From sequence record LN881738.1: a stretch of 41,318 bases of DNA. The stretch is one strand, 5' to 3'. Below are positions 1 to 41,318 of this stretch, one piece after another; positions within the stretch are counted from its first letter, which is position 1; the number at the start of each line of letters is the position of its first letter. Below the pieces are notes generated by a model, which saw nothing but the letters and a program-made list of their open reading frames with translations, was not told the origin of the DNA and did no database searches. The translations under genes were made by a program, and so were the position numbers. This stretch comes from Clostridium phage slur17.

Positions 1-595
1 TGTCTGTAACTTCTTTAGTTAGAGTATCTTTAGTAGTATTAACATCACTAATCATGCTGTTTTTAGCGTCTGTAACTTCTGTAACTTTAGAGTCGAAAGT
101 TTCTTTTATACTATTAAATTCTTCGACTCTTTTAATTTCTGCTTCTTTTCTTGCTTCTTCTGTTTCTTTTATTTCTTCTATGCCTTCGACGACTTCTTTT
201 ACTTGATTTATTGTAACGCTGATATAATCCCATTTCGGTTCTTCTGTAATACTGTTTTTATCTATACTTTTCTCTATATTAATCTTTAAAGAAAAAGTAG
301 TAACAACTAAATCATCTTTGTAGAAAGTAAACTCTACTATTACATCCCCCGCAACTTCTGTTATGTTATTTTCTATTATAGTTGTTGCAATAGAATTTTC
401 TATAGTACAGCTCTGATAAACTATTTTCCCGTCTGGTCTTTGAAAATTTGCTATAGCTGTATATCCTGTCAAATCTTTTTCTATATTATTTTCTAATAAA
501 TTAATCTTAAATTCTATTGCATTATCATATTGCTTATATTTTGCAACTTGGTAACTTTTAGTGTTAATATCTACTGTATAAATTCTATCTCTCAA
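1..595 (-). CDS. Tail fibre / baseplate upper protein (BppU-like N-terminal domain); 5' part only, ORF runs off the left edge
   Basis: Absent from the ORF track because there is no stop in the window. TTG at 595-593 follows AAAGGAGTG (601-609), and the frame stays open to base 1. Translation is LRDRIYTVDINTKSYQVAKYKQYDNAIEFKINLLENNIEKDLTGYTAIANFQRPDGKIVYQ..., followed by a coiled-coil-like stretch ...EEFNSIKETFDSKVTEVTDAKNSMISDVNTTKDTLTKEVTD. Confidence 0.75.
   Translation of the reverse strand, partial: MRDRIYTVDINTKSYQVAKYKQYDNAIEFKINLLENNIEKDLTGYTAIANFQRPDGKIVYQSCTIENSIATTIIENNITEVAGDVIVEFTFYKDDLVVTTFSLKINIEKSIDKNSITEEPKWDYISVTINQVKEVVEGIEEIKETEEARKEAEIKRVEEFNSIKETFDSKVTEVTDAKNSMISDVNTTKDTLTKEVTD
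29..127. repeat. 99-bp perfect direct repeat, copy 1 (partner at 41192-41290)
   Basis: Base-by-base comparison shows identity from tttagtagtattaacatcac... to ...attcttcgac. The flanks are only partly similar. Confidence 0.9.
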
Positions 596-609
596 ATTTA
601 TCACTCCTT

Positions 610-852
610 TTACTCTACCATTTTTGGAGTAAATTCTTTTATTATTTCTTTTTCCTTTAATACAAATTTTCCGTTTTCAATTTTATAATCACGAGGATTT
701 AAAATTTCTGGAATATCCTCGACAACTATTTTATCTAATATTTGCCTATAATCCTCTTCCCTATCTGCAAAGCAGGTATAATCCTGCTCCATCTCTGATT
801 TTATGCAATTATATATTTCTCCAGTTCTCTTGCTGTAAAAAATAGTAACCAT
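610..852 (-). CDS. Hypothetical small protein in the tail module
   Basis: 80-aa ORF tightly packed between the Tal gene and the fibre gene on the same strand. No motif recognised. Confidence 0.6.
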   Translation of the reverse strand: MVTIFYSKRTGEIYNCIKSEMEQDYTCFADREEDYRQILDKIVVEDIPEILNPRDYKIENGKFVLKEKEIIKEFTPKMVE

Positions 853-878
853 ACTTCTTCTCCTTTTTTTTGAAAATT

Positions 879-2975
879 TTAAGCATAAACATAGTATTGT
901 ACTGTAATAAATCCTTCTGAAAAAAAATTCATTCCGAGCCAGTAGCCTATTGTTTGGCTTCCTGACATTTCGTAAGACACACCTCGCACAGATGCAGAAA
1001 GTTCCAATTGTGGATTTGTATCACTTTTTTTTGCTGTCGCTGATGTGCTGAAATAACTTAAACAGCTACCATTTGTTGATGTAGACCTTATTGCACAAGT
1101 TGCTTTAAAATTTTTACCTGCAAATTTTTTTGGTAAGTCTATTATGATTTTTGAATCTTTATAATCAAAGTATGTGTATCCACTTTCTTGAAGATAATAT
1201 GACTCTGTTACATCTGAACCGGTGTAGAATTTTGTATATAGCCCCGAGTCGGTCATTTTTGTAAATCCCTTCCCGCTTATAAGTTTCAATCCTTCATCAT
1301 CAATAAGAACATAAGGACTTACACTATTAAAAGCAATTTTAAAAGTATTTGGGTTAAAATGAACATCTCCAAAACTATCAATTTCCATTGTTTTGACTCC
1401 ATTATCATTTACGACTACCATTTCTCTAGCATTTATATACATGCCTTTTAGCTGTCCAAACCAACCTCTATCTAGCTTCAACTCCCCAATTAATGCATCT
1501 GCTATTGCTCCTTTTTCTATCCACATAGTTCCATCGTCGATTTTTGTAGTCTGTGCTTCTACTTGATTAGAGAACTCTGTAACATTTCCATGCGAGTTTA
1601 CTGCTCTTACTCTGAAATACCAAGTTTGAAAAGGTTCAGCTTGATGAACGTAAGCACTTGCTTGCCCTACAAAAATTCGATTTGTAAAATTAATTGTATC
1701 TGGTACAAAGTCTTTAATTTGAGACGCATAAACTTCATATTTGTAATAAGACTTATTTGTAAATGTCCATGTTAGATTGATAAAAGCGAATAACCCCTCT
1801 GCTGTCAAAGCTGGTGTATTCGGTAAAGTGTCTGGAAACTCTGAATCATCTACTTTGACATTATCAATAGCTTTTTTTACTGTTTCTATTTTATTTTCTA
1901 TATTATTAAACTTGTTATTTAAAAAGTCTAAATGATTTATTAAATCGCCAACTTCAATACTATAGTATTTTCGATTTATTGGGCTATAGTCTGTTTTAAC
2001 TACTCTAGCAGTTGCGTTAATGTTTAAATTAAAATCTCGTATTATCACTTCATCACCTAGATTGACTGTTTCTAGCATTTTGTAATCTTTATAATTTATA
2101 GTTGTAGATAAATCTACGAAGTTGACTTTGTATAAAACTTTTGGTAAATCAACTTGATTGTATTTAAAATAGTCTTTGCATTTTTCTCTTAATTCTTCTT
2201 CAACACTGACCTCATCAGAACTAAAATCTATAGCAACAATCTTTTGGGTAGCATATTTATTCATATTAGGACTAACAATGTATTTTTCTGTCAATGTAAT
2301 CATTTCATCTTCGTAGACCGCATAAGGATATATTTTTGTTACAATATCTTGTGTATCATACTCCGCTTCAAGCCCTGTTATATTTTTTTTATATGCAAGT
2401 AGCACATTTTTACTCTCACCTCTTTGATAATTTAAGAAAACATTAAAATTATCAAAGAAAAGTTTCGCAGTTGGTTCAAATTTTTGAATTAGAGAATTTT
2501 CGCCCTCGCAGATTGCGCTGTAAGGGCTTTGCATTTCAATATTAATAGTATTCCTTGCCTTGATGTCTGAATGTCCTCTAAATCTGTTCTGTTCCTCACA
2601 AGCACGAAAGACTCTTTCTAAAGCTTCTTCGCAAGTAATATCGTTCAATTCCAAACTTTCTATGAAATTATTAAGCAAATCATACTTAATGTGTTGCGCT
2701 TTTACATTAATATACCCACCTAGATTTTTTGATATATAATAAATTCTAAAAAGCTGGTCTTTGTAGTCGGGCGAAGTATCAGCTTTAATTAATCTATCTA
2801 CTTTTATTTCTTTAAATAAAAAAGAGTCTTCGTAGATAGTAAATTCTAACTCGAAAACTCCGCTTTCTTCCTCTCTAACATGGTCATTTATTACATTCGT
2901 AAGAACACCTAAACCTAAATGCCTAAAATCTGTTTCTTTTTCTTCATATAAAACTAATTTTCCTTTTTGAATAAT
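879..2975 (-). CDS. Tail-associated lysin / prophage tail endopeptidase-type protein (Tal) with an FN3-like central domain
   Basis: The track ORF 879..2678 continues in frame for 99 more codons (IIQKGKLVLYEEKETDFRHLGLGVLTNVINDHVREEESGVFELEFTIYEDS...), which is a typical Tal N-terminus. Strong SD GGAGGGAGGG at 2980-2989. There is no ATG/GTG/TTG in that stretch, so the start is probably ATT at 2975 or 2972. Confidence 0.8.
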   Translation of the reverse strand: MIQKGKLVLYEEKETDFRHLGLGVLTNVINDHVREEESGVFELEFTIYEDSFLFKEIKVDRLIKADTSPDYKDQLFRIYYISKNLGGYINVKAQHIKYDLLNNFIESLELNDITCEEALERVFRACEEQNRFRGHSDIKARNTINIEMQSPYSAICEGENSLIQKFEPTAKLFFDNFNVFLNYQRGESKNVLLAYKKNITGLEAEYDTQDIVTKIYPYAVYEDEMITLTEKYIVSPNMNKYATQKIVAIDFSSDEVSVEEELREKCKDYFKYNQVDLPKVLYKVNFVDLSTTINYKDYKMLETVNLGDEVIIRDFNLNINATARVVKTDYSPINRKYYSIEVGDLINHLDFLNNKFNNIENKIETVKKAIDNVKVDDSEFPDTLPNTPALTAEGLFAFINLTWTFTNKSYYKYEVYASQIKDFVPDTINFTNRIFVGQASAYVHQAEPFQTWYFRVRAVNSHGNVTEFSNQVEAQTTKIDDGTMWIEKGAIADALIGELKLDRGWFGQLKGMYINAREMVVVNDNGVKTMEIDSFGDVHFNPNTFKIAFNSVSPYVLIDDEGLKLISGKGFTKMTDSGLYTKFYTGSDVTESYYLQESGYTYFDYKDSKIIIDLPKKFAGKNFKATCAIRSTSTNGSCLSYFSTSATAKKSDTNPQLELSASVRGVSYEMSGSQTIGYWLGMNFFSEGFITVQYYVYA

Positions 2976-3007
2976 TAATCCCTCCCTCCAAATTTTAATT
3001 TAAAACT

Positions 3008-3742
3008 TTATAAAATATTCCATCTAGGATTTATTTTTATGCTTTTTATATCCCCTTCCCAGCTAATCTGATTTTCTCCTTCTTCAAGTATGGGAAAGTC
3101 ACTAAAAAGCTTATTATTTTCATTTACAATAATGTTATTTTCTTTGTTTATTCTATATACATTCATCTGTTCGCTATCTATTATTAAGTCGCTTAAAATT
3201 CCATTTTCTGCCACCCCTCTTAGCACTATGCTTTGAGTATTTATTTTTATACTTATGTCCCCTGCTCCTTCTATATAGAGAACAGGTTTTGACTCTCTAT
3301 AGAAATTTGTTATAGTAGCACTCTTTAGATTTAATACATTTAAACTTATAATTTCTTCTTCTGCGTATCTAAAAGGGTAGCAGTCGAATGTTAAAAGACA
3401 TGATGCAAAGTTTTTAAAATTTCTAGTTATATCTAGTTTATTGTTACAGCTTGCTAGATAATAAAAGTCACTATTACTTAAAAAAAGTTTTTTATATGAT
3501 ATATCGCCCTGTAGCCATTTTTTTATTTCTGTTGCAACTTCTTCTATATTACTTTGTCTTGCATCTATATCGCATTCTATTGTAAGCGTAAAATTTTCAA
3601 AACCTTTTTTTAGTAGTAAATCTCCATCTTTGCCTGGCACACTCACTCTTTCAACTTCCATCTGTGGAGCTGATAAGTCGTTTATATTGTATATTTTTAA
3701 ACCAAATTCTCTGCTGTCTCGACCGTTATAAACGAAAAACAT
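3008..3742 (-). CDS. Distal tail protein (Dit, siphovirus tail component family)
   Basis: MFFVYNGRDSREFGLKIYNINDLSAPQMEVERVSVPGKDGDLL is a typical Dit N-terminus, and the gene lies between TMP and Tal. ATG at 3742 follows GAGAGGAGGG; the track start at 3763 is probably too long. Confidence 0.8.
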   Translation of the reverse strand: MFFVYNGRDSREFGLKIYNINDLSAPQMEVERVSVPGKDGDLLLKKGFENFTLTIECDIDARQSNIEEVATEIKKWLQGDISYKKLFLSNSDFYYLASCNNKLDITRNFKNFASCLLTFDCYPFRYAEEEIISLNVLNLKSATITNFYRESKPVLYIEGAGDISIKINTQSIVLRGVAENGILSDLIIDSEQMNVYRINKENNIIVNENNKLFSDFPILEEGENQISWEGDIKSIKINPRWNIL

Positions 3743-3862
3743 AGCTTTATGCCCTCCTCTCATTTATTATTTTTTAGACATAACTCCGTTTTTGTAGTTA
3801 TATTTTTTACTATAGTCTTTTCAAAAAAGATAAAAGGAAATATAAAAAAGAAAAGGAACATT

Positions 3863-6800
3863 TTATAAAGCTCCTTTTCTTTTTGCTAAGAACAATATTT
3901 CATCAAAAAGATTTTCTATATCTTGTTGTCTATTATTTACAAAGTTTTCTATATTAAGTTTAATACCTGCTTGATTTTCATTAGCTTCATCAGCCTTATT
4001 ATTACTCATTATAGCTGTTTCTTTTCCAGCTTTAAAATCTGTACTTGCAACTATATTAGCTTGTATTTTAGACGTTTCAAAATTAACTGTAGCTTTTAAT
4101 TTACCTGTAAGTTCAGATATATTTTTCTCTATTTTTTCTTTCAAGCCTGGCGTTTCTACATCTATTCCAACGCCGACCCCTTTTACAAGATTTCTACCAA
4201 TTAAATCTCGCATGATTATGGAAGGTGAATGCACTCCAAAGCCGTCTCTAAATCCATCTATAACATTACTAGCAAAATCAAGGACTTGGTCTTTTAACCA
4301 GCCACCCATGCCCGTTATACCTTCCCATAAGCCTCTTACAACATCTTTCCCGATACTCATAATTTTACTAGGCAAATCTTTCAAAGCATCCTTAACAGCA
4401 TTTGCCATATTTTTTCCAGCTTCTCCAGCTTGTTTGACTAAGTTAGTCCCCCAGCTTATGACATTTGAAATGATATTGTCTAGCCATTCTCTAAATTTTC
4501 CTGGAAGCTGGCTAACAGTATTGTATATATTGTTAAAAAAGTTTTTCGCTGTTTCTAAAGCTTTTTTAGATAAATTAACTTCCCACTCCATGACTTTTTG
4601 CATTATATTAGTTAATTTTTCCCATATTTTGCCCGGAAGTTCTGAAAAGAATTTCATTATATTTTCTAAGAATTTGCTTCCTGTTTCTAATGCTTTTTGA
4701 ATTAGATTAGAACCCCATTCCGAAACTTTTCCCATGATATCTGTAAACTTTTCCCATAATTTTCCCGGAAGCTCCGAAATTGGAATTAATACATTGTCAA
4801 CAAATTGATTAAAAATATCTGTTGCCAATTGCTTTAAATTTTCGCCCCAGCCACTTATTGTTTCTACTACTGTATTAAACCATTCCGAAATTCTTTCGGG
4901 TAGCTCTGTAAAAAACTGTGTTATATTTTCCCAAATTGCACCAAAAAACTCTGAAACAGAAACCTTGAAATTTTCGCCCCAAGTTTGAATATTTTGCAAT
5001 ATGATACTAAAAAATTCCGAAATTTTTTCCGGAAGGCTTACAAACCATTCGACAATGCTATTTATTATTTCTGGTAATGTTTCTGTTGCCCAGGCGTACA
5101 GATTAGCTCCTAAATCAACGAAAAAACCAGCAATAGACCCGATTACAAAACCAATATTATATGGAATTTGTTTAAACCATTCGACAATATTATTTATTAT
5201 AGCTGGCATTGTCTCATTAAAGAAACTTGATATTTTTTCTCCTATTTTCCCACATTCTTCTTTTATCTTGTCGCCAATACCCGCAAACCATTTTGGTACT
5301 GTGCTAGTAAAAAAGTCTAAACCACTTTTTAATCCGCTTCCAATTGCATCTCCAATTTTTGACCCAGTCTCTTTGAACCAATTGCTAAGACCGCCGAAAA
5401 TCTCTACAGCTTTATCTTTTATACTTGAAAAACCTTGCTGTGCCTTATCTCCAAACTCTGTAAAAAAGTCTCCAGCTCCTGCAAATCCTTCACTTATTTT
5501 ATTTCCAAGACCACCAAAAAATCCACCTATATTTTCAATTCCTTCTTTGAATTTATCTTTTACTTTAGAGAAGAAATCACCAATAGAATTTTTTGCACTA
5601 GCTAGCCACTCATTTATATTTTTGTCTGTATCTCTTAGCCATTTTTCTATTCCACCAAAAAAACCACCAATGCCATTGAACCCTTTTTTTATACTTTCAG
5701 ATAATTTACTAGCTGAATCCCCAACTTTAGGGACTGTTCCTGTTACGAGTTCATCACTGACAAGTTCTAAGCCTTCAACAGAAGTTTTAACATCATCTAT
5801 GCCATCAGCATATTCTTCTAGTTCTCCAGCGTCCAGTTTGGCAGAACCAGAATCCAAAGAGGAACTTTTAGCAGATGAGTCTACATCCCCTCCACTTGCG
5901 CTAGAAGTATTAGCTTTTTCTTTTAGTTTCTCATATTCTTCTAACTTTTTCTTCAATCTATCAAGCTCTTTTTCTTGTGCTGGTATAATCTCTTTTAAGT
6001 TAATAGCTTCCTTTACAGCTTCCTGGATAGATTGCTTTTTAGAGTTAACTCCATTTAACAAACTATCTGCTAAACTCTGCCCTGCATCCTGCCAATGCGG
6101 GTTATATTCACTTAAAAGTTTTATAATTTCTTCTGAATTTTTTTGTAAAAGTAGCCTTCTCGCTTCATTTTGAATATTTGTCTCTTCTAAAAGTTCACTA
6201 AAATATTTTTCAATTTCTTCTTTTTGACTAGCATTAGACTCTTTTATCAATTCAAGTTTTTTACTTTCTGCTTCTTTTTGATTGTCGTACTCTTCTTTGT
6301 ACTGCTCTTTTTTGTTACTAGCTTCTGTTTTTATATTTTCAATCTGTTCTTTTAATCTGTTTTTTTCTTGTTGCCTTTGTTCATCTAATAATTTCTTCTG
6401 TCTATCTGATTGTGCTTCTGATATTTCTTTTTGTATTTTTTCTCGTTCTTTTTGATTTTTAGCTGTTGCTAGTTTCCTGTCAAGGTCGCTTATTTTTTCA
6501 TTGTACGCTTTCTCTTCTTCTGCTTTTTGTTCTTCTTCAATTTGCTTGTCTATGGCGTCAATTTGTTCTTGTATAGCATTAGTTTTCTCATTTGTTTCTG
6601 TATCTAAATACTTTAATTTCTCATTGTATTCTTTTTCATAGACCTTTAATCTATCATTTGATGCCTTTTCCTCAACTTTTAGTCTTTCATCAAGCGCTTT
6701 TATTTGTATATCTTTTTGACTTTCATATTGATTTTTTAATGCTGTAGTTATAGCCTCGCAAATTTTTTCAAATTTACTCTTGTTGGTCTCAAGATTTTTT

Positions 6801-9166
6801 TCCATAGCACTTATTAATTCTTTTGTTGCCTCTACTACATCTTTGCTTGTATTTTTTATACCATTAGCAAATCCAATGCCTGCAAATTCTCCAAGTTCTG
6901 TTGTAACTTTAGACGGTGAATGTATTCTTAGTACTTTTTTAAATGTATTAACTACAGTTAAACCGATATTTTTTACAGTATCTACAACCAAACCGATACC
7001 GCTCGAAAGCCCATTTATTATCCCAGCTATTATGTTTTTTCCAAAGGTAACAAAGCCTTTTACAACACTAGAAAAGAAACTAAAAACCTTATTTTTAAAA
7101 CTTACACAACTATTATAAATAGCTTTAAATCCATTTACAAAAGGGCTTAATAACATACTTCCTATACTTTTCCAGTTATTTTTAATAAAACTTAAAACAT
7201 TTTTAAAGATGCCTACAATTTTGTTAAATATAGAATTTACAGTGTTTCTAAAACCTTCACAATTATCGTAAATTAATTTAAATGCTCCAATGAACGGATT
7301 TACTAAAATTAATAATAAGCCTTGCCAGTTACTCTTAATAAAAGACATTGTTTTGCTTAAAGCATCTTTAATGCTGTTAAATAATTTATTTATAGTATTT
7401 CTAAAACCTTCGCAATTATCATAGATTAATTTAAAACCACCAATGAAGGGATTAACAAGTAATAGAGCCAATCCTTGCCAATTTTCTTTTGCAAAGTCTA
7501 TAAATTTACTCATAGCTTGCGGTATTGTTTCAGTAAAGAATTTAGCAATTTGACCGAATATTTTCTCCCCAACTTCTTTAATATTATTCCAAATATTTAT
7601 AACGGCATCTCTGAAACCCTCATTGTTTTTCCAGAGCGATACGAATCCCGCAATCAAAGCCCCTACTGCTACTATAGTTAAACCAATCGGACCACCAAGC
7701 GCCGTTAATGCACCCTTCCACAAATTAGTTGCTACTTGCGCTAAACTTATTTTTTTTGTAACTAATCCAACTATAGTTTCATACAGCGTTAACGTAGTTC
7801 CTGATTCTGCCATCCCTGTGACGAACAGCCTTACAGCAAGTTGCGCATCTGTAAAGCTTTTTTGTATACCCCTTACAATTCCAGCAATTTTTAATCCAGC
7901 GAAAGCAACTCCAATCCCTGTTATCAAAGGAGCTACAAGGCTACCATGCTGAATCAAGAAGGTTATAACATTGATTAAAGGGGTTAATGCTAAAGATATT
8001 AACTTTACAACTGTTCCAATTAACGCACCAATGCTTTCTGCTGTACTTCTTATAGCATTTTTTGTATTTTCGTTTTGAAAAGCCTTAGCAAATTTATTTG
8101 CCAAATCATTTAAAACAGGAAGCAATCCCTCTGCAATTGGAAGAAGTAAATTAACCTGCATTTGCCTTCCAATTCCTGTTATCGCTTCTCCGAAACTATT
8201 GTATTTTATCTTATTAATTTCTTCTAATTTATCTTTTGAACTGCTTATACTTCCTTCGATATTTGTTAGCGCTGTTACTGCATCCGCTTCCAAATCCTCA
8301 AACTTAGTACCAAAGAGTTGTACACCTATCTGATTTTTTAATACATTATCATCTAAATTATTTAAAGCCGTTGTAACCTCAACAAAAGCCTCTTTTGCAC
8401 TACTTCCACCATTTGCAAATTTCTTAGTTAGTTCGTCAGCATTAAAACCGAGCGCCTCAAAAGCTTCCTTAGTTCCATTCGAACCGTCTTTAGCCCTAAT
8501 ATTAAATTCTTTCAAAGCGTCATTTAGATAGTCTATTTGATAGACTCCACTCTCTGCCCCGTTTTTCATCATATTAAACATTTCTTCTGCTGAAAAACCC
8601 ATCTGTGCGTAATATGTCGAATATTCTGCTAACTGGTCTCCGAGGTCATCATTCTGATTTAATCCTTGTTGTGCTCCCTGTGCAATCAAGTTGTACGACT
8701 CTTTTGCGCTAATACCAAATTGGCGCATCATGGAGTTTACGCCATTTAAACTTTCCCCAACATCCATGTCGAAAGTATCCCGCATCATAATCGCACTTTC
8801 AGTAACTTCTTGAATATTGCTAGCGTCTATCCCATCAAGCTTTTGAGATATTAAACTCATAACTTCGCTTATATCGCCCATGTCCTCGCCAAAATTATTT
8901 GCATAGACCTGCTGTAGCGCTTCTCCAAAGCCTTTTGCCTTAGCTTCCGCATTTCCCGTTGCTGACTCGAAACCATTCATTGCCTTTTGGTATTCATCCC
9001 CAAAGTCAATAGCCTGTTTTCCTATAGCTCCCAGACTTGCGCCAATTCCAGCTATCGCAAGAGCGCTTTTTGCTTTCTTCTTCATAGTATCAGCTAAGTT
9101 ATTAAGTTGTTTCTCTGCATCTTCGGTATTTAAAAGGGTATCTATAATAATAGAACCATCTGCCAT
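3863..9166 (-). CDS. Tape measure protein (1767 aa)
   Basis: Very long ORF downstream of the tail chaperones. It has hydrophobic and Gly-rich segments, a long E/K coiled coil, and many W/F-spaced helical repeats in the C-terminal third. Confidence 0.9.
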   Translation of the reverse strand: MADGSIIIDTLLNTEDAEKQLNNLADTMKKKAKSALAIAGIGASLGAIGKQAIDFGDEYQKAMNGFESATGNAEAKAKGFGEALQQVYANNFGEDMGDISEVMSLISQKLDGIDASNIQEVTESAIMMRDTFDMDVGESLNGVNSMMRQFGISAKESYNLIAQGAQQGLNQNDDLGDQLAEYSTYYAQMGFSAEEMFNMMKNGAESGVYQIDYLNDALKEFNIRAKDGSNGTKEAFEALGFNADELTKKFANGGSSAKEAFVEVTTALNNLDDNVLKNQIGVQLFGTKFEDLEADAVTALTNIEGSISSSKDKLEEINKIKYNSFGEAITGIGRQMQVNLLLPIAEGLLPVLNDLANKFAKAFQNENTKNAIRSTAESIGALIGTVVKLISLALTPLINVITFLIQHGSLVAPLITGIGVAFAGLKIAGIVRGIQKSFTDAQLAVRLFVTGMAESGTTLTLYETIVGLVTKKISLAQVATNLWKGALTALGGPIGLTIVAVGALIAGFVSLWKNNEGFRDAVINIWNNIKEVGEKIFGQIAKFFTETIPQAMSKFIDFAKENWQGLALLLVNPFIGGFKLIYDNCEGFRNTINKLFNSIKDALSKTMSFIKSNWQGLLLILVNPFIGAFKLIYDNCEGFRNTVNSIFNKIVGIFKNVLSFIKNNWKSIGSMLLSPFVNGFKAIYNSCVSFKNKVFSFFSSVVKGFVTFGKNIIAGIINGLSSGIGLVVDTVKNIGLTVVNTFKKVLRIHSPSKVTTELGEFAGIGFANGIKNTSKDVVEATKELISAMEKNLETNKSKFEKICEAITTALKNQYESQKDIQIKALDERLKVEEKASNDRLKVYEKEYNEKLKYLDTETNEKTNAIQEQIDAIDKQIEEEQKAEEEKAYNEKISDLDRKLATAKNQKEREKIQKEISEAQSDRQKKLLDEQRQQEKNRLKEQIENIKTEASNKKEQYKEEYDNQKEAESKKLELIKESNASQKEEIEKYFSELLEETNIQNEARRLLLQKNSEEIIKLLSEYNPHWQDAGQSLADSLLNGVNSKKQSIQEAVKEAINLKEIIPAQEKELDRLKKKLEEYEKLKEKANTSSASGGDVDSSAKSSSLDSGSAKLDAGELEEYADGIDDVKTSVEGLELVSDELVTGTVPKVGDSASKLSESIKKGFNGIGGFFGGIEKWLRDTDKNINEWLASAKNSIGDFFSKVKDKFKEGIENIGGFFGGLGNKISEGFAGAGDFFTEFGDKAQQGFSSIKDKAVEIFGGLSNWFKETGSKIGDAIGSGLKSGLDFFTSTVPKWFAGIGDKIKEECGKIGEKISSFFNETMPAIINNIVEWFKQIPYNIGFVIGSIAGFFVDLGANLYAWATETLPEIINSIVEWFVSLPEKISEFFSIILQNIQTWGENFKVSVSEFFGAIWENITQFFTELPERISEWFNTVVETISGWGENLKQLATDIFNQFVDNVLIPISELPGKLWEKFTDIMGKVSEWGSNLIQKALETGSKFLENIMKFFSELPGKIWEKLTNIMQKVMEWEVNLSKKALETAKNFFNNIYNTVSQLPGKFREWLDNIISNVISWGTNLVKQAGEAGKNMANAVKDALKDLPSKIMSIGKDVVRGLWEGITGMGGWLKDQVLDFASNVIDGFRDGFGVHSPSIIMRDLIGRNLVKGVGVGIDVETPGLKEKIEKNISELTGKLKATVNFETSKIQANIVASTDFKAGKETAIMSNNKADEANENQAGIKLNIENFVNNRQQDIENLFDEILFLAKRKGAL
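7025..7483. repeat. 3 x 153-bp tandem repeat inside the tape measure gene
   Basis: CCAGTT/CCAATT landmarks at 7478-7483, 7325-7330 and 7172-7177 give a 153-bp period. The protein units are NWQGLALLLVNPFIGGFKLIYDNCEGFRNT.., NWQGLLLILVNPFIGAFKLIYDNCEGFRNT.. and NWKSIGSMLLSPFVNGFKAIYNSCVSFKNK... Confidence 0.8.
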
Positions 9167-9196
9167 TTATTCACCCCCTTTTTATAAATTTGCATT

Positions 9197-9236
9197 AAAA
9201 AAGCACCTACTTTTTAAAAAAGTAAGTGCTTTTTAT
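9197..9236 (-). terminator. Hairpin with flanking A/T runs between the DUF4236 gene and the TMP start
   Basis: agcacctact (9202-9211) pairs with agtaagtgct (9221-9230) with one mismatch. A T-run follows on the minus strand. Confidence 0.55.
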
Positions 9237-9271
9237 TTAAATCTTCTACTATATTTTTCTCTTTACAAATA

Positions 9272-9913
9272 TTAATCTTGTTTTTTAACATCATTTAATA
9301 GTTGTTTATATAGCCTATTAAGCTTAGTTTTATTATCATTATTTAAATGCTCTTTATAATCTATTGCTAAACTAGAGAATTTATAAGCATTGTTCATGCG
9401 AGCCTTTTCAGTTTTTAGTTCTTTCAATTTACTAGACATTTCATTGTAGTATCTAGTCAAAAAGTCATTTATAGTATCAGTCTTTTTTGCTATTATGCTG
9501 TCTAGCATCTGGCTAGGAGATTGACCAGAAAAGTTTAAGTTATCCTCTATGGCAACTAAGGCATATGATTTATCTAACAACATATTATATCTATAAAAAA
9601 ATGTTTTAGGGTCTTTTGTAGTATTAACTATATTAGCACAATCGTTTATTATTTTTAATAGCTGTTGAGCCTGCCTACTACTCTCCGAGCCTCCTGCACT
9701 CTTACCATTTTTCTTTTTACCTCCACCTAGTTGAGTTGTTTCTTGATAATATAAGCCACTTCCAGGAACTCCCAAAGTCGTCGTAGCTTTCCCTTTAGAA
9801 TTAACTGAAACTCTAGCACCTTTAACGCCACCGCTAACACTAACACTATTTTTATTAATATTTAACTTCAATCCACCGCCTAGATTTATGCTTTTTCTAA
9901 ATTTAAATCCCAT
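9272..9913 (-). CDS. DUF4236-like protein (moron inside the tail module)
   Basis: The N-terminus MGFKFRKSINLGGGLKLNINKNSVSVSGGVKGARVSVNSKGK matches my memory of the DUF4236 repeat pattern. It is followed by a Gly/Lys linker and a helical C-terminal domain. Confidence 0.7.
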   Translation of the reverse strand: MGFKFRKSINLGGGLKLNINKNSVSVSGGVKGARVSVNSKGKATTTLGVPGSGLYYQETTQLGGGKKKNGKSAGGSESSRQAQQLLKIINDCANIVNTTKDPKTFFYRYNMLLDKSYALVAIEDNLNFSGQSPSQMLDSIIAKKTDTINDFLTRYYNEMSSKLKELKTEKARMNNAYKFSSLAIDYKEHLNNDNKTKLNRLYKQLLNDVKKQD

Positions 9914-9984
9914 AACAATCCCCCCAAATTAAAATATTTATATAATAATTATATATTAATTCGGAAGGTGTAGAGTATATTATT

Positions 9985-10593
9985 TTATAATAAATTACTA
10001 ATATCTCCACCATTTAGCAAAGCTCTTTCAATTTCATTTATTTTCTCAACCTCATTTTTAGGAAGTGGTATAGCATGTATTTTTTTCATTTTCCTATAAA
10101 AATCTTTTTGCGCTTTTGGCATATCTCCACTTATATCCATTGCCCTGTAACCCATAATTTTAACTATCTCAGTATCTTCTTTCAAGGATTTAAATAGCGC
10201 TTTAAATTTCCACCAGTGTAATTTTTCTATGTCTTGCAAGTCAATCCCATATTGCCCTAGAAAAGCGGAATATATATACTCGTCGTCATGGTCATACGAA
10301 TATATTTGCCCCTTACTAGAACCACCCGCACCACTTTGACAACTATCATTAATATCATTTTCTTTTTTCCCGCACGAATAAAACCATATAATTTTATCTA
10401 TAGCCACCGTAGTATTTATAGGTATTACAGGGTAATATAAAGAAAGTGCATTTTTCCCTTTTTCCTCGTCACTTATAGAATCATCTTGTATCAACATTTC
10501 AAACAGAATTGATATTCTAAAATCTGTATTAATTTTATATTCTTCCCCATCAATTTCAACGTTTTCGGGAAGTACATCTATTAACATATTCAT
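9985..10593 (-). CDS. Tail assembly protein (Gp15-like; T-type partner of the chaperone pair)
   Basis: Lies immediately upstream of the TMP region. It is in the -1 frame relative to the preceding ORF, with a TAATG overlap, and has no convincing SD of its own. Confidence 0.6.
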   Translation of the reverse strand: MNMLIDVLPENVEIDGEEYKINTDFRISILFEMLIQDDSISDEEKGKNALSLYYPVIPINTTVAIDKIIWFYSCGKKENDINDSCQSGAGGSSKGQIYSYDHDDEYIYSAFLGQYGIDLQDIEKLHWWKFKALFKSLKEDTEIVKIMGYRAMDISGDMPKAQKDFYRKMKKIHAIPLPKNEVEKINEIERALLNGGDISNLL

Positions 10594-10955
10594 TATTTTT
10601 TAGCTCTACGTTGCGCTCGGTTTGGCGTATACTTTGATACAGCTGAGGCGAAAAATTCTTCCCCCTCTTGTTTCTGTCTATTAACTTCTTCTATTAATTC
10701 AAAAAAAGCATTTGAGCATACCTTTAAATTTCTCTTATCTCCAAACATTTTATTTGATGTGCCTTCCCCGAAAATATCGTCAAAGCATTTAAAAATTAAA
10801 TTACATATATCTCTAATCATTTCATAACCTTTGGTTGCCTCTTTCTCAACTTTTCCCGTTTCAGTAATAGTCAAGCCTATTGTTTTTTCAATGTTTTCAT
10901 ATTCATCAGCATCATATATATCAAAATCTTTTAATTCTATATTATTAATTAACAT
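10593..10955 (-). CDS. Tail assembly chaperone (G-type)
   Basis: 120-aa acidic ORF between the major tail protein and the Gp15-like ORF. It ends in AAA AAA TAA. Confidence 0.55.
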   Translation of the reverse strand: MLINNIELKDFDIYDADEYENIEKTIGLTITETGKVEKEATKGYEMIRDICNLIFKCFDDIFGEGTSNKMFGDKRNLKVCSNAFFELIEEVNRQKQEGEEFFASAVSKYTPNRAQRRAKK

Positions 10956-11012
10956 CTTTTGAATCTCCTTATTTTTAATTATTTATATAAATATTTTAAT
11001 TCAATTATATAG

Positions 11013-11813
11013 CTACTCTTTTACTGTAACAGTAGCTATTCCTGCCTTTTTCGCTTTATTGCCCGAATTAACCTCTACTATCAATATTTTATCCCCTTCA
11101 TTTGCTGTTATATCCTCAGTACCATCCCAAGTAGTATATCCAACTGAACAATCAGCATCTAATGCTGGAACTGAAACACTTGCCCCAGTCTTATATTTAT
11201 AACTATTTCCACTTTCAAGACCTGGAGTAACGGTTACTTTTGTATCCCCTGTGTTAGTACCCGCAATTGAATTTACAGTTAAAATCTTTAAACTTTCAGC
11301 TGGTGGTGCTTCTTCCCCAACCTCCGTGAAAATCTTTGTCTGAGTGTTAAATTCTCCATCTACAAAATTACCAACGCTATTTAAGTTCCCGCTGACAATA
11401 ATTGTTTCTCCTCCTGCTCCTGCAAGCCCAGAGACTTCAACTGACACTCTAAATTTTCTAGCCTTAAAAGTATTATCTTTTCCTTCAACTGGTAAAAATA
11501 ATTCTACTCTTAAATAATCTCTTTCAGCATCTGCGCCAGTTGCCTGGTCTCTACCTATCTTATAAAGTTCCATTATAGCCTTTTCGCTTTTAATTAAATC
11601 CGACTCAAACGGGAATTGTGTTTGGTAAGATTTTATAGCACTAGTACTGTTTCTATCGTTTATATATGTTTTAGAGTCACTTTGCGCGGATGGGTTCTCG
11701 TCTAATGTATTAAATCCTGCCCCCATCAACTCCCAAGAATTTTGTCCATCGTCTCCTAAAATTCCTAAATAATCCGCAATTTTATATCTTTGTATCGTTT
11801 CTATTCCTGCCAT
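11013..11813 (-). CDS. Major tail (tube) protein with a C-terminal Ig-like domain
   Basis: Its position follows the head-tail connectors. The C-terminus LKILTVNSIAGTNTGDTKVTVTPG...ATVTVKE resembles a Big_2-type Ig decoration. Confidence 0.75.
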   Translation of the reverse strand: MAGIETIQRYKIADYLGILGDDGQNSWELMGAGFNTLDENPSAQSDSKTYINDRNSTSAIKSYQTQFPFESDLIKSEKAIMELYKIGRDQATGADAERDYLRVELFLPVEGKDNTFKARKFRVSVEVSGLAGAGGETIIVSGNLNSVGNFVDGEFNTQTKIFTEVGEEAPPAESLKILTVNSIAGTNTGDTKVTVTPGLESGNSYKYKTGASVSVPALDADCSVGYTTWDGTEDITANEGDKILIVEVNSGNKAKKAGIATVTVKE

Positions 11814-11815
11814 TT

Positions 11816-12247
11816 TTATATTTCTCCTTTTTCAAAATATTTTAGTTTTAATTGTATTTGATATTGTGCTGTGTCTATACTTGTTTGAACTGGATAACCT
11901 GTAGTACTTACCTCTAGTGACATAGACTCTTTATTTCCATCTAAAACAGGTAAATTGCCATTTAAATTTTCTCTATATATCCAGTCCGCAAATTGTTCGT
12001 AAAACTGGCTATTTTCTATATTCTGCATAACATCAGACCCATAAGACTCTCTACTTGCAAATATAAAAACAAATTGTTTTATAGAGTCGCCATTTACAAA
12101 TTTTTTTACAATCGTTTCAGCTGGAACAGTCTCAATTGTATAAGAAGTAAATTCCTCCGCTAAAAATTCAACATTTATACTTTTTGCAAATTCATCTAAG
12201 TAGGGGCATTTTTTTATAAACTCTCTAACGCTTTCAACTATAGTCAC
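11816..12247 (-). CDS. Head-tail joining / tail terminator-type protein
   Basis: 143-aa ORF in the connector block, overlapping the upstream gene by 4 nt. Confidence 0.5.
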   Translation of the reverse strand: MTIVESVREFIKKCPYLDEFAKSINVEFLAEEFTSYTIETVPAETIVKKFVNGDSIKQFVFIFASRESYGSDVMQNIENSQFYEQFADWIYRENLNGNLPVLDGNKESMSLEVSTTGYPVQTSIDTAQYQIQLKLKYFEKGEI

Positions 12248-12591
12248 TCTCTACTACCTCCAATAAACCTAGCAACAGACCCTATCAGCTCATCTTTATT
12301 GTCTGCTAACATTCTTTTATCCCAATACTTGCCTCTTTTGCCTCCTGCCCCCATACCTTCTGAACCACGCCCAGAATTATTATAGTAATGTATTTTAGCG
12401 TAAGGCTGTATATACTTTATCTTGTCAACTTCTTCTCTAGCTGTATTTTTCAACGTTCCACTTTGTTTAGGGACATAAGAGTCTGAAAGCCTTCTAACTT
12501 CATGGGTAAAAAATTTTTGTGCCTTCCCGCCTCTTTCAAGACCCCGCTCTCTCATTATTCTAGCAACGTCAATATCTACGTGTACATTCAT
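12244..12591 (-). CDS. HK97 gp10-like minor capsid / neck protein
   Basis: SYVPKQSGTLKNTA...IKYIQPYAKIHYYN resembles the conserved gp10-family pattern. Confidence 0.6.
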   Translation of the reverse strand: MNVHVDIDVARIMRERGLERGGKAQKFFTHEVRRLSDSYVPKQSGTLKNTAREEVDKIKYIQPYAKIHYYNNSGRGSEGMGAGGKRGKYWDKRMLADNKDELIGSVARFIGGSRE

Positions 12592-12597
12592 CCCATA

Positions 12598-13041
12598 TCA
12601 TTCTGCCTCCAACTCTATATGTCGCATTCTTATGCTCCCAAAATCACATTTAATGACTGATTTTATAATACTGACATCATCAAATTTACTTTGTAATTCT
12701 CTTAATGTATAAGGCTTAACGCTAGTTATTTCAAAGTCTACGACCTCTTTTACAATAATATCGCCAACCTTGAAAGTATAAAATTTTTCCTTTTCGATTT
12801 CATCTAATTCATAATATTTGAAAGGGTCTATATATTTCTTCCCTCTTGCATTTGCAGAAAAGGGAACTATAACCTTAACACTATCAGCACTTAACAACCC
12901 CTTATCTGTAACAGCTATATTTTTAGAACCTTGATAATCTACTCCAATTAAATAAGCCCTCTTGTATAAAGTTTTGTCAGAGTACTTATCATAATATTTA
13001 TTATATAAAGTTATATTATCTTTAAAAAACACGCTAAACAC
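12598..13041 (-). CDS. Head closure / connector protein
   Basis: 147-aa ORF in the connector block, overlapping its neighbour. Confidence 0.5.
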   Translation of the reverse strand: MFSVFFKDNITLYNKYYDKYSDKTLYKRAYLIGVDYQGSKNIAVTDKGLLSADSVKVIVPFSANARGKKYIDPFKYYELDEIEKEKFYTFKVGDIIVKEVVDFEITSVKPYTLRELQSKFDDVSIIKSVIKCDFGSIRMRHIELEAE

Positions 13042-13366
13042 CTCGATACAACAAATCTGAATCTAAATACATTTTTAAAATATCATATGCCTTTTGCTCT
13101 ATCGTTTTATTGTTAGCTGAATAAGTCACTGAATGACTTCCAATACTTTCAGACTGAATTTCTTTGTCGCCTTCCAGGTTACTTTTATATATGAGGTCAG
13201 CAATCTCACAAGTGGCTATTTTTATTTCTTCTGTAACTTCTTCTATTCTATTAAAAGTATTATAATCTATATACTTAGTTGCTCTTATTGCATATTTATT
13301 AAATTTGTCCTGTGGGATTTCTCCCCCAAGAGTGCTATAAAATTCATAGTCTATATACATATTCAT
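13034..13366 (-). CDS. gp6-like head-tail connector (DNA packaging, QLRG-type family)
   Basis: 110-aa ORF directly after the major capsid gene, with typical size and position. Confidence 0.6.
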   Translation of the reverse strand: MNMYIDYEFYSTLGGEIPQDKFNKYAIRATKYIDYNTFNRIEEVTEEIKIATCEIADLIYKSNLEGDKEIQSESIGSHSVTYSANNKTIEQKAYDILKMYLDSDLLYRGV

Positions 13367-13369
13367 AGC

Positions 13370-14443
13370 CTACCCTCTCGAAATAATTCTAGCGATAGGT
13401 ATAGCCTTATGGTTTATATAAGTTTTAGACCCATTCGAACTATCATTCACAAGCTCCCAATTTGCTCCGTTTTTCAGTTCTGCATCAGTTGGAGATGCTG
13501 TTGCAACTGCTTTTTTAGTAAAGCTAATACCATATGGCGCAAATACTTTTCTTTGTCTACTATATAAGTAATCTTCTCCACCATTTTTACCTGGAGCCCT
13601 ATCCATTTCATATGGGACTTTTGCACCAACATCCTCGAAGTCAATAGAATTTTCCCCAAGCACATATGTTGTATACTCTGTGTATCCATCATTTGAACCC
13701 TCTGAACTTTCAGCGACCTCTCTAGTTGGCATATTGTCATCAATTAAGACTAATTTGCCACCCCAAGTTCCTAACTTCATCTCCCTTTGAATACCTTGTG
13801 GGTCAGTATATTTTAACCTAGCAACAAGATTTAAATTTTCTAAGTTAGTTGATATAACACTGTGCATTATAACAAGTGCAAATTTTTCTTTATTATCTCC
13901 ACAAGCTTTTTGAGTTGCACTATTAAGAGTTTCGGCTTTAACCTTTTGATTTTCTGTTTCTGCTTCTTTCGTTATATCAAAAGTATGATTGTCAACAAAT
14001 TCTAAATTTTTCGCCCCTGTCATTGCGAAAATACCTTCCAGAACAGCTAACAAAGTTTTTTGGTCTATATTATCCCAATATTTAGCAACTTGATTTCCTA
14101 CATTCTCCATAAAAGGAACTCCGCCGGTTACGTCCTGGCTAAAGTCTTTTTCCACCCACGATTTAGCTCTACCAACAACAATTACAGACTGCGAAAAGGT
14201 CTTTGTTGTAGTTGCTACTATATCCGTTTGTCCGTCGTAATTGACTGGGTCGCCATCAATCAAGCCAAGCATTGGAATAGTTGCATAATTTGCTCCCGAT
14301 TGGGCTGAAAACATAGCCTTTAAATCGTCCCTTCTTCTTATTGCTCCAGACTTTATTAATTCGTCCCTATTTAGATTAGGTACAGTCTCAACGTATTTTC
14401 CAAACACTTCTCCATTAAAAATTTTTGAATCAAATAAACTCAT
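13370..14443 (-). CDS. Major capsid protein
   Basis: 357-aa ORF directly downstream of the scaffold gene, with a strong SD. Assigned mainly on position and size. Confidence 0.8.
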   Translation of the reverse strand: MSLFDSKIFNGEVFGKYVETVPNLNRDELIKSGAIRRRDDLKAMFSAQSGANYATIPMLGLIDGDPVNYDGQTDIVATTTKTFSQSVIVVGRAKSWVEKDFSQDVTGGVPFMENVGNQVAKYWDNIDQKTLLAVLEGIFAMTGAKNLEFVDNHTFDITKEAETENQKVKAETLNSATQKACGDNKEKFALVIMHSVISTNLENLNLVARLKYTDPQGIQREMKLGTWGGKLVLIDDNMPTREVAESSEGSNDGYTEYTTYVLGENSIDFEDVGAKVPYEMDRAPGKNGGEDYLYSRQRKVFAPYGISFTKKAVATASPTDAELKNGANWELVNDSSNGSKTYINHKAIPIARIISRG

Positions 14444-14453
14444 TTTCTACCTC

Positions 14454-15026
14454 CTATATGTTCAACATTTCTCTATTTTTTGCTATCATTTGTTCCATTA
14501 AACTTACTTTAGACTCTCCAGCATCTCCACCGCTAGAACTAACAACCTTTGGAACACTATTGCCATTTATAAAAGCCCCTGGGTCATTTGCCTGCAATTC
14601 TTTTATATAATCATCTGCTCCCTCAAAAGCCCCGTTCTTATATTCAAGTCCCTTCTCTTTCATTTTTATTTTTACAGCCTCTTTTGAGAGATTGCTAGAA
14701 AACTTAAAATTACTTAAATAATTATCTAAATTTAAGTTATAAGTTTGCTCTGACATTTGATTTTCAATCAATTCCTTATCTTTTTGAGCCTGTTCGGCTT
14801 TACTCTTCCAGTCATCAACCTCTTTTTTTATACTCTCAACATCTATTTTTTCTAAGTCTTTAATTTTATTATTAGCTGTTTCGAGTTCAGTATTTTTACT
14901 TTCCAATTCTTCTTTTTTCTTTTCTACTTCTTTTTTATACTTTTCTATATCCCTCCCATTTTCGGACATGATTTTTTCTATAACCTCATCCTCTAAATTT
15001 AAATCTTTCAAAAACTCTCTTTTCAT
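14454..15026 (-). CDS. Scaffolding protein (phage GP20-like)
   Basis: MKREFLKDLNLEDEVIEKIMSENGRDIEKYK followed by an E/K coiled coil. Located upstream of the capsid gene. Confidence 0.75.
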   Translation of the reverse strand: MKREFLKDLNLEDEVIEKIMSENGRDIEKYKKEVEKKKEELESKNTELETANNKIKDLEKIDVESIKKEVDDWKSKAEQAQKDKELIENQMSEQTYNLNLDNYLSNFKFSSNLSKEAVKIKMKEKGLEYKNGAFEGADDYIKELQANDPGAFINGNSVPKVVSSSGGDAGESKVSLMEQMIAKNREMLNI

Positions 15027-15149
15027 AAAAACCTCCTGTTTTCATTTACAATTACGCTTTTTTACGTGGTAGCATCACATATTGTCTAACTTTTTACGTC
15101 GCTTAGTAGACATCTATATAAATGAATTAAGTATTTTAAGCATAAAAAT

Positions 15150-15171
15150 AAGTCTTATTAATATAAGACTT
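15150..15171 (-). terminator. Intrinsic terminator-like hairpin at the end of the 93-aa gene
   Basis: aagtcttat (15150-15158) pairs with ataagactt (15163-15171). On the minus strand it is followed by ATTTTTA. Confidence 0.5.
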
Positions 15172-15439
15172 CCTCATATGTTTCTCTAAATATATCAGCC
15201 TTGCATGGATATAGTTCTCCTTTTATCCCTTGAATAATGTAATCACCTACATTAGCCTCGTGTATACCTTCAAGCGTCTTTATATACATGCGTGGAGATA
15301 ATTCCCCTAGACTCTGTTCAATCCAAACATTGCCACTCTCAATAGCCTTAACTATCCATATTGGTTCTTCCTTTTGTTCTATACTTCCTAGCCATTTAAA
15401 AGCTTCAACAGTAACTGGCTTCTTTCTATATTTCCCCAT
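15158..15439 (-). CDS. Hypothetical protein (93 aa)
   Basis: Compact ORF with an SD. The pattern KKPVTVEAFKW...GDYIIQGIKGELYPCKADIFRETYE looks conserved, but I know of no function for it. Confidence 0.6.
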   Translation of the reverse strand: MGKYRKKPVTVEAFKWLGSIEQKEEPIWIVKAIESGNVWIEQSLGELSPRMYIKTLEGIHEANVGDYIIQGIKGELYPCKADIFRETYEEVLY

Positions 15440-15454
15440 TTAAAGCACTCCTTT

Positions 15455-15781
15455 TTATAAAGCATCTAATTCCATAAATACTTTTAGCATTTTAGGAAAC
15501 TGTATCGCAAAATAGTCAACCATTTCCTCGTTTCTAGCCCAATCGCTATTACTCTTTAACCCGCTTTCAGATAAAAAAGCATGTATAACTTCATGTCTAA
15601 GAACTTGTTTTTCATAAAAGTTCAAATCCTCTAAACTTTCATCTGAATGCTCCATTTTAGCGATTATAATCTTGTTTACAGTATCATCCATAAAACCATC
15701 AAATTTAACCATTAAAGGCTCTTTTTCTTTGGTACAATTTTTCAATATAGTATATTTAGTCCCTAATATTTCAACATCCAT
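15455..15781 (-). CDS. Putative zinc metallopeptidase (HExxH)
   Basis: Contains the VLRHEVIHAF motif. ATG at 15781 follows AAGGAG and overlaps the upstream stop; the track start at 15805 is probably too long. Confidence 0.6.
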   Translation of the reverse strand: MDVEILGTKYTILKNCTKEKEPLMVKFDGFMDDTVNKIIIAKMEHSDESLEDLNFYEKQVLRHEVIHAFLSESGLKSNSDWARNEEMVDYFAIQFPKMLKVFMELDAL

Positions 15782-15782
15782 T

Positions 15783-17006
15783 TTATTTCTCCTTTTTGCC
15801 AGCATAAACAGCCTTTTGGCTGATGCTCTTATTATATCCTAACACCTGGTGTCTATCATTCTGCAACCTCAATTTAGCAACCTTACTAAACTCTCTATAT
15901 TCTTGCTTCTGTCTTTGCAACTTTATACTTGCATTTGTAAACTCATCTTTAAGACCAGCAGACTCATAAGCAATTAGTTGTCTCTTAGTCTGCCTCATAG
16001 CTGTTTCAATTTTGCGCTGATACTGCAACGCTTGATAATGCGTATAAGTTCGCCCCTTATATCCAATATCGGGAGGGTCTATATTTTTTAATTGCTCTTT
16101 AGTGTAAGCAGGAACAGAGATACCAGGTACAACTGCATGAAATTGATGCGAACAGTTCCAACCTCCTAATCCATCACCCTGTCCCCAGCCTGTAACAGCC
16201 CTTAAAGAAGGGTATTTCGTACTTTTACCACTTAAACTATACCATTTGCCCTGCCATTTCTTATGATTTTTAATGCCTGCACCCTCGCACCTTGCCCCCG
16301 AGTGAGCTGTAACTTCTACTATATCAGTATCCAAATCCTCTATAACTTTATTATTAATATTCTGTGACATCTGATTAACACCAGTAAGCACAGCCCTTCT
16401 AGTTGCAACATCTATCCTATTAGCCCAGCCAGTTTCATAATCTATAAACCTTAAACCACTATCTGCAAGCCTCTTGACTGCTTTTTTAACTGCTGTCTTA
16501 TAATCCAAGACTCCTGTACTGACTTGAAATTGCGCTAAGTCTAAAGACTCTATATATATGTCTGTAAGTTTCTTACTAATAACTTTACCTTTTTTAATAG
16601 TACAAAATCCTAATGTACCTGTCATATTCTTCAGTTTACCCTTAGTTTGCTCTTTAGCTGAAGAAACATAGTTCTTAAGTTCTTCAGAACTATTCAAGTG
16701 TATTGGTGTTAATTTAGCATGTTCATATAAAGCACTATCACTTTCAATAGATTTTATAGCACTTTCTTCAAATAACTTGTCAACTGCCTCAAAAGAGATA
16801 CCAAGTATTTCAGCAATTTTCATTTTAATTACTTTATCAGCCATCCCAATCTCTTCTGCTCTTATTAACTGCCATTCTGCCATATCTGTAATATTCCCAG
16901 CCTTTGCAATACGTCTTGCAATATCTGCTATTACAAAGTCCTCTAAAGTTTGAAATAAGCCAATAAAATACTTAGGAATTTCTTGTAACTCATTAGGTGT
17001 TAACAT
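15783..17006 (-). CDS. Head morphogenesis protein (SPP1 gp7 / Mu F family minor capsid protein)
   Basis: Lies immediately downstream of the portal gene. The N-terminus LTPNELQEIPKYFIGLFQTLEDFVIADIARRIAK is typical of the family. Confidence 0.8.
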   Translation of the reverse strand: MLTPNELQEIPKYFIGLFQTLEDFVIADIARRIAKAGNITDMAEWQLIRAEEIGMADKVIKMKIAEILGISFEAVDKLFEESAIKSIESDSALYEHAKLTPIHLNSSEELKNYVSSAKEQTKGKLKNMTGTLGFCTIKKGKVISKKLTDIYIESLDLAQFQVSTGVLDYKTAVKKAVKRLADSGLRFIDYETGWANRIDVATRRAVLTGVNQMSQNINNKVIEDLDTDIVEVTAHSGARCEGAGIKNHKKWQGKWYSLSGKSTKYPSLRAVTGWGQGDGLGGWNCSHQFHAVVPGISVPAYTKEQLKNIDPPDIGYKGRTYTHYQALQYQRKIETAMRQTKRQLIAYESAGLKDEFTNASIKLQRQKQEYREFSKVAKLRLQNDRHQVLGYNKSISQKAVYAGKKEK

Positions 17007-18419
17007 CTATATACCATCCTTGTCAAAAGGATTATCCTCTACTAATTCCCCCGTGTCGGGCATCATTTTCAAAGCCTCTTCCTCTGTGACTCCATATTTT
17101 TTCATAATATACAATTCGGGTCTAATTAATCCAGATGCGACATCCTGTTGCATTGCTAAGAGTTCAGAATCTTTGTCTATTATTACGCTATCGTCCCAAT
17201 TAAAAGTCGTTTCATACTTCAAACTAGGAGTAAATCCTGCCAAAATAGACCACTTATCTATAGAATAAATTAATCCCTCTAGGGCATCCTCTAAAGACTT
17301 TTGTATATCCTTAACAGTAGAGTATAAACGTTGCTTACTAGTTTTTATTTCTGTTGCTGTTTTTTCAATCTCTTGTGCATCTGATATAATCCCGTATGAC
17401 AATCCACAATTGAACTCTATTTTTCTTAGTAATTGATTAAGCCCAGCGTAAAGACTCGAATCCCTTATGGCTGGTGAAAACACATTCCATTTATTGTCTC
17501 CATCCTCCATTTCTAACATCCTGTACAGTCGTTTCTTGCCATGCGGAACTTCATATTCTCCATTTGCGTTTCTTCTGAACATACTAGAATCTGCATCAAT
17601 TGCTATCTCTGTAGCCTCATACTCCCACAAAATCCTCGAATATTGTTTATCAGCCTCTTTTATTAAGTCAACTGCTCTTGAAAAAACAGAAACGCCCAGA
17701 GCTGATGAGTTTTCTAAACTATTAGCCTGCGGGATTTTAAAGTATGCAAATAAAGGTCTTTCAATTCCTTCTAATACTAACTCTTCTGAAAGCTCTGCCC
17801 ATTCGGGAACATCACTTAATCTAATTCTCTTCCCTAAGTCATTTGAATAACCAATTAATCTTGCTGTATTACTCTTATATGCGTAATTAGAGATAGTATA
17901 AGAAGTAGAAGTCCAATTATGATATTCTAATCTGGTATATTTAATATCACCTTTAACTTTTATTTCAGAAAAAATAGCTGATGTAATATCACCTGTAGAA
18001 CTATATTCAACAGGGAAAAAATTACTTGCCTGGACATAATCAACTTCTATTTTATTCCTGCCTATATACGGTTTAAATACTAATCCACCAGCCACACACG
18101 CATATTCACAATACTTTCTTATGTCTTTCAATACCTCTTGATATTGTTCATTTAAAAAGTCATTTCCAACTATTTCACTTTCAAGTTCTAGTGTAACAAG
18201 GCGTGCAACTTCACTTGATATTGCACTTGGCAAATTCAAACTCTTAGTTGTTTCATTTAACCACGGGGCTTTGTTTTTGTACATAGCCATCCACGAGTCA
18301 ATTGCTCTTGACATCTTATCACTAACAGCTATATCTACCTTTAATTCATTTTGTATAGAACTCTTATTAAACAACTTGTTAATCACCCCCCTTATAGCAT
18401 TTTTCAATCCTTCAAACAT
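17007..18419 (-). CDS. Portal protein (SPP1 Gp6-like)
   Basis: 470 aa, located between terL and the gp7-like gene. Confidence 0.85.
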   Translation of the reverse strand: MFEGLKNAIRGVINKLFNKSSIQNELKVDIAVSDKMSRAIDSWMAMYKNKAPWLNETTKSLNLPSAISSEVARLVTLELESEIVGNDFLNEQYQEVLKDIRKYCEYACVAGGLVFKPYIGRNKIEVDYVQASNFFPVEYSSTGDITSAIFSEIKVKGDIKYTRLEYHNWTSTSYTISNYAYKSNTARLIGYSNDLGKRIRLSDVPEWAELSEELVLEGIERPLFAYFKIPQANSLENSSALGVSVFSRAVDLIKEADKQYSRILWEYEATEIAIDADSSMFRRNANGEYEVPHGKKRLYRMLEMEDGDNKWNVFSPAIRDSSLYAGLNQLLRKIEFNCGLSYGIISDAQEIEKTATEIKTSKQRLYSTVKDIQKSLEDALEGLIYSIDKWSILAGFTPSLKYETTFNWDDSVIIDKDSELLAMQQDVASGLIRPELYIMKKYGVTEEEALKMMPDTGELVEDNPFDKDGI

Positions 18420-19742
18420 TTAGTCACCTCTTATAAATCTTTTTAAATATCTCTCTATTGTATATTCAAAAGCATCTAAACTATCTATATCACTTGACCC
18501 ATCATCAAGTCTTACATCCTCATTAGTTTCTTTACTATCCCAAACAGCACTACATAAAGCATTAACAAGAGTTTCACTATGCTTTGTATACTCAAACCTA
18601 CCTTGACTAATTAATAAGTCTGTAAGTCTTATCCTATCGTTAATAGCACTCTTCAAAGCATTTCTAACACTAACATTTAATTTTTCTTTTTCTACTGCAT
18701 TTTTAATGCCTCGTATTAATACCTGTTCAGCACTATCGCAATAAACATAATCAACTTTACCATACAGATTTATTACCCTTTTTATAAAGTTTATAAGTAA
18801 AGCATTCAACTCGTCTGGACTGGTATCTGCACTAGGTCTTTCACTTGCAAGAGCTATTACTTTTTTATAGTTATAAGTAATTCCAGTTGCGACAAAGGCA
18901 TGATATGATTTGTTACCCCCAAAATCCACTCCAATAATAACGTCCATAAGTGGGTCAACTGTTTCAGTCTTAAATTGCTCTTTATTATTAGCAAAGTATT
19001 CATATATAAGCCCCTCGGCTACACAGCGCTGACCTAGTATATCTCTCTTGTACCAAATACTGCCCTCGTCATATTGAGATATAATTGCCCGTTTTCTCTC
19101 GTCCGAGACTGTTATATTGTCGTGGATGGTAAAGTGCTGATAGTTATACCCACCTAGTAAAGTGCCTTCCCTATCTTTTTTCATATAAGCATCAATATAT
19201 TCTTTGTAAATTGACGAGTTGGGATTATCGGGGTTTAAATCCCAAAAAATTTTACGATTAGTTGATGCTATAATTCTATTAAAAGCCTCTTTGATAGTAT
19301 TGTCATGGTGCAGATTTATCTCTGTTGCTATCCACATGCCATATGAGTTACCCCTTATTTTCTTATAACTATCAGCCTTAGCCCCTCCGGCAAAAATAAC
19401 AATCTTTTGCTTATGCTTAGTTGAAATACCTTTTACATACAAACATTCATTGCCCTTAAATTTACCCCAATGACATTGCCCTCTGAAAATATATTCAAGT
19501 CCAAAACCATTAGCATCTCCAATGTTCAATTTTGCATTTGCACTTGTAGACCCTGTTGCTAGATGTATCTTATCTTTAGATGTCTTTATCTCATGCGCAA
19601 AGGCAAATACATTGTCAACCGTCTTACCCGCTCTTACAGCGCCTTCGGCTATATTGTATGTATTGATAGCGCACTTTTTAATATATTCTTTGTGCTTATC
19701 TCCAAATCGAAAAGGTATAGTTTTCTTCTTAGTTACTGCCAT
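18420..19742 (-). CDS. terL: Terminase large subunit (PBSX-type)
   Basis: Walker A-like EGAVRAGKT, a 440-aa length, and a C-terminal nuclease-like DSAE/D..D pattern. Overlaps terS. Confidence 0.9.
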   Translation of the reverse strand: MAVTKKKTIPFRFGDKHKEYIKKCAINTYNIAEGAVRAGKTVDNVFAFAHEIKTSKDKIHLATGSTSANAKLNIGDANGFGLEYIFRGQCHWGKFKGNECLYVKGISTKHKQKIVIFAGGAKADSYKKIRGNSYGMWIATEINLHHDNTIKEAFNRIIASTNRKIFWDLNPDNPNSSIYKEYIDAYMKKDREGTLLGGYNYQHFTIHDNITVSDERKRAIISQYDEGSIWYKRDILGQRCVAEGLIYEYFANNKEQFKTETVDPLMDVIIGVDFGGNKSYHAFVATGITYNYKKVIALASERPSADTSPDELNALLINFIKRVINLYGKVDYVYCDSAEQVLIRGIKNAVEKEKLNVSVRNALKSAINDRIRLTDLLISQGRFEYTKHSETLVNALCSAVWDSKETNEDVRLDDGSSDIDSLDAFEYTIERYLKRFIRGD

Positions 19743-20436
19743 AGATTTCTGCCTCTATCTCTTCTATATCCTCTATTTCTAAGTCATTACCAGTCAACTT
19801 ATTTGTTCTCGCTTTTATGTTTTCTATTCTGCTTTTTTGTTCTTCTGTTGCTAAATCCCAATTTTTATGAAGTAGTTCCTCATAGTCTTTTATCATTTTG
19901 GACAAAGCTTTAAATGCTGTCGCCTCTGCCTTCATAGCATTTGTAACTTTATCCCAAGAGTGTTGAATTTCATACTCTTTAATTTTATTACCATTTTTCT
20001 TAATGTCAGTTGTATGGTCTTTTTTATTTTTGACATGGGTAATCTTAAAAGAATCTAATATTTTCGCATACTGAACTACTATACTGTTCCAAAGAATGTC
20101 TAAAGAATTGCCACCATCCTTCTCGATATATTTAACAATCTCGTAAGTTCTAGCAGGCAAAAGCTTAGAGAAAAATCCATGAGTTCTAGCATTTTGATTA
20201 TTCGCTGGTGCGCCTCCTTCATGCCCTAAAGCATTTTGGTTGCCGGCTGGTGCGCCAACTTTCTTATTTATTCCAAGTCTATAATCCCATCTATCAATTT
20301 TTTTCCAACGACTAATATTGCAACTTTTTTCTTCTAACATTTTAGAGATATCAATTAATTTTATTCTCCCATTTTTCTCCTTGTAAATCTCAAACGCTTT
20401 TTCTCGATTGGAATTTTTTATTGAAATACAAATCAA
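19729..20436 (-). CDS. terS: Terminase small subunit (YjcR-like HTH type)
   Basis: NREKAFEIYKEKNGRIKLIDISKMLE..ISRWKKIDRWD together with the duplicated GAPAGNQNA / GAPANNQNA motif. The start codon is uncertain because the TTG at 20436 abuts the SD. Confidence 0.75.
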   Translation of the reverse strand: MICISIKNSNREKAFEIYKEKNGRIKLIDISKMLEEKSCNISRWKKIDRWDYRLGINKKVGAPAGNQNALGHEGGAPANNQNARTHGFFSKLLPARTYEIVKYIEKDGGNSLDILWNSIVVQYAKILDSFKITHVKNKKDHTTDIKKNGNKIKEYEIQHSWDKVTNAMKAEATAFKALSKMIKDYEELLHKNWDLATEEQKSRIENIKARTNKLTGNDLEIEDIEEIEAEIYGSN

Positions 20437-20445
20437 CTCCTTTCA

Positions 20446-20472
20446 ATAAAAAAAGACTAAGTACCTAGTCTT
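20446..20472 (-). terminator. Hairpin plus T-run between the serine recombinase gene and terS
   Basis: aagacta (20453-20459) pairs with tagtctt (20466-20472). On the minus strand it is followed by TTTTTTTATT. Confidence 0.5.
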
Positions 20473-21034
20473 CTTGTTTTCGCTTTGCTCTTTGTAATGT
20501 ACTCTTACTAATCCCTGTCATTCTCTCTACTTGCGTATAAGAATTAGTTTTTAATAACTCTAAAGCATGTTCCATTTGCATCTTAGTATATTTTTTAGGT
20601 CTACCTTCCCGGAAATTAGGATTTTGCTTTGCTATCTCCTTACCTGCAAAAGTTCGTTCTAAAATTAGATTCCTTTCCATTTCTGCAACTGCAAGCAAGG
20701 TTGTTATAAAAAACTTGCCAAGAGTAGTATTTTCTAAAAGCCCAACATTAAGCACATGAACAGAAATACCACTATCAAATAAATTTTGTATAAGATTAAT
20801 ACCTTCTGTTGCATTTCTTGCAAGTCTATCCAATTTAGTTACAACTAATTTATCACCATCACGCATTTGCTTAACCATTTCCTCAAAAATAGGTCTGTGC
20901 GTGGTTGACCCTGTATGTTGTTCCCTAAATATTTTAGCATCACTATAATGTCTTTTTATTTCCTGCTCCTGCTGTTCTAAACTATTATTATCAATTTGTA
21001 CTTTACTACTTACCCGACAATACCCAAATATCAT
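20465..21034 (-). CDS. Small serine recombinase (resolvase/invertase family)
   Basis: [13 protein letters not shown] catalytic N-terminus, [10 protein letters not shown], and a C-terminal HTH ([13 protein letters not shown]). ATG at 21034 follows AAGGGG. Confidence 0.85.
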
Positions 21035-21498
21035 AAAAATACACCCCTTACTTTTGACCATTAGTTATGACTACCTTCTATATGTTCATTTTACTACATA
21101 ATCAAATCGTAGTCAATACCGTACAGTTATGAATACGAGTGAATTTTTTTAAATGAATCAAAAGTACTTATAAGTATTGTCATTACTCTTGCAAAAGGGC
21201 GTAATTGAATTGTTTGCCTGTGAATTTTGTAGTTTTTATTGCATCAAACTCATTCTCTATTTTTCCATGTCCTTTAAGTTTTGTCCGTATGTCCTTAAGC
21301 TTCGTCATGGCCATTTTAATGTTAAATAGCTTCTATCCCAGTATTTATAATGGCTAACGCCTATTTTAACGAATATGGGGTTTTCTTAGAGAATCAGACA
21401 TTCACTTTTTACTTTTCCTACTTTATATATAGCGAAAAAAATACATTGAATATATAAGCCTTTATTTTTCCCACATTCAAAAAGACAAAATAAAAAAA

Positions 21499-22107
21499 TC
21501 ACCCTATTAGGTCATTTAAAAACATGCTATATTCTTGATATTGTTCTTCATTAAGACCTAGATATACCTTAGTTTCTTCTATACTAGAATGTCCAAGCAT
21601 TTCCTTAACTCTTATAATATCAAATCCACTTTCTTCGTATATGGTGTAAGCGTATGTTTTACGCATGCTATGCGCTGTTATATGCTTAAGTCCAAAGTAT
21701 CTACCTGCTTCTTTCAGTATCACTGTTACTCTCTCAACGCCTATATGCGGAGTAACAGATTTTTGCCTGGATGGGAACATATATTCATAGTCCTTTTTAT
21801 CTCGTATGTAGCTTTTGAGTACTCTTTCTAAATTAGGAACTATTGGAGCTTTTCTAGGCTTTTTATTTTTCTTTCTTATGTTCTTAGTCTTTTCTTTTTT
21901 ACTCTCCATTATTAAGAAATAACCTTCGTCTATTGCATTTCTAACGTCCCTTACCTGTAGTTTAACTAAATCCCCTGCCCTGTAGCCCGTAGCCACCCCT
22001 AAGACAAATAAAACATAATTTCTAACACTCTTTTCTTTTAAGTATTCTTGTATATTTAAGACCATACGTTTGTCTTTGACTGGGTTAGCTGGTTTCTTAC
22101 TACCCAC
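21499..22107 (-). CDS. Small tyrosine recombinase (Xer-like, no arm-binding domain)
   Basis: HSMRKTYAYTIYEESGFDIIRVKEMLGHSSIEETKVYL carries the R..H..Y-type C-terminal catalytic pattern. Only 202 aa. Confidence 0.8.
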   Translation of the reverse strand: MGSKKPANPVKDKRMVLNIQEYLKEKSVRNYVLFVLGVATGYRAGDLVKLQVRDVRNAIDEGYFLIMESKKEKTKNIRKKNKKPRKAPIVPNLERVLKSYIRDKKDYEYMFPSRQKSVTPHIGVERVTVILKEAGRYFGLKHITAHSMRKTYAYTIYEESGFDIIRVKEMLGHSSIEETKVYLGLNEEQYQEYSMFLNDLIG

Positions 22108-22284
22108 TTCTATTCACCTTCTCAACCCCCTTAAAATATTAATTTGCATTATAAAAAGCCCAACATTCCTGCCAGGCTTCAAATCTATATCTATTTAATT
22201 TTAAACTTCTTGATATTAATATTATACACTATATAAACGTAAAAGAGTGTTCTAACTTTGTCTTAAAAACCGTCTTTTTTTGTT

Positions 22285-22857
22285 CTATAAAAGACTTCCA
22301 CTTTCAAAAAGCATTTCGGCAAGTTCTTTCAATGCTTCCTTGTGTTTATAATGAACATTACTGCGACTACATTTAATCTTTGAGGCAATTTCTTCATTAG
22401 AAAGTTTACTTGCGCCATCATAAAAATACATAAATTTTATAATTTGTTGCTTCTCTTCTGTAAGTTCACTTATGTAAATATCCATTAGTCTCAATCTATA
22501 TTCTATAAAATCAATTTCACTTTCTTTAAATGATATTTTATCCTCATTATTCATAATCATTTCATCTATGCCCTTCGGGCTAGAATGTATTTTAAACCCT
22601 AGTTCATTGAAATTTATCTCTCTATAAAATTCTTTATCTTTTAAAAAATCTATCTCTTTTCTTAGAATATCTACTCTTCTTTTCTTATTTCCAAGTTCAA
22701 TTAAATATTCTTTGGTTTCTTCAACTAAGCAAGAACTTACGTTTTTTTCTTTGTCTTTTTTATACTTTCTTTCGCATGATTTACAGCAAAATCCGTTTTT
22801 TGACTCTGTAAAAAATGACTTACCGCACCATGAACAAATCCTTTTCTTTTTTGCCAT
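22285..22857 (-). CDS. Putative late-gene transcriptional activator (N-terminal zinc ribbon plus sigma-70 region-4-like HTH)
   Basis: CSWCGKSF...CCKSCERKY at the N-terminus. The C-terminal LSNEEIASKIKCSRSNVHYKHKEALKELAEML resembles ArpU/RinA/sigma r4. Confidence 0.55.
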   Translation of the reverse strand: MAKKKRICSWCGKSFFTESKNGFCCKSCERKYKKDKEKNVSSCLVEETKEYLIELGNKKRRVDILRKEIDFLKDKEFYREINFNELGFKIHSSPKGIDEMIMNNEDKISFKESEIDFIEYRLRLMDIYISELTEEKQQIIKFMYFYDGASKLSNEEIASKIKCSRSNVHYKHKEALKELAEMLFESGSLL

Positions 22858-22868
22858 AAATTCACTTC

Positions 22869-23051
22869 CTATACCATCAATTTTTCTATAATTGTCTTTT
22901 TAATAATTTCAACATTTTCATATTCTTTTATCTTTTCATTTTTGCAAACTCTAGCATCTATTAAAGTGCTAAAACTTTCTTTATCCATTCTTAAAGTTCT
23001 TGAATTAAAATATATAACATTGTATTTAATATCTTTCTTCATTGCTAACAT
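22869..23051 (-). CDS. Hypothetical small protein
   Basis: 60-aa ORF in the early operon, with no recognised motif. Confidence 0.4.
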   Translation of the reverse strand: MLAMKKDIKYNVIYFNSRTLRMDKESFSTLIDARVCKNEKIKEYENVEIIKKTIIEKLMV

Positions 23052-23391
23052 CCTTTACATACCAGCCAGTTCTTGTAGGTCTTCCTCTCCGAATTACAGG
23101 GTACAAATCTTTAACATTTAAAAAATTTTCTGCTTCATCTATAGCCATTTCTTTTATTTCACCTGTTTTTGCATTTACAAGTCTTACCTTTTTACGTTCT
23201 TTTTTCTGATGCTCTCTAATTTTCAATGCACTACATGCCTTAGTAGAACTAGCCAAAACCTTTTTATTTCCATGAACTTTAACCGGTTTTATGCAACAAT
23301 ATAACGCTAAATAATTTTTAAAAGTTAGGTCATCTTCCATAAAATTCAGATTAACTGAACCACTAAAAATTTTTTCTACTTTTTTAATCAT
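23026..23391 (-). CDS. Hypothetical protein
   Basis: 121-aa basic ORF starting 12 nt after the out-of-frame SSB tail stop. Confidence 0.5.
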   Translation of the reverse strand: MIKKVEKIFSGSVNLNFMEDDLTFKNYLALYCCIKPVKVHGNKKVLASSTKACSALKIREHQKKERKKVRLVNAKTGEIKEMAIDEAENFLNVKDLYPVIRRGRPTRTGWYVKDVSNEERY

Positions 23392-23403
23392 TTAATCACC
23401 TAC

Positions 23404-23490
23404 TTAAAAAGGTATATCGTCGTCTATAGCCTGGAAACCTTGCGGGTCTAAGCCTCCCGGCTCGAACTTACATTCTTTTTCATTATCCTC
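23404..23490 (-). other. Out-of-frame SSB C-terminal tail (28 codons ending DDDIPF*)
   Basis: The +1 frame after the A7 run (T7 at 23491-23497 on the plus strand) reads EDNEKECKFEPGGLDPQGFQAIDDDIPF*. This is the canonical acidic SSB tip. Confidence 0.7.
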
Positions 23491-23809
23491 TTTTTTTATA
23501 ATCTAAAAATTTAATTTTATTAGTATGAACTTTTGTATAAGTTCTTTTCTCGCCATCTTTTTCATAAAGATTAACCCTTATAGACCCTTCAACCGCTACT
23601 AACCTACCTTTATCTAAATTATTAGCACATACTTCTGCTAACTTCCCCATCACCTCAATAGGTATGAAATCAGTTTCCTTAGTTCCATCTTTTTTAACAT
23701 AATCTCTATCTACTGCTATTGTAAAAGTAGATACAGCTGTTCCAGAACCTGGTATATATTTCAATTCGGGGTCTCTTGTTAGTCTACCAATTAGTGTAGT
23801 GTTATTCAT
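23483..23809 (-). CDS. ssb: Single-stranded DNA-binding protein, OB-fold part (ends prematurely after a poly-A tract)
   Basis: MNNTTLIGRLTRDPELKYIPGSGTAVSTFTIAVDR is a classic SSB N-terminus. ATG at 23809 follows GGGAGGT; the track TTG at 23815 is less likely. Confidence 0.85.
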   Translation of the reverse strand: MNNTTLIGRLTRDPELKYIPGSGTAVSTFTIAVDRDYVKKDGTKETDFIPIEVMGKLAEVCANNLDKGRLVAVEGSIRVNLYEKDGEKRTYTKVHTNKIKFLDYKKRG

Positions 23810-23922
23810 TTCCAACCTCCCCCCTTACAATTCTCACATTCTCTTAAATTAACTCTATATTCATATATACGACCAATAAAAAATGCAAATATAATCAAAA
23901 TTATCATTCCTAAAAAAATCAT
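23806..23922 (-). CDS. Small membrane peptide (38 aa)
   Basis: Below the track size threshold. Translation MIFLGMIILIIFAFFIGRIYEYRVNLRECENCKGGGWK. TAATG coupling upstream and ATGA coupling to ssb. Confidence 0.4.
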   Translation of the reverse strand: MIFLGMIILIIFAFFIGRIYEYRVNLRECENCKGGGWK

Positions 23923-24095
23923 TATATTTCGTCATTCCTTTCATCTACTATAATGTCAAATCCACATTTACACTTTCTATGAAATGTATACTCATCAACG
24001 ATTAAACTTCCTTCACCTTCTCCAAGTTCATCACTTCCACATTTTGGACAAAAGCAATACATTGCCGATAGTTTTAAAACATTTTTCATTTTCAT
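23922..24095 (-). CDS. Small zinc-ribbon protein (57 aa)
   Basis: GGAGGT SD 8 nt upstream. Translation MKMKNVLKLSAMYCFCPKCGSDELGEGEGSLIVDEYTFHRKCKCGFDIIVDERNDEI carries CxxC...CxC. Confidence 0.5.
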   Translation of the reverse strand: MKMKNVLKLSAMYCFCPKCGSDELGEGEGSLIVDEYTFHRKCKCGFDIIVDERNDEI

Positions 24096-24125
24096 ATTTA
24101 TATACCTCCATTCGTCATTTAAAAA

Positions 24126-24275
24126 TTATTCCATTTCGCTTAATTCATCTACGCAATTTAAGCAGAAATACAGTGTAAAAACTAAACCTAGAGCCTCTTT
24201 TTCATACTGTACATGGTTATTTTCTTCTATATTTATTGTTCTTTCACAGCAACAACACTGCACAAATTCACTCAT
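24126..24275 (-). CDS. Small Cys-rich protein (49 aa)
   Basis: GAGGTG SD. Translation MSEFVQCCCCERTINIEENNHVQYEKEALGLVFTLYFCLNCVDELSEME. Confidence 0.45.
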   Translation of the reverse strand: MSEFVQCCCCERTINIEENNHVQYEKEALGLVFTLYFCLNCVDELSEME

Positions 24276-24320
24276 ATTTAAGCACCTCATTTATTCCTAC
24301 AAGGAAATTATTCATTCAAC

Positions 24321-24632
24321 TTAACCCTTTTTTATAGGTATAGAATTAAGACATTTTTGCTTAATTCTAATGCTTTTAGTTCTGTTATAAATCGCTATCG
24401 CTTTCCTTGTTTCTTTATTTAAAATACAATCTATAAACAAGCTATATACATCTAATTCACTTTTATACTCTTTCAACTGTTCTTCTAAAATTTGAATCAA
24501 TTCTTCATTGTTACTCATAATACGCTCATAATACCTTATCTTATCGTCCCTTACTTTGTTTTCTTCTTTCAAACATTCAATATTTCTATCCACCTGCTCC
24601 TGGGAAACGATTAAGTATTTACCTATTTTCAT
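24321..24632 (-). CDS. Hypothetical coiled-coil protein
   Basis: 103-aa ORF with an ATGA overlap to the upstream small ORF. Confidence 0.55.
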   Translation of the reverse strand: MKIGKYLIVSQEQVDRNIECLKEENKVRDDKIRYYERIMSNNEELIQILEEQLKEYKSELDVYSLFIDCILNKETRKAIAIYNRTKSIRIKQKCLNSIPIKKG

Positions 24633-24793
24633 TGCCCAGCCTCCTGTTCCTTTTCCTCTCTTATTTTCTTAAGAGCTAACTCAATTAAATCTATTTTACT
24701 AAGATGAGGATTTTCTTCTTTTAATTCAAGAGCAACATTACCAACATATTCCCCACGTTCAATTGCTCCCATTTTCGTTATATCTTTATACAA
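24629..24793 (-). CDS. Hypothetical small protein (54 aa, TTG start)
   Basis: AAAGGAGTG SD 6 nt before the TTG. Translation LYKDITKMGAIERGEYVGNVALELKEENPHLSKIDLIELALKKIREEKEQEAGQ. Confidence 0.45.
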   Translation of the reverse strand: MYKDITKMGAIERGEYVGNVALELKEENPHLSKIDLIELALKKIREEKEQEAGQ

Positions 24794-24848
24794 AATAAAC
24801 ACTCCTTTTTAAAAGAGGCTGGTTATTTAGTCCAGCCTCTTCAATTTT

Positions 24849-25571
24849 TTATGCTATTATATCTATATTTTTAATACCTTCTAATTTCTTCTCTAAGTAC
24901 TCTTTTATATTTTTTATTGCTTCAAGTCTCCATGCTCCACCATCTGCTTCGATTAACTTAAATGCAATGCCCTCTTTTACTCTAAAGATAAATTCACTTT
25001 CGGGCTGGTCTACTTCCGCAAAAGTTCTGTAAGGTTTTAACTTAACTCTGTTAGGCAGGATTACATCCTCTACACTTGCTACACCTGTAGACATTGTGAC
25101 TACTTGTGATACTCCATCATCTTGCACAGTTTTTACACTTGTTTCTTTTACATTTCCGCTTACTTTTAAAAGCAGTTTCTTATCTTCTGTATCTACGAAA
25201 GAGGATTGCAACATAACGTTAAATTGCTCTGCATCAAGCGAACAATCGAAATTAACATGAGGTAATAAAGCTCTACTTTCAATGTAAATATCCCTCTTGC
25301 CACTTTCAAGTAGTTCAGAACACAATATAACACTTTTAGGGCTTTCAACTTGAACCATAAGTTTTCCACTTTTAAGCTTACTATCAATACTTGATTTTAT
25401 ATATCCTATTAAACCATCTAAAGTGCTTAGCCTAACTATTTCAGCTGGTCTAGGATGAACCTCAATCAAGGGGTCAGTCGTATACGTAACCCCATTGATT
25501 TCTCTTGTTTCTATTTTTCTTGCTCCAACTTCCATTACCCTGTTAAATAAATCTGTTAACATATTAAACAC
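24849..25571 (-). CDS. Hypothetical early protein (240 aa)
   Basis: Clean ORF in the early operon. No catalytic motif recognised. Confidence 0.6.
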   Translation of the reverse strand: MFNMLTDLFNRVMEVGARKIETREINGVTYTTDPLIEVHPRPAEIVRLSTLDGLIGYIKSSIDSKLKSGKLMVQVESPKSVILCSELLESGKRDIYIESRALLPHVNFDCSLDAEQFNVMLQSSFVDTEDKKLLLKVSGNVKETSVKTVQDDGVSQVVTMSTGVASVEDVILPNRVKLKPYRTFAEVDQPESEFIFRVKEGIAFKLIEADGGAWRLEAIKNIKEYLEKKLEGIKNIDIIA

Positions 25572-25584
25572 TCCTTTTTAGTTT

Positions 25585-25989
25585 TTATAAGTCTTTTAAA
25601 CTCTTAAATTTACGAACATTATCTTCTTCACTTTCTTTTACTTCTGTTTCTTCTGTTACACTTGTTTCTTTACTCTCCAAGTCGCCTAATTTTACTTGCC
25701 CCGGCAACTGGTTTCCATACTCATTTGCATTAACTTCTCCAGTTCTAAAATCCTTTTCAACTATAATGTCCGTTTCAGATGGTAAGACACTTGCGAGTTT
25801 TGGAATAACTTGTATTTGCGTATTAACATGAGAACGATTTTTACCTGGCTTTAGTGTAACCTTTACAGTCAAAGACCTTGTAGATGTCGCTGGTGTATTA
25901 GGGTCTTGTATGTTTTTAAATATCTCCATGAATCCATTTTCAATCTTTTCTTTTGTTTCTCCATTACACAATGTTTCTAAATTAATCAT
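25585..25989 (-). CDS. Hypothetical early protein (134 aa)
   Basis: Clean ORF with an acidic C-terminus. Confidence 0.6.
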   Translation of the reverse strand: MINLETLCNGETKEKIENGFMEIFKNIQDPNTPATSTRSLTVKVTLKPGKNRSHVNTQIQVIPKLASVLPSETDIIVEKDFRTGEVNANEYGNQLPGQVKLGDLESKETSVTEETEVKESEEDNVRKFKSLKDL

Positions 25990-26063
25990 CTTTTTAAACC
26001 CCCCTTCTTTTTATTGACGGCTTACGCTGTTACTTTTTGTTTCTTTTCAACTAAAACAGGGAA

Positions 26064-26489
26064 TTACAGTAAGTCTGTTATTTCTAGCAAACAATTTGGG
26101 CATACATCTATACTTCCTAGTTGGTCAGAAACGGATTGATTGTTGTTATAATTTTCTAAAACTGGCATTGAGGTCAATTCTTCCGAACTGTCTACGATTG
26201 CCCCGCAATTATCACAATGTATCCTCCTTTTTAGTTTTGAACCCTCTTTTGTACCTTGTTCTATCGCCTTTGAAATTTGATTACCAATACCAAATTTTAA
26301 ACAAGTTTTTTCTGCTTCTGATACAATTCTCGCTTTACTATTTTTTAAAATTTCTAAAGTTTCTATAGCATCAATTTCTGAACATTCGCCACCTATGATA
26401 ACATCCATTAAATAGCTGTCTTTTGCTCCTATTACATCTTCATATTCAATGTACTCGTCGATAGTACTACATAAAATAACTTTTATCAT
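26064..26489 (-). CDS. Hypothetical protein with a C-terminal zinc ribbon
   Basis: HCDNCG ... CPNC pair in the last 50 aa. Confidence 0.6.
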   Translation of the reverse strand: MIKVILCSTIDEYIEYEDVIGAKDSYLMDVIIGGECSEIDAIETLEILKNSKARIVSEAEKTCLKFGIGNQISKAIEQGTKEGSKLKRRIHCDNCGAIVDSSEELTSMPVLENYNNNQSVSDQLGSIDVCPNCLLEITDLL

Positions 26490-26555
26490 TTTCCAGCCTC
26501 CTTATTTATTTTTTACTTTTTTTAATTGGTTTAGCGTAGCCGTCAAAGTACGCTT

Positions 26556-26738
26556 TTAACAAATAATTTGTTCTATTTCTTTTACTGCTTCATTTAGTTT
26601 ATTAACATCTAAAATATCATTCTCAACAATGTTTTCTATTGTCTTTGCATTTAAAATACAGTCAACTATTCTTTGCTTTTCCTCACTCATATCTAAGTAC
26701 AAAATTGCATTTCTTAAAATTCTTTCTTCTCTAGTCAT
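26556..26738 (-). CDS. First gene of the early operon (hypothetical, 60 aa)
   Basis: Divergent from the repressor gene. No obvious HTH. Confidence 0.5.
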   Translation of the reverse strand: MTREERILRNAILYLDMSEEKQRIVDCILNAKTIENIVENDILDVNKLNEAVKEIEQIIC

Positions 26739-26776
26739 AGAAACAACCTCCTGACTCCTATTGCGAATATATTTAT

Positions 26777-26805
26777 ATTATAGTGCGTAATAAGGGGCAA
26801 GTCAA
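26777..26805 (-). promoter_or_regulatory. Early (lytic) promoter, TTGACT-17-TATAAT
   Basis: On the minus strand the -35 is the reverse complement of 26800-26805 and the -10 is the reverse complement of 26777-26782, with an exact 17-nt spacer. Confidence 0.6.
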
Positions 26806-26858
26806 TAACTTTTACTAATTTATTTTCGCAAGACTACGCCCCAATGCGTTTTTTTGCG

Positions 26859-26887
26859 TTGACTTACGGGCAACTTTACTGTAAAAT
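26859..26887 (+). promoter_or_regulatory. Repressor promoter, TTGACT-17-TAAAAT
   Basis: -35 at 26859-26864 and -10 at 26882-26887. It is back-to-back with the early promoter. TTGCGAA (26761-26767) and TTCGCAA (26825-26831) form an inverted repeat nearby. Confidence 0.6.
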
Positions 26888-26910
26888 TAAGCTATGAAAG
26901 GAGTTTTAAA

Positions 26911-27264
26911 ATGAATACTAGAATTAGAGACTTGCGAATTGCAGAGGGGCTATCTCAAATCGAATTTGGGAACAAGCTAGGAATGACTAGACACGAAATT
27001 TACAATCTTGAAAGTGGAAGAACACGAATAAAAGAAAGTGATTTAAAATTAATAACTTCAACATTTAAGGTAAACGAAAAATGGCTAAAAACAGGCGAAG
27101 GCGATATGTATACTTTTTCAAACAATAACTTAATAACAGCAGAAGTCTTATGCGCAATAGATAAGAATGAACGTCTTGCTAAAGCAATGTTAAAATTTAG
27201 CAAGTTAAATGACAAAGAATTAGAGGCAATGGAAAAGCTACTAGAATTATTTCAAAAAGAATAA
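26911..27264 (+). CDS. cI-like XRE-family repressor
   Basis: IRDLRIAEGLSQIEFGNKLGMTRHEIYNLESGRTRI is a classic XRE HTH, and the gene is divergent from the early operon. Confidence 0.85.
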   Translation: MNTRIRDLRIAEGLSQIEFGNKLGMTRHEIYNLESGRTRIKESDLKLITSTFKVNEKWLKTGEGDMYTFSNNNLITAEVLCAIDKNERLAKAMLKFSKLNDKELEAMEKLLELFQKE

Positions 27265-27308
27265 AAGGCTATCATCTTAAATTTGATAGTCTTTTCATAT
27301 GTACATAT

Positions 27309-27413
27309 TTATTTTTTAGTTTTTTGCTTTAAATACAGATAAATAATCTCTAATATATCCTTATCCCCTACTTTGTCCAACATTTCTTTTATTTCTTCTT
27401 TCAACCAAATCAT
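27309..27413 (-). CDS. Possible 34-aa protein
   Basis: MIWLKEEIKEMLDKVGDKDILEIIYLYLKQKTKK lies downstream of a consensus promoter. The SD-like AGGGGG directly abuts the ATG, so translation is uncertain. Confidence 0.35.
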   Translation of the reverse strand: MIWLKEEIKEMLDKVGDKDILEIIYLYLKQKTKK

Positions 27414-27476
27414 CCCCCTATATGCAAGTAGAATAATACATTCTTAAAATTTGTAAAAAAATAACTTACAATTTTA

Positions 27477-27505
27477 ATTATACCCCCTTTTGTTCGATAT
27501 TACAA
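27477..27505 (-). promoter_or_regulatory. Consensus-like promoter, TTGTAA-17-TATAAT
   Basis: The -10 is the reverse complement of 27477-27482 and the -35 is the reverse complement of 27500-27505, with a 17-nt spacer. Confidence 0.55.
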
Positions 27506-27694
27506 GAGCACATGTACGATTTTTTGTCGCAATTAAACATTTATACTACAATAATAGTACCTTTTATCAAATTTTGCTAGTGGAAAATAATTCCAATTCA
27601 AAATACATTGAATTTTCTTACATTAGGAAAGTTCAGGGTCAATTTTTTTAACCTTGCGATTTTCCATTTGGTATAAGTTTTATATTTTCACATC

Positions 27695-27760
27695 AAAAAG
27701 TCACGCAAGTAGGAATATATATATATATATATATATTAAATCCTACTTGCGTGACTTTTT
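27695..27760. terminator. Palindrome A: 15-bp stem around an (AT)n loop with A/T-run flanks (probable bidirectional terminator)
   Basis: gtcacgcaagtagga (27700-27714) pairs with tcctacttgcgtgac (27741-27755). The loop is (AT)11 followed by taaa. Confidence 0.6.
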
Positions 27761-27764
27761 GTTC

Positions 27765-27908
27765 TTAGATGCAAATTTCTAGTTGCTCTACTAACTCTAT
27801 TTCTTTTTCAATTTTAAATCCTATGTCAAATTCATTGTTTAAAAATGCCTTTTCAATTTCATCTAATTTACTCAATAACCTCTGTTTTCTAGTTTTTATA
27901 GCATTTCT
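27765..27908 (-). pseudogene. ORF remnant ending ...EIELVEQLEICI* with no canonical start
   Basis: 47-codon open frame with no ATG or GTG; the only TTG has an SD just 3 nt away. Its 3' end is homologous to the 21-codon mini-ORF at 28020-28085. Confidence 0.3.
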
Positions 27909-27957
27909 TTAAATATTGTATGCTAATTATGTTTATTTTAATTGATGACTCATTATC

Positions 27958-28015
27958 AAAAAGTCAGTCGACCTGGAATATATATATATATATATTCCAG
28001 GTCGACTGACTTTTT
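27958..28015. terminator. Palindrome B: 16-bp stem around a (TA)8 loop. Same flanks as palindrome A but a different stem sequence
   Basis: gtcagtcgacctggaa pairs with ttccaggtcgactgac in a perfect palindrome. Left flank atcaaaaagtca and right flank tgactttttgtt.ttagatgcaaatttcta are shared with A. Confidence 0.6.
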
Positions 28016-28077
28016 GTTTTTAGATGCAAATTTCTAATTGTTCTTTTGATTCTGTTTCTTTTTGATTAAATACAATT

Positions 28078-28425
28078 TTAATCAACTACAATTAATTCTG
28101 CCCCAGCTGGTAAATTAATTTTTATAAGTTCTAGTAAAAGTTGTTTTGAAAGCTCCTCCCTTAAATCCTGTTCTTGATATTGAAGTTCAAAAAAGTACTT
28201 ATCAACTTCTTCATCATAATAAAAATTATACTCATGATATGCCGAATTTTCTTCTAACAATTCTCTGTATCCAAGATTAATGCCTATAGGTATAAATTTA
28301 TCTTTATTTTTTATATCTTTTATGAAATTATCATAGTCATTAAAAGCTCGTATTAAAAGCTCTGAAAACTCATAACTCACACTCACTATATATTTATTTT
28401 TAACTTTAATATCTAATTCAAACAT
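28078..28425 (-). CDS. Hypothetical acidic protein (115 aa), co-operonic with the helicase
   Basis: AAGGAG SD. Lies 46 nt downstream of the helicase stop. No motif recognised. Confidence 0.6.
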   Translation of the reverse strand: MFELDIKVKNKYIVSVSYEFSELLIRAFNDYDNFIKDIKNKDKFIPIGINLGYRELLEENSAYHEYNFYYDEEVDKYFFELQYQEQDLREELSKQLLLELIKINLPAGAELIVVD

Positions 28426-28471
28426 CCTTTTTATCTCCTTATGTAAATATTTTTGAAATTTATTTTTGTCT

Positions 28472-30637
28472 CTACATAAAACCTTTTAATAACAATAGTT
28501 TTTCATCTTCATCTAAAGAGTTCAACATCCTGTCTTTTGTATATTTTATAGCATTTTCTAAACTCTTATCTTTTTCGTCTAATTCTAAATCTTTTTTTAT
28601 GTCATCTACAGTTATATATCTTTTTATATTATTAAGTTGTATTCGTTTTTTTTCAAACTGGCATGATATAGGATTTATATTTTTATAAAAAAACATAGTT
28701 TCTATATCATGCCAGTTACTATATTTTTTCTTTTCTATAATAAAAATTCCATTCAGTGTAACGCTTAGCTTTTTAGTTGTTAAATCCCAGTTTTCCCCTA
28801 AAATTGTTCTTAAGTCGTTACTTAACTCTTGTAAATGCAATTCTTTATAAGATGTTCCAATTCCAAACAATTTATCTATATAATTAAATACTGTAACTTG
28901 AATAAGTTCATCATTTAAAAACTCTGGATATTCCTCTTTTAATTCTCTATATATTAAAGTATTTATTTTATTAAATATTACCCCACGTCTTTTGTTTGCT
29001 GTATTCGCTAGTTTCCAAGCAAGGTCTAAGTCGAACTTATTATCTAGTACATAATTAGAATATAGTTCTAACATGCTATTACTTTTACTTTTCTTTACCA
29101 AATTATGTATGTCATACGCTCTGTAAGCCTCTAAGCACCCTTTTGAACTTAGTTTCATATCATTATGATACTGCATTAGTGAAAAGCTCTTAGAATCGCT
29201 TTTAATCTGTCTATAACCTACTAGAATTTCTTTATGTTCTTTTAAAATTTCTCTTGTTGCATCTTTAATTTCTTTTACAACTTTCTTGTACTCTTTTAAC
29301 TCTTTTTCATTTGTGCCAACTTCTTTAGCATCAGTTATATTAACATTTTCAAAATATTCTTCTAATAACACTTTAAAACTTTGAATTGTTCTTGTATTGT
29401 AATAGTTGCTGTAAACTTGACTTTTTATATATAATTTATCTACTTTATAGCAATTATCTTTTGTACAGTAGTACACATTTGAGTCTATGCGAATTGGCGT
29501 TGCATTTATTCCAACTGTTTCAAACTGTAACATGTGTTTAGATACTTTGTTATAAGCATCTTTTAAGATAGTTGCTTTTTCTATATTTTTGTTAACTAGC
29601 CATTCAATTTTGTATACATTGCACTCTTCTTCATATTTATTGAATATGTGTACATTTACTTTTTTTAAGTTTCTAAACCTTGCAACATACTGTTTTATAG
29701 CTCCAACATCTTTTATATTAACAATAATTATATCTGTGATATCTTTGTTGTTTATATTTACACCAGCTAGGATTGTTGTTGTATTTAAAAGCGTTTCATA
29801 GTCTTTCATGTCTGAATTTTTAACTATTCTATTGTACAATTCATTCTCTTCTTTTCCATCTGCATATACAACTCCAACTTTTTTGTTCACTGAATCTCTT
29901 ATAAATTCTAATGTTGATATATCATTCATCAACATGGCGCTGTTTTTAGATTTATTTATTATGTTAATCATTTCAGTAAAATTTTTATTGTCAAAGTCGT
30001 TGTACAATTTAACTTTATATTCTGTTTTTTGCTTTTGAGTGTACTCTATTATGTAGTCATATATTTCAAATTCAAGTTTTGTTGGTGTTGCTGTAATGTC
30101 TATTCTTCCTTTGCACTTAGACATTATATTATTTAGATTTTTTATTGCTTTTCCTCGATATGCATCTGTATAAGTTTGATGTATTTCATCAACTACAATT
30201 ATGTATTCACTTAAGTCTGTGTTTATAAGTTTTTCAGTTTTATCCCAAGTCATTACAACTAAGTTACCATTTTTAAATGCTTCGCTAACAGGTATTTTGT
30301 CATATGCTCCTGGTATATCATACTCGTGCATTGCCTGCTCCACATTTGAAGCATTTGGAAGTATGAATAACGCTTTTGTTTTTAATTTTTTTAATGTATT
30401 TATAAAGCTATAACTTTTTCCTGCTCCTGTCGGTGCAATAAACAGGGTTTTCCCGCCATTTATCGCGTTGGCTATAGCCGTTTTAATTCCTAGTTTTTTT
30501 TCGTTTATATATTTTTTTATTTCATATGTTTCATGTCTATTGAAATTTGAATAATTTTCTTTTTCATGCTCTGCTCTTTCAGCGCTACATTCTTCTAAAA
30601 ACATCTTATCTATATTATTTTTATTAACATTCTTCAT
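28472..30637 (-). CDS. Superfamily-2 DExH helicase (721 aa) with an uncharacterised ~370-aa C-terminal region
   Basis: Motif I APTGAGKS, Ia FILPNASNVEQ, II VVDEIHQ, III TATP, V TTILAGVNI, VI QYVARFRN. ATG at 30637 follows GGAGGG; the track start at 30658 is probably too long. Confidence 0.85.
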   Translation of the reverse strand: MKNVNKNNIDKMFLEECSAERAEHEKENYSNFNRHETYEIKKYINEKKLGIKTAIANAINGGKTLFIAPTGAGKSYSFINTLKKLKTKALFILPNASNVEQAMHEYDIPGAYDKIPVSEAFKNGNLVVMTWDKTEKLINTDLSEYIIVVDEIHQTYTDAYRGKAIKNLNNIMSKCKGRIDITATPTKLEFEIYDYIIEYTQKQKTEYKVKLYNDFDNKNFTEMINIINKSKNSAMLMNDISTLEFIRDSVNKKVGVVYADGKEENELYNRIVKNSDMKDYETLLNTTTILAGVNINNKDITDIIIVNIKDVGAIKQYVARFRNLKKVNVHIFNKYEEECNVYKIEWLVNKNIEKATILKDAYNKVSKHMLQFETVGINATPIRIDSNVYYCTKDNCYKVDKLYIKSQVYSNYYNTRTIQSFKVLLEEYFENVNITDAKEVGTNEKELKEYKKVVKEIKDATREILKEHKEILVGYRQIKSDSKSFSLMQYHNDMKLSSKGCLEAYRAYDIHNLVKKSKSNSMLELYSNYVLDNKFDLDLAWKLANTANKRRGVIFNKINTLIYRELKEEYPEFLNDELIQVTVFNYIDKLFGIGTSYKELHLQELSNDLRTILGENWDLTTKKLSVTLNGIFIIEKKKYSNWHDIETMFFYKNINPISCQFEKKRIQLNNIKRYITVDDIKKDLELDEKDKSLENAIKYTKDRMLNSLDEDEKLLLLKGFM

Positions 30638-30776
30638 CTTTATCCCTCCAATTTCCACCTGGAGGCTGACGCTCTTTTTTTGATTTTTTGTAATAATTTT
30701 ACTATTAAAATTACCTTAAAACCATTGTGTTTTTCTACACTTTGTCTTATAATATAAATATAAGTATAGAAAAACA

Positions 30777-30866
30777 AGGATATATTATCCTTAAGAGAGG
30801 TCTAACCTCCGGTGTAAGGAACATGGTTTGTTTGACGGCAAGTACATGTTCCTTGTTTATTTTTTT
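30777..30866 (+). ncRNA. Candidate ~90-nt structured RNA, antisense to the predicted helicase leader
   Basis: TTGTCT-17-TATAGA at 30742-30770. Hairpin aaggata/tatcctt at 30776-30792. Terminator aaggaacatg (30816-30825) pairs with catgttcctt (30845-30854), followed by GTTTATTTTTTT. Confidence 0.4.
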
Positions 30867-31006
30867 GTAGATTTTTTTAAACCAATTAAAAAAAAGTTTT
30901 CTGTTCGTTGTGATTATAATTATAGCACATTTAAATTATAAAAAAATATACTCTTTTTGAAAATAAATTATATTTTAAAAATATATTTTCTAAAATACTG
31001 CATTTT

Positions 31007-31040
31007 AAAAGACTTAGTATATAAACTAAGTCTTTTTTTA
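31007..31040 (+). terminator. 12-bp hairpin plus T-run
   Basis: aaaagacttagt pairs with actaagtctttt around the loop atataa, followed by TTTTA. Confidence 0.45.
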
Positions 31041-31156
31041 TGTAAATATATGTTATAATAATTTTAGCAAGAGAAAGCAATCTATATTCTAAAAAAAGAG
31101 TGGAGTCTATACACAAAAGATTATCCTCCCAACGCTACAAAGGGAGGTGATGAAGT

Positions 31157-31309
31157 ATGGATAATTTTTTACTTAATGTATTAGCTGGTGTTATAGCTAG
31201 TTTAATATTCTATATAATTAGCAAATTATTTAGACAAGTAAAAAACCACTCTGCGCAAAAGAGTGGTTGGGAATTTGATTTGAGAATCAAATTCAAAAAG
31301 TTTAAATAA
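31157..31309 (+). CDS. Type I toxin-like membrane peptide (50 aa)
   Basis: Below the track threshold. SD AAGGGAGGTG. Translation MDNFLLNVLAGVIASLIFYIISKLFRQVKNHSAQKSGWEFDLRIKFKKFK has a hydrophobic N-terminus and a Lys-rich tail. CCTCCC (31125-31130) can sequester the SD GGGAGG (31142-31147). Confidence 0.7.
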   Translation: MDNFLLNVLAGVIASLIFYIISKLFRQVKNHSAQKSGWEFDLRIKFKKFK

Positions 31310-31361
31310 TTTTTTATTTTAGACTAAAACTCTACTCTTATGACTAGAATACAGTTCTCTT
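31240..31361 (-). ncRNA. Candidate antitoxin sRNA, antisense to the toxin 3' end
   Basis: Minus-strand promoter TTGTAT-18-TGaTATAAT (reverse complement of 31368-31397). Terminator aaccactct/agagtggtt (31244-31268) plus a T-run on the minus strand. Confidence 0.55.
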
Positions 31362-31461
31362 GCTTTTATTATATCACATTTTCTTTAAAAGATACAACTT
31401 TACATCATTTTCAGTATTCTATTTTTTTTATTTTTATCAAAGTTTATTTTAAGAACGATAA

Positions 31462-31567
31462 AATTAAAAAACCACTCAAACGCCAATAAGAGTGGTTTAA
31501 GAAAATAAGTTATTTTTCAAAACATTGGAAATAGCTACTCTTGTGTAAAGTAAATCATTATTTCCTT
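31462..31567 (-). ncRNA. Second copy of the sRNA unit (same promoter and terminator architecture, no cognate toxin ORF seen)
   Basis: TTGTAT-19-TGaTATAAT (reverse complement of 31574-31604). Terminator aaaccactc/gagtggttt (31469-31498) plus a T-run. Confidence 0.45.
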
Positions 31568-31761
31568 GCTTTTATTATATCACATTTTTTAAAAAAAGAT
31601 ACAATTTTACATCATTTCTAATATACTAAAATCTTTACTTTTTACCAAAATTTGTTTAAAAAATAGGAGAAAACTATTGTTTTTGACGACCCGTCATGGT
31701 ATAATATATTTATAGAGAAGGAGGTGAGAAAGCAAAAAAATAAAAGAAAGGAGGAACGGGA

Positions 31762-31890
31762 ATGGGGAGATTAGAAAGAAGTAAAAAGAAAAGAGAAAAC
31801 AAATTTAACATAGTTAAAAAAGTTTTCTCCTTCATCCTATTATTACTTAACATAATCCTCGCAGTTCTAAGAATTTTGAAAGAACTGTAA
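31762..31890 (+). CDS. Small membrane peptide (42 aa)
   Basis: SD AAAGGAGG. Translation MGRLERSKKKRENKFNIVKKVFSFILLLLNIILAVLRILKEL. Upstream extended -10 TGgTATAAT at 31696-31704. An ~11-bp hairpin at 31898-31925 follows directly. Confidence 0.5.
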   Translation: MGRLERSKKKRENKFNIVKKVFSFILLLLNIILAVLRILKEL

Positions 31891-31964
31891 GGATAAGCCT
31901 AGAGGGAATAGCCCTTCTCTCTAGGTGACTTCTTTCTAATATTATAACACATTTCTAAAAAAAC

Positions 31965-32126
31965 ATGAGTGATAAATTTTATAAGATTTGCATTGTTTTA
32001 GTTTTGATAACTATAGTCTTAAATATAGTATCTATAGTATTAAACTCTAGTACAAGCAACATGCTCGGTTTAGTTTTTAGTGTTGTATTATTGCTTTTCT
32101 TTGTAATACAGCAAAAAAGGAGCTAA
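31965..32126 (+). CDS. Possible two-TM small protein (53 aa)
   Basis: MSDKFYKICIVLVLITIVLNIVSIVLNSSTSNMLGLVFSVVLLLFFVIQQKRS. There is no clear SD. It ends 3 nt before the AbrB-like gene. Confidence 0.35.
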   Translation: MSDKFYKICIVLVLITIVLNIVSIVLNSSTSNMLGLVFSVVLLLFFVIQQKRS

Positions 32127-32129
32127 TGA

Positions 32130-32312
32130 ATGGAAAAAGAAAAAAGAGATTTAAAGTTTAACTTTCACAAAGGTGGGAGTGGGTCGTTTACTCCTAGAAT
32201 GAGTGTTCCTAAAAAATGGGCTGATGAAATGGGCATAACAAGAGAAAACCCTAATGTTACGGCAACATTCGAGGGCGACAGGATAATAATTGAAAAGGCT
32301 AAGAATGAATGA
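32130..32312 (+). CDS. AbrB/MazE/SpoVT-type DNA-binding protein
   Basis: SFTPRMSVPKKWADEMGITRENPNVTATFEGDRIIIEK is a typical swapped-hairpin AbrB-like domain. Preceded by an AAGGAG SD. Confidence 0.75.
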   Translation: MEKEKRDLKFNFHKGGSGSFTPRMSVPKKWADEMGITRENPNVTATFEGDRIIIEKAKNE

Positions 32313-32322
32313 CTTTTTCTAT

Positions 32323-32360
32323 AAAAGAAGGTTGCTTTTTTTCTTAGCCTTCTTTTTTTT
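32323..32360 (+). terminator. Terminator after the AbrB-like gene
   Basis: agaagg (32326-32331) pairs with ccttct (32348-32353), followed by a T8 run. Confidence 0.5.
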
Positions 32361-32369
32361 AAATTTTAC

Positions 32370-32585
32370 TATAATATAAAAATATTACTGTAATATTATA
32401 AAAATATTATTTTAGTATTGTATATACAATATTTTAGTATTTTTAATATAATATATTGGTATTGTAAAAGCAATATGTAAATATTGTATTTATATTATTT
32501 GAATATTGTAATTAACAATATTAATATATTGTTGCAATATTATAAAAACAATACTACAATATTATTATAATATTATAAATATAAT
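32370..32585. repeat. Centromere-like cluster of ATATTG/CAATAT palindromes upstream of parA
   Basis: Examples: aatattacTgtaatatt, agtattgtataTacaatatt, aatattgtaattaacaatatt, atattgttgcaatat. Confidence 0.55.
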
Positions 32586-32600
32586 AATGAGGTGGAGAAA

Positions 32601-33410
32601 ATGGCTAATACAAAGCTACTTACGTACTTTAACATAAAAGGAGGTATCTATAAGACAACAACGTCTATAATGACAGCGTATGAACTTGCGAAAGATAAAG
32701 ATAAAAAAATACTCTTATGGGACTTAGATGTGCAAGCAAATCTAACACAATATGTTTATGAAATAAATCATAATGATAATACTACATTAGATATTTTAAA
32801 AGGGATTAGTGCTAATGATGCAATAGTCAAGTCACCTAATGAAAATTACATTAATGTAGACTTAATTCCTTCTGACATACAAATGGCTAGATTTGAACAA
32901 GAGCTATCACCTTTACCAGCCAGAGAAAAATTTTTAGCTCGCTGGTACATGCAAAACTTTAATACTTTGAGTGAGTATGATTATATTATCTGTGATTTAT
33001 CTCCACGCTACGATTTGACAGCTAAAAATGTGCTTTTCTTAGCAGATAGTATAATTATTCCAATTCAAGATAAAAACATTTCTTCTTTAAGAGGAGCAGA
33101 ATTATTTAAACAACTCTGGGATGTTGATAGAACCTATTTTGATAAGGAGGATAATATAAAAAGTACTATTTTAGTTGGATTTGAGAAGAAGAAAACTCAA
33201 ATTAGCGATACTTTCGATTCTTATCTGGAAGGGTTTAACGATATGAGAGATATTATGTTAGATACATACATTAGAAAAAATGAGTTTATAGAGAAGGCAC
33301 TATTAAAAAAACTATCTCTAACAGATTATACAAAAATAACTAAAGAGCATTTCAGCAGACAGGAATTTACTAATATGTTAGAAGAATTGAAAAGAAAAGG
33401 AGTGTTATAG
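32601..33410 (+). CDS. parA: ParA-family partition ATPase (deviant Walker A)
   Basis: KGGIYKTT Walker A, LLWDLDVQANLT, and the CDLSP motif. ATG at 32601 follows GAGGTGG. Confidence 0.85.
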   Translation: MANTKLLTYFNIKGGIYKTTTSIMTAYELAKDKDKKILLWDLDVQANLTQYVYEINHNDNTTLDILKGISANDAIVKSPNENYINVDLIPSDIQMARFEQELSPLPAREKFLARWYMQNFNTLSEYDYIICDLSPRYDLTAKNVLFLADSIIIPIQDKNISSLRGAELFKQLWDVDRTYFDKEDNIKSTILVGFEKKKTQISDTFDSYLEGFNDMRDIMLDTYIRKNEFIEKALLKKLSLTDYTKITKEHFSRQEFTNMLEELKRKGVL

Positions 33411-33743
33411 ATGCCAAGTTTCAACAGAGACCTTTTAGTTGATAAAGAAAAACCGATTTTGAAAAATGGAACAATCGTACAAAATGATTCTACAACTACA
33501 GACAATAAGACATTAAACATATATAATCTAGTTAATAAGAAAAGTAAAAAAGTGACTATGAGTGCAACGCTTGATGAGGAGCTTGTAAACAAATTAAAAT
33601 CTTTTTCTATTGATATGAACAGCGACGTTAGTAAATTATTAAGTGATATACTAACTCAAATTTTATCTGATGTCACTATAAAAGAAGAGAATTTAAATAT
33701 ATACAATGAGAGAAATAGAAGAAATAAGACTAAGAAAAAGTAA
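33411..33743 (+). CDS. Partition adaptor, probable ribbon-helix-helix centromere-binding protein (ParG/ParR-like role)
   Basis: TAGATG junction with parA. KKVTMSATLDEELVNKLKSFSIDMNSDVSKLLSDIL fits a beta-alpha-alpha RHH pattern. Confidence 0.6.
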   Translation: MPSFNRDLLVDKEKPILKNGTIVQNDSTTTDNKTLNIYNLVNKKSKKVTMSATLDEELVNKLKSFSIDMNSDVSKLLSDILTQILSDVTIKEENLNIYNERNRRNKTKKK

Positions 33744-33744
33744 A

Positions 33745-33860
33745 TAATATTATATTTATATTGTTTAGATATTACTTAAATATTGTATATATAATATTTA
33801 AGTAATATTTTAATATTATTATTACAATATATTAATATTGTTTAAATAATATGTTTTAAC
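33745..33860. repeat. Second centromere-like palindrome cluster downstream of the par genes
   Basis: 40-bp palindrome atattacttaaatattgtatatataatatttaagtaatat at about 33770-33809, plus acaatatattaatattgt. Confidence 0.5.
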
Positions 33861-33886
33861 TATAATCTAAAAAGGGGTTGGAAAAG

Positions 33887-34168
33887 ATGAACGTTTATCT
33901 GCAAATTGGAAAAGAGTTATCTGAAAAAATGACTAAATCGGAGTTGAATAAGTTTTCGCAAGAAGTAACGAATTATCTACGATTCGCTGGACATGATAAT
34001 GATATGAAAATTAAACTATTTCAAACAATTATAGAAGCAATTGCTAGAAAAAGAGTAACATTGCCAGCTGACAATGAATTTACACAAGGAATAATGTTAA
34101 GTAACGAATTAGAGATGACAACGAATGTAGGATTTATAATCGAAGGATTAAGTTATCATAATAACTAA
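33887..34168 (+). CDS. Hypothetical protein (93 aa)
   Basis: ATG at 33887 lies 9 nt after AAGGGG; the track TTG at 33878 is less likely. No motif recognised. Confidence 0.55.
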   Translation: MNVYLQIGKELSEKMTKSELNKFSQEVTNYLRFAGHDNDMKIKLFQTIIEAIARKRVTLPADNEFTQGIMLSNELEMTTNVGFIIEGLSYHNN

Positions 34169-34173
34169 ACATT

Positions 34174-34208
34174 AAAAAACAGTGTATTTATTGAATACAC
34201 TGTTTTTA
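34174..34208. terminator. Bidirectional terminator
   Basis: acagtgtatt (34179-34188) pairs with aatacactgt (34194-34203), flanked by A5 and T5. Confidence 0.6.
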
Positions 34209-34364
34209 TTTCCGCATAGTTAATCTAAAATTGGATATTATATTATTTCTATATAAATTAAATTGACATTTAAATCCCTCATAGTTAATCTTAAAATTCT
34301 TATTACAATATTATTTCTAAATAAATTAAAAAATATTTTAAATCCCTCGTAGTTAATCTTAAAA
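34203..34364 (-). CRISPR. CRISPR-like mini-array: three 28-29-nt repeats and two spacers (37 and 39 nt), with no cas genes in the window
   Basis: Repeats at 34336-34364, 34268-34296 and a degenerate one at 34203-34230. The minus-strand repeat TTTTAAGATTAACTATGAGGGATTTAAAT resembles clostridial type I-B repeats. The degenerate repeat lies at the terminator-proximal end. Confidence 0.5.
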
Positions 34365-34400
34365 GCGATACTATATACATTAATAATAATACTCTTCTAC

Positions 34401-34871
34401 TTAATTTTCAATTACATTTTGCAATTCTTGTTTACAACTTTCAATGCCTTTTTGTAATTCTTCTAAAAAAACTGATGTGCTATCGTCTATATTTCTTTCA
34501 GCAATTTCTTCGAAATTTTCTTTATTGAATTTTTTATAACTATCCCAATCCAAATTTTCCCACTCATTTTCACACCAATTTTCAAATTCTTCATAATCGT
34601 TTACGTAACAAATTTCTCCAAGCATATCGTTTAAATGAGTTGGCGCTTGATTTAATGTGAAAATATTAATTTCTTTGTCATCACCTAAAAGTTTAGCCCA
34701 AGTTTGAACTGCTATCGCTTCAACTTTTCCTTGTATATCGATATAAATTTTTATATTATTAGTCTCTTTGATTAAACAACTTTCTTTAAAAGCTTTTATA
34801 GCTTCTTCCTCTATTTTATCTATATTCATATCTATAACTCTTAAAAATCTTCTAGCTTTTTGTTTATTCAT
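34401..34871 (-). CDS. Hypothetical strongly acidic protein (156 aa)
   Basis: The C-terminal half is rich in D/E and W (YVNDYEEFENWCENEWENLDWDSYKKF). It is the last gene of a three-gene operon, immediately upstream of the CRISPR-like repeats. Confidence 0.6.
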   Translation of the reverse strand: MNKQKARRFLRVIDMNIDKIEEEAIKAFKESCLIKETNNIKIYIDIQGKVEAIAVQTWAKLLGDDKEINIFTLNQAPTHLNDMLGEICYVNDYEEFENWCENEWENLDWDSYKKFNKENFEEIAERNIDDSTSVFLEELQKGIESCKQELQNVIEN

Positions 34872-34890
34872 TTTTTATATCCTCCATTTT

Positions 34891-35397
34891 TTAGTTGTTT
34901 TTATACATAACAGTTCTTTCGCTCTTTTCAATTTCTGTAAGATACTCTAAAAATTCTTTAATTTCTTGTTTGTTTATGCCTGTAAATTCGTGTCTAATTT
35001 CGCATTTTTCAACGCGTGTAGAATATTTCTCTTCTAATTTATAAAATCCAGGTCTTACACTAGCTATAAGGTCACTTTCTACATTTTTGCTGCATAAGCT
35101 ATTTACATATATTAAAATGTTTTCTATATTTTCTATGTCTACTTTGTCGCCTTTTGAATAATAAAAATTAAATCTCAATCTTATTCCTATGCTACTGTTA
35201 ATTTCACCATGCCCCCACGTTTCAATGTTTAAACTTTTTCCAACTGTTTCTTTAACGATTCCCACGTGACTGTTTGCACAATCTTTAAGACTTATATCAA
35301 ATATATCATTGTTGATTTTATTAATCTCTTTTTCTATCATTTCAACATTCTCTTTATTAACTTTTAAATTTAATATTGTACTAAAATCTATATTCAT
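34891..35397 (-). CDS. Hypothetical protein (168 aa)
   Basis: Clean ORF and the middle gene of the operon. Confidence 0.6.
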   Translation of the reverse strand: MNIDFSTILNLKVNKENVEMIEKEINKINNDIFDISLKDCANSHVGIVKETVGKSLNIETWGHGEINSSIGIRLRFNFYYSKGDKVDIENIENILIYVNSLCSKNVESDLIASVRPGFYKLEEKYSTRVEKCEIRHEFTGINKQEIKEFLEYLTEIEKSERTVMYKNN

Positions 35398-35475
35398 ACT
35401 TCAATCCTCCATTTATTTTATATATTAAAATTATAGCATTCGACGGTGAACTATATTTGTACCAATCCAAAATTT

Positions 35476-36306
35476 TTAACACTCTACACCATCTCTAAAT
35501 ATTTGGTATGCAATTTCTATTTTTCTTTCAGCACTTTCTATTTTTCTATAGTTTTCAATCTGCTTCTTTTTAATGTCTGCAAATCCATTTTTATAAAATT
35601 GTGCATTTTTTTGTATTAATGTTTCTATTATGTATTTTTTAGCTTTCTCTATATATTCTGTGCTAGTAGCTTGTTTTACTGCGTCGTCAAATATTTCAAC
35701 TATTTCAAGTACATTTTCTTTTATTTCATTAGACCAATTATCATTAAAATTTATTTCTTTAGCTATTTTTTTAGCTTCTTCATAGCTTATACTACCTTCA
35801 ACTTTTCTAAGTTTATGAGACGCTTGAGTTTCTCCTTTTAAAAATTTTAAATTTCCAATTTCTTCTGTAAATTGAGACTCTCGAAAAATCTGGTTTATTT
35901 GAAACGCTTTTTGATTTAAAGAATTATATTTTAAAACATTTCTAAAATTATCTATAAAGAACTTAGCATCCTCTATGTTGCTTATTGCTTCTCTTATTCT
36001 TTCAAATTTTCTTTTACATCTTTCTGTCATTTCTTCTATACTCATATCTTTGATTTTGTAGTCTTCATTTTTTATTCTTTCTATTTTACTTTTTTCTAGT
36101 TCGTTAGTTAAATTTAAAATGTCTGTTCTTATATCATTAGCCCAAATAATTTGTTTTTCTGACCCTTTTAATTCTTTCATTTTTATATCCCCCTTTTTAT
36201 TTAAGAAGGATAAGCAAAGACTAAATTGTACTTTATAATCTACATCATTATATTTTTCTTTAATTTCTCTTGCTATTTTATGTGCTTCTTTAAATAAAGT
36301 TTTCAT
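35476..36306 (-). CDS. Hypothetical protein (276 aa)
   Basis: The first gene after the strong promoter. MKTLFKEAHKIAREIKEKYNDVDYKVQFSLCLSFL and GSEKQIIWANDIR look like conserved mobile-element motifs of unknown function. Confidence 0.6.
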   Translation of the reverse strand: MKTLFKEAHKIAREIKEKYNDVDYKVQFSLCLSFLNKKGDIKMKELKGSEKQIIWANDIRTDILNLTNELEKSKIERIKNEDYKIKDMSIEEMTERCKRKFERIREAISNIEDAKFFIDNFRNVLKYNSLNQKAFQINQIFRESQFTEEIGNLKFLKGETQASHKLRKVEGSISYEEAKKIAKEINFNDNWSNEIKENVLEIVEIFDDAVKQATSTEYIEKAKKYIIETLIQKNAQFYKNGFADIKKKQIENYRKIESAERKIEIAYQIFRDGVEC

Positions 36307-36341
36307 TCTTTGCTTACCCCCTTGTTTTATTTGTTAATTAT

Positions 36342-36370
36342 ATTATAATCTATATGAATATCTAAGTCAA
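36342..36370 (-). promoter_or_regulatory. Consensus promoter TTGACT-17-TATAAT for the three-gene operon
   Basis: The -35 is the reverse complement of 36365-36370 and the -10 is the reverse complement of 36342-36347. Confidence 0.6.
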
Positions 36371-36484
36371 CACTTTTTCAAAGTTTTTTCTTTGATTTCC
36401 AAAAATATAACTTTGATTAACATAGATTATTCTTTTACTTTTAATTTTTTTATGTTATTATATAAATAAGAGAGGTGTGAAAAA

Positions 36485-36697
36485 ATGACATGGAAAAATG
36501 AAATCAAAAGTATTCTTGTGAAAGAAAATATCAGCATGAATGAGTTAAATAATTTAATGAATGAATATAATAATAAGAATAATACAGTAGAGAATTTAAG
36601 ACAAAAAATAAATAATGAGACTATGAAGTATAGTGAAATCTTGACTATTGCTAATCTGATAGGATACGAAGTTGTTTGGAAGAAGAAAGAAAAGTAG
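36485..36697 (+). CDS. Small HTH-type regulator (XRE-like), divergent from the three-gene operon
   Basis: SD AGAGAGGTG. LVKENISMNELNNLM...KYSEILTIANLIGYEVVW is a pattern typical of small phage HTH proteins. Confidence 0.55.
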   Translation: MTWKNEIKSILVKENISMNELNNLMNEYNNKNNTVENLRQKINNETMKYSEILTIANLIGYEVVWKKKEK

Positions 36698-36745
36698 ACA
36701 TAAAAAAAAGAAGGTAACAACTAACTCTAGTTGCTACCTTCTAAT

Positions 36746-37552
36746 CTATCTATCAATAAAATCTAGTGCCTTGTAAAGTGTATCAAACCTATCATTACCC
36801 TTTATCATAGTAAATTTTTCTTTAGTCATAGAACCAATCTTTTCACATGCTCCACCCCCAACAACATAAAGATTTTGTGTCTGACCTGGTACATAATCTT
36901 TTATATCACATATTAATATTTTACCATCATTATAGCCCCAGCCAACTACAGTTGCGGGGATTTTGTCAACTTCTCCATCATAAACGATTGTATGTTTATA
37001 CATTTTCTTATCCTCACTATTTTCTTTATTATCTATTGTCTTATTTAAAATACCTTCTGCTATTAACTTAGCGACTATGTCTTTATGTCTAATATAATAG
37101 TCTGTATCTGCTTTACTATCTACGAAACACACTTCTATTAATATCGCTGGAGCTTTTGTATGACTAAGCCAGTAAAGACCTCTTGCGTCCGATTTTGCGC
37201 CTCTATTTTTAAATATTGTTGCTAGTTTCTCGTTGACTCTTTCGGCATATACCTTACCATTATTAGTTTTATATATCGTCTCTGTACCCATGACATTTAA
37301 TGTCGTATGGTCAGCGTTAAAATGTATTTGTACAGCTACATCTACATTTTGCTTATTGGCTATTTGACATTGCTCTGCTAAGTAGTTATTAGACTTATCT
37401 ACCTTACCACTATACACAGTAGCCCCACCCTTTTTAAGCCATTTAACAACCAAATCCATCAATATCCTATTTTCTGTTCCTTCATTTATATACCCTGTTG
37501 CTCCTGTTCCTTTTCCTGTTAGCGTATGCCCTGCTGTTAGTGCTACTCTCAT
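36746..37552 (-). CDS. Endolysin: N-acetylmuramoyl-L-alanine amidase (Amidase_3) with a CD27L-type C-terminal domain
   Basis: N-terminus MRVALTAGHT...QIHFNA. The C-terminus MYKHTIVYDGEVDKIPATVVGWGYNDGKILICDIKDYVPGQTQNLYVVGGGACEK...NDRFDTLYKALDFIDR is near-identical to my recollection of the C. difficile phage endolysin CD27L. Confidence 0.9.
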   Translation of the reverse strand: MRVALTAGHTLTGKGTGATGYINEGTENRILMDLVVKWLKKGGATVYSGKVDKSNNYLAEQCQIANKQNVDVAVQIHFNADHTTLNVMGTETIYKTNNGKVYAERVNEKLATIFKNRGAKSDARGLYWLSHTKAPAILIEVCFVDSKADTDYYIRHKDIVAKLIAEGILNKTIDNKENSEDKKMYKHTIVYDGEVDKIPATVVGWGYNDGKILICDIKDYVPGQTQNLYVVGGGACEKIGSMTKEKFTMIKGNDRFDTLYKALDFIDR

Positions 37553-37816
37553 TTAAAGACCTTCTTTCTGTAACATGTCTTTTATGTCTGTTACATCTTC
37601 TTTGATTTCTTCTACGTCCGTTTTCATTGCTCCCATTTCAACAAGTATATTCTTATTTATCTCTTGTTGCTGTGTAGATAGTTCTATGAAATTTTCTACT
37701 GTTTTTTTATACATATCTCTATCTTCTTTTTTCTCCTGCATAGTGTTTTTGAACAGCAAAGCGCATAATATCCCTACTGCTCCTAGTCCACTTAGTTGTG
37801 TTATTAATTCTTCCAT
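37553..37816 (-). CDS. BhlA/UviB-family holin-like protein
   Basis: One N-terminal TM segment (LGAVGILCALLF) followed by a charged coiled coil. Lies directly upstream of the endolysin and abuts it. Confidence 0.75.
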   Translation of the reverse strand: MEELITQLSGLGAVGILCALLFKNTMQEKKEDRDMYKKTVENFIELSTQQQEINKNILVEMGAMKTDVEEIKEDVTDIKDMLQKEGL

Positions 37817-37901
37817 AACTTTCCTCCTAATTTTGATTATTTATTTTTTATATAAAAAAAGATTAGACTATTAATCTAATCTTTTAGATGACTTATAAAC
37901 A

Positions 37902-39752
37902 TTAAATTGCTTGATACATTGCGTAAGTAAAATAACCGTCTCCGCTTTGGTCATATCTAGCCCCGCCTAATGTTATAAACTTTTTGGTTTCATCTTTATA
38001 GCCATTTCCTCTGCCTGCTTCTATACTTGTATTGTAGCCATGATACACAATTCCATAATAACTATTACCTTTATATCCATAACAATAAGTTATGCCTACA
38101 TAAGTACTATTAATAGTTTGCGGTGGGTTATCATCAGCATCCGCAAAGCCTGTGATAGTTCTAAAATAAGCAGTACTTCCTTGTATTGTGTTCTGTATAT
38201 TATTTTTGTAAGTTTGTAAAGTTGAATTTTTGCTAATTAATATGCTTTTAGCTGTATTACTTTTAACCATTCTGTTAAGTGCAAGTCCTGTAAGTGTTAT
38301 TTTGGTCATAGCCGTTGAGCTATTTGCAATTATGCCCATTGCTGTTGTATTATTTACAAAAACACTTATAGACGTATCGTTATTTGCAACTGTCGACATA
38401 GCTTGTGCGTTATTTGCAATTATGCCCATTGCTGTTGTATTATTTGCAATAGTAACGTTATTTTCTGAAATAGTGAGCATAGCATTGAAAGCAGTAGAGT
38501 TATTTGCTATCTTAGTAAAAGCAGTAGTTTTATTTACTAAAATATTTATAGCTGTTGTACTTTTCATAAAAGCATTTAATGACACTGTTTTACTGAAAAT
38601 ACTTTCTATAATTCCCACTCGGTCACCAACTTTATTTACTATAATAGAATTATTTGCAAAAGTTGCCATTGCGATTGAACTTTCTAAAATTGCATCCGAA
38701 ATTTTTATTTTTTCCTCAATATCTCGTTGTGATATATTACGTGTGGTTTCCATACCATCATAATTTTTTACTGCATTTTTTAAAATCGGGAATATTTCTT
38801 CATTATAAGTTATTGCCATAATTTGACCTTTACCAGAAGCAATATTTGATTTTATTGTATTTATATAATTTAAAGAAGTTTGTAAATTATACTTCATTTC
38901 TAATAAATTAGGGATTATTTTTTCAACAGTAACATTATTAGTTAATATTTTATTTATGCTATTTTGGTTTTGCACTAATACTTTTGTAGCTTCTAAGTCA
39001 TTAAATATTTCCATTACGGAGTTTTCGTTACTTGAAATTTGTGTCATAGCTTCATCACTATTTATAATCGCATCCCTAATCACATTATTTTTTAAAATTG
39101 CTCTAATGACTGGTGACTCTGTTGTAACTCTTAAAATATATTGACCTAATAAATCCATAGCATTTGAACTTGCTACAACTGCGTCCATGCTTGATTTACA
39201 CATAGTTAAAGCTACTATTGCATTACTATTATTAAGTATTGCATTAGTAGCTTCCACATTTGCTAATATTTCTTCTATAGTTGTAAGATTTTCTAAATCA
39301 GTATTATCTAAGCTAAAAGTAGAATTAAACCATGCTCCTATAGTTGACTTTTCTTGTTCTCTTGTAACATATCTATCATACCCTGCTTTAAATTTTTCCT
39401 CTAATGAATTATAATGCTCTATAGTCATTTCTTTTACTACATTATCAGCATTTCCTAAGCTAAATATATCTGTTCTATAAAAGGCATTTAATTGTTCCCC
39501 TAGCTTAGTGCTTTTATTAAATAAATTATCAATATCAGTTTCTGAAAAAGCTGTGTAAACTGTTTCTCTTATTCCTCTATCAGAAAATAAATATAAACTA
39601 TTTAAATATAATTCTTCCCATATCCTAGCATTTCCAATAAACAGCACATAACTATCTAATCCATTTAGTTTTATGTCTTGCAAATAACTTAAAAAATTTA
39701 GTGGCTCGCCTTGCAAGTCACTATTCACTTTGTATGTCTCCGCCCAACTCAT
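37902..39752 (-). CDS. Tail fibre-associated / receptor-binding candidate (616 aa) with degenerate NxTA(M)..IAN repeats
   Basis: Start overlaps the fibre stop codon by 1 nt (39752). Repeats include TTAMGIIANNAQAMSTVANNDTSISVFVNNTTAMGIIANSSTAMTKI. A 33-bp DNA segment is duplicated at about 38326 and about 38415. Confidence 0.65.
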   Translation of the reverse strand: MSWAETYKVNSDLQGEPLNFLSYLQDIKLNGLDSYVLFIGNARIWEELYLNSLYLFSDRGIRETVYTAFSETDIDNLFNKSTKLGEQLNAFYRTDIFSLGNADNVVKEMTIEHYNSLEEKFKAGYDRYVTREQEKSTIGAWFNSTFSLDNTDLENLTTIEEILANVEATNAILNNSNAIVALTMCKSSMDAVVASSNAMDLLGQYILRVTTESPVIRAILKNNVIRDAIINSDEAMTQISSNENSVMEIFNDLEATKVLVQNQNSINKILTNNVTVEKIIPNLLEMKYNLQTSLNYINTIKSNIASGKGQIMAITYNEEIFPILKNAVKNYDGMETTRNISQRDIEEKIKISDAILESSIAMATFANNSIIVNKVGDRVGIIESIFSKTVSLNAFMKSTTAINILVNKTTAFTKIANNSTAFNAMLTISENNVTIANNTTAMGIIANNAQAMSTVANNDTSISVFVNNTTAMGIIANSSTAMTKITLTGLALNRMVKSNTAKSILISKNSTLQTYKNNIQNTIQGSTAYFRTITGFADADDNPPQTINSTYVGITYCYGYKGNSYYGIVYHGYNTSIEAGRGNGYKDETKKFITLGGARYDQSGDGYFTYAMYQAI

Positions 39753-41318
39753 TAACTCACCTCTTCTTTTATTTCTTCTATTTGATTACCTTTAAAAGTC
39801 GTTTTTACTTTACTTACTAATACATTATCTATATATTTTTCGTCTACTATAGTCCCATCTGCATTAAATTTAGTTATAGTTTTACTAACCGAGTCTAAAA
39901 TATCTGTTATAGAGCCGTCTGAATTAAAAGTCGTGCTTTTTTTAATGTAATCTAACTCTTTCGGTTTTTCTAATAACTCATTCCATGTAACTTTTCCTTT
40001 TGACGCTTTCCCCGTGTCTTCTCCATTTATAAACCAATTACCGTTTTCGCCGATTGCTGGAGTATAACCTTGTTCCCCTCTAAGCTCTGTATATATATAT
40101 TCCGTTTGTCCTTCTTCTCTAATACCTAGCTGACTTCCATTCCAATTAAATTCTAATTTATTTCCTGTCGCTCCTTTTAGATTTGTATAGCTATAGTCCT
40201 CTTGACCTTCTATTCTAACGCCTAGCTCCGTACCATCCCAACTAAATTCAATGCTATCGCCTTTTTGACCTTTCAAATCTGTATAAGTATAATTCTCCTG
40301 TCCTTCTATCCTTACACCTAGTCGTGTGCCATCCCATGCAAATTCGATATTGTCACCTTTGAGGTCTATATACTTATAATCTAATTCGTATTGTTGCCTA
40401 ACGCCTAACTGTGTGCCATCCCAATTAAATTCTAGGTTCTTGCCGTCCACGCCCGCTAGAGAACCTAAGTCTTCCCATTTAGTTTGATATATATAAATAT
40501 TTCTCCCTATAATCCAGCAATCTCCGATAGTAGGGTCTAATGGTAAGTTATCTATAGAATCTAATTTTCCTAAAATCCTCAAAGATGCCCCTCTAGCTGG
40601 TTTTTGGGTATCTATATTATTAATCCACCAGTTTCCATTTTCTCCTATTGTTGGAGTATAACCCTGCTCCCCTTTCAATTCTGTATAACTATAATTTTCT
40701 TGACCTTCTATCTTTATACCTAATCGTGTGCCATTCCAATTAAATTCAATACTATCACCTTTATCGCCTTTTTGACCTTTTAAATCTGTATAAGTATAAT
40801 TCTCCTGTCCTTCTATCCTTATACCTAGTCGCGTGCCATCCCAATTAAATTCTAAGCCATCTCCATTTTCACCCTTTATTTTTATGTCAGGAACTTTGAC
40901 CCAATTAGTGTTGTCCCAAACATATAAATCAATTTGGTTTTCTATTGTTGCGCTTTTTACAAAGTAAGCATCACTTAAAGTTGGATTGACTGGAAGTGCT
41001 GATATATTATCTAAACTTCCTTTTATTTCTATTCCTACCCCTTTTAACTCTTCTTTTGTGGGGATTGCATTAATAGCGTCTGTAACTTCTGTCTGCATAG
41101 TTTCTTTAGCTGTAGTTACTTCGCTAATCATAGTATTTTTAGCTGTTGTAACTTCCGCTTTAACTGTGTTAACTTCGTCTATTAATGTTGTTTTAGTAGT
41201 ATTAACATCACTAATCATGCTGTTTTTAGCGTCTGTAACTTCTGTAACTTTAGAGTCGAAAGTTTCTTTTATACTATTAAATTCTTCGACCCTTTTACCT
41301 TCTGCGATTTCTAATTCT
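39752..41318 (-). CDS. Tail fibre, 3' part (frame open to the right edge; the track start at 41218 is an internal Met)
   Basis: Upstream of the track Met the frame reads ELEIAEGKRVEEFNSIKETFDSKVTEVTDAKNS. About 7 modules of (L/I)EFNW(D/N)GTxLGxRxEGQxxYxYTxLKG, plus two GYTPxIGENGNW(W/F)IN motifs typical of Gram-positive phage fibres. Confidence 0.75.
   Translation of the reverse strand, partial: ELEIAEGKRVEEFNSIKETFDSKVTEVTDAKNSMISDVNTTKTTLIDEVNTVKAEVTTAKNTMISEVTTAKETMQTEVTDAINAIPTKEELKGVGIEIKGSLDNISALPVNPTLSDAYFVKSATIENQIDLYVWDNTNWVKVPDIKIKGENGDGLEFNWDGTRLGIRIEGQENYTYTDLKGQKGDKGDSIEFNWNGTRLGIKIEGQENYSYTELKGEQGYTPTIGENGNWWINNIDTQKPARGASLRILGKLDSIDNLPLDPTIGDCWIIGRNIYIYQTKWEDLGSLAGVDGKNLEFNWDGTQLGVRQQYELDYKYIDLKGDNIEFAWDGTRLGVRIEGQENYTYTDLKGQKGDSIEFSWDGTELGVRIEGQEDYSYTNLKGATGNKLEFNWNGSQLGIREEGQTEYIYTELRGEQGYTPAIGENGNWFINGEDTGKASKGKVTWNELLEKPKELDYIKKSTTFNSDGSITDILDSVSKTITKFNADGTIVDEKYIDNVLVSKVKTTFKGNQIEEIKEEVS
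41192..41290. repeat. 99-bp perfect direct repeat, copy 2 (partner at 29-127)
   Basis: Identical to 29-127. Exactly 28 nt separate each copy from its window edge. Confidence 0.9.

Follow-up and report, generated by a model that had tools for sequence, protein, structure and literature searches.

Predicted target sites of a serine and a tyrosine recombinase in the spacer between their genes in a phiCD38-2-type plasmid prophage of C. difficile

Introduction

The recombination sites loxP and FRT are 34 bp long, and TnpI of Tn4430 works at IRS, a site next to its gene in which a core is accompanied by extra motifs for the same protein. Among serine recombinases, the beta recombinase of pSM19035 with its six site is comparable to Sin with resH. 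The res site of Sin, through which plasmid dimers are resolved, measures 86 bp and comprises site I, a site for HU/IHF, and a site II of direct repeats (PMC2428073). The prophage of phiCD38-2 is extrachromosomal and circular (PMC6127314, PMC8026635), and its annotation has ParA but no other integrase than the tyrosine recombinase considered here.

The window (the whole stretch of 41,318 nucleotides that we analysed) comes from a Leicestervirus of C. difficile of the phiCD38-2/CDSH1 type, and the region described below is also found in three C. difficile plasmid records. A small serine recombinase gene and a small tyrosine recombinase gene stand there between a sigma-like regulator and terS, as an earlier, sequence-only reading of this DNA had placed them; that reading took the spacer between the two genes as a plausible place for sites, like res or dif, at which multimers of an episomal prophage are resolved, or else for the crossover sites of an invertible or excisable segment. 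We conclude, at a probability of about 0.6, that the spacer combines target regions of both recombinases with a dead gene between them, and that the two regions belong to multimer-resolution modules which would keep the circular prophage monomeric.

Results and Discussion

The locus and its spacer

The spacer between the recombinase genes is 464 bp long and falls into three parts: a res site of the Sin/beta type, the remnant of a decaying ORF, and a conserved element directly 3′ of the tyrosine recombinase gene (Table 1). When phages are compared, the two flanking parts are better conserved than coding sequences. The spacer had been described as locally GC-richer, which it is not: its GC content is 29.1% versus 30.8% for the window (33-34.5% for the two recombinase genes), and 66% of all 437-bp segments of the window equal or exceed it. 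The AGTTATGA(C/A)TAC repeat, a fourth half-site at 21050-21061, and the whole of the element at 21371-21498 had previously gone unnoticed.

Table 1. Features of the two-recombinase locus, in coordinates of the window
Feature	Position	Strand	Description
terS	19729-20436		flanks the recombinase pair
Serine recombinase gene	20465-21034	-	189 aa, predicted resolvase; N-terminal catalytic domain and C-terminal HTH
SD of serine recombinase gene	21042-21049		AAGGGGTG
Predicted res site (spacer part 1)	21050-21136		87 bp, Sin/beta type, directly upstream of serine recombinase gene
res site II	21050-21074	-	two direct 12-bp half-sites, offset 13 bp, between -10 box and ribosome-binding site
Site II half-site	21050-21061		ATGGTCAAAAGT
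Site II half-site	21063-21074		GTAGTCATAACT
Sigma-A-type promoter of serine recombinase gene	21088-21116	-	promoter scan, 10/12 matches; boxes 17 nt apart
-10 box	21088-21093		TAAAAT
-35 box	21111-21116		TTGACT
res site I	21109-21136	-	predicted crossover site, 28-bp inverted repeat (12+4+12), GTATTCATAACT-GTAC-GGTATTGACTAC
Near-palindrome	21163-21178	.	AGTACTTATAAGTATT; no function assigned
43-codon ORF (spacer part 2)	21183-21314	-	no ribosome-binding site; decaying gene remnant
Leicestervirus-specific conserved stretch	21315-21370	-	downstream of unit 2
Conserved element (spacer part 3)	21371-21498		directly 3′ of tyrosine recombinase gene
Unit 2	21371-21403	-	predicted core recombination site, 33-bp dyad, GAATGTCTGATTC-TCTAAGA-AAACCCCATATTC
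Linker	21404-21447	-	44 bp; A-run, TATATA, purine-rich tract
Unit 1	21448-21478	-	predicted accessory or second binding site, 31-bp dyad, GAATGT-N19-ATATTC
Tyrosine recombinase gene	21499-22107	-	202 aa, catalytic domain only
Sigma-like regulator	22285-22857		flanks the recombinase pair

The serine recombinase and its predicted res site

The serine recombinase combines a catalytic domain bearing the nucleophilic serine with an HTH (Pfam Resolvase PF00239, 1.7e-31; HTH_7/HTH_49 also matched), and R7, V8, and S9 are invariant in the homologue alignment. A longer ORF reaches 21061, but alignments with homologues start at residue 1-3 of the 189-aa form. The protein matches PHROG 125 (9e-58), a family named DNA invertase, and its sequence matches in the PDB are Gin (2e-22), Tn3/gamma-delta resolvase (1e-17), and Sin (7e-15), so that Gin and Tn3 resolvase both score better than Sin and no close kinship with Sin/beta is found. 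RefSeq labels for this protein are "DNA invertase" and "pinR".

Upstream of the gene, two sets of 12-bp half-sites bracket its promoter. Specifically, i) site I, an inverted pair, is unique in the 41-kb genome (29.7 against a runner-up score of 12.2), retains its internal offset of 14 bp in 61 of 63 loci, and has the family consensus TgTCATAACT-TAAc-AGTATTGACA; ii) site II is a direct repeat, AGTTATGA(C/A)TAC, whose half-sites score 14.3 and 17.3, both within the top five of the window, and the same direct pair at the identical offset is visible in divergent loci; iii) the -35 box, which site I overlaps, and the -10 box are both conserved family-wide; and iv) the 34-bp spacer between sites I and II and the overall length agree with a compact Sin-type res, as does the arrangement of site II as direct repeats (defined in PMC2428073). 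The order site I, promoter, site II stands upstream of 87 of 99 distinct serine recombinase homologues: anchored on site I, these upstream regions yield an ungapped consensus that spans site I, the -10 box, and site II, conservation of site II being read solely from this anchored consensus. Divergent syntenic phages have the layout too, and it precedes most homologues of the enzyme from Clostridia to Bacilli. Comparative alignment, which the sequence-only reading had proposed as a check, thus does reveal a conserved res-like architecture, and we regard as solid the assignment of 21050-21136 as the predicted Sin/beta-type resolution site of a serine module.

Some of this had been glimpsed before, if in other pairings. 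Inverted GTAGTCA half-sites had been reported; both copies are present (21063-21074, in reverse complement, and 21109-21116) and are of recombinase type, but they do not form a pair: one lies in the left repeat of site II, the other in the right half of site I. The TTACTAC of a proposed TTACTAC-N11-GTAGTCAA motif is likewise present, at 21091-21097, where it belongs to the -10 region of the promoter (TTGACT-17-TAAAAT) and not to a half-site. As the genome holds a single res site, a self-repressed resolvase is favoured over the annotated "DNA invertase", and the RefSeq "invertase" label is probably wrong. Judged by its sites, the enzyme would work like Sin without being a close relative of Sin.

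The tyrosine recombinase and the element beside it

The tyrosine recombinase matches Pfam Phage_integrase over residues 19-187 (3.8e-21), and R43, K70/K71, H146, R149, H173, and Y182 are invariant. Structural matches of its AlphaFold model (pLDDT 84) include XerA, XerH, Cre, and IntI, in each case covering only the catalytic domain of the target. More than 560 homologues of about 200 aa were found. Two other integrase-less plasmid-prophage lineages, phiCD506 (with ParA) and CWou-2020a (circular, with ParM), have it as their sole recombinase. In AR1075-1 the protein is annotated as XerC/XerD.

An integrated chromosomal prophage (L228) also carries the tyrosine module, together with a large integrase of its own (385 aa) at the prophage end; the small recombinase gene is internal, between the sigma-like and HNH/terL genes. 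The role of the module therefore cannot be plasmid maintenance alone. We also rejected the small enzyme as a phage integrase, given the separate integrase of this prophage and the element lying intact beside the packaging genes in all aligned family loci, where a phage integrase would have gene and site at the prophage end and the site split on integration.

The element holds two dyad units of the form GAATGT-N19/21-AyATTC, 31 and 33 bp long, which begin 20 bp past the recombinase stop codon (21371-21478), a distance of 17-23 bp in most loci. The motif TGAATGT-N18-24-AYATTC occurs twice in the element and nowhere else in the window, against 0.07 expected. Unit 2 has bipartite arms (GAATGT-N3-ATT) of 12-13 bp on either side of an asymmetric centre of 7-9 bp; it aligns without gaps in 73 loci (49 distinct sequences), where dyad complementarity is 0.79-1.0 for the outer 6 bp and 0.73-1.0 for positions 10-12. 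Its size and symmetry, with no length variation in the 73 loci, would suit a core site of the lox/FRT/dif type, in which inverted arms of 11-14 bp flank an asymmetric centre of 6-8 bp. In IMG/VR its strict motif has 31 matches, every one of them about 100 nt 3′ of a tyrosine recombinase homologue. Unit 1 is equally gap-free in the 73 loci, and its outer positions are conserved and complementary, the outermost G-C pair often being lost. The linker has the consensus AAAAT-N4-TATATATAnAAGTAGnAAAAA and is 44-46 bp long in 62 of the 73 loci.

All 73 aligned family loci have the element, in identical orientation and with invariant internal spacing, and it stays with the recombinase gene while the downstream neighbours vary (the serine recombinase, a different serine recombinase, HNH, or small ORFs). 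An RNA element was considered and rejected: searching the spacer against Rfam gave no match even at E <= 5, and RNAalifold predicted zero pairs for the 73 element sequences, so that the wobble-like changes in the hexamers do not support RNA. A promoter scan found no sigma-A-type promoter inside the element. More distant recombinase homologues (32-47% identity) stand in the same gene order but lack the GAATGT dyads, and no shared dyads were found downstream of those that accompany serine recombinases in other phages. By its dimensions and its linkage to the gene, the element is most likely the tyrosine recombinase's own target. The conserved double site beside this unusually short tyrosine recombinase is previously undescribed.

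The middle of the spacer

The near-palindrome to which the sequence-only reading had drawn attention does exist, but it carries no signal, and we rejected it as a site because its frequency is at chance level: the window has 53 near-palindromic 16-mers of such quality, and the spacer has one against 0.49 +/- 0.72 in shuffled sequence. One of its arms is mutated in Hain-Saunders-2022a. The suspicion that the 43-codon ORF is a gene fragment was well founded. It occupies the most variable stretch of the spacer, with indels, and its counterpart in Hain-Saunders-2022a is interrupted by stops and a frameshift while retaining residual amino-acid similarity; it has no match in a Pfam search and matches PHROG 27502, a family of unknown function. 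The Leicestervirus-specific stretch that follows holds an imperfect inverted repeat (CGTTAAAATAG...CTATTTAAC) and is nearly invariant between phages that are 87% identical overall. Homology between the window and another locus (L036) stops near 21325; site-specific exchange at unit 2 was rejected as the origin of this breakpoint, which lies about 45 bp beyond the unit.

Proposed role and rival explanations

What the analysis shows is how the locus is built, that this build is conserved, that each genome has one copy, and that the sites are linked to the genes; binding, strand exchange, repression, and biological role are inferred. Strand exchange would take place in the middle of the 28-bp site I, carried out by a dimer of the serine recombinase bound there. 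The direct repeats of site II would hold another dimer and so give rise to a regulatory synapse, probably aided by an HU-like host protein that bends the intervening 34 bp; only directly repeated sites within a single supercoiled circle would then be able to react. As the -35 box lies inside site I and site II separates the -10 box from the ribosome-binding site, binding should also repress the serine recombinase gene. The tyrosine recombinase would act on the core-like unit 2, with unit 1 standing 44 bp away. Resolution of plasmid-prophage multimers into single circles, which ParA can then segregate, would be the task of both modules. The tyrosine module is apparently ancestral in this phage group, the res site and serine recombinase apparently an interchangeable cassette added between it and terS, and the decayed ORF may be what was left between the modules. 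The earlier suggestion that multimers of an episomal prophage are resolved at sites like res or dif is in this respect supported by the res layout in 87 of 99 homologues, the double dyad in 73 loci, and the extrachromosomal state of the family. Against our reading it can be said that the serine recombinase is nearer in sequence to the Gin invertase than to Sin, that two adjacent resolution systems would be redundant, that the element occupies the position expected of late-operon control, between the sigma-like regulator and the packaging genes, and that the linkage of element and gene could reflect shared descent within one family.

The last two points bear on an unlikely alternative, namely that 21371-21498 is a control region of the packaging or late operon, with sites for the sigma-like regulator, terminase, or another dimeric DNA-binding protein, the recombinase having its site of action elsewhere or some different role. 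In every case the element stands with the sigma-like regulator on one side and packaging genes (HNH, terS, terL) on the other; it contains a conserved TATATA box and purine-rich tract, and is found in an integrated prophage that has no need of plasmid multimer resolution; yet it lacks a sigma-A-type promoter, the distance and identity of the next gene vary widely whereas the recombinase stop codon is 17-23 bp away in most loci, the two dyads (31 and 33 bp, fixed internal spacing) are as large as core sites of tyrosine recombinases, and the way to terS leads in the window past a dead ORF, a res site, and a further gene. Rather improbable is a scheme in which the sites chiefly circularise terminally redundant, headful-packaged DNA after injection, like Cre/loxP near pac in P1, with multimer resolution secondary. 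Since pac sites are usually near terS, the position of both sites within about 1 kb of terS would suit this scheme. Packaging of SPP1 proceeds from pac toward terS and terL, however, and if it does so here the sites would fall outside the terminal redundancy of the first headfuls; moreover, relatives with HNH and a P27-type terS, which we take to be cos-type phages, need no recombinational circularisation. In favour of the scheme, phiCD38-2 is listed as a headful packager (PMC8026635).

It strikes us as a long shot that the tyrosine recombinase has a second role, being what shifts the cwpV switch, which depends on host RecV, toward ON in phiCD38-2 lysogens (from about 5% to 95% of cells), perhaps through mixed complexes with RecV or occupation of RecV sites; a lysogen of a recV mutant remains locked, and overexpression of the phage regulator PtrX leaves cwpV expression unchanged (bioRxiv 10.1101/2023.08.24.554564). 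We consider it very unlikely that the serine recombinase is a DNA invertase flipping a phage segment, or that the spacer itself is invertible or excisable, as had been entertained. The match to Gin and the name of PHROG 125 speak for inversion, but the 41-kb genome has a lone crossover-type site, no second res or dyad unit that could serve as an inversion or deletion partner was found elsewhere in it, and so no segment is bounded by two inverted crossover sites as for Hin and Gin; the spacer has no inverted repeats matching any other place; orientation is uniform in all related genomes, the 73 element loci included; and the direct-repeat site II is regulatory architecture of the resolvase type. 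That the spacer is a mere decayed gene without functional sites is scarcely credible: its middle part is truly a decaying ORF, but the flanking parts exceed coding sequences in conservation, and dozens of loci that are only distantly related have the motifs of these parts as well, so that comparative data already contradict a reading as decayed gene only.

Significance

In a medically relevant plasmid prophage, the bare annotations "integrase" and "DNA invertase" can now be replaced by defined candidate cis sites. The Sin-type res layout is shared by a large group of Firmicutes serine recombinases, and a widespread module has been identified that joins a 200-aa tyrosine recombinase lacking the usual DNA-clamping domain to a conserved putative target of about 110 bp. 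If active, this module would be among the smallest self-contained tyrosine recombination systems, and would inform how such enzymes hold DNA and possibly the development of tools. Prophages of the phiCD38-2 type, which increase the toxin output of epidemic C. difficile and change its phase variation, could be destabilised, cured, or engineered with the predicted sites as handles.

Comparison with known systems

Gin and Hin resemble the serine recombinase in size and domain order, and Gin is its best solved-structure sequence match; they differ in that no second crossover site is present here and a direct-repeat site II is. FimB/FimE and C. difficile RecV resemble the tyrosine recombinase in their length of about 200 aa and in having the gene immediately 5′ of a short element that is bounded by inverted hexamers. 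The NCBIfam match to FimB/FimE is, however, only 25 bits against a cut-off of 221, far from family level; the element has one orientation, not two, in the 73 loci; and its hexamers are 44 to about 100 bp apart, below known invertible switches, of which the flg switch measures 154 bp (PMC5386303). XerC/XerD share the catalytic fold and residues, and the best NCBIfam and PDB sequence matches are of Xer type, but the 202-aa protein is well below the family cut-offs (60 bits versus 335 for XerC, 59 versus 330 for XerD), has one domain instead of two, the N-terminal core-binding domain being absent, and is a single phage protein with its own predicted site rather than a chromosomal pair acting at dif.

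Likeness to TnpI/IRS lies in a tyrosine recombinase with a gene-adjacent site of core plus additional binding motifs; the accessory motifs of IRS are direct repeats whereas the second unit here is a dyad, and TnpI is larger (284 aa). In Cre/loxP of P1, too, a phage that lives as a plasmid encodes a tyrosine recombinase next to a dyad with an asymmetric centre and a length of about 33-34 bp, and the catalytic domain of Cre is among the structural matches, but Cre has 343 aa and two DNA-clamping domains where the present enzyme has the catalytic domain alone, and the predicted site here comprises two dyad units 44 bp apart. Sin/resH of S. aureus plasmids shares with the serine module a small recombinase with a C-terminal HTH; a compact, gene-adjacent res of about 86 bp (87 here) with an inverted site I, a site II of direct repeats, and between them a spacer that could here take a bending protein; and a presumed role in plasmid-dimer resolution. 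The two differ in sequence, similarity to Sin being modest (7e-15) and below that to Gin or Tn3 resolvase, and in half-site motif (GTAGTCAWAACT here, GTGTCAWAACT in most relatives); and in the present system the host element is a phage, and the predicted sites I and II bracket the gene's own promoter.

Gene neighborhood and lifestyle

Among C. difficile siphophages of the genus Leicestervirus, the window is 100% identical to CDSH1, 98.5% to phiCD38-2 and AR1075-1, and 87% to Hain-Saunders-2022a, and the region recurs in three plasmid records from C. difficile, 41-42 kb long. phiCD38-2 is a circular extrachromosomal prophage (PMC6127314). It counts among the headful packagers in PMC8026635, which also gives it ParA/ParB, "one Xer-like tyrosine recombinase", and, as a second recombinase, "a small serine recombinase"; ParA is present in its record, which shows no other integrase. 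Dimer resolution by such recombinases is only "believed" (PMC8026635), and we found no description of their target sites. The local genes all lie on the minus strand, in the order sigma-like regulator, tyrosine recombinase, spacer, serine recombinase, terS, terL, and the sequence-only reading had placed both recombinase genes correctly.

Positions of genes and predicted sites in the window
Feature	Position	Strand	Sequence or description
Sigma-like regulator	22285-22857	-	
Tyrosine recombinase	21499-22107	-	
Unit 1	21448-21478		
Unit 2	21371-21403		
Site I (predicted)	21109-21136		GTATTCATAACT-GTAC-GGTATTGACTAC
-35 box	21111-21116		TTGACT
-10 box	21088-21093		TAAAAT
Site II (predicted)	21050-21074		two direct 12-mers
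Whole predicted res	21050-21136		87 bp
Serine recombinase	20465-21034	-	

Elsewhere in the window, two long palindromes on (TA)n centres, at 27694-27761 (34+34 nt, 91%) and 27957-28016 (30+30 nt, 100%; CAAAAAGTCAGTCGACCTGGAATATATATA plus its complement), are separated by 195 bp in the intergenic equivalent of phiCD38-2 gp37/gp38, directly before the repressor gene, and each may be part of a replication origin or an operator. AT-rich inverted repeat arrays flanking the ParA operon (32373-32586 and 33748-33842; 73-83 nt, 74-77% complementary) are possible partition (centromere-like) sites, and an Rfam GP20-b RNA (RF03003) match lies at 15053-15112 on the minus strand (55 bits vs a gathering score of 36.2, E = 1.3e-9).

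Anatomy of the spacer

Alignment of the window with three relatives defines the zones of the spacer between the two recombinase genes: i) the zone next to the serine recombinase, from 21035 to ~21200, is conserved; ii) the zone of a 43-codon ORF, ~21200-21310, is the most variable and contains indels; and iii) the zone next to the tyrosine recombinase, 21315-21498, is near-invariant even against the phage that is 87% identical overall, its conservation exceeding that of the genes. The ORF has no ribosome-binding site, and in Hain-Saunders-2022a it is broken by stop codons and a frameshift, with residual amino-acid similarity left in two frames; the suspicion that it was a gene fragment is thus borne out, and the ORF is the remnant of a decaying gene. 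The comparative data contradict the idea that the spacer as a whole is merely a dead gene.

The earlier observation was largely real; its interpretation had the right general idea but erred on a number of points. The motifs that it listed (the GTAGTCA copies, TTACTAC-N11-GTAGTCAA, a 16-bp near-palindrome, and the ORF) are all where it put them. The spacer, described as GC-richer, has a GC content of 29.1%, below both the window (30.8%) and the flanking genes (33-34.5%); the near-palindrome, one of 53 comparable 16-mers in the window (one in the spacer vs 0.49 expected), is nothing out of the ordinary; the GTAGTCA copies are real but do not form an inverted pair, one being the left repeat of site II and the other the right half of site I; and TTACTAC, taken for a half-site, is instead the -10 region.

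A predicted res upstream of the serine recombinase gene

The serine recombinase consists of a resolvase domain and an HTH; homologue alignments begin at residue 1-3 of the 189-aa form, whose start is preceded by AAGGGGTG. In syntenic divergent phages with 60-67% identical serine recombinases, the upstream layout, read in gene orientation, is as in the window. A further sample comprised 80 homologues with 46-68% identity, taken from the genomes of Clostridia, Bacilli, and a small number of other bacteria; upstream of these homologues we find a 12-bp half-site, 4 bp, an inverted half-site supplying a TTGACA -35 box, 17 bp, a -10 box, about 10 bp, two direct half-site copies at a 13-bp offset, and a ribosome-binding site. 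Site I, the predicted crossover inverted repeat, anchors 87 of 99 distinct upstream regions, whose ungapped consensus is TgTCATAACT-TAAc-AGTATTGACA ... GTAaaAT ... GgtGTCAaAACTtAtagTCAAAA; site II is the predicted pair of direct half-sites. The promoter was also found independently by a promoter scan, and since the sites bracket it, self-repression of the gene would be expected by analogy with other resolvases.

Site I is unique in the 41-kb genome in a position-weight search whose weights were trained on these same sites (29.7 vs 12.2 for the next best), and no long inverted repeats relating the res region to any other place were found within the window. Given this single site, the lack of such repeats, and the res layout, the sequence makes a resolvase far likelier than an invertase, as which database records label the enzyme ("DNA invertase" or "pinR"). 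Inversion or excision of a segment, which the sequence-only reading had entertained, is contradicted by the alignment of relatives, the site I count, the repeat search, and the 73 loci aligned for the downstream element of the tyrosine recombinase.

The tyrosine recombinase and its downstream element

The tyrosine recombinase has 202 residues, with a Pfam catalytic domain at 19-187 and the invariant catalytic residues R43, K70/71, H146, R149, H173, and Y182. The catalytic domains of XerA, XerH, Cre, IntI, and other proteins are matched by its AlphaFold model (pLDDT 84), in which their N-terminal core-binding domains have no counterpart; with Xer family models it scores ~60 bits, far short of the cut-offs of ~330. 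The family is both large and tight, with >560 proteins of ~200 aa, 57-68% identical across clostridial genera, with more distant relatives in Bacillus and Streptococcus phages. A promoter-like CTGGCA-16-TATAAT (22148-22175, minus strand, 10/12 matches) lies upstream of the gene.

In every family member examined, ~130 bp past the stop codon are conserved. Common to 73 aligned loci are a T-run; a dyad of 31 bp, GAATGT-N19-AcATTn (unit 1); an A-run, a TATATA box, and a purine tract; and a second dyad of 33 bp, GAATGTnTGATTCtCTAaGAAAATnnnACATTC (unit 2). Neither unit has a gap in any of the 73 sequences, and they lie 44-46 bp apart in 62 loci; elsewhere the distance is 43 or 49-51 bp. Dyad symmetry in unit 2 is 0.79-1.0 at the outer six positions and 0.73-1.0 at positions 10-12 (ATT/AAT), around an asymmetric centre. 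The dyad pattern occurs nowhere else in the window (0.07 expected), and among 2.9 million IMG/VR contigs the strict unit 2 motif has 31 matches, all 31 of them ~100 nt downstream of a homologue of the window's tyrosine recombinase on the same strand, while the next gene downstream varies among phages (a window-type serine recombinase, a different 203-aa one, an HNH endonuclease, or small ORFs), which argues that the element belongs with the tyrosine recombinase gene. The element matched no known RNA family, and no consensus RNA fold was predicted for it.

A third dyad, ACGAAC-N~22-GTTCG(T/G), follows unit 2 at ~15-70 nt in roughly every second locus of the family, L038 and L161 among them; other family loci have AATAGGC-type motifs in its place, and the window has CGTTAAAATAG...CTATTTAAC there (21315-21370).

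Probable origin of the arrangement

The tyrosine recombinase with its element is the feature that the phages of this group share. In their vicinity, most of the 80 genomic homologues of the serine recombinase lack both this tyrosine recombinase and this terS, and the cassette of res and serine recombinase occurs in many other contexts. The slot before terS in L036, a C. difficile phage, is occupied by the 203-aa serine recombinase (4133-4744), which the window's protein did not detect (tblastn, 1e-4); that this enzyme differs while the tyrosine recombinase (92% identical to the window's) and the same downstream element are kept points to cassette exchange at this slot. From these two lines of evidence, the cassette appears to have been inserted, as an exchangeable unit, between the element and terS, with the dead ORF as a relic between element and cassette.

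Distant phages (L008/L009, L012, L013, and L014) likewise have a tyrosine recombinase, a spacer of 425-465 bp, a serine recombinase, and terS in this order (425-445 bp as measured in L008, L012, L013, and L014), and in five more genomic loci (L048, L051, L054, L062, and L063) the genes follow one another in the same way, across a comparable gap; the length of the spacer is remarkably constant. The tyrosine recombinases of L008, L012, L013, and L014, and similarly of L048, L054, L062, and L063, show only 32-47% identity and no GAATGT dyads. CTAATATATACACTTAAAAAAG is common to L008, L012, and L013.

Possible roles of the tyrosine recombinase module

In phiCD506 (a Sherbrookevirus with ParA) the annotation shows no integrase and no recombinase other than the small tyrosine recombinase; it is also the sole recombinase in CWou-2020a, a circular 35-kb C. 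botulinum element with ParM and no integrase. Together with phiCD38-2 these make three plasmid-prophage lineages having partition genes and no integrase, a pattern that fits multimer resolution as the role of the module. That reading is tempered by the presence of the module in a chromosomal prophage, L228, so that it is not restricted to plasmid prophages. The small enzyme is not the integrase: its gene in L228 is internal, between a sigma-like gene and the HNH/terL genes, and a separate 385-aa integrase lies at the prophage end. L228 (Clostridium sp. BJN0001 chromosome) combines this canonical integrase with ParA, ParB, and the small tyrosine recombinase, and may be capable of existing in either state.

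The serious alternative is that the element is a late-operon control region, as its constant location between the sigma-like regulator and the packaging genes would suggest; however, no sigma-A promoter was found in it, its distance to the recombinase stop is fixed whereas that to the next gene varies, and its format resembles that of recombinase sites. Cre/lox-like circularisation of headful DNA is possible but unsupported. As for the host, phiCD38-2 lysogeny moves the cwpV switch from ~5% to 95% ON (PMC6127314); the switch stays locked in a recV mutant lysogen (PMC4737114; PMC5386303), so the phage enzymes do not flip it themselves; a putative modulation of RecV by the small tyrosine recombinase is unlikely.

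Comparison with known systems

Sin has an 86-bp res with a site I, an HU/IHF site, and a direct-repeat site II, and acts on directly repeated sites, resolving plasmid dimers (PMC2428073). The res layout in the window is that of Sin, with 87 bp here versus 86 bp. In sequence the protein resembles Gin or Tn3 resolvase at least as closely as it does Sin, and for this reason we would claim that it "works like Sin", not that it "is a Sin orthologue". Together, the serine recombinase and its res make up an ordinary system, now well defined; the tyrosine recombinase and its element represent a new variant that merits work at the bench. Unit 2, with arms of 12-13 bp around an asymmetric centre and 33 bp in all, is a dyad in the format of simple tyrosine recombinase sites such as loxP and FRT, which are 34 bp, and the predicted core with its second unit recalls TnpI/IRS, where a core is accompanied by a further binding unit.

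Follow-up and report, generated by a model that had tools for sequence, protein, structure and literature searches.

A fixed +1A frameshift, recurrent in sister phages, truncates the single-stranded DNA-binding protein of phiCD38-2-type Clostridioides difficile phages

[quoted passage not shown] The window analysed here, the whole 41,318-nucleotide stretch of record LN881738.1, is a phiCD38-2-type C. difficile phage or episome. Its ssb ORF, the counterpart of phiCD38-2 gp49, lies on the minus strand (23809–23483), starts at ATG 23809 behind a GGAGG ribosome-binding site (the mechanical ORF list prolongs the gene to a TTG at 23815) and encodes 108 amino acids with a complete OB fold, ending ...KFLDYKKRG*; the C-terminal end of frame 0 reads ...HTNKIKFLDYKKRG. 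The A7 run (23497–23491, minus strand; T7 on the plus strand) is the site of the +1A frameshift, where relatives carry A6 or A5GG, and a premature TAA (23485–23483, minus strand) ends frame 0 two codons past it. The +1 frame continues as a remnant of the linker and acidic tip, 28 residues in length (23490–23404, minus strand; EDNEKECKFEPGGLDPQGFQAIDDDIPF*), in which translation places the DDDIPF tip codons GAC GAC GAT ATA CCT TTT at 23407–23424 (minus strand).

The tail frame is open from 23502, after a TAG at 23505–23503, and three-frame translations leave a single 17-nt window (23486–23502, minus strand), from this opening to the frame-0 stop, where a full-length SSB would result from a shift of +1 or −2. 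Separate translation of the tail was ruled out: ATG, GTG and TTG are all absent from the tail frame downstream of this TAG, so the tail is not translatable on its own. The tail-frame stop (23406–23404) is followed by 12 nt and then by the ATG (23391) of a gp50-like gene (121 amino acids; 23026–23391, minus strand), with an AGGTGA ribosome-binding site (23396–23401) in between. This spacing fits the stop of a full-length ssb, and the A7 allele therefore leaves a 91-nt untranslated gap. Upstream lies a gp48-like gene for a small membrane protein (38 amino acids; 23806–23922, minus strand), the stop of which overlaps the ssb ATG.

Two side observations concern the immediate surroundings of the tract. 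The end of the gp48-like gene contains a polymorphic G6 run (23819–23824, minus strand) within the ssb ribosome-binding region: G6, found in the window and in phiCD38-2, gives a 38-amino-acid gp48 ending ...CKGGGWK*, and G5, found in one A7 carrier (L029) and in three other sequences (L020, L035 and L036), gives a 39-amino-acid gp48 ending ...CKGEVGNE*. The run adjoins the ssb Shine–Dalgarno sequence, and a change in its length could affect translational coupling. Within the tail, an in-frame polymorphism of the GAC triplet repeat (23419–23424 and the homologous loci of L017, L020 and L037) produces either a DDDIPF or a DDDDIPF tip; each version occurs with both A6 and A7, which shows that this short stretch has undergone either mosaic exchange or slippage more than once.

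In-frame SSBs of 134–141 amino acids are encoded by phages phiCD146, Hain-Saunders-2022a, AR1074-1, phiCD6356 and phiCD111, with C-termini of the form D(D/G/P)DIPF or DDCLPF. The tract reads TAY AAA AAA GAR GAT AAT in the first three, TAT AAA AAA GAT GAT in phiCD6356 and TAT AAA AAG GAT GAT in phiCD111. The 28 out-of-frame codons of the window match, almost residue for residue, the C-termini that these five relatives with A6 or A5GG encode in frame, and the match is far in excess of chance. The wider SSB family comprises dozens of in-frame clusters of 132–135 amino acids, several of them on 150–230 contigs, and a truncated representative in only one cluster. On this evidence the tail is ancestral coding sequence, and A7, which is longer than A6 by one A, is derived. 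The first-pass annotation, whose placing of the ssb stop, the A7 run, the 28-codon +1 frame and the 12-nt gap to the next gene was confirmed by translation, had taken the downstream frame for ancestral SSB coding sequence, as the near-identical in-frame tails of the relatives bear out; the comparison of tract length among related phages that it had suggested returned A6 or A5GG, in frame.

A region of 601 nt around the site is 100% identical in phiCD38-2 (HM568888/NC_015568), CDSH1/CDHS1 (KU057941) and Clostridioides phage AR1075-1 (OQ703261), all members of the genus Leicestervirus, and a 108-amino-acid SSB is annotated in HM568888, KU057941 and OQ703261. The A7-carrying phage genomes in GenBank are independent deposits of Canadian, UK and US origin. 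Those of phiCD38-2 and CDHS1 entered the database as genomes of isolated phages, and both phages form plaques and lysogenise. The same 601 nt are identical in two complete C. difficile plasmids (NZ_CP037803.1, 41,319 bp; and NZ_CP021446.1), and two IMG/VR contigs (L022 and L025) also contain the identical A7 region. The haplotype of ssb plus tail was identical in all 14 sampled carriers, in the two IMG/VR contigs and in the window. One contig (L028; GCA_900010485.1, CZZS01000021.1, 68 kb) carried the early region, with ssb, as two copies in inverted orientation (~120–5100 and ~6500–11500), both with A7, which could represent an inverted episome dimer or an assembly artefact.

Population numbers rest on exact-protein look-ups, because a DNA-pattern census gave few matches: six in IMG/VR (two with A7), none in the JGI metagenomes and one among the GTDB representative genomes (L026), a chance match in an unrelated gene. 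The exact 108-amino-acid product was found on at least 619 contigs (NCBI, ENA and Logan assemblies; 742 index blocks) and the flanking genes of the same phage on 651–694 contigs each, so that practically every sampled copy of the phage has A7. The exact A6, A5, A8 and A9 products of the phiCD38-2 allele were all absent from the collection of 15 billion proteins, i.e. alternative tract lengths numbered zero among the 619+ copies of this allele, whereas both states occurred on two sister haplotypes. Such uniformity excludes a consensus-level sequencing artefact for A7, and makes a rapidly switching tract in the phiCD38-2 allele unlikely. The phiCD38-2-type block showed only six variable sites among the 14 carriers in the 4.5 kb around ssb, from which ~0.1 substitutions are expected in the 84 tail nucleotides, giving no power for a test of selection on the tail.

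The 90% cluster that contains the 108-amino-acid protein also contains other truncated SSBs on different backbones. A change from A6 to A7 produced the phiCD6356-type allele P0004 (...KKR*, with two tail haplotypes; 17 contigs vs 194 and three for the in-frame P0016 and P0017), the phiCD146-like allele P0007 (...KKRG*; seven contigs vs 11 for P0019) and two phiCD38-2-like alleles with a DDDDIPF tail, P0005 (...KKRG*; 10 contigs vs four for P0036) and P0002 (...KKRG*; two contigs vs 74 for P0039), while a change from A5GG to A6GG produced the phiCD111-type allele P0008 (...KKG*; five contigs vs 311 for P0023). Each truncated allele has an exact in-frame sibling in the databases, and the in-frame form of the phiCD38-2 OB backbone is P0038, with a DDDDIPF tail, on five contigs. 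One contig (L009) aligned to phiCD6356 over 1,414 nt, and another (L015) to phiCD111 over 2,007 nt, both with no mismatch and a single gap, the extra A. Counted by local sequence context, +1A arose independently at least four times; in this count the group of phiCD38-2, P0002 and P0005 was entered as one event because its mosaic pattern cannot separate repeated mutation from recombination. The lesion is real, fixed and recurrent.

The direction of these changes was uniform. Exact-product look-ups found no −1A product on the phiCD38-2, phiCD6356, phiCD111 and P0039 backbones, and neither −1A nor +2A products on four backbones; up to 15 of the 40 members of the mixed cluster were listed, so that rare unnamed variants may be missed. 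The stop arrives one to three codons past the tract in each +1A allele, and frame translation indicates that a −1A allele would append 12–14 junk residues. The +1-frame tail was intact in every A7 or +1A allele examined; no A7 lineage showed secondary damage to the tail frame, the sampled lineages being too young for this to carry weight. A different kind of truncation was seen in a single contig carrying a phiCD6356-type SSB of 98 amino acids (P0014), cut inside the last OB strand (...RTYTKVLMFL*), which probably inactivates the protein, unlike the tract alleles.

By length, the tract has ample company. The genes of the phage hold 97 others, comprising 70 A6 and 27 A7-or-longer runs in 35 genes, and a helicase-like gene (DEAD/ResIII, 721 amino acids; 28472–30658, minus strand) contains two A8, four A7 and one T7 in frame. 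No frameshift-truncated variant of this 721-amino-acid helicase was present among the cluster members listed (wild type on 694 contigs), in contrast to the ssb tract of the same phage. The four flanking-gene clusters (651–694 contigs each), a coarse control that gives no rate estimate, yielded alternative start calls and one real truncated variant, P0073. This protein of 77 amino acids, on five contigs, is the truncated product of a divergent gp50-like allele (gene at 23026–23391); a 104-amino-acid gp50-like form (75 contigs) seems to stem from an alternative start call and not from a sequence change. Among closely related genomes, the only nearby uncompensated coding homopolymer indel other than the ssb A-run was the G5/G6 at the end of gp48. 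The ssb tract is unremarkable as a run; it stands out by its repeated polymorphism. Slippage in A/T runs produces mainly +1 insertions and seldom deletions, and it climbs exponentially as the run lengthens (PMC5574713). The simplest reading, given a coarse control, would be that frameshifts arise at many runs but persist only if the phage can do without what they remove.

Other length polymorphisms were observed further away. An A6 at 24328–24333, three codons before the stop of a 103-amino-acid gene (24321–24632), is A5 in a diverged relative (L020), a C-terminal homopolymer polymorphism that alters the last residues of the protein. Two intergenic (AT)n microsatellites (~27996 and ~27736), beside an HTH repressor-like gene (26911–27264), differ in length by 2–12 nt among otherwise near-identical phiCD38-2-type genomes, and may lie in a regulatory or origin region.

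What the stop removes can be read from the domain boundaries. Pfam PF00436 covers residues 1–102 of the 108-amino-acid SSB at 98.7 bits (cutoff 26), TIGR00621 scores 101.5 bits (cutoff 53.95), and SSB structures in the PDB match with E values of ~1e-21. Residues 1–106/108 align to OB cores of known structure from B. subtilis (SsbA and SsbB) and from the S. aureus SSBs (including 3vdy and 6bhw), and OB cores of comparable length have been crystallised. Since the Pfam domain and the OB cores end at ~102–108, the stop removes the linker and the tip (26–28 residues) and leaves the OB fold complete. The protein therefore has the N-terminal OB-fold domain expected of the SSB family, and lacks an in-frame acidic tip held by a flexible linker, the DDD(I/L)PF motif described for SSBs (PMC3384303) being encoded solely in the +1 frame. 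Tail-less SSBs have precedents in B. subtilis, where the 113-amino-acid SsbB has no acidic tail and still binds and protects ssDNA, and where cells with an SsbA lacking its last 35 residues (SsbA-delta35) are viable, if thermosensitive (PMC3384303).

The explanation that we consider probable is a fixed and heritable +1A frameshift that yields an OB-only, SsbB-like SSB in phages for which the tail is dispensable. An A6-to-A7 insertion lies at the Lys-Lys codons between the OB fold and the short linker, translation ends two codons later, and the main, probably the only significant, product would be the 108-amino-acid SSB, devoid of the linker and of the DDDIPF tip, through which host proteins for replication and repair are normally recruited. 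Such a protein would be functionally comparable to naturally tail-less SSBs, e.g. B. subtilis SsbB. The survival of the 28 intact tail codons in the +1 frame is due to the youth of the lineage, and not to any demonstrated continued use. The lesion is tolerated, in that isolated phage genomes carry A7 and the allele belongs to the most frequently sampled lineage of the group. Given this tolerance and the recurrence in sister phages, the tail appears to be dispensable, or its loss mildly beneficial. We infer that the 108-amino-acid protein is made and functional, that the tail is dispensable and that the host compensates; the phages being temperate and episomal, the hub function would presumably be supplied by an SSB of the host or by a co-resident one.

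The recurrence itself is open to more than one reading, namely a tolerated neutral or slightly deleterious loss, positive selection, or a need for a minor full-length isoform. The exclusive occurrence of +1A, never −1A, together with the presence of the lesion in the most successful lineage, hints at selection rather than neutral decay, and the clean stops likewise favour some selection on the outcome, although a −1A allele, with its 12–14 junk residues, may simply be more harmful. If the loss is merely tolerated, the abundance of the clone may reflect hitch-hiking in epidemic hosts. We see a small chance that the extra A is a selected state, either as a repeatedly favoured loss of the tail or as a 'savior indel' with rare +1/−2 decoding; this is hinted at because there are at least four +1A events, no −1A, clean stops and fixation in the most widespread lineage. 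Adaptive loss and compensatory frameshifting can both overlap with plain truncation as to the primary product.

Positive selection for removal of the DDDIPF tip, with the homopolymer as the easiest mutational route, might for example avoid titration of host SSB partners during episomal lysogeny or allow escape from a host system that senses the phage SSB or is titrated by its tip. We regard it as unlikely. The at least four independent +1A events with a stop within one to three codons and no −1A allele fit such selection, as do the tail-less allele marking the most frequently sampled lineage (619+ contigs) and the near absence of frameshifted variants in flanking genes with longer A-runs. A possible source of selection is suggested by reports that phage SSBs are triggers or escape loci of Retron-Eco8, Hna, AbpAB and Septu (PMC12184496, PMC13381803). 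Outside the phiCD38-2 clone, however, truncated alleles amount to ~40 contigs vs well over a thousand in frame, and no truncation was found on either of two abundant backbones, P0025 and P0040. Exact-product look-ups and the cluster members listed gave no nonsense allele within the linker, and we know of no SSB-sensing system in C. difficile. In the one case examined, deletion of the C-tail of the T7 SSB left Retron-Eco8 activation in place (PMC13402713). Moreover, the frequency of the clone may be due to hitch-hiking with epidemic host lineages, phiCD38-2-like elements being common in ST1 and ST37 (PMC6807378).

Slightly more doubtful is the 'savior indel' scenario, in which rare +1/−2 ribosomal or −1/+2 transcript slips on A7 provide a few tailed subunits that co-assemble with tail-less ones, the resulting oligomers with few tails tuning the recruitment of host proteins. 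The tract AAA AAA A does permit a P-site tRNA-Lys to shift from AAA to AAA into the +1 frame, and A7 allows perfect tRNA-Lys re-pairing in the +1 or −2 frame within the 17-nt window; the intact tail frame in all A7 alleles examined and the restriction to +1A alleles are in keeping with the scenario, and the HSV thymidine kinase (PMC5009743) and the two-isoform output of the tssM1 poly-A run (PMC4256274) provide precedents. Stimulators of frameshifting are nevertheless missing: the A-site holds AGA, which the phage genes use more than any other Arg codon (227 of 353, 64%) and which is thus not slow, no Shine–Dalgarno-like element occurs in the 20 nt upstream of the tract (A/T only), and RNA structure near the tract is not significant (z = −0.77; 46 of 200 shuffles as stable). 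At 7 nt the tract is also shorter than slippage sites, which are typically 9 nt or more, and tssM1 uses A11 for ~20% frameshifting (PMC4256274). Slippage in runs is mostly +1 insertion, and a slip to A8 leads into a junk frame (...KKKRIMKKNVSSSREA*), the tail frame requiring −1 or +2. The 27 other in-frame A7-or-longer tracts, with two A8 in the helicase gene, argue for low slippage in this host, and the out-of-frame layout is not conserved, diverged homologues being in frame. Nor are the intact tails evidence for recoding, because the alleles are young (six sites in 4.5 kb; the sporadic alleles match their siblings), and this youth explains the tails as well. Recoding signals are absent, and the programmed slippage or +1 frameshifting envisaged in the first-pass annotation is unsupported by sequence signals or conservation. 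An unprogrammed trickle of full-length SSB could still arise from A7 as far as computation can tell, as a minority beside the truncated product.

Phase variation, whereby high-frequency A6/A7 flips would toggle tailed and tail-less SSB within populations, is very improbable. Two sister phages (h1 and h5) do show both states with no other difference between the haplotypes, but the tract is short (6–7 nt), neither an exact A6 nor an exact A8 occurred among the 619+ assemblies of the phiCD38-2 allele, the in-frame backbones P0025 (86 contigs) and P0040 (26 contigs) had no +1A variant, and the 97 comparable tracts showed no similar polymorphism in the genes checked. Of the recent inactivating or phase-variable indel that had been proposed for this site, a real indel giving a tail-less SSB is the best-supported reading, and phase variability is unsupported; 'recent' applies in a relative sense, given the fixation of the allele in a clone that is very widespread. 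A homopolymer sequencing or assembly error with A6 as the true length, the other possibility raised at the outset, would be in line with the error-proneness of some platforms at homopolymers and with the single base that restores the frame, but is almost certainly wrong in view of the identical A7 in three independent phage genomes, two complete plasmids, two IMG/VR contigs and 619+ contigs, and of the absence of an A6 version of the phiCD38-2 allele from the records searched.

Tolerated truncation, as the favoured explanation, corrects a first reading as an assembly error and accounts for the 108-amino-acid annotation of phiCD38-2 gp49; our literature search found no paper discussing the ssb frameshift. 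It would make of this plaque-forming, epidemic-associated C. difficile phage lineage a natural experiment with an SSB deprived of its protein-recruiting tail, and sister phages keep losing the tail in the same way, which points to its dispensability in these phages. The result bears on the use of host replication and repair factors by temperate Firmicute phages and on the engineering of CDHS1/phiCD38-2-type phages for therapy and, if the tail loss is selected, would connect with phage SSBs as triggers of bacterial immunity. The population record of the lesion is unusually clear, and it is of modest interest that the lesion recurs and that a lineage without the tail is so successful.

Thermus dnaX (A9) and Shigella mxiE (T9) are transcriptional-slippage genes with an interrupted frame. 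In these genes and in C. rodentium tssM1, whose A11 run gives ~20% frameshifting and a ratio-dependent output of two isoforms (PMC4256274), a premature stop likewise comes soon after a homopolymer and the C-terminal domain lies in another frame; their tracts, however, are 9–11 nt long, conserved and rescued by insertion, whereas that of ssb is 7 nt long, unconserved and in need of −1 or +2. The HSV thymidine kinase also shares with ssb a one-base homopolymer indel in a viral gene with an intact downstream frame. There, indels in a G-run are rescued by low-level frameshifting ('savior' indels; PMC5009743), residual frameshifting and its benefit having been demonstrated, whereas a full-length ssb product is hypothetical only.

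The closest comparisons are within the SSB family itself (PF00436/TIGR00621), including B. subtilis SsbA and the SSBs of phiCD6356, phiCD111 and phiCD146, with which the 108-amino-acid protein has the complete OB fold in common. It is 84–99% identical to the in-frame SSBs of 132–135 amino acids from C. difficile phages, and the same linker and DDDIPF are encoded downstream; unlike in those proteins, the linker and tip of the phiCD38-2 type are out of frame behind A7 and the product is OB-only. B. subtilis SsbB (113 amino acids; PDB 3vdy) is likewise a Firmicute SSB of ~110 amino acids that is OB-only and has no acidic tail, and the phage protein falls in the 105–115-amino-acid range of such tail-less paralogues. 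SsbB, however, is an old, dedicated competence paralogue without tail DNA, whereas the phage tail is a fresh out-of-frame remnant in a replication module, its coding DNA intact in the +1 frame and its in-frame siblings 99% identical. By kind, this is an ordinary frameshift allele; by effect, it converges on the known tail-less SSBs.

What the first reader, a model, noticed from the sequence alone, without database searches (positions are those of the whole stretch)
27680..28085. Two palindromes with conserved flanks and (TA)n loops but completely different, compensating stems at cassette boundaries
Palindrome A is at 27695-27760 and palindrome B at 27958-28015. They share the left flank ATCAAAAAGTCA, a (TA)n centre, and about 65 nt of right flank (TGACTTTTTGTTnTTAGATGCAAATTTCTAnTTG...). 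Their 12-nt inner stem arms are unrelated in sequence (CGCAAGTAGGA versus GTCGACCTGGAA), yet each pairs perfectly with its own partner.

The conserved right flank encodes the same C-terminus (…EQLEICI*) twice on the minus strand. One copy is a 47-codon remnant without a start codon. The other is a 21-codon stub overlapping the end of the 115-aa gene. This pattern suggests gene cassettes have been swapped in upstream of a conserved 3'-end plus hairpin unit.

The simplest reading is duplicated bidirectional terminators. However, covariation in the stems with conserved outer boxes is also the signature of structure-specific recombination sites, as in the attC logic of integrons. A (TA)n cruciform is another possibility. 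The element encodes two small recombinases.
Basis: seen in the sequence. Interest (0 to 1): 0.6.

Follow-up and report, generated by a model that had tools for sequence, protein, structure and literature searches.

The report
Stacked helicase-gene terminator hairpins in phage
The two palindromes are real, but they are most likely two-way transcription stop signals that end a C. difficile phage's helicase gene, one current and one left behind with a dead piece of an older helicase gene, not integron-like recombination sites.

Summary
The window is C. difficile phage-plasmid CDSH1 (phiCD38-2 group). Palindromes A (27694-27761) and B (27957-28016) share A5G/CT5 bases, a (TA)n centre and about 57 nt of right flank. 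Their inner stems differ but are each perfectly complementary.

The conserved flank (…EQLEICI*) is the natural C-terminus of the DEAD/DEAH helicase in relatives. The 47-codon remnant is 80% identical to that tail. The repeated unit is therefore "helicase 3' end plus its terminator", stacked when the replication module was replaced.

Relatives carry 0-4 such hairpins at this one locus, with at least 12 stem types and strong covariation (96.9% paired, 13 of 20 pairs changed on both sides). Only helicase-tail relics, plus one unidentified ~120-nt spacer in one phage, lie between hairpins. Copy loss used two different crossover points inside the flank, which indicates homologous rather than site-specific recombination. 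There is no integron integrase, no attC boxes and no dispersal.

The (TA)n centre is the only thing that differs among six otherwise identical genomes.

Best reading: bidirectional intrinsic terminators. Termination itself is inferred, not shown. Interest is modest. A second covarying palindrome inside the helicase gene (28655-28718) deserves its own look.

The parts
27694..27761 (.). Palindrome A (stem type S1: CAAAAAGTCACGCAAGTAGGA ... TCCTACTTGCGTGACTTTTTG). It is the distal hairpin, directly after the stop codon of the helicase-tail relic.
   Evidence: RNA fold -39.1 (+ strand) and -41.5 (- strand) kcal/mol, z about -11. The same stem is the only hairpin in phiCD111 and JD033.
27715..27740 (.). 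Centre of A: (AT)11 at 27715-27736 plus the TAAA asymmetry at 27737-27740. This is a hypermutable tract.
   Evidence: Read. Run length and the asymmetry are the only differences among six otherwise identical genomes.
27957..28016 (.). Palindrome B (stem type S2: CAAAAAGTCAGTCGACCTGGA ... TCCAGGTCGACTGACTTTTTG). It is a perfect 60-nt palindrome, proximal to the live helicase-gp36 genes.
   Evidence: Flagged terminator-like on both strands. -45.1 kcal/mol on both strands. An S2-like hairpin is the single hairpin directly after the helicase gene in phiCD08011.
27978..27995 (.). Centre of B: (AT)9.
   Evidence: Read. The alternating A/T run is 18 to 28 nt long in near-identical phages.
27765..27908 (-). 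A 47-codon relic of a helicase C-terminus plus its stop. It contains the annotated 36-aa 'gp37' ORF at 27765-27875. Its last ~15 codons (27762-27808) form the conserved right flank of A.
   Evidence: Translation. 80% identity (E 1e-22) to the last 49 residues of the helicase of phage Hain-Saunders-2022a. 27840-27917 is 71% identical to the window helicase's own 3' end (D3).
28020..28085 (-). A 21-codon stub, ...KETESKEQLEICI*. It is a second helicase-tail relic, forms the conserved right flank of B (28017-28063) and overlaps the end of the 115-aa gene.
   Evidence: In phiCDHM13 the homologue of the 115-aa gene reads in frame into this tail (...CEQLEICV*, read).
28078..28425 (-). The 115-aa gene (gp36 of phiCD38-2). 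Function is unknown. It is present or absent between the helicase gene and the hairpin in relatives.
   Evidence: No Pfam or NCBIfam match. Absent in L014, L017, L062, JD032 and phiCD08011.
28472..30658 (-). DEAD/DEAH (ResIII) helicase gene whose transcript runs into hairpin B. This allele ends ...LLLLKGFM* and lacks the EQLEICI tail.
   Evidence: Pfam hits. It aligns with the L062 helicase to residue 727 of 728 (L062 residue 638 of 660), so it lacks the last 22 residues of the L062 protein. Reported as an early gene in CDHS-1 RNA-seq (PMC8619979).

Best explanation
The palindromes belong to a lineage-specific family of bidirectional Rho-independent terminators. They close the helicase (plus or minus gp36) transcription unit of C. 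difficile Leicestervirus and Sherbrookevirus phages, where that unit converges on the immunity region.

Each has an A-tract, a G+C-rich lower stem, an A/T-rich apex made of (TA)n, and a T-tract, so either strand can terminate at it.

The 'conserved right flank' is the last ~15-20 codons of the helicase gene. In the window's ancestry the replication module was replaced at least twice by recombination with imprecise joints in the 3' end of the helicase gene. Each replacement left the previous '3' end plus terminator' downstream as a relic: hairpin A with the 47-codon remnant, and the 21-codon stub in front of hairpin B.

Stems differ because the stacked units come from diverged alleles of a non-coding hairpin constrained only to pair. 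The flanks stay similar because they were coding sequence and A/T tracts.

Copy number then changes by ordinary homologous recombination between the repeated flanks. The (TA)n centre changes by slippage and small deletions or self-templated correction.

Shown here: the anatomy, relic homology, covariation, variable copy number, two crossover points, a hypermutable centre and confinement to one locus. Inferred: actual termination on both strands, and the order and mechanism of the replacement events.
For: Position:
- The relic's stop codon lies 3 nt from the A-tract of hairpin A, and the stub's stop lies 3 nt from that of hairpin B.
- Nearly all genes are on the minus strand and the cI-like gene on the plus strand, so the site separates converging units.

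Terminator features:
- A5G...CT5 tracts and G+C-rich stems are present, and B is called terminator-like on both strands.
- dG is -39 to -45 kcal/mol.
- Other palindromes in the window have the same AAAAAG-stem-CTTTTT build (9198-9234, 31007-31036, 34175-34207, 37857-37885).

Functional replacement: JD032 and pCD5401_3 lack the (TA)n hairpin. In JD032 an ordinary GTAGGGT...ACCCTAC terminator is fused to the same T-tract and tail sequence. In pCD5401_3 an ordinary terminator of the same type sits at the same place.

Relic origin: the EQLEICI* tail is the helicase's own C-terminus in L062. The remnant is 80% identical to it. The window's helicase lacks it.

Family:
- Relatives have 0, 1, 2, 3 or 4 hairpins at this locus.
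- There are at least 12 stem types.
- 96.9% of cells are paired and 13 of 20 pairs changed on both sides. The covariation score is 0.72, against 0.19 for shuffles (0 of 500 reach it) and at most 0.14 for slid controls.

Plus-strand use: where the upstream GTAGGGT terminator of the conserved plus-strand unit has decayed (window, L062, L017), a (TA)n hairpin follows it.

Recombination: phiCD111 and JD033 join an A stem to a B-type flank at two different points.

Decay: relics decay where they are presumably redundant (L014 hairpin 2 has three mismatches; L020 keeps only half a hairpin).
Against: - No transcript 3'-end data were available, so termination is inferred.
- The hairpins are atypical terminators. 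Stems are 28-40 bp, and the apex is always (TA)5-14, which termination does not require.
- G.U pairs are almost absent (3 of 260 cells). That fits use on both strands, but equally fits a DNA-level constraint.
- In the L062 array about 120 nt of non-coding left flank is 90-95% identical between units, while the inner stems are about 60-70% identical. There the stems changed faster than neighbouring non-coding DNA, which simple stacking of alleles does not fully explain.
- A second palindrome inside the helicase ORF shows the same all-Watson-Crick covariation. This hints that DNA-level processes or protein recognition shape palindromes in this replicon.
Confidence: 0.65

Rival explanations
1. 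The element functions at the DNA level. The (TA)n-centred palindromes extrude as cruciforms or replication hairpins and serve the replicon. They could be an origin or unwinding element, an incompatibility or specificity site for the helicase, or a programmed fragile site that promotes module exchange. Termination would be secondary.
For: - They lie immediately 3' of the replication helicase gene.
- B is a perfect palindrome through its centre, and (TA)n is a classic cruciform-prone tract (own knowledge).
- Covariation is almost entirely Watson-Crick.
- The centre is the only variable site among six identical genomes, with imperfect and perfect states interchanging.
- Rearrangement end points cluster at hairpin bases.
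- A second covarying palindrome lies in the helicase ORF.
Against: - JD032, phiCD506 and pCD5401_3 carry an 84.5-88%-identical helicase gene (DNA identity) and no (TA)n hairpin. phiCD111 and JD033 lack B with a 98.6-99% identical helicase region. The hairpins are therefore dispensable for replication.
- Copy number (0-4) and spacing vary freely.
- Variable (TA)n length argues against binding by a protein dimer on duplex DNA.
- No GC-skew feature appears beyond the change in gene orientation.
Confidence: 0.12
2. The hairpin is an RNA processing or stability element rather than a terminator. The ~30-bp perfect RNA duplex would be an RNase III substrate or a 3' protective stem-loop that sets helicase mRNA levels, in the manner of lambda sib retroregulation.
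For: The perfect duplexes are long enough for RNase III (RNase III length preference is own knowledge). The position is directly 3' of the ORF. Covariation preserves pairing.
Against: - U-tracts on both sides and A/T symmetry are the terminator signature.
- An ordinary short terminator substitutes at the same place in JD032.
- G.U pairs, which RNA-only selection tolerates, are nearly absent.
Confidence: 0.1
3. They are structure-specific (attC-like) recombination sites. One of the phage's small recombinases would use them to capture or excise gene cassettes.
For: The frame is conserved and the stem variable and compensated. Unit number varies between genomes. A tyrosine and a serine recombinase are encoded 6-7 kb away.
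Against: - Between hairpins there are only helicase-tail relics (plus one unidentified ~120-nt spacer in L062), and no diverse ORFs.
- Only A5G/CT5 is universal, and the GTCA box is replaced by GCC in several types.
- There is no GTTRRRY box, and B has no extrahelical bases.
- Two different crossover points lie within the flank.
- The 202-aa recombinase is a catalytic-domain-only Xer-like protein, far below the integron-integrase cut-offs (39 vs 265 bits and 24 vs 435 bits).
- ParA next to a resolvase-type enzyme fits plasmid multimer resolution (inference).
Confidence: 0.03
4. They are mobile foldback (MITE- or REP-like) elements that inserted next to a pre-existing terminator and spread.
For: JD032 looks like an 'empty site': the GTAGGGT terminator abuts the same T-tract. 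The whole element is a pair of terminal inverted repeats.
Against: - Every copy found lies at this one locus. There are two in the window.
- One C. difficile contig was the only palindromic hit among 185,579 species genomes.
- Twelve IMG/VR stretches matched: eleven carry the same flanks, and one (L056) showed no palindrome of this kind.
- There is no target-site duplication and no transposase.
- L020 shows that deletions into a hairpin can generate 'empty-like' states.
Confidence: 0.03

Closest known systems
Bidirectional Rho-independent (intrinsic) terminators between convergent genes
   Same: They share the A-tract, G+C-rich stem and T-tract, a position a few nucleotides after a stop codon, a location between converging units, and compensatory stem evolution without sequence conservation. 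Other terminator-like palindromes of this phage have the same AAAAAG...CTTTTT frame.
   Different: The stem is extended to 28-40 bp by an always-present (TA)5-14 apex. Up to four copies are stacked with gene relics between them. G.U pairs are almost absent.
PeSL promoter-terminator motifs of T4-type phages (PMC2839356, PMC4122927) and the 'boundary/linker sequences' of lambdoid phage modules
   Same: A conserved regulatory stem-loop motif sits at a module boundary and is repeated. Homologous recombination between copies adds, deletes or replaces neighbouring genes (one search shows two such joints here).
   Different: Here there is one locus rather than many. The repeated homology is mainly the 3' coding end of one gene. 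No promoter is part of the motif. The intervening DNA is relic sequence, not novel ORFs.
Integron attC sites
   Same: Both are imperfect or perfect palindromes with a conserved frame and variable, compensated inner stems, arranged in arrays of variable length.
   Different: There are no R/L box consensus, no extrahelical bases, no IntI, no attI/Pc and no diverse cassettes. Crossovers are not at a fixed point.
Quasipalindrome template-switch hotspots and SbcCD-sensitive AT-rich palindromes (PMC7202029; the classical E. coli work is cited from my own knowledge)
   Same: The palindrome centre mutates far faster than its surroundings. Imperfect tops become perfect in otherwise identical genomes. 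Deletion end points fall in or at the hairpins.
   Different: The mechanism was not demonstrated here. A simple 4-nt deletion plus slippage would give the same products. Relic copies of the other palindrome (pal2) do decay, so self-correction is not automatic.
SaPI-type replication origins placed directly 3' of the rep or helicase gene (own knowledge)
   Same: An AT-rich, repeat-containing element sits immediately downstream of a replication helicase gene, with lineage-specific sequence.
   Different: The (TA)n hairpins are dispensable: relatives with the same helicase type have none or only one. They have no iteron organisation. The coding-embedded palindrome pal2 is the better origin candidate.

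Membership tests
Intrinsic (Rho-independent) bidirectional terminator | A stable G+C-containing stem-loop | tested here: met
   -39 to -45 kcal/mol on both strands, z -11 to -14. 9 G-C pairs were counted in B.
Intrinsic (Rho-independent) bidirectional terminator | A U-tract directly 3' of the stem on each transcribed strand (an A-tract on the other side) | tested here: met
   CAAAAAG...CTTTTTG in every family member. B is called on both strands by the scan. A was missed by the scan only because of its loop rule.
Intrinsic (Rho-independent) bidirectional terminator | Position at the end of a transcription unit or between convergent units | tested here: met
   In hairpin-bearing relatives the stop codon of the helicase, or of the gp36 homologue, or of their relics, lies a few nt from the A-tract. 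The cI-like gene converges from the other side.
Intrinsic (Rho-independent) bidirectional terminator | A short loop of 3-8 nt and a stem of typical length | tested here: inconclusive
   The predicted loop is 4 nt, but only because the (UA)n apex pairs with itself. The total stem of 28-30 bp is well above typical.
Intrinsic (Rho-independent) bidirectional terminator | Transcript 3' ends map to the U-tract in vivo or in vitro | not testable with these tools
   No Term-seq or 3'-end data were found for these phages. The CDHS-1 RNA-seq paper gives gene-level expression only.
Integron attC site | R''/L'' and L'/R' boxes with the GTTRRRY / RYYYAAC consensus | tested here: not met
   The outer boxes are AAAAAG(TCA or CC) / (TGA or GG)CTTTTT. 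The sequence after the stem is GTTCTTA or GTTTTTA, which is not GTTRRRY.
Integron attC site | Extrahelical bases and an asymmetric fold that mark the recombined strand | tested here: not met
   B is a perfect palindrome. A's only asymmetry is a 4-nt A/T bulge at the apex, which comes and goes between identical genomes.
Integron attC site | An associated integron integrase (IntI) | tested here: not met
   The 202-aa tyrosine recombinase matches only the catalytic domain. It scores 39.3 bits on TIGR02249 (cut-off 265) and 24 bits on NF011946 (cut-off 435).
Integron attC site | Each site closes a cassette carrying a different ORF, and exchange occurs at a fixed point | tested here: not met
   The only identifiable sequence between hairpins is helicase-tail relics. 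There are two different crossover intervals, 27751-27762 and 27763-27781.
MITE / REP-like dispersed palindromic element | Many copies at unrelated loci, with target-site duplications | tested here: not met
   One locus only. No duplication is seen at the junctions. The test is limited: only one C. difficile genome is in the species collection.
Protelomerase (telRL-type) target | A protelomerase gene and a linear hairpin-ended prophage | tested here: not met
   Among the 20 window proteins scanned against Pfam, none gave a protelomerase match; the scan did not cover every ORF. Related plasmid records are circular. Two or more sites per genome, or none, is incompatible with that role.
Module-boundary recombination motif (PeSL-like / linker sequence) | Repeated conserved motif copies flank variable DNA, and recombinant joints lie inside the motif | tested here: met
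   phiCD111 and JD033/L015 are A-stem/B-flank chimeras with different joints. The helicase alleles on one side are only 57% identical, while the tail and hairpin frame is 82-93% identical.

The most novel reading that the evidence does not exclude
The (TA)n-centred palindromes are more than passive terminators. They would be DNA-level, hairpin- or cruciform-forming elements that correct themselves towards symmetry. Their breakage and repair would drive replacement of the replication module at the helicase/immunity boundary.

Together with the covarying palindrome embedded in the helicase ORF (28655-28718), they could be diversifying specificity or incompatibility determinants of this phage-plasmid replicon family.
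Probability: 0.15. Interest if true: 0.6.

Novelty: new member of a known kind. Interest (0 to 1): 0.33.

Why it matters
The result gives a worked example of how phage mosaicism leaves a readable record. Each replacement of the replication module stacks the old gene end and its terminator behind the new one, so the hairpin array acts as a history of exchanges.

It also corrects annotation. 'gp37' (CDS in phiCD38-2 and phiCD146) is a helicase-tail relic, not an independent gene.

It warns that compensated stems inside a conserved frame are not by themselves evidence for attC-like sites.

On the practical side, the (TA)n centres are the fastest-changing sites in phiCD38-2-type phage-plasmids. 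They could serve as fine-scale typing markers, and they will trouble assembly and cloning.

If the DNA-level reading were true, the locus would become a tractable system for palindrome-driven module exchange in a Gram-positive phage-plasmid.

Tried and rejected
- **Rfam:** a permissive-threshold search of 26500-28600 gave only sub-threshold microRNA-like hairpin matches, which are chance.
- **Metagenome pattern scan:** it returned mainly unrelated sequences, including 120-nt perfect palindromes with TA centres in other assemblies. It added no relatives.
- **Species-genome scan:** only C. difficile gave a palindromic hit, so there is no spread across species.
- **Natural-sequence MAFFT alignment of the hairpins:** it placed gaps asymmetrically and was not used for pair counts. 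I re-aligned the outer 20 nt of each arm with the centre collapsed to TATATATA. The collapsed centre is my construct, and index shifts between GTCA- and GCC-type stems mean that columns are not strictly homologous, although the pairs are.
- **GC skew:** it shows nothing at the locus beyond gene orientation.
- **gp36:** it has no family match. It is not the published AcrIB2, which lies downstream of the lysis genes (PMC10732046).
- **Protelomerase, origin and MITE readings:** rejected as explained under the rival explanations.
- **phiCD38-2 lysogen RNA-seq paper (PMC4309704):** not held in the library.
- **Plus-strand small RNA candidate:** alignment folding showed high sequence conservation but little covariation.
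- **First scripts:** the first scripts for the flank-identity table and the pal2 scan failed on trivial errors and were rerun.
Full report
**Identity and observation**

The window is a C. difficile phage-plasmid of the phiCD38-2 group. Positions 26500-29500 are 100% identical to phage CDSH1 and 99.5% identical to phiCD38-2, phiCD146 and AR1075-1.

Both palindromes are present as described.
- A is at 27694-27761. It has 20 perfect outer pairs, an (AT)11 centre and a 4-nt TAAA asymmetry.
- B is at 27957-28016 and is a perfect 60-nt palindrome with an (AT)9 centre.

The frame AAAAAGTCA...TGACTTTTT occurs twice in the window, against 0.00 expected by chance. Predicted folds are -39 to -45 kcal/mol as RNA on either strand (z -11 to -14) and -28 to -31 kcal/mol as DNA.

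Homology between the two units starts exactly at the hairpin base (ATCAAAAAG) on the left. On the right it runs about 57 nt. The first 45 nt of that flank are 37/45 identical, while the arms are 8/14 identical. Rfam has nothing above threshold here.

**Context**

Almost all genes are on the minus strand.
- The DEAD/DEAH-ResIII helicase (28472-30658) and the 115-aa gene (28078-28425) are transcribed leftward into B.
- Next come a short open stretch and A.
- Then comes about 280 nt of conserved non-coding DNA, a 34-aa ORF, and the plus-strand HTH repressor-like gene (26911-27264) with its own terminator.

The hairpins therefore sit where the helicase unit converges on the immunity region. ParA lies at 32592-33410, divergent from the helicase. 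A resolvase and a 202-aa tyrosine recombinase lie 6-7 kb away.

**What the conserved flank is**

In phage Hain-Saunders-2022a (L062) the helicase ORF itself ends ...LDEIEKAFLNNKFDIGFKIEKEKEAESTEQLEICI*, directly in front of a hairpin. L014 and phiCD08011 appear to do the same, by reading the sequence.

The window's 47-codon open stretch is 80% identical to those last 49 residues (E 1e-22). The window's own helicase aligns with the L062 protein up to its penultimate residue and then stops (...LLLLKGFM*), so it lacks the tail.

The annotated 'gp37' is therefore the dead 3' end of an earlier helicase allele. The 21-codon stub before B is a second such relic. In phiCDHM13 the homologue of the 115-aa gene reads in frame into the same tail (...CEQLEICV*). 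The repeated unit is 'helicase 3' end plus its hairpin'.

**The family**

I collected the locus from GenBank phages, PLSDB plasmids and IMG/VR.

| Hairpins at the locus | Genomes |
|---|---|
| 0 | JD032, phiCD506, pCD5401_3 |
| 1 | phiCD111, JD033, phiCDHM13, phiMMP04, phiCD08011, several plasmids |
| 2 | window group, L017 |
| 3 | L062, about 235-nt period |
| 4 | L014, 90-130-nt period |

At least twelve stem types exist, each complementary to its own partner. On 13 types, 96.9% of cells pair and 13 of 20 pairs changed on both sides, in 72 cells. The covariation score is 0.72, against 0.19 for shuffles (0 of 500 reach it) and at most 0.14 for slid controls. Only three G.U pairs occur among 260 cells.

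Only A5G/CT5 is universal. The GTCA/TGAC box is GCC/GGC in several types.

The stems look modular (bottom, middle, top) in reticulate combinations. For example, GTCA-GTCG occurs with top AGTAGGAAT in L062 and with top ACCTGGAAT in window B. GTCA-ACGG occurs with AGTAGGAAT and with GTCTGA. That pattern is what nested exchange of the contiguous central segment between hairpins would give. This is an inference from a small sample.

The order of top types is the same in the L014 and L062 arrays, apart from one extra unit in L014, so the array is old.

**Cassettes?**

The only identifiable sequence between hairpins is helicase-tail relics of various lengths. In L062 there is also a repeated ~120-nt spacer that I could not identify.

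What does vary is the module upstream:
- The helicase alleles are only 57% identical in protein.
- The 115-aa gene is present or absent.

The boundary frame is meanwhile 82-93% identical. This is module replacement with imprecise joints, not cassette capture.

**How copy number changes**

phiCD111 carries the A stem, the A-type first flank SNP and then B-type flank. JD033 and L015 carry the A stem with an entirely B-type flank. These are two independent joints, in 27763-27781 and 27751-27762, inside the repeated flank. That is the signature of homologous recombination or slippage between direct repeats, not of a site-specific enzyme.

L020 retains only the right half of one hairpin. In pCD5401_3 and in plasmid NZ_CP082869 the helicase 3' end is tandemly amplified: 321 nt in at least 4.4 copies, and 496 nt in at least 5.1 copies. 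The whole 3' end of the helicase gene is a rearrangement hotspot.

**The centre**

Six genomes have no substitution at all in the roughly 300 aligned flanking positions. They differ only in (TA)n length and in whether the apex carries the TTAAAT asymmetry.
- A is asymmetric in five genomes and perfect in phiCD146.
- B is perfect in four genomes and asymmetric in pCd23_2 and phiCD146.

The centre is therefore far more mutable than its surroundings, and imperfect tops become perfect. This fits slippage plus either a 4-nt deletion or quasipalindrome template switching (PMC7202029). The data cannot separate the two.

**Why terminators**

- The A/T tracts, G+C-rich lower stem and post-stop position are the terminator signature, and B is called on both strands.
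- Other palindromes of this phage have the same build.
- Phages without a (TA)n hairpin have an ordinary terminator at the same place. In JD032, cGTAGGGT...ACCCTACg is fused to the very same T-tract and tail sequence.
- A strongly conserved plus-strand promoter (TTGTCG-17-TACAAT, 27524-27552) precedes about 100 nt of conserved sequence ending at that GTAGGGT terminator. Where the terminator has decayed (window, L062, L017), a (TA)n hairpin follows. This gives a reason for Watson-Crick pairing on both strands.
- The helicase is an early gene in CDHS-1 infection (PMC8619979).

Termination itself is not shown.

**What does not fit neatly**

- A (TA)n apex is present in every member, and the stems are 28-40 bp. 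Termination requires neither.
- In L062 the stems diverged more than adjacent non-coding flank.
- A second palindrome inside the helicase ORF (28655-28718) has an invariant A/T-rich core and arms that differ between phages yet stay complementary. 12 of 16 pairs changed on both sides, with no one-sided changes and a score of 0.77 against 0.18 for shuffles. This holds even though the arms are coding and change the protein.
- Relic copies of that palindrome are imperfect. This shows that palindromes here are not kept perfect automatically, and it supports selection on the intact ones.

These points keep a DNA-level role alive as a minority reading.

**Rejected readings**

- **attC-like:** no boxes, no extrahelical bases, no IntI (39 vs 265 bits), no diverse cassettes and no fixed crossover.
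- **MITE-like:** one locus only. The limit on this test is that the species collection holds one C. difficile genome.
- **Protelomerase site:** no such gene among the proteins scanned, circular replicons, and a variable number of sites.
- **Essential origin:** relatives with the same helicase type have no hairpin or only one.

**Verdict**

The most likely identity is a stack of bidirectional intrinsic terminators with helicase-gene relics, at a module boundary of a mosaic phage-plasmid. This is a new member of a known kind with some unusual features. Interest is modest.

Noticed in passing
window 28655-28718 (arms 28656-28684 and 28689-28717), inside the helicase ORF: A second palindrome family ('pal2'). 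An invariant A/T-rich core TAGGATTnATATTTTTATAAAAAAAnATAnnTTCTA (encoding ..FFYKNINP..) is flanked by 11-14-nt arms. The arms differ between phages but stay complementary, although they are coding and change the protein. 95.3% of cells pair, 12 of 16 pairs changed on both sides, and none changed on one side. It is absent from the L062/L014/phiCD08011 helicase clade. It is a candidate origin or initiator site.
   Followed up: partly
window 27524-27552 (promoter-like) and about 27558-27660, plus strand: A T-run plus TTGTCG-17-TACAAT is nearly invariant in 8 phages. It is followed by about 100 nt of highly conserved non-coding sequence ending at a GTAGGGT...ACCCTAC terminator, which has decayed in the window. 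This is a candidate small RNA. It has no Rfam match and little covariation. A back-to-back minus-strand promoter-like site at 27505-27477 precedes the 34-aa ORF at 27309-27413.
   Followed up: partly
L066 (pCD5401_3) 1821-3228; L061 (NZ_CP082869.1) 2630-5164: Near-perfect tandem amplification of the helicase 3' end, including pal2. There are at least 4.4 copies of a 321-nt unit (99% matches) and at least 5.1 copies of a 496-nt unit (98% matches). Both arrays run to the end of the fetched stretch. It was not checked whether this is genuine amplification or an assembly effect.
   Followed up: partly
L009 (JD032) about 2700-2800; L010 (phiCD506) about 2937; L017 about 3615-3890; L057 about 2793: Phages whose helicase ends ...GFM* carry, right after the stop, a relic that starts at a degenerate pal2 copy and ends in the EQLEI(C/Y)I* tail. 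Relic stacking therefore also occurs without (TA)n hairpins.
   Followed up: partly
L020 9721-9739 (C. difficile CD160 contig): A half-hairpin: only the right arm CAGACCCGTTGACTTTTTG of an S11-type palindrome remains, joined directly to the GTAGGGT terminator region.
   Followed up: no
L004 (phiCDHM13) about 2285-2320: The homologue of the 115-aa gene ends ...INCEQLEICV*. It has been fused in frame to the last codons of the helicase tail, 15 nt from the hairpin.
   Followed up: no
L064 (phiCD08011) 1833-1899: An S2-like hairpin in another phage genus. It has two arm mismatches and an interrupted TA run (…ATATATACATATT…), directly after the helicase stop.
   Followed up: no
window 33767-33810: A 44-nt A/T-rich palindrome AGATATTACTTAAATATTGTATATATAATATTTAAGTAATATTT lies immediately after the ParA gene (32592-33410) and a 110-aa ORF (33411-33743). 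It is a possible partition site.
   Followed up: no
They could be foldback assembly artefacts or real long palindromes. They share no flank homology with the phage locus.
   Followed up: no

What the first reader, a model, noticed from the sequence alone, without database searches (positions are those of the whole stretch)
28078..30930. Orphan SF2 helicase operon with a counter-transcript in its leader: candidate plasmid replicon or unrecognised system
A 721-aa DExH helicase carrying motifs I to VI has a ~370-aa C-terminal region in which I recognise nothing. It is followed by a 115-aa acidic protein.

The rest of the genome encodes an SSB but no recognisable replication initiator, primase or DnaB/DnaC-type loader. 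The element nevertheless carries par genes and no large integrase. The helicase operon is therefore the best candidate for the autonomous replicon. To my recollection, a helicase-containing module also defines the pCD630-like plasmid family in C. difficile.

A minus-strand extended -10 (TGcTATAAT, reverse complement of 30919-30927) would give a ~275-nt leader. Entirely inside that leader, on the opposite strand, sits a promoter plus three hairpins plus a strong terminator (30742-30866). This is the classical layout of antisense-RNA copy-number control.

Alternatively the helicase and small-protein pair could be a prophage-encoded defence module of a type not yet catalogued.
Basis: inference. 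Interest (0 to 1): 0.65.

Follow-up and report, generated by a model that had tools for sequence, protein, structure and literature searches.

The report
Phage-plasmid replication helicase with antisense RNA
This is most likely the module that lets a Clostridioides difficile phage persist as a plasmid: a helicase related to the replication helicase of pCD630-type plasmids, whose production appears to be throttled by a small, previously unannotated antisense RNA.

Summary
The window is a complete phiCD38-2/CDSH1-type C. difficile phage, a type known to persist as a plasmid.

- **Coding part.** The minus strand at 28078-30637 encodes a 721-aa DExH helicase and a 115-aa acidic protein (pI 4.5).
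- **Not an orphan.** The helicase is about 50-53% identical over about 95% of its length to pCD630 CDP07. CDP07 marks a plasmid module shown experimentally to be a functional replicon. Remote relatives that share its rare C-terminal region carry primase modules at the N-terminus.
- **C-terminal region.** It is predicted to be helical and to end in a winged-helix DNA-binding fold.
- **Leader.** It has an invariant extended -10 promoter. A roughly 105-nt antisense RNA (30760-30866) is supported by compensatory base changes. The ribosome-binding site sits in a hairpin. A long-range helix could open that hairpin, and the antisense RNA would block that helix.
- **Same design in plasmids.** pCD630-type plasmids have the same layout and an identical 12-nt hairpin-loop motif, but in inverted orientation.

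Nothing supports a defence system. I read this as a new member of a known replicon family, with an undescribed antisense-RNA control. All function is inferred from sequence.

The parts
28472..30637 (-). Gene for the 721-aa SF2 DExH helicase (phiCD38-2 gp35 type, pCD630 CDP07 family). Residues ~35-335 form the helicase core, ~340-575 a helical region and ~579-675 a predicted winged-helix domain.
28078..28425 (-). Gene for a 115-aa acidic protein (gp36 type), 46 nt downstream of the helicase gene and probably co-transcribed. Function unknown.
   Evidence: pI 4.49. PHROG 6335, unknown function. 55% identical copy in phiMMP04. No homologue in pCD630 or pCD-WTSI2. No wider family found.
27957..28016 (.). 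Perfect 30+30-nt palindrome with a (TA)n centre, flanked by A- and T-runs. Probably the bidirectional terminator that ends the helicase-gp36 operon.
   Evidence: I6, 100% complementary. A diverged second copy lies at 27694-27761.
30913..30945 (-). Helicase promoter region. Two overlapping TATAAT boxes, the upstream one extended (TGCTATAAT, reverse complement of 30919-30927). Invariant in all relatives.
30638..30912 (-). Helicase mRNA leader of about 270 nt.
   Evidence: Distance from the promoter to the ATG. Folds with z = -5.5. Conserved at 74-100% among the phages.
30644..30665 (-). Hairpin that buries the ribosome-binding site. UGGAGGG is the reverse complement of 30644-30650. It pairs with CCUCCA, the reverse complement of 30660-30665.
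   Evidence: 98.5% of cells paired across 11 leaders. The divergent lineage L011 keeps the pairing with different sequences, AGGGG with CCCU.
30800..30814 (-). Upstream leader segment (CACCGGAGGUUAGAC) that can pair with the sequence masking the ribosome-binding site (reverse complement of ~30660-30674). It lies inside the stretch covered by the antisense RNA.
   Evidence: Present in the minimum-free-energy fold. 90.9% of cells paired against at most 58% when slid. Three pairs changed on both sides and one pair has four pair types.
30725..30753 (+). Promoter of the antisense RNA: TTGTGT, 17 nt, TATAAT. The -10 box is invariant and the TTG of the -35 box is conserved.
30760..30866 (+). Predicted antisense RNA of about 105 nt. 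Hairpin 1 at 30776-30792, hairpin 2 at 30797-30809, terminator hairpin at 30816-30854 and T-run at 30856-30866.
   Evidence: Fold z = -3.9. Covariation. The covariance model finds it only in C. difficile phage contigs, at 106-137 bits. No Rfam family. No conserved ORF.
30828..30839 (-). 12-nt motif GCCGTCAAACAA in the 19-nt loop of the terminator hairpin. Single copy in the window and invariant in the phages. Also single copy, in inverted orientation, in the matching hairpin loop of pCD630 and pCD-WTSI2.

Best explanation
The locus is the replication module of a phiCD38-2-type phage-plasmid.

**The proteins**
- The 721-aa protein belongs to the pCD630 CDP07 family of plasmid replication helicases. 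It has an SF2 DExH motor, a helical region and a C-terminal winged-helix domain.
- I infer that the winged-helix domain binds DNA at a not yet located origin, probably in or near the gene's own upstream region. The motor would then open or unwind that DNA for the host replisome.
- The helicase gene is probably transcribed together with the gene for a small acidic protein of unknown role. Transcription would start at a conserved extended -10 promoter and end at a large palindromic terminator.

**The proposed control**
- The mRNA has a leader of about 270 nt in which the ribosome-binding site is buried in a hairpin.
- An upstream leader segment can pair with the masking sequence and so free the ribosome-binding site.
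- A roughly 105-nt RNA made from the opposite strand inside the leader is exactly complementary to that upstream segment. When it pairs with the leader, the hairpin over the ribosome-binding site persists and helicase synthesis falls.
- The antisense RNA dose rises with gene copy number, so this would hold plasmid copy number steady.

**Shown here**
- Homology of the helicase to CDP07.
- Domain fusions in remote relatives.
- Conserved promoters on both strands.
- RNA structures with compensatory base changes.
- The same layout in pCD630-type plasmids.

**Inferred**
- Origin binding by the helicase.
- Existence of the RNA in cells.
- Translational control and the effect on copy number.
For: **Identity of the element**
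- The window is 100% identical to phage CDSH1 and 99.6% to phiCD38-2 over the 4-kb region queried, 27500-31500.
- A 41,319-bp C. difficile plasmid record (the window is 41,318 bases) encodes a 100% identical helicase and leader.
- phiCD38-2 is maintained as a circular plasmid (PMC6127314).

**Helicase family**
- The helicase is 50-53% identical over 95-97% of its length to pCD630 and pCD-WTSI helicases.
- Those authors propose CDP07 as the replication protein.
- They showed that the conserved helicase region of pJMR5-W is a functional replicon.
- The C-terminal region is rare: 54 clusters among 1.84 billion representative proteins. It almost always sits behind a helicase.
- Remote members carry Prim-Pol, Toprim or DnaG zinc-ribbon modules at the N-terminus.
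- Homologues sit on 5-15-kb elements. The ~9-kb ones appear to be circular.

**Structure**
- Many of the top viral structure matches are annotated as replication origin-binding helicases.

**Genomic context**
- The gene lies between the CI-type repressor and the type I toxin-antitoxin plus ParA block, outside the early lytic operon.
- phiMMP04-type phages share the helicase at 88% and the leader. They lack homologues of the other early candidates gp42, gp43 and SSB.

**RNA control**
- Promoters on both strands are invariant.
- Antisense RNA structure: 95.9% paired, with five compensatory pairs.
- Ribosome-binding-site hairpin: 98.5% paired.
- Long-range helix: 90.9% paired, with three compensatory pairs.
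- pCD630-type plasmids show the same features:
  - an antisense promoter;
  - a 5' hairpin carrying the same 12-mer;
  - a masked ribosome-binding site;
  - a 12-13-bp long-range helix with compensatory changes.
- One stem position is a C/A mismatch on the sense strand but a G-U pair on the antisense strand. This indicates that the hairpin functions in the antisense transcript.
Against: **The replicon claim**
- There is no experimental evidence for this locus.
- In pJMR5-W the helicase gene alone did not sustain replication.
- The other conserved plasmid genes (CDP08-10) have no homologues in the phage.
- The phage protein lacks the primase zinc finger of the plasmid proteins.
- No origin has been located. 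GC skew is uninformative because it follows gene orientation.
- The helicase gene is reported as early or middle in lytic infection. It may therefore serve lytic replication as well, or instead.
- Early genes gp42 (PHROG label 'replication terminator') and gp43 remain of unknown function.

**The RNA control claim**
- The compensatory changes in the phage long-range helix come mostly from one divergent lineage.
- The winged-helix matches are weak.
- The 12-mer is inverted between phage and plasmid. A DNA-level role would explain that equally well.
Confidence: 0.6

Rival explanations
1. The helicase serves lytic DNA replication or recombination only. Plasmid maintenance would then depend on another determinant, for example the uncharacterised early genes gp42/gp43 or a host-driven origin near parA.
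For: - RNA-seq of related phages places the helicase gene among early (CDHS-1) or middle (JD032) lytic genes.
- gp42 falls in a PHROG labelled 'replication terminator', and gp43 is unknown.
- 22-bp repeats lie upstream of parA at 32362-32497.
Against: - The gene lies outside the early operon. It sits downstream of the repressor gene, in convergent orientation to it, and next to the toxin-antitoxin and partition genes.
- Its closest non-phage relatives are the defining gene of small plasmids with proven replicon activity.
- phiMMP04-type phages lack gp42, gp43 and SSB but keep the helicase and its leader.
- A dose-dependent antisense control suits steady-state plasmid replication.
- The two roles do not exclude each other.
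Confidence: 0.2
2. The conserved hairpin with the 12-mer is mainly a DNA element, and the apparent antisense RNA is incidental. The element could be an origin, a helicase or primase loading site, or an operator for the winged-helix domain.
For: - The 12-mer is identical in phage and plasmids although the surrounding DNA has no detectable similarity. Its orientation relative to the helicase gene is inverted.
- In the plasmids a partial inverted second copy (ACCGTCAAAAAA) lies on the other side of the helicase promoter.
Against: - The antisense promoter boxes are invariant in the phages.
- A T-run sits on the antisense strand in both phage and plasmids.
- G-U pairs are valid only in the antisense transcript.
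- Stems covary.
- An inversion between the stem arms would also be neutral for loop-loop RNA pairing.
- Both roles may coexist.
Confidence: 0.15
3. The helicase and small acidic protein form a prophage-encoded defence or counter-defence module.
For: - The region between lysis and lysogeny genes of these phages carries accessory genes. AcrIB2 lies nearby, at gp25-27.
- PADLOC gives weak matches to Cas3d and type IV DinG.
- The small protein is acidic, as many anti-defence proteins are.
Against: - The PADLOC matches cover only 60-70 residues around the P-loop, at E = 2e-4 to 3e-3.
- There is no nuclease or other effector domain.
- The family is the core gene of small plasmids and is fused to primase modules in remote members.
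Confidence: 0.05

Closest known systems
Helicase-containing replicon module of pCD630 / pCD-WTSI plasmids of C. difficile (CDP07; Smits et al. 2018; Roseboom et al. 2022)
   Same: - The SF2 helicase is homologous along its whole length, including the C-terminal region: 50-53% identity over about 95%.
- The upstream design is the same:
  - an extended -10 promoter;
  - a 5' hairpin carrying GCCGTCAAACAA;
  - an antisense promoter inside the leader;
  - a masked ribosome-binding site;
  - a long-range helix.
- Both are extrachromosomal elements of the same host.
   Different: - The phage protein has no N-terminal CHC2 zinc finger.
- The phage has no homologues of CDP08, CDP09 or CDP10.
- The small acidic partner lies downstream (gp36) rather than upstream (CDP08), and the two have no detectable similarity.
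- The loop 12-mer is inverted.
- The module sits inside a complete 41-kb phage that has its own ParA.
Antisense-RNA control of rep translation in plasmids (R1 CopA/CopT; pMV158 RNAII; most similar in logic, IncI-alpha/IncB Inc RNA / RNAI, where a long-range interaction needed to open the rep ribosome-binding site is blocked by the antisense RNA). Comparison from my own knowledge of these systems.
   Same: - A short, structured RNA made from a constitutive-looking promoter inside the rep leader on the opposite strand.
- It ends at an intrinsic terminator.
- The ribosome-binding site is buried in a hairpin.
- An upstream segment that can open that hairpin lies within the antisense target.
   Different: - No sequence or Rfam relationship.
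- No leader peptide is evident.
- The regulated gene is an SF2 helicase rather than a classical Rep.
- Regulation is untested.
Herpes simplex virus 1 UL9 origin-binding protein
   Same: - An SF2 helicase core followed by a C-terminal domain that recognises DNA.
- Many of the best viral structure matches are annotated as origin-binding helicases.
   Different: - No sequence-level membership. Pfam Herpes_ori_bp is not among the hits.
- The C-terminal fold predicted here is a winged helix.
- Origin binding is inferred.
Primase-helicase replication proteins of plasmids and phages (P4 alpha, N15 RepA, pRN1 ORF904, T7 gp4). Comparison from my own knowledge.
   Same: Remote family members have the order primase module, helicase, C-terminal DNA-binding region. 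The primase module is Prim-Pol, Toprim or a DnaG zinc ribbon.
   Different: - The motor is SF2 rather than SF3 or SF4.
- The phage protein has lost, or never had, any primase part.

Membership tests
pCD630/pCD-WTSI helicase replicon family | CDP07-type SF2 helicase with the family-specific C-terminal region | tested here: met
   - 50-53% identity over about 95% of the length, to pCD630 and pCD-WTSI2 among others.
- The C-terminal region alone retrieves only this family.
pCD630/pCD-WTSI helicase replicon family | N-terminal CHC2 (DnaG-type) zinc finger on the helicase | tested here: not met
   - The phage protein begins about 25 residues before the helicase core.
- The 869-aa plasmid proteins have an extra 150-170 residues.
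- Many 703-714-aa family members from other Peptostreptococcaceae also lack it.
pCD630/pCD-WTSI helicase replicon family | Conserved neighbours CDP08 to CDP10 (small acidic protein, RHH/HTH regulator, 181-aa protein) | tested here: not met
   tblastn of all window ORFs against pCD630 and pCD-WTSI2 finds only the helicase and two recombinases.
pCD630/pCD-WTSI helicase replicon family | The module sustains autonomous replication in C. difficile | not testable with these tools
   Shown for pJMR5-W only. It needs cloning of about 27.95-31.0 kb.
pCD630/pCD-WTSI helicase replicon family | Shared upstream control region (my own criterion, not one from the literature) | tested here: met
   - The same 12-mer sits in a hairpin loop.
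- There is an antisense promoter, a masked ribosome-binding site and a long-range helix.
- The loop orientation is inverted.
Antisense-RNA copy-number control | Promoter on the opposite strand inside the rep leader, giving a short RNA that ends at an intrinsic terminator | tested here: met
   Sequence level only: TTGTGT, 17 nt, TATAAT, with a conserved hairpin and T-run.
Antisense-RNA copy-number control | Conserved stem-loops in the antisense RNA | tested here: met
   95.9% of cells paired, five compensatory pairs and slid controls at about 47%.
Antisense-RNA copy-number control | A target structure through which pairing lowers rep expression | tested here: inconclusive
   - The ribosome-binding-site hairpin and the long-range helix are conserved.
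- The phage covariation rests largely on one lineage.
- The switch itself is inferred.
Antisense-RNA copy-number control | The RNA is detectable, and its loss raises copy number | not testable with these tools
   The lysogen RNA-seq paper was not held.
Phage-plasmid | A full set of phage genes plus plasmid partition and replication functions, maintained extrachromosomally | tested here: met
   - Annotated lysis and tail-fibre genes, and 100% / 99.6% DNA identity to known phages over 27500-31500.
- ParA.
- A plasmid record of matching size (41,319 bp) with a 100% identical helicase and leader.
- Literature.
Catalogued anti-phage defence systems (PADLOC) | Significant full-length match of the proteins to a defence-system model | tested here: not met
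   - Only short P-loop matches for the helicase, at E = 2e-4 and 3e-3.
- No match for the small protein.
Herpesvirus UL9-type origin-binding helicases | Sequence membership (Pfam Herpes_ori_bp) and specific origin binding | tested here: not met
   - No Pfam hit.
- Only a fold-level resemblance.
- Binding is untested.

The most novel reading that the evidence does not exclude
The identical 12-nt loop, inverted between phage-plasmid and pCD630-type plasmids, would mediate cross-talk between the two elements.

- **Why the inversion matters.** The phage antisense RNA loop (UUGUUUGACGGC) is complementary to the plasmid antisense RNA loop (GCCGUCAAACAA), not to the plasmid mRNA. The two repressor RNAs could therefore pair with each other instead of repressing each other's helicase.
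- **Consequences.** The two replicons would be compatible. Arrival of the phage could also de-repress replication of the small capsid-gene-bearing plasmids, as expected for a satellite and its helper.
- **Alternative, or in addition.** The 12-mer could be the DNA site recognised by the winged-helix domain. That would make this family a bacterial SF2 initiator-helicase.
Probability: 0.12. Interest if true: 0.8.

Novelty: new member of a known kind. Interest (0 to 1): 0.55.

Why it matters
- **An open mechanism.** Two C. difficile phage genera are involved: Leicestervirus (phiCD38-2) and Sherbrookevirus (phiMMP04). phiCD38-2 persists as a plasmid, and both types appear as plasmid records. I found no description of how they replicate in the literature I could search.
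- **A concrete candidate.** Tying their helicase to the pCD630-family replicon gives a testable replication gene. The predicted antisense RNA offers a way to change copy number or to cure these prophages.
- **A rare kind of replication protein.** The family looks like a narrowly distributed class built on an SF2 motor, with primase fusions in remote members and a winged-helix tail. None of it has been studied biochemically, as far as I could find.
- **Possible interaction between elements.** The shared control design and the inverted 12-mer suggest exchange or interaction between phages and small capsid-carrying plasmids in the same host.

Tried and rejected
**Searches that gave nothing useful**
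- PADLOC and NCBIfam scans of the helicase, the small protein and three early proteins.
- Sequence search of solved structures with the helicase family profile. It returned only marginal P-loop matches.
- The same search with gp42 and gp43 gave nothing.
- The genome-contig scan with the family alignment returned only three loci.
- Rfam at gathering and at permissive thresholds found no family for the leader.
- The homologue search for the small acidic protein returned only its own cluster.

**Searches with weak or uninformative results**
- The covariance model of the antisense RNA found strong matches only in C. difficile phage contigs. It gave weak matches of 20-23 bits upstream of the plasmid helicases. 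Most of the 29 loci fetched with the loop pattern are chance matches.
- More distant family members from Terrisporobacter and Romboutsia lack the 12-mer. The Terrisporobacter locus and the ~9-kb metagenome elements have a small upstream ORF instead of this leader.
- GC skew follows gene orientation and does not locate an origin.
- Duplex energies for phage RNA against plasmid RNA are not distinguishable from shuffles in this AT-rich sequence.

**Considered and rejected**
- Small ORFs overlapping the antisense RNA (47 aa on the plus strand, 45 aa on the minus strand). They are not conserved in frame or length.

**Unavailable**
- The afdb50 structure library.
- The two primary phiCD38-2 papers, including the lysogen RNA-seq.

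**Checked and excluded**
- AcrIB2 is a different gene, near the lysis module.


Full report
**What the window is.** The 4-kb region around the finding (27500-31500) is 100% identical to Clostridium phage CDSH1 and 99.6% to phiCD38-2. A 41,319-bp C. difficile plasmid record encodes a 100% identical helicase and leader, and the window is 41,318 bases. phiCD38-2 was the first C. difficile prophage shown to be kept as a circular plasmid (PMC6127314).

**Check of the observation.**
- The helicase ORF, taken from the ATG behind a GGAGGG ribosome-binding site, is 28472-30637 on the minus strand and encodes 721 aa.
- It carries GAGKS (residue 71), DEIH (150), TAT (182) and QYVARFR (316).
- Pfam sees only ResIII/DEAD at residues 53-186. 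PHROGs places the whole protein in a family of unknown function.
- The next gene, 28078-28425, encodes a 115-aa protein of pI 4.49.
It is invariant in all related leaders.
- On the plus strand there is TTGTGT, 17 nt, TATAAT (30725-30753). Hairpins follow at 30776-30792, 30797-30809 and 30816-30854, then a T-run.
- The predicted RNA is about 105 nt rather than about 90 nt.

**The helicase is not an orphan.**
- A database search returned 462 relatives.
- Those at about 50% identity over 97% of the length are the 869-aa helicases of pCD630 and pCD-WTSI plasmids.
- A direct comparison gives 53% identity over 703 residues to pCD630 CDP07, including the C-terminal region.
- Smits et al. defined this plasmid family by that helicase and proposed it as the replication protein.
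- Roseboom et al. showed that the conserved helicase-containing region of pJMR5-W sustains replication in C. difficile. The helicase gene alone did not.
- The plasmid proteins have an extra N-terminal CHC2 zinc finger that the phage protein lacks.
- Only the helicase is shared. The plasmid genes CDP08-10 have no counterpart in the window, and gp36 has none in the plasmids.

**What the C-terminal region is.**
- An AlphaFold model of the whole protein is usable (mean pLDDT 78.8, pTM 0.75).
- Against predicted viral structures, many of the best non-self matches are annotated as replication origin-binding helicases.
- A search with the C-terminal region alone against 1.84 billion representative proteins found only 54 clusters. 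Almost all place it at the C-terminus of 720-1081-aa proteins.
- Remote members carry a Prim-Pol domain, a Toprim domain or a DnaG zinc ribbon at the N-terminus.
- Three kinds of primase module fused to the same helicase and tail indicate a role in starting DNA replication. They argue against a role in defence.

**Context.**
- The operon lies between the CI-type repressor gene (26911-27264) and a block made of a known type I toxin gene (gp33, 31157-31309; PMC7699646), small membrane proteins and ParA (32592-33410).
- It is outside the early lytic operon, which starts on the other side of the repressor gene.
- phiMMP04-type myoviruses share the helicase (88%), gp36 (55%), the leader and the toxin block. 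They lack homologues of gp42, gp43 and SSB.
- The helicase is therefore the only candidate replication gene common to both phage types.
- Other family members sit on elements of 5-15 kb.
- RNA-seq papers list the gene as early or middle in lytic growth. It probably serves lytic replication too.

**The antisense RNA.**
- The leader is 74-100% identical among the phages. It stays about 86% identical even where the helicase is only 58% identical.
- In an alignment of ten leaders, the three hairpins are paired in 95.9% of cells. The figure is about 47% when partners are slid.
- Five pairs change on both sides, four of them in the terminator stem (AAGGAACATG/CATGTTCCTT against GAGGAATACT/AGTATTCCTC).
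- The inner stem has G-U pairs valid only in the plus-strand RNA.
- ORFs overlapping the region are not conserved, and Rfam has no matching family.

**A plausible switch.**
- In the helicase mRNA the ribosome-binding site UGGAGG pairs with CCUCCA 10 nt upstream. This pairing holds in 98.5% of cells, and the divergent lineage L011 keeps it with different sequences.
- The minimum-free-energy fold pairs that masking sequence with an upstream segment, CACCGGAGG. This segment lies just 3' of the first leader hairpin and inside the antisense target.
- This long-range helix is paired in 90.9% of cells, against at most 58% when slid. Three pairs change on both sides, and one pair shows four pair types.
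- I infer that the antisense RNA, by pairing with the upstream segment, leaves the ribosome-binding site masked.
- The logic resembles the IncI-alpha/IncB systems, as I know them.

**The same design in the plasmids.**
- Upstream of the pCD630 and pCD-WTSI2 helicases there is no detectable DNA similarity to the phage leader. The parts are nevertheless the same:
  - an extended -10 promoter (TGATATAAT);
  - a 5' hairpin;
  - an antisense promoter (TTTACA, 17 nt, TATAAT);
  - a T-run on the antisense strand;
  - a masked ribosome-binding site (CCCCU with AGGGG);
  - a 12-13-bp long-range helix.
- Across seven plasmid lineages that helix is paired in 88.4% of cells and has two compensatory pairs.
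- One hairpin position is C/A on the sense strand but G-U on the antisense strand, and a T-A pair in other lineages.

**An unexplained detail.**
- The hairpin loop holds the same 12-mer, GCCGTCAAACAA, once per element in the phages and in both plasmids.
- In the phage it lies on the helicase-sense strand. In the plasmids it lies on the antisense strand.
- Recombination between the stem arms would invert a loop. Such an inversion would be neutral for loop-loop RNA pairing.
- It would equally suit a DNA site read by the winged-helix domain.
- It also makes the two antisense RNAs complementary to each other. A crude duplex calculation could not separate this from background.

**Verdict.** The main interpretation is supported, and the defence reading is not. 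The locus is a new member of the pCD630-type helicase replicon family, set in a phage-plasmid. Its antisense-RNA control is not mentioned in the papers I could search. All functional steps remain inferred.

Noticed in passing
window 31157-31309 (+), with a minus-strand terminator-like hairpin at 31244-31268: A 50-aa hydrophobic protein with a basic tail (gp33). The literature already describes it as a type I toxin-antitoxin toxin of phiCD38-2 (PMC7699646). An antisense terminator lies inside its 3' end. A 206-nt-spaced repeat (31359-31455 and 31565-31662) follows, and two further small hydrophobic ORFs lie at 31762-31890 and 31965-32126.
   Followed up: partly
window 32362-32497 and 32517-32586: Four tandem 22-bp repeats and a related inverted copy lie immediately upstream of parA. 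They are probably the partition site or operator, though an origin role is not excluded.
   Followed up: no
window 27694-27761 and 27957-28016: Two related large palindromes with (TA)n centres lie 263 bp apart. Each is followed by about 50 nt of similar sequence (86-nt repeat, 80% identical). This looks like a duplicated small-gene-plus-terminator unit between gp36 and the repressor gene.
   Followed up: no
window 15053-15112 (-): Rfam GP20-b RNA motif at 55 bits, E = 1.3e-9. This is a known cis-regulatory motif, lying in the 14454-15439 stretch of minus-strand ORFs.
   Followed up: no
L052 and L053 (about 9.1-kb metagenome contigs that appear to be circular permutations of one element); also pCD630 (L003): Small elements carry the helicase together with a major capsid protein, a capsid protease and a small tyrosine recombinase, but no other virion genes. 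This gene content resembles that of a phage satellite. A 2024 virome paper reports that pCD-WTSI-like plasmids are found in particle-protected DNA (PMC10993401).
   Followed up: partly
L003 1-456 (-), pCD630 CDP06: CDP06 is a free-standing copy of the last ~150 residues of the helicase, which correspond to the predicted winged-helix part. It might compete with the full-length protein for DNA, as the C-terminal fragment of HSV-1 UL9 does.
   Followed up: no
L002 8888-9421 (+) and L050/L051: In phiMMP04-type phages a DnaQ-like 3'-5' exonuclease gene is inserted between the helicase promoter region and the toxin gene. It is transcribed divergently from the helicase.
   Followed up: no
window 30640-32312 compared with L002 and L014: The leader and the toxin/small-protein block are much better conserved between phage genera than their flanks. 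The leader is 81-86% identical in DNA, and the small proteins are 94-100% identical. By contrast ParA is 37%, gp36 is 55%, and in L014 the helicase is only 58%. This suggests recent exchange of the block as a cassette.
   Followed up: partly
L003 3451-3462 (-) and the equivalent site in L004: A partial second copy of the 12-mer (ACCGTCAAAAAA) lies on the far side of the plasmid helicase promoter, inverted relative to the loop copy. No such copy was seen in the phage.
   Followed up: partly

Follow-up and report, generated by a model that had tools for sequence, protein, structure and literature searches.

A predicted type I toxin-antitoxin module and an adjoining toxin-less antitoxin gene on a phiCD38-2-type phage-plasmid of C. 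difficile

The genome of Clostridium phage slur17 holds a short reading frame that is faced by a promoter on the opposite strand, which raises the question whether the two form a type I toxin-antitoxin (TA) module and what such a module would do for the element that carries it. The window, i.e. the whole stretch of DNA that was analyzed (41,318 nucleotides, record LN881738.1), was 100% identical to the C. difficile phage CDSH1 and to the plasmid record NZ_CP037803 (41,319 bp), and the region of the module was 100% identical to phage AR1075-1 and 99.8% identical to phiCD38-2. On these matches the window is identified as a C. difficile phage-plasmid of the phiCD38-2/CDSH1 type. According to published work, lysogens of such phages carry multiple episomal copies. 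An earlier interpretation of this DNA, made from its letters alone (hereafter the sequence-only reading), had spoken of a plasmid-like prophage; sequence identity and literature both show that the element is an episomal phage-plasmid, and the module is thus carried on a mobile element (prophage or plasmid).

The features of the module are as follows, all positions being those of the window:

31007 to 31036, plus strand: terminator-like upstream hairpin and T-run (terminator scan, 12-bp stem)
31051 to 31059, plus strand: toxin promoter with the extended -10 TGTTATAAT, just 3' of the preceding hairpin; predicted transcription start site (TSS) around 31066
31066 to 31364, plus strand: predicted toxin mRNA of about 296-299 nt, both ends inferred
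31125 to 31130, plus strand: anti-SD sequence CCUCCC (CCTCCC in the DNA), which pairs with the SD whether the RNA is folded locally or at full length
31142 to 31147, plus strand: Shine-Dalgarno (SD) sequence GGGAGG, 9 nt 5' of the ATG
31157 to 31309, plus strand: coding sequence of toxin A, 50 aa (MDNFLLNVLAGVIASLIFYIISKLFRQVKNHSAQKSGWEFDLRIKFKKFK), with an N-terminal transmembrane helix and a Lys-rich tail
31240 to 31361, minus strand: predicted antitoxin A RNA of about 122-127 nt, antisense to the toxin 3'UTR and to the final ~70 nt of the coding sequence
31268 to 31244, minus strand: intrinsic terminator of antitoxin A, a 9-bp GC-containing stem and then a U-run, inside the toxin coding sequence (codons KNHS...KSGW)
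31368 to 31397, minus strand: antitoxin A promoter, with the -35 TTGTAT (reverse complement of 31392-31397), an 18-nt spacer and the extended -10 TGATATAAT (reverse complement of 31368-31376)

The positions that the sequence-only reading gave for the reading frame, the SD, the CCTCCC motif, the antisense promoter and the terminator were all exact to the base. Its description of the frame as unannotated was mistaken: the frame is gp33 of phiCD38-2, annotated as 'putative membrane protein' in HM568888, with 100% protein identity and 99.8-100% DNA identity between the two. The likeness to the type I toxins of C. difficile prophages was confirmed, since the peptide scored 94.3 bits (E 4.2e-27, coverage 1-50 / 1-51) on the NCBIfam equivalog model NF047374 (CD_typeI_toxin, named 'type I toxin-antitoxin system toxin', equivalog cutoff 60 bits) and was 54% identical to Q183X5, the 47-aa toxin of phiC2 and strain 630. 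On the Kyte-Doolittle scale residues 3-25 averaged +1.9, while residues 26-50 averaged -1.3 and carry a net charge of +6; toxin A thus shows the build of the family, i.e. fewer than 60 aa, a hydrophobic N-terminal helix and a Lys-rich, positively charged C-terminus. The exact sequence occurs on 701 public contigs, its 90% cluster includes entries named 'type I toxin-antitoxin system toxin', and tblastn found homologs in 66 C. difficile phage records, the protein being conserved at 94-100% in close relatives. A pattern scan of genome contigs for the toxin returned 600 matches, none of which was confirmed by tblastn. Searching Pfam with toxin A gave nothing significant, only sub-threshold noise from FtsX (15.8 bits) and FeoB-associated (12.9 bits) entries, and no small-toxin or holin family above the gathering score. 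By sequence, gp33 is a typical representative of the known type I toxins of C. difficile.

The extended -10 of the toxin promoter is kept in nine out of nine A-type homologs, and the hairpin at 31007-31036 probably insulates this promoter from the sequence to its left. For the predicted dimensions the TSS was placed 7 nt downstream of each -10, which resulted in a toxin 5'UTR of around 90 nt. The scan called no plus-strand terminator for the toxin mRNA, and its 3' end was assumed from the precedent of strain 630. The predicted mRNA folds with a minimum free energy of -93 kcal/mol (z -8.2); in this fold GGGAGG forms a stem with CCUCCC, and AGCAAGAGAA at the 5' end closes on UUCUCUUGCU at the 3' end. 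So low an energy is explained in part by the fact that the mRNA contains the complement of a structured RNA. The SD hairpin was seen also when the 5'UTR was folded alone. Sequestration of the SD by CCTCCC, as put forward in the sequence-only reading, is therefore predicted here, and likewise in the eight A-type homologs folded (8/8) and in phiC2. Counted by position, the SD was paired in all nine homolog mRNAs that were folded, at 5/5 positions in eight of them and at 4/5 in phiCD24-1. The pairing partner of the SD is kept in all homologs, two distant ones having a different anti-SD sequence, and closure of the 5' and 3' ends was predicted in 8/8 A-type homolog mRNAs. The predicted gp33 transcript thus fits the pattern of a ~300-nt mRNA with a ~85-nt 5'UTR that sequesters the ribosome binding site (RBS).

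On the opposite strand, the terminator of antitoxin A is among just three terminator-like sites that the scan called in 1.6 kb, where 0.4 were expected. The predicted antitoxin A RNA folds into four hairpins (z -4.3), three of which are backed by the alignment. The alignment comprised 12 homologous units; neither TGTGATATAAT nor AAAAGCAAG, the bases transcribed first, varies in any of them, and this includes phiCD24-1 and phiSemix9P1 with an identity of 73-77%. RNAalifold predicted 31 pairs, five of them with compensatory double changes; two of these five lie at positions of the terminator stem, where A-U is replaced by G-C in homologs. In the terminator of pCD5401_3, one arm carries a His-to-Arg change, which a synonymous substitution on the opposite side of the stem offsets. 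Both signals that the sequence-only reading had picked out, the convergent promoter of the antisense gene and its terminator within the toxin gene, are thus conserved across the 12 units. At the level of sequence, the antisense gene has its own promoter, converges on the toxin gene, overlaps its 3' end and stops at an intrinsic terminator. The -35 hexamers are weak, and the spacer of the antitoxin promoter is 18 nt long. A search of Rfam 15 (4227 families) over 30900-34500, at the gathering threshold and at E up to 1, matched neither of the two antisense RNAs predicted in this region, so that no independent model supports them.

The founding members of the toxin family, CD2517.1-RCd8, CD0956.2-RCd10 and CD2907.1-RCd9, were likened to the gp33 module by their published dimensions, not by alignment. 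Maikova et al. 2018 (NAR 46:4733, PMC5961336) described the RCd8/9/10 modules as convergent overlapping transcripts with a sequestered RBS. By RACE and Northern analysis in strain 630, their 5'UTRs are 83-88 nt and their toxin mRNAs 298-306 nt long, and the antitoxins, of 125-140 nt, end at a rho-independent terminator. The values predicted here are ~90 nt, 296-299 nt and ~122-127 nt, respectively, and the antisense RNA of ~120 nt over the last ~70 nt of the toxin gene, which the sequence-only reading had proposed, fits these measurements.

These data have to be weighed against the reading that gp33 encodes a small membrane protein, such as an exclusion peptide or one akin to holins, and is under no antisense control, and that the minus-strand signals are chance products of an AT-rich sequence or a bidirectional terminator. 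TATAAT-like motifs are indeed common in the AT-rich window, a simple promoter scan giving 13 sites against 9.1 expected, and the antitoxin, which has no Rfam match, is predicted from sequence and not from transcripts. However, the 20-nt promoter block TGTGATATAATAAAAGCAAG is present twice in the window against 0.03 copies expected, its sequence does not vary in relatives of 73-77% identity, and the terminator covaries. Moreover, gp33 belongs at the equivalog level to a family with RACE-mapped antisense RNAs of equal geometry. We therefore consider this reading extremely unlikely. The invariant promoter, the matching dimensions, the folds and the covarying stems support a real antisense gene at gp33.

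Closer counterparts are described by Peltier et al. 2020 (Commun Biol 3:718, PMC7699646). According to the accessible text of that paper, a 1.9-kb parA-bearing region of phiCD38-2 'also carried a TA (gp33)', which was proposed to help maintain the phage. The phiCD38-2 module and that of the window have the identical protein and locus, with no difference in the toxin. The main text, as far as it is accessible, does not describe the antitoxin RNA, the promoter, the terminator or the adjacent toxin-less antitoxin of phiCD38-2, and the supplement gives no sequence or antitoxin detail on this phage. The same accessible text reports a stabilising effect of homologous modules on plasmids and on the phiCD630-1 prophage, and antitoxins that work in trans and tolerate at least three mismatches. 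Among these modules are CD0977.1-RCd11 and CD2889-RCd12 of the prophages phiCD630-1 and phiCD630-2, whose toxins have the 47-aa length of Q183X5; toxicity, neutralisation both in cis and in trans, and plasmid stabilisation are reported there for them. In the DNA comparison phiC2 served as a stand-in for the strain 630 loci, its ORF being taken as CD0977.1 from its length and its identity to Q183X5 rather than from a locus tag. It shares with the window the extended -10 toxin promoter, the anti-SD/SD hairpin and the minus-strand terminator in the coding sequence. However, the antitoxin of the 47-aa module starts ~72 nt past the stop codon, compared with 52 nt in the window, and the predicted 5'-3' closure is weaker in phiC2. 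In addition, the CD0977.1-RCd11 and CD2889-RCd12 modules are chromosomal, within a prophage, and adjoin a c-di-GMP riboswitch, whereas the gp33 module is on a phage-plasmid. For the gp33 module itself, the literature search found no paper in which transcripts were mapped or in which toxicity or stability was assayed.

The gp33 TA module is thus already published, and its finding in the window is a correct rediscovery, because the protein belongs to NF047374, the toxin is named in public records and the TA was reported in 2020, as a likely stabiliser of the phage-plasmid. What is added for the phiCD38-2 group is a detailed map of where the antitoxin RNA is predicted to lie and of how the toxin mRNA would fold, which we did not find in the literature searched, and the view of the locus as a modular swap site (A, B, A with antitoxin B, B with antitoxin A, and an A/B chimera). 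One detail, a second antitoxin gene with no adjoining toxin, is possibly new.

Taken together, it is highly probable that the region is a type I TA module of the CD_typeI_toxin family, made of gp33 and a cis-encoded antisense RNA, on an episomal phage-plasmid. The strong extended -10 promoter at 31051-31059 would drive a toxin mRNA of ~300 nt in which the SD is locked in the CCUCCC hairpin and the 5' and 3' ends are paired, and the full-length mRNA should therefore be stable and poorly translated. From the convergent minus-strand promoter at 31368-31397, an RNA of ~122 nt would be made that is structured, stops at the terminator within the toxin coding sequence, and matches the toxin 3'UTR and the final ~70 nt of coding sequence with perfect complementarity. 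If the module behaves like RCd8-14, the resulting duplex would lead to RNase-dependent decay, to a block of toxin synthesis, or to both. If the episome is lost, the shorter-lived antitoxin would disappear first, the 50-aa membrane peptide would be made and growth would be arrested; such arrest of episome-free cells would select for retention of the phage-plasmid. For the gp33 module, the analysis shows family membership by sequence, where all the elements lie and how they are conserved, the predicted structures, and covariation. That the module is transcribed, toxic and stabilising, and that its two RNAs differ in half-life, is inferred from homologs, among which the CD2907.1 mRNA outlasts RCd9 (35 versus 13 min; Maikova et al. 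2018, PMC5961336). Such modules have been assigned several possible roles, of which stabilisation is one.

The same design is known outside C. difficile. In Fst with RNAI-RNAII (par of pAD1), TxpA/RatA and BsrG/SR4 (Bacillus subtilis), a small membrane toxin is combined with a convergent antisense RNA that overlaps its 3' end, the structure of the toxin mRNA hides the SD, and the module is located on a plasmid or a prophage. The gp33 module resembles them in mechanism but not in sequence homology (no significant Pfam and no Rfam match).

The second copy of the 20-nt promoter block, at 31565-31584, belongs to another predicted antitoxin gene, termed here orphan antitoxin B:

31466 to 31568, minus strand: orphan antitoxin B RNA of ~103 nt, with its terminator stem at 31469-31498
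31574 to 31604, minus strand: orphan antitoxin B promoter, with the extended -10 TGATATAAT (reverse complement of 31574-31582) and the -35 TTGTAT (reverse complement of 31599-31604)

This is a complete unit with an extended -10, a 5' hairpin and a terminator, and its promoter is identical to that of functional antitoxin B units. In JD032, phiCD506 and phiCD146, the gene of an intact toxin B (32-35 aa, MVINFLLSILAGV...), with its own extended -10 and SD, is overlapped at its 3' end by an antitoxin B unit that is 97-99% identical. In the window beside antitoxin B, the promoter, the SD and the N-terminal coding part of toxin B are all absent, the homology beginning at the U-run of the terminator. 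On NF047374, toxin B scored 44.5 bits (E 1.5e-11), below the cutoff of 60 because it is short. Toxin B also resembles, by likeness and not by direct alignment, the toxins of CD0904.1-RCd13 and CD0956.3-RCd14 (35 and 34 aa in the accessible text of Peltier et al. 2020).

Since this toxin-less remnant shows that decay occurs at the locus, unit A itself could be a relic that came in from a plasmid together with parA and has ceased to make a toxic peptide. We regard such a decayed copy as very unlikely: toxin A is full length, its promoter, SD, anti-SD and antitoxin are intact, compensatory changes are present, and neither the 94-100% protein conservation in close relatives nor the occurrence of the exact sequence on 701 contigs fits decay. 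The reading of unit A as an intact type I module is retained.

The arrangements of the two units were counted across two collections:

Unit A with orphan antitoxin B: 5 phages and 2 plasmid records
Unit B with orphan antitoxin A: phiCD146, AR1074-1 and 2 plasmids
Chimeric toxin of 45 aa (5' part from B, 3' part from A), paired with antitoxin A: pB12_1 (1753-1890 of the compared stretch)
Unit A only: 5 phages
Unit B only: at least 7 phages and about 17 plasmids

phiCD146 and AR1074-1 show the mirror order, with an intact toxin B and its antitoxin followed by a 3' remnant of toxin A and antitoxin A (1444-1551 and 1681-1845 of the compared phiCD146 stretch). The distribution of these arrangements marks the TA locus as a modular recombination site at which A and B units are swapped. 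The junction between unit A and orphan B is common to the window, phiCD111 and the divergent Hain-Saunders phage, which points to one ancestral event followed by retention. The orphan unit has been lost in phiCD6356. In the Hain-Saunders phage, antitoxin B bears mixed signs of selection: the terminator pairing is kept via a double change (C-G to U-A), the extended -10 persists as TACAAT, and the 5' hairpin is one pair shorter.

Regulation of toxin A was considered as the main function of orphan antitoxin B. The duplex energy on toxin A was -52.6 kcal/mol for antitoxin B, compared with -202.9 kcal/mol for antitoxin A and -35 ± 4 kcal/mol for shuffled antitoxin B. This function was rejected because the signal is driven by a terminator motif that the two antitoxins share.

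Orphan antitoxin B may be a scar of recombination. That it is instead a gene maintained for anti-addiction is a tentative proposal, which we hold to be possible rather than probable. It is made plausible by the complete unit from promoter to terminator, by the mirror arrangement in phiCD146 and AR1074-1, by the near-exact complementarity to toxin B (0-1 nt differences over 103 nt to the toxin B targets of JD032, phiCD506 and phiCD146), by the shared iterons and parA, and by the trans action and mismatch tolerance of homologous antitoxins. B-type phage-plasmids carry iterons and a parA 98.5-99.6% identical to those of the window, and because of this near identity the common B-type phage-plasmids of 32-36 kb (JD032, phiCD506 and others) should be incompatible with the window element. 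If the proposal is true, an incoming element that makes the antitoxin of its rival could displace it without post-segregational killing, and type I antitoxins would be weapons in the competition between plasmids. If expressed, orphan antitoxins would exemplify anti-addiction among phage-plasmids that compete within a human pathogen, and would affect the use of these toxins as counter-selection markers in strains with such elements. A literature search for an orphan antitoxin in C. difficile found nothing relevant. The orphan antitoxin and the repeats near acrIB2, described below, are modest side leads.

The sequence-only reading also placed a CRISPR-like array 3 kb from the toxin gene, which concerns these features:

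34204 to 34380, minus strand: CRISPR-like repeats, two exact 28-nt repeats (0 expected by chance) and a degenerate third one; a terminator follows
34401 to 34871, minus strand: ORF of an AcrIB2 homolog, 156 aa, acidic, with the repeats directly downstream

The repeats and their distance (2.9 kb) were borne out; the adjacency known from strain 630 was not, and the tie between the module and CRISPR is loose. CD2517.1-RCd8, CD0956.2-RCd10 and CD2907.1-RCd9 directly abut expressed CRISPR arrays, in the sense of Maikova et al. 2018, whereas gp32, an AbrB-like ORF, iterons, parA and further ORFs lie between the gp33 module and the repeats. The two 'spacers' resemble each other. The repeats are 100% conserved in phiCD38-2, phiCD146 and CDSH1, the homologous stretch of phiCD211 is annotated as CRISPR, and Rfam (gathering, E up to 1) has no family for them. 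The ORF at 34401-34871 corresponds by homology to the phiCDHM13 gp28-29 fusion, which an mSphere paper of 2023 validated as the AcrIB2 of phiCD38-2; that paper does not mention the CRISPR-like repeats for phiCD38-2. By their position, the repeats appear to belong to the acrIB2 transcription unit, and they could be a mini-array for phage conflict or a repeat-decoy RNA.

These observations bear on the role of the module. The same type I TA could serve in conflict between elements, through abortive infection or exclusion of phages and phage-plasmids, or in stress-linked growth control. The locus is a recombination hotspot at which A and B modules replace one another, with orphan antitoxins of the other type staying behind, elements with different modules should compete because their iterons and parA are near-identical, and acrIB2 and the CRISPR-like repeats are found in the same region; in addition, Maikova et al. 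2018 (PMC5961336) linked such TA modules to stress and to CRISPR regulation. On the other hand, homologous modules were directly shown to stabilise plasmids and the phiCD630-1 prophage (accessible text of Peltier et al. 2020), and no phage defence data for the gp33 toxin family were found in the literature examined. We consider a conflict or stress role unlikely as an alternative, and stabilisation of the phage-plasmid remains the preferred role.

The surroundings of the module show several further features. The motif TGNTATAAT occurs 13 times in the window against 5.3 expected, and 6 of the 13 copies fall within 30919-31949, on alternating strands. By this count, strong promoters appear to be packed unusually densely into this segment, which lies between the helicase operon and the partition genes.

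Within it, gp32 (31762-31890, 42 aa) has a charged N-terminus and a hydrophobic C-terminus, and family searches gave no match. It is flanked by convergent extended -10 motifs at 31697-31705 (plus strand) and 31941-31949 (minus strand); the region (31697-31949) contains a hairpin at 31897-31926, and a perfect 13-nt inverted repeat joins 31770-82 and 31928-40. This layout is kept in the divergent Hain-Saunders phage, and gp32 may be another pair of a small protein and an antisense RNA. The complementarity between its 5' and 3' parts is only a lead, because it is conserved yet does not covary.

The partition region spans 31965-33853:

31965 to 32126: ORF of a two-helix membrane protein, 53 aa, with no visible SD
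32130 to 32312: AbrB-like ORF, 60 aa, with a weak match to TIGR01439; called 'PemI' in pB12_1
32371 to 32590: 22/33-nt iterons
32592 to 33410: parA
33411 to 33743: ORF of 110 aa
33737 to 33853: second iteron block

Elsewhere in the window, the only match to a curated RNA family was the Rfam GP20-b RNA (RF03003) at 15053-15112 on the minus strand (55 bits, gathering score 36.2). Tandem repeats in register, of 30 nt and ~96 nt, were observed at 38307-38569 and 40077-40877, where they probably lie within coding sequence.

Follow-up and report, generated by a model that had tools for sequence, protein, structure and literature searches.

A toxin-less antitoxin RNA unit beside the type I toxin-antitoxin module of a phiCD38-2-type Clostridioides difficile phage-plasmid: probable remnant of a second module

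The stretch of DNA analysed here (referred to as the window, 41,318 nt) is a phiCD38-2-type Clostridioides difficile phage-plasmid. It is 100% identical to CDSH1, AR1075-1 and the plasmid pCd23_2 and 99.8% identical to phiCD38-2. Its type I toxin-antitoxin (TA) locus comprises a complete module, toxin A with the cognate antitoxin RNA antiA (unit 1), and a second antitoxin-type unit, antiB (unit 2), which faces the remnant of another toxin (toxin B). Type I modules contribute to the stability of C. difficile prophages and plasmids and have also been used as counter-selection tools (PMC7699646). For the coordinates of all features see Table 1.

Table 1. Features of the toxin-antitoxin locus in the window.
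Feature	Position	Strand	Basis
Toxin A promoter, extended -10 TGtTATAAT	31051..31059	+	read from sequence
Toxin A mRNA, ~300 nt, ends inferred	31066..31366	+	predicted fold
Toxin A ORF, 50 aa, phiCD38-2 gp33	31157..31309	+	NCBIfam NF047374 CD_typeI_toxin; gp33 annotation
AntiA, cognate antitoxin RNA, ~124 nt	31238..31361	-	terminator scan, fold, covariance model
AntiA promoter, -10 TATAAT 31373-31368, TG at -15/-14, weak -35-like TTGTAT 31397-31392	31368..31397	-	sequence
Junction segment between units	31406..31456		repeat family D1, direct comparison
Toxin B dead stub, D K I / K N H S N A N K S G L R K stop	31457..31508	+	ORF list, alignment to phiCD146
AntiB, orphan antitoxin RNA, ~106 nt if transcribed	31462..31567	-	fold, covariance model, identity to relatives
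AntiB promoter, -10 TATAAT 31579-31574, TG at -15/-14, -35-like TTGTAT 31604-31599, 19-nt spacer	31574..31604	-	sequence
Segment beyond second promoter block, homologous to 31406-31456	31612..31680		repeat family, comparison

Toxin A scores 94.3 bits against the NCBIfam model NF047374 (CD_typeI_toxin), above the curated cut-off of 60 bits, and its phiCD38-2 counterpart gp33 is a named type I toxin homologue (PMC7699646). The toxin A promoter segment is conserved to 97-100% across all relatives, including those that carry the other toxin class. By analogy with the 298-nt CD0956.2 mRNA (PMC5961336), transcription would start at about position 31066. In the predicted fold of the mRNA (-93.1 kcal/mol, z = -8.9) the 5' end pairs with the 3' end and the ribosome-binding site is sequestered in a hairpin. 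A AAGAGTGG box in the 5' UTR (31096-31103) is paired in this fold with CUCUACUCU close to the mRNA's own 3' end, and the AAGAGTGG/CUCUACUCU helix covaries between A and B modules. Folding of the 3' hairpins that might serve the toxin A mRNA as a plus-strand terminator is weak (z about 0), and the 3' end is therefore set solely by analogy with CD0956.2.

AntiA is predicted to form a 5' hairpin and a middle hairpin ahead of the terminator (31268-31244) with its U run. Its fold has an energy of -30.6 kcal/mol (z = -4.1), it scores 74.9 bits with the covariance model of the RNA family, and it is fully complementary to the toxin A mRNA. Unit 1 thus resembles the long modules of the CD0956.2/RCd10 type, with a 50-aa toxin and an inferred mRNA of ~300 nt that ends at the antitoxin start; antiA measures ~124 nt compared with the published 134 nt (Maikova et al. 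2018, PMC5961336; Peltier et al. 2020).

A preliminary description of the locus had pointed to a duplicated promoter block and a duplicated terminator stem, and both duplications were recovered. There are exactly two copies of the 24-nt element CTTGCTTTTATTATATCACATTTT in the window (31359-31382 and 31565-31588), with no match expected even when three mismatches are allowed (100 shuffles). The similarity around it extends to ~31410 and ~31617 (repeat families D1 and D2, spacing 206-207). The stem AACCACTC-N-GAGTGGTT lies at 31244-31268 and 31470-31497 and nowhere else in the window (0 expected). The copy at 31244-31268 was called as a minus-strand intrinsic terminator. The antiB copy folds into a 9-bp G+C-rich stem followed by a U run, and it was missed by the terminator scan because its 12-nt loop exceeds the loop limit of the scan. 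A generic promoter scan called neither the antiA nor the antiB promoter, since the -35 element is weak (TTGTAT, 3/6) and the spacer is 18-19 nt long. We assigned both promoters to the extended -10 type (TGaTATAAT) on the basis of their sequence and of their identity to promoters of antitoxins that face live toxins. The antiB promoter is identical, spacer included, to that of the sole antitoxin of pZ1322HCD0038-2, which is directed against an intact toxin B.

The antiB RNA would start with a 5' hairpin (31565-31527), followed by a linker, the terminator hairpin (31498-31469) and the U run. As in antitoxins of the RCd8-RCd15 class, there is, judged from the DNA, a sigma-A-type promoter of its own and a Rho-independent terminator that would give a short RNA. 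AntiB lacks the 26-nt middle hairpin of antiA and, for that reason, falls below the published length range of 125-140 nt; this hairpin is missing from the antitoxins of all short-toxin modules sampled. AntiA and antiB have the same promoter block, terminator arms and general architecture, and a minus-strand alignment gave 81% identity over the aligned columns. The bodies of the two RNAs have little in common beyond AAGAGTAG, in agreement with the short shared blocks noted before.

AntiB matched the family covariance model with 128 bits, a score that follows by construction because antiB was among the training sequences. A search of the window with this model revealed no third significant unit, and a weak 31-bit match fell on the hairpin at the toxin ribosome-binding site. 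In the covariation analysis 4 of the 22 base pairs of the family showed changes on both sides, the sequences being too similar for strong statistics. An Rfam scan of positions 30000-33000 at E <= 10 returned no relevant family; the top match over unit 2 was Yfr10 (21.9 bits, gathering score 43). The C. difficile antitoxin RNA family appears to be absent from Rfam 15, and antiB is a newly recognised member of this known type I family.

The sequence flanking the second promoter block is repeated as well. The junction 31406-31456 is 74% identical to 31612-31662, and the segment 31612-31680 reaches into the promoter of gp32, the gene that follows. Its minus strand has a further promoter-like site, TTGGTA-17-TATATT (31648-31620).

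On the strand opposite antiB, where an RCd8-RCd15-class RNA is antisense to the 3' part of a small toxin gene, the window contains a 16-codon frameshifted stub. No start-codon ORF crosses unit 2 in the toxin frame, so the earlier observation that no toxin ORF overlaps it holds, and the suspected frameshifted remnant could be identified. The frame noticed before, ending in KNDKIKKPLKRQ and a stop, carries the residues DKI of toxin B. The next frame carries KNHSNANKSGLRK and a stop (31467-31508) and reproduces the C-terminus of the 35-aa phiCD146 toxin exactly. The two frames are offset by a single additional T at 31464/31465 (+1 frameshift). Only the last 16 codons are left, frameshifted and without start codon, ribosome-binding site or promoter, and toxin B therefore cannot be made from the window. 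Upstream of 31457 the junction segment has no similarity to toxin B. The remnant peptide gave no match to NF047374; it is too short for the family model, and the evidence for the stub is thus at the DNA level and not from a profile. The intact toxin B of phiCD146 scores 48.1 bits (E = 1e-12) against NF047374, under the 60-bit cut-off, as expected for a short variant. Toxin variants of 34-35 aa are experimentally potent (PMC7699646).

Over the whole presumed transcript, from the inferred start through the U run, antiB matches the cognate antitoxins of phiCD146 and of a second relative (L030) at 100% identity. In both elements this RNA is antisense to the intact 35-aa toxin MVINFLLSILAGVISAFIYDKIKNHSNANKSGLRK. 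The expectation that related phages might hold an intact second toxin at this position was borne out for the toxin but not for its place: it occupies the first position of the locus, and the toxin class of the window is the orphan there. The sampled loci thus form mirror images, with live toxin B and orphan antiA in eight and live toxin A and orphan antiB in nine. The stub facing the orphan antiA of phiCD146 still matches the toxin model (35.2 bits, E = 1e-8, positions 19-51). Although the toxin-antitoxin cassette is swapped, the window and phiCD146 share 98.5% identity in the ParA region adjoining the TA locus. The C. difficile chromosome OX246690.1 contains, in this order, a short toxin, a long toxin and a repeat array, with both toxins intact in tandem. 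Its short toxin differs from toxin B of phiCD146 in 2 of 35 residues, and the corresponding antitoxin has the same terminator hairpin as antiB, a nearly identical 5' hairpin and a different linker.

Complete orphans were found in every 41-kb Leicestervirus-group member sampled, in both mirror arrangements and in isolates from several countries. Hain-Saunders-2022a, the most diverged relative, has CTACTC/GAGTAG in place of CCACTC/GAGTGG in the orphan terminator with pairing kept, and the two-hairpin fold is retained; a search of viral contigs for a cognate toxin of this variant hairpin (CTACTC...GAGTAG) gave no match. Compared with Hain-Saunders-2022a, the window shows 76-86% identity in the orphan RNA and 79% in the presumably neutral junction, so the orphan is no better conserved. 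Other orphans have decayed. The promoter is lost in phiCDHM11, the unit is disrupted in phiCD6356 and absent from phiMMP04, one G is missing from the antiB terminator in three loci (L035, L036 and L038), and the U run is interrupted in orphan antiA copies. A chimeric toxin in one locus (L009) and gene conversion of a hairpin in phiCDHM11 are signs of recombination. Among the sampled loci, a set biased by the way it was fetched, 28 of 64 antitoxin-like units lack an intact toxin.

We compared the predicted pairing of antiB with the two toxin mRNAs. The duplex with the toxin B mRNA is perfect over 104 nt and has a predicted energy of -164 kcal/mol. With the toxin A mRNA, antiB reaches -53 kcal/mol and antiA -200 kcal/mol, i.e. 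antiB attains about one quarter of the cognate value. These energies are to be read as contrasts only, because loosely paired helices inflate the values of long A+T-rich RNAs. The -53 kcal/mol duplex is nevertheless stronger than all controls, which comprised mononucleotide shuffles and genomic segments (-35 +/- 4, 0/200). When the window was scanned for antiB targets, no site stood out beyond the locus itself and, marginally, the toxin A hairpin, which was the best non-self site (-43 kcal/mol compared with -40.5 for the next background site). Classes A and B have different hairpin loops at the sites where recognition would begin. Antitoxins of this family act in trans and tolerate at least three mismatches, and the divergent antitoxin RCd10 gave no protection against CD0977.1 (PMC7699646).

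Among characterized systems, unit 2 is closest to the short-variant type I modules CD0956.3/RCd14 and its duplicate CD2907.2/RCd15 from prophages of C. difficile 630 (CD0956.3 in phiCD630-1; Peltier et al. 2020, PMC7699646). Each encodes a hydrophobic 34-35-aa toxin that ends in a short basic tail, together with a convergent antisense RNA that is transcribed from its own promoter and ended by a Rho-independent terminator; in the window, by contrast, the toxin is a dead 16-codon stub. The OX246690.1 locus has the published CD0956.3 layout, and class B is equated with CD0956.3/RCd14 by this layout and by toxin length, not by the sequence of RCd14. With long-variant modules unit 2 shares the promoter block, the terminator arms and the AAGAGUAG box. 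It differs from them by the missing middle hairpin, the counterpart of the C-terminal WEFDLKIKFKK extension of long toxins, and its specificity is expected to differ from that of long-variant antitoxins because the loops differ. Neutralisation on co-expression, instability and Hfq binding have been published for other C. difficile type I antitoxins (PMC7699646, PMC8237595). In the limited literature collection that we searched, there was no report of an orphan type I antitoxin in C. difficile and no RNA-seq or start-site mapping for the antiB locus of a phiCD38-2-type element.

In par (Fst/RNA II) of the Enterococcus plasmid pAD1 and in other type I systems of Firmicutes, convergent transcripts overlap at their 3' ends. 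The par system further combines a shared terminator hairpin with a sequestered ribosome-binding site and a 5'-3' structure in the toxin mRNA. The C. difficile family has these features without sequence homology to par and differs in that its terminator hairpin sits within the toxin coding sequence.

Based on the comparisons described above, unit 2 probably represents the 3' remnant of a second, short-toxin type I module (class B), with a complete antitoxin gene whose RNA would neutralise in trans. A decayed second TA module with a retained antitoxin had been among the initial proposals. It is well supported because a tandem of both intact toxins exists in the C. difficile chromosome; in phiCD146 and L030 an identical RNA faces an intact toxin, and in the window that toxin has been cut to 16 frameshifted codons. 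Since the antiB promoter is identical to promoters that necessarily work elsewhere, the ~106-nt RNA is probably still transcribed from the minus strand. Because the toxin must go before the antitoxin, decay is expected to pass through an orphan antitoxin whether or not selection acts.

Whether the RNA has any consequence for its carrier is a separate matter, and antiB could also be a silent or inconsequential relic, recombination debris of a tandem TA locus on its way to loss. We regard this as possible but rather unlikely. The decayed orphans of other phages, with their promoter, terminator and U-run lesions, favour relic status, and it is in line with the frequent rearrangement indicated by chimeras and gene conversion, with the lack of extra conservation relative to the neighbouring junction and with the share of toxin-less units, as a one-way decay that removes the toxin first would predict. 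On the other hand, the promoter, both hairpins and the U run of antiB are intact and identical to functional cognate copies, complete orphans persist across the Leicestervirus group in both mirror forms, and the terminator stem of the diverged relative carries a compensatory change. Moreover, given the published trans activity (PMC7699646), a matching toxin mRNA would be neutralised if the RNA is made. It had alternatively been proposed that antiB is a trans-acting sRNA whose CCACTCTT segment pairs with AAGAGTGG in the toxin 5' UTR at 31096, so that antiB would be a second regulator of the toxin A mRNA, aided by the shared hairpin arms. The octamer indeed occurs three times in the window (1.06 expected), always within the TA locus (31096, 31259 and 31488), and both the excess of the cross-duplex over controls and the rank of the toxin A hairpin among non-self sites fit this idea. 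Such pairing could in principle occur but is not favoured: the box is engaged with CUCUACUCU in the covarying helix of the mRNA fold, the cross-duplex is weak and barely above background, the initiating loops differ, the failure of RCd10 against CD0977.1 speaks against such breadth, and a perfect cognate antitoxin is already present. We therefore consider this function improbable.

Unit 2 has the same orientation as antiA, is located immediately upstream of its promoter and might act as a tandem promoter or leader, read-through of its terminator yielding a long form of antiA comparable to those of RCd8 and RCd11. Antitoxins of the family can indeed start further upstream and give long transcripts (PMC5961336, PMC7699646), but the 9-bp G+C-rich terminator stem with its U run should keep read-through into antiA minor. 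In addition, the long RCd11 transcript is dispensable for toxin neutralisation (PMC7699646) and single-unit relatives do without unit 2, which makes a leader function very improbable. The scenario in which the duplicated blocks are simply a generic promoter-terminator pair for unrelated genes can be discarded with near certainty. The blocks belong to TA modules or their remnants in every relative examined, and the minus strand between promoter and terminator contains only short chance ORFs.

If a remnant with a working antitoxin is the correct reading, antiB would neutralise in trans the mRNAs of B-class toxins. These could come from co-resident or incoming relatives, namely phiCD146- and AR1074-1-type phage-plasmids, Sherbrookevirus-type plasmids and prophages. 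Recognition would begin between complementary hairpin loops, UUAUUGGCGUUU in antiB and AAACGCCAAUAA in the toxin B mRNA, and would proceed to a full duplex. The outcome would be immunity to the post-segregational killing of the competitor.

Post-segregational killing can exclude competing plasmids, and anti-addiction modules are known in which chromosomal type II antitoxins neutralise plasmid toxins, e.g. Erwinia ccd against F ccd. The concept of anti-addiction and plasmid exclusion is summarised in PMC12548467. The proposed role of antiB is similar in that a toxin-less antitoxin would cancel the post-segregational killing of a competitor; it differs from ccd-type anti-addiction in that antiB is a type I RNA antitoxin, resides on a phage-plasmid and is part of a reciprocal arrangement between two sister elements. 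Two prerequisites are present, as antiB is perfectly complementary to the toxin B mRNA and competitors with toxin B share the ParA region. AntiB may plausibly protect against B-class toxins of competing elements. We also considered the more general idea that sister phage-plasmids with the same partition module, each equipped with one live toxin and an expressed orphan copy of the antitoxin RNA of the other lineage, have been selected for RNA-based anti-addiction immunity, and that toxin-less units elsewhere act alike; this is a tentative proposal to which we give less than an even chance. Recent recombination, and not selection, could account for the identity of antiB to the cognate antitoxin.

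If antiB is active, the stability of the common phiCD38-2-, phiCD146- and phiMMP04-type phage-plasmids and their incompatibility would have to be read differently. One element could then disarm the addiction system of another, and the orphan could partly disarm related toxins of resident prophages. Should the broader idea hold, orphan RNAs would let an element displace or coexist with a rival without triggering post-segregational killing, a clear RNA-antitoxin case of anti-addiction, which has so far been documented mainly for protein antitoxins. Even with antiB as a mere relic, the locus would still document module recombination and decay in compact form. Orphan antitoxin units escape surveys that start from the toxin, for instance by tBLASTn as in PMC7699646.

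Repeats in one of the sampled loci (L025) were considered as a CRISPR array and rejected: Tandem Repeats Finder finds no array there, and the repeat is present in two copies 73 nt apart. Toxin-less antitoxin units were also observed elsewhere in C. difficile mobile elements, beside a tRNA-Asn gene and after an endolysin gene, as well as in C. difficile prophages with 5'-truncated toxins.

The region 30900–31760 of the window is 100% identical to Clostridium phage CDSH1, Clostridioides phage AR1075-1 and plasmid pCd23_2 of C. difficile Cd23 (41,319 bp) and 99.8% identical to phiCD38-2. Because of this identity the window is assigned to the phiCD38-2-type (Leicestervirus) phage-plasmids. Its resident toxin (toxin A) scores 94.3 bits with the NCBIfam equivalog model of C. 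difficile type I toxins, above the cut-off of 60 bits. The toxin and its family are already published: Peltier et al. 2020 named gp33 a type I toxin homologue, located with parA within a 1.9-kb segment for which a plasmid of strain 630 is the supposed source (PMC7699646).

The antisense RNA of toxin A (antiA) is followed by a second antitoxin-type unit (antiB), which is a previously unannotated member of the published RNA family in an orphan state, i.e. lacking an intact toxin of its own. The preliminary description had reported a duplicated promoter block and terminator stem around bodies that share little, and its sequence statements were all borne out on checking. The window contains exactly two copies of the 24-nt block CTTGCTTTTATTATATCACATTTT, where none is expected by chance, and the arms AACCACTC...GAGTGGTT are found there only in the two terminators. 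Aligned on the minus strand, the units are 81% identical: the promoter region and the terminator arms are near-identical, the bodies are diverged with AAGAGTAG in common, and a 26-nt gap in antiB lies opposite the middle hairpin of antiA. In the predicted folds, each RNA has a 5' hairpin and a terminator hairpin with a U run behind it. When the window was searched with a covariance model of the antitoxin RNAs from the window and its relatives, these two units alone scored significantly; no Rfam family appears to cover them. A generic promoter scan listed neither antitoxin promoter, because in both an extended -10 (TGaTATAAT) is paired with a weak -35 across a spacer of 18–19 nt. We treat these blocks as promoters since the -10 is perfect and the same sequence drives the sole antitoxin of intact toxins elsewhere.

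No start-codon ORF reads through antiB in the toxin frame, in line with the absence of a toxin ORF noted initially. The supposed frameshifted remnant (...KNDKIKKPLKRQ) and the frame next to it (KNHSNANKSGLRK, ending in a stop at 31506–31508) are two parts of one C-terminus. Jointly they spell D-K-I/K-N-H-S-N-A-N-K-S-G-L-R-K, the exact C-terminus of a 35-residue phiCD146 ORF (MVINFLLSILAGVISAFIYDKIKNHSNANKSGLRK) with its own promoter and a strong ribosome-binding site. This ORF is toxin B, of the short-toxin class (module B), as opposed to the long toxin of the resident module A; the toxin family model recognises it with E = 1e-12, and short variants of 34–35 residues are potent toxins by experiment (PMC7699646). 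Since homology to the phiCD146 toxin gene starts at 31457, one extra T at 31464/31465 shifts the frame, and the sequence upstream of 31457 is instead homologous to the segment after the second promoter block, the toxin of this unit is a dead 16-codon stub. The antisense transcription unit, by contrast, is complete. Between the inferred start (~31567) and the last residue of the U run, its sequence shows 100% identity to the RNA that faces an intact toxin in phiCD146 and an IMG/VR locus (L030). Its promoter matches that of the only antitoxin in pZ1322HCD0038-2 exactly, and the match extends through the 19-nt spacer.

Features of the locus and its surroundings in the window, and variant units in relatives
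Feature	Position	Strand	Remark
Toxin A mRNA (by analogy)	31066–31366	+	
Weak covariance-model match	31115–31207	-	31.4 bits, E ~0.006
Toxin A ORF, 50 aa	31157–31309	+	phiCD38-2 gp33
antiA	31238–31361	-	
Terminator stem, antiA	31244–31268		
24-nt block, first copy	31359		
Promoter-like site	31413–31440	-	TTGATA-16-AATACT
antiB	31462–31567	-	
Terminator stem, antiB	31470–31497		
24-nt block, second copy	31565		
Promoter-like site	31620–31648	-	TTGGTA-17-TATATT
gp32 (phiCD38-2 name), 42 aa	31762–31890		next gene after antiB
gp32 terminator	31897–31926		
Extended -10	~31941–31954	-	AAATGTGTTATAAT (reverse complement)
ORF, 53 aa	31965–32126		two apparent hydrophobic segments
AbrB/MazE-like ORF, 60 aa	32130–32312		
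parA	32592–33410		
Chimeric toxin, pB12_1 (L009)	1153–1290		NZ_CP132142.1
Toxin B' and remnant, phiCDHM11 (L041)	1365–1630		
Toxin-less unit, L015	6668–6899		
Toxin-less unit, L031	7948–8179		
Toxin-less unit, L025	2240–2551		
Insert, phiCD6356 (L004)	1540–1830		
Insert, phiMMP04 (L007)	2230–2520		

Phage, plasmid, IMG/VR and genome collections supplied 43 loci for comparison. In the window and in 8 of these loci (phiCD38-2, phiCD111 and Hain-Saunders-2022a among them), live toxin A with antiA is followed by an orphan antiB. Eight others, among them phiCD146, AR1074-1 and pCd18_3, carry live toxin B with antiB and then an orphan antiA, and three carry live toxin B with a diverged A-type orphan. 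The A module stands alone in phiMMP04 and others, the B module in phiCD506 and others, and pB12_1 has one chimeric toxin. The intact second toxin that was to be sought in related phages therefore exists as live toxin B, e.g. in phiCD146, where the following A stub is still matched at toxin model positions 19–51 (E = 1e-8). Two live toxins were found on no phage-plasmid among the 43 loci. On the C. difficile chromosome OX246690.1 an intact short-toxin module directly precedes an intact long-toxin module, after which comes a repeat array. CD0956.3/RCd14, CD0956.2/RCd10 and CRISPR 3/4 have the same published layout in phiCD630-1 (PMC5961336, PMC7699646). Tandem modules are therefore a natural state, and a decayed second module, as originally proposed, is the straightforward reading of the antiB unit. 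In the window and the 43 loci, an intact toxin with a preceding ribosome-binding site is missing for 28 of 64 units (13 of 31 distinct sequences), a count that is descriptive only because the sample is biased by the way the loci were fetched. The literature searched contained no mention of orphan, truncated or remnant antitoxin units or of phiCD146, and no report of this reciprocal, directly testable arrangement of sister elements.

The pB12_1 toxin has 45 residues, with a B-type N-terminus and hairpin and an A-type C-terminal extension (…NANKSGWEFDLKIKFKKFK). Its antitoxin is chimeric in matching fashion; the cassette can recombine within the hairpin. In phiCDHM11 the live toxin B' hairpin has a loop variant, AAACGCGACTAA, which is identical in the promoter-less A-type remnant downstream and suggests gene conversion between neighbouring hairpins. 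The toxin-less, antitoxin-like units of L015, L031 and L025 combine the exact 24-nt B hairpin with different bodies. Two lie ~60 nt from a tRNA-Asn gene; the one after an endolysin-like gene adjoins two 38-nt direct repeats, 73 nt apart and not established as CRISPR. A third toxin class (METVVFNICLNIATSLIACYIYDKAKNHSNANKSGFKR) shares the B hairpin (loci L014, L016, L024 and L026 vs L020 and L028). Its 5' end including the start codon is deleted in four prophage contigs with a complete antitoxin unit, and these units are independent orphans. phiCD6356 and phiMMP04 have a different insert in place of the antiB unit, with the hairpin-like motif AAAACTTTGCAGGACCTGCAA(C/T)ATT in two copies.

The 298-nt mRNA of CD0956.2 ends exactly where the 134-nt antitoxin RCd10 starts (PMC5961336). 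Assuming the same geometry, we infer by analogy a toxin A mRNA of ~300 nt and an antiA of ~124 nt. In the very stable fold predicted for this mRNA (-93 kcal/mol, z = -8.9) the 5' end AGCAAGAGAA is paired with the 3' end UUCUCUUGCU, the 5' UTR box AGAGUGGAG pairs with CUCUACUCU close to the 3' end, and the ribosome-binding site is sequestered. The fold is supported by module B, where both closure helices change together (AGCAAGGAAA/UUUCCUUGCU and GAGUGGCUAUUUCC/GGAAAUAGCUACUC). Owing to this closure pairing the 5' part of an antitoxin resembles the 5' end of its own toxin mRNA, so that both would compete for one 3' segment. The same hairpin is present in the toxin mRNA, and its loop there is exactly complementary to the antitoxin terminator loop. 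Since both hairpin loops differ between the classes, we expect A and B antitoxins to be orthogonal, which fits the published cross-protection by an antitoxin with 3 mismatches and not by a divergent one (PMC7699646). The weak covariance-model match is antisense to the toxin ribosome-binding-site hairpin, whose reverse complement CCTCCCTTTGTAGCGTTGGGAGG resembles the B-type terminator hairpin CCACTCTTATTGGCGTTTGAGTGG. The promoter-like sites upstream of each antitoxin block could give longer antitoxin transcripts, as for RCd8 and RCd11.

A trans-acting role of antiB had been considered from the complementarity of CCACTCTT to AAGAGTGG in the toxin 5' UTR. This complementarity is real, and all three copies of the octamer in the window lie within this locus. 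The best duplex of antiB with toxin A mRNA (-53 kcal/mol) exceeds shuffled and genomic controls (-35 ± 4 kcal/mol) through shared hairpin arms and the AAGAGUAG box, and the toxin A hairpin region is marginally the top non-self antiB site in the window (-43 vs -40.5). However, the cognate pair reaches -200 kcal/mol and antiB with the phiCD146 toxin B mRNA -164 kcal/mol, and pairing within the mRNA, in the closure helix, accounts better for the 5' UTR box. By these models antiB probably does not act importantly on resident toxin A.

Several observations suggest that the antiB orphan is functional. No lesion affects its promoter, hairpins or U run, all of which match working copies exactly, and every sampled 41-kb Leicestervirus-type element has a complete orphan, in one or the other mirror form. 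In the most diverged orphan a change on both arms preserves the terminator stem, and toxin-less units cut just upstream of the hairpin recur in unrelated settings (next to a tRNA-Asn gene, behind an endolysin-like gene, and in prophages whose toxins are 5'-truncated). As the adjoining ParA region of the window is 98.5% identical to that of phiCD146 despite the swapped cassette, the two types of element probably compete for the same cellular niche. Other observations suggest a relic: the phiCDHM11 orphan is promoter-less, the second unit is disrupted in phiCD6356 and absent from phiMMP04, and some orphans have terminator or U-run lesions. The single comparison that is informative here shows the orphan no better conserved than the junction beside it, a chimera and hairpin gene conversion make it plain that the locus is recombinogenic, and a dead toxin with a live antitoxin is an obligatory step of module decay. 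We consider it probable that antiB is transcribed, in which case the RNA would act in trans to neutralise the mRNAs of B-class toxins.

gp32 has a basic N-terminus and a hydrophobic C-terminus, a strong promoter-like site and a ribosome-binding site. The extended -10 directly past its terminator has the antitoxin-promoter design and points back into gp32; the two may form another small-toxin/antisense pair. The AbrB/MazE-like ORF matches Pfam MazE_antitoxin below the cut-off (E = 0.0056) and is annotated as PemI in pB12_1. Over the ParA region (32130–33750) the window is 98.5% identical to phiCD146 and phiCD111 vs 96.7% to phiCD38-2, whereas the toxin-antitoxin region beside it is 99.8% identical to phiCD38-2 and only ~72% to phiCD146. 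These identities describe a recombination mosaic in which a breakpoint separates the two regions.
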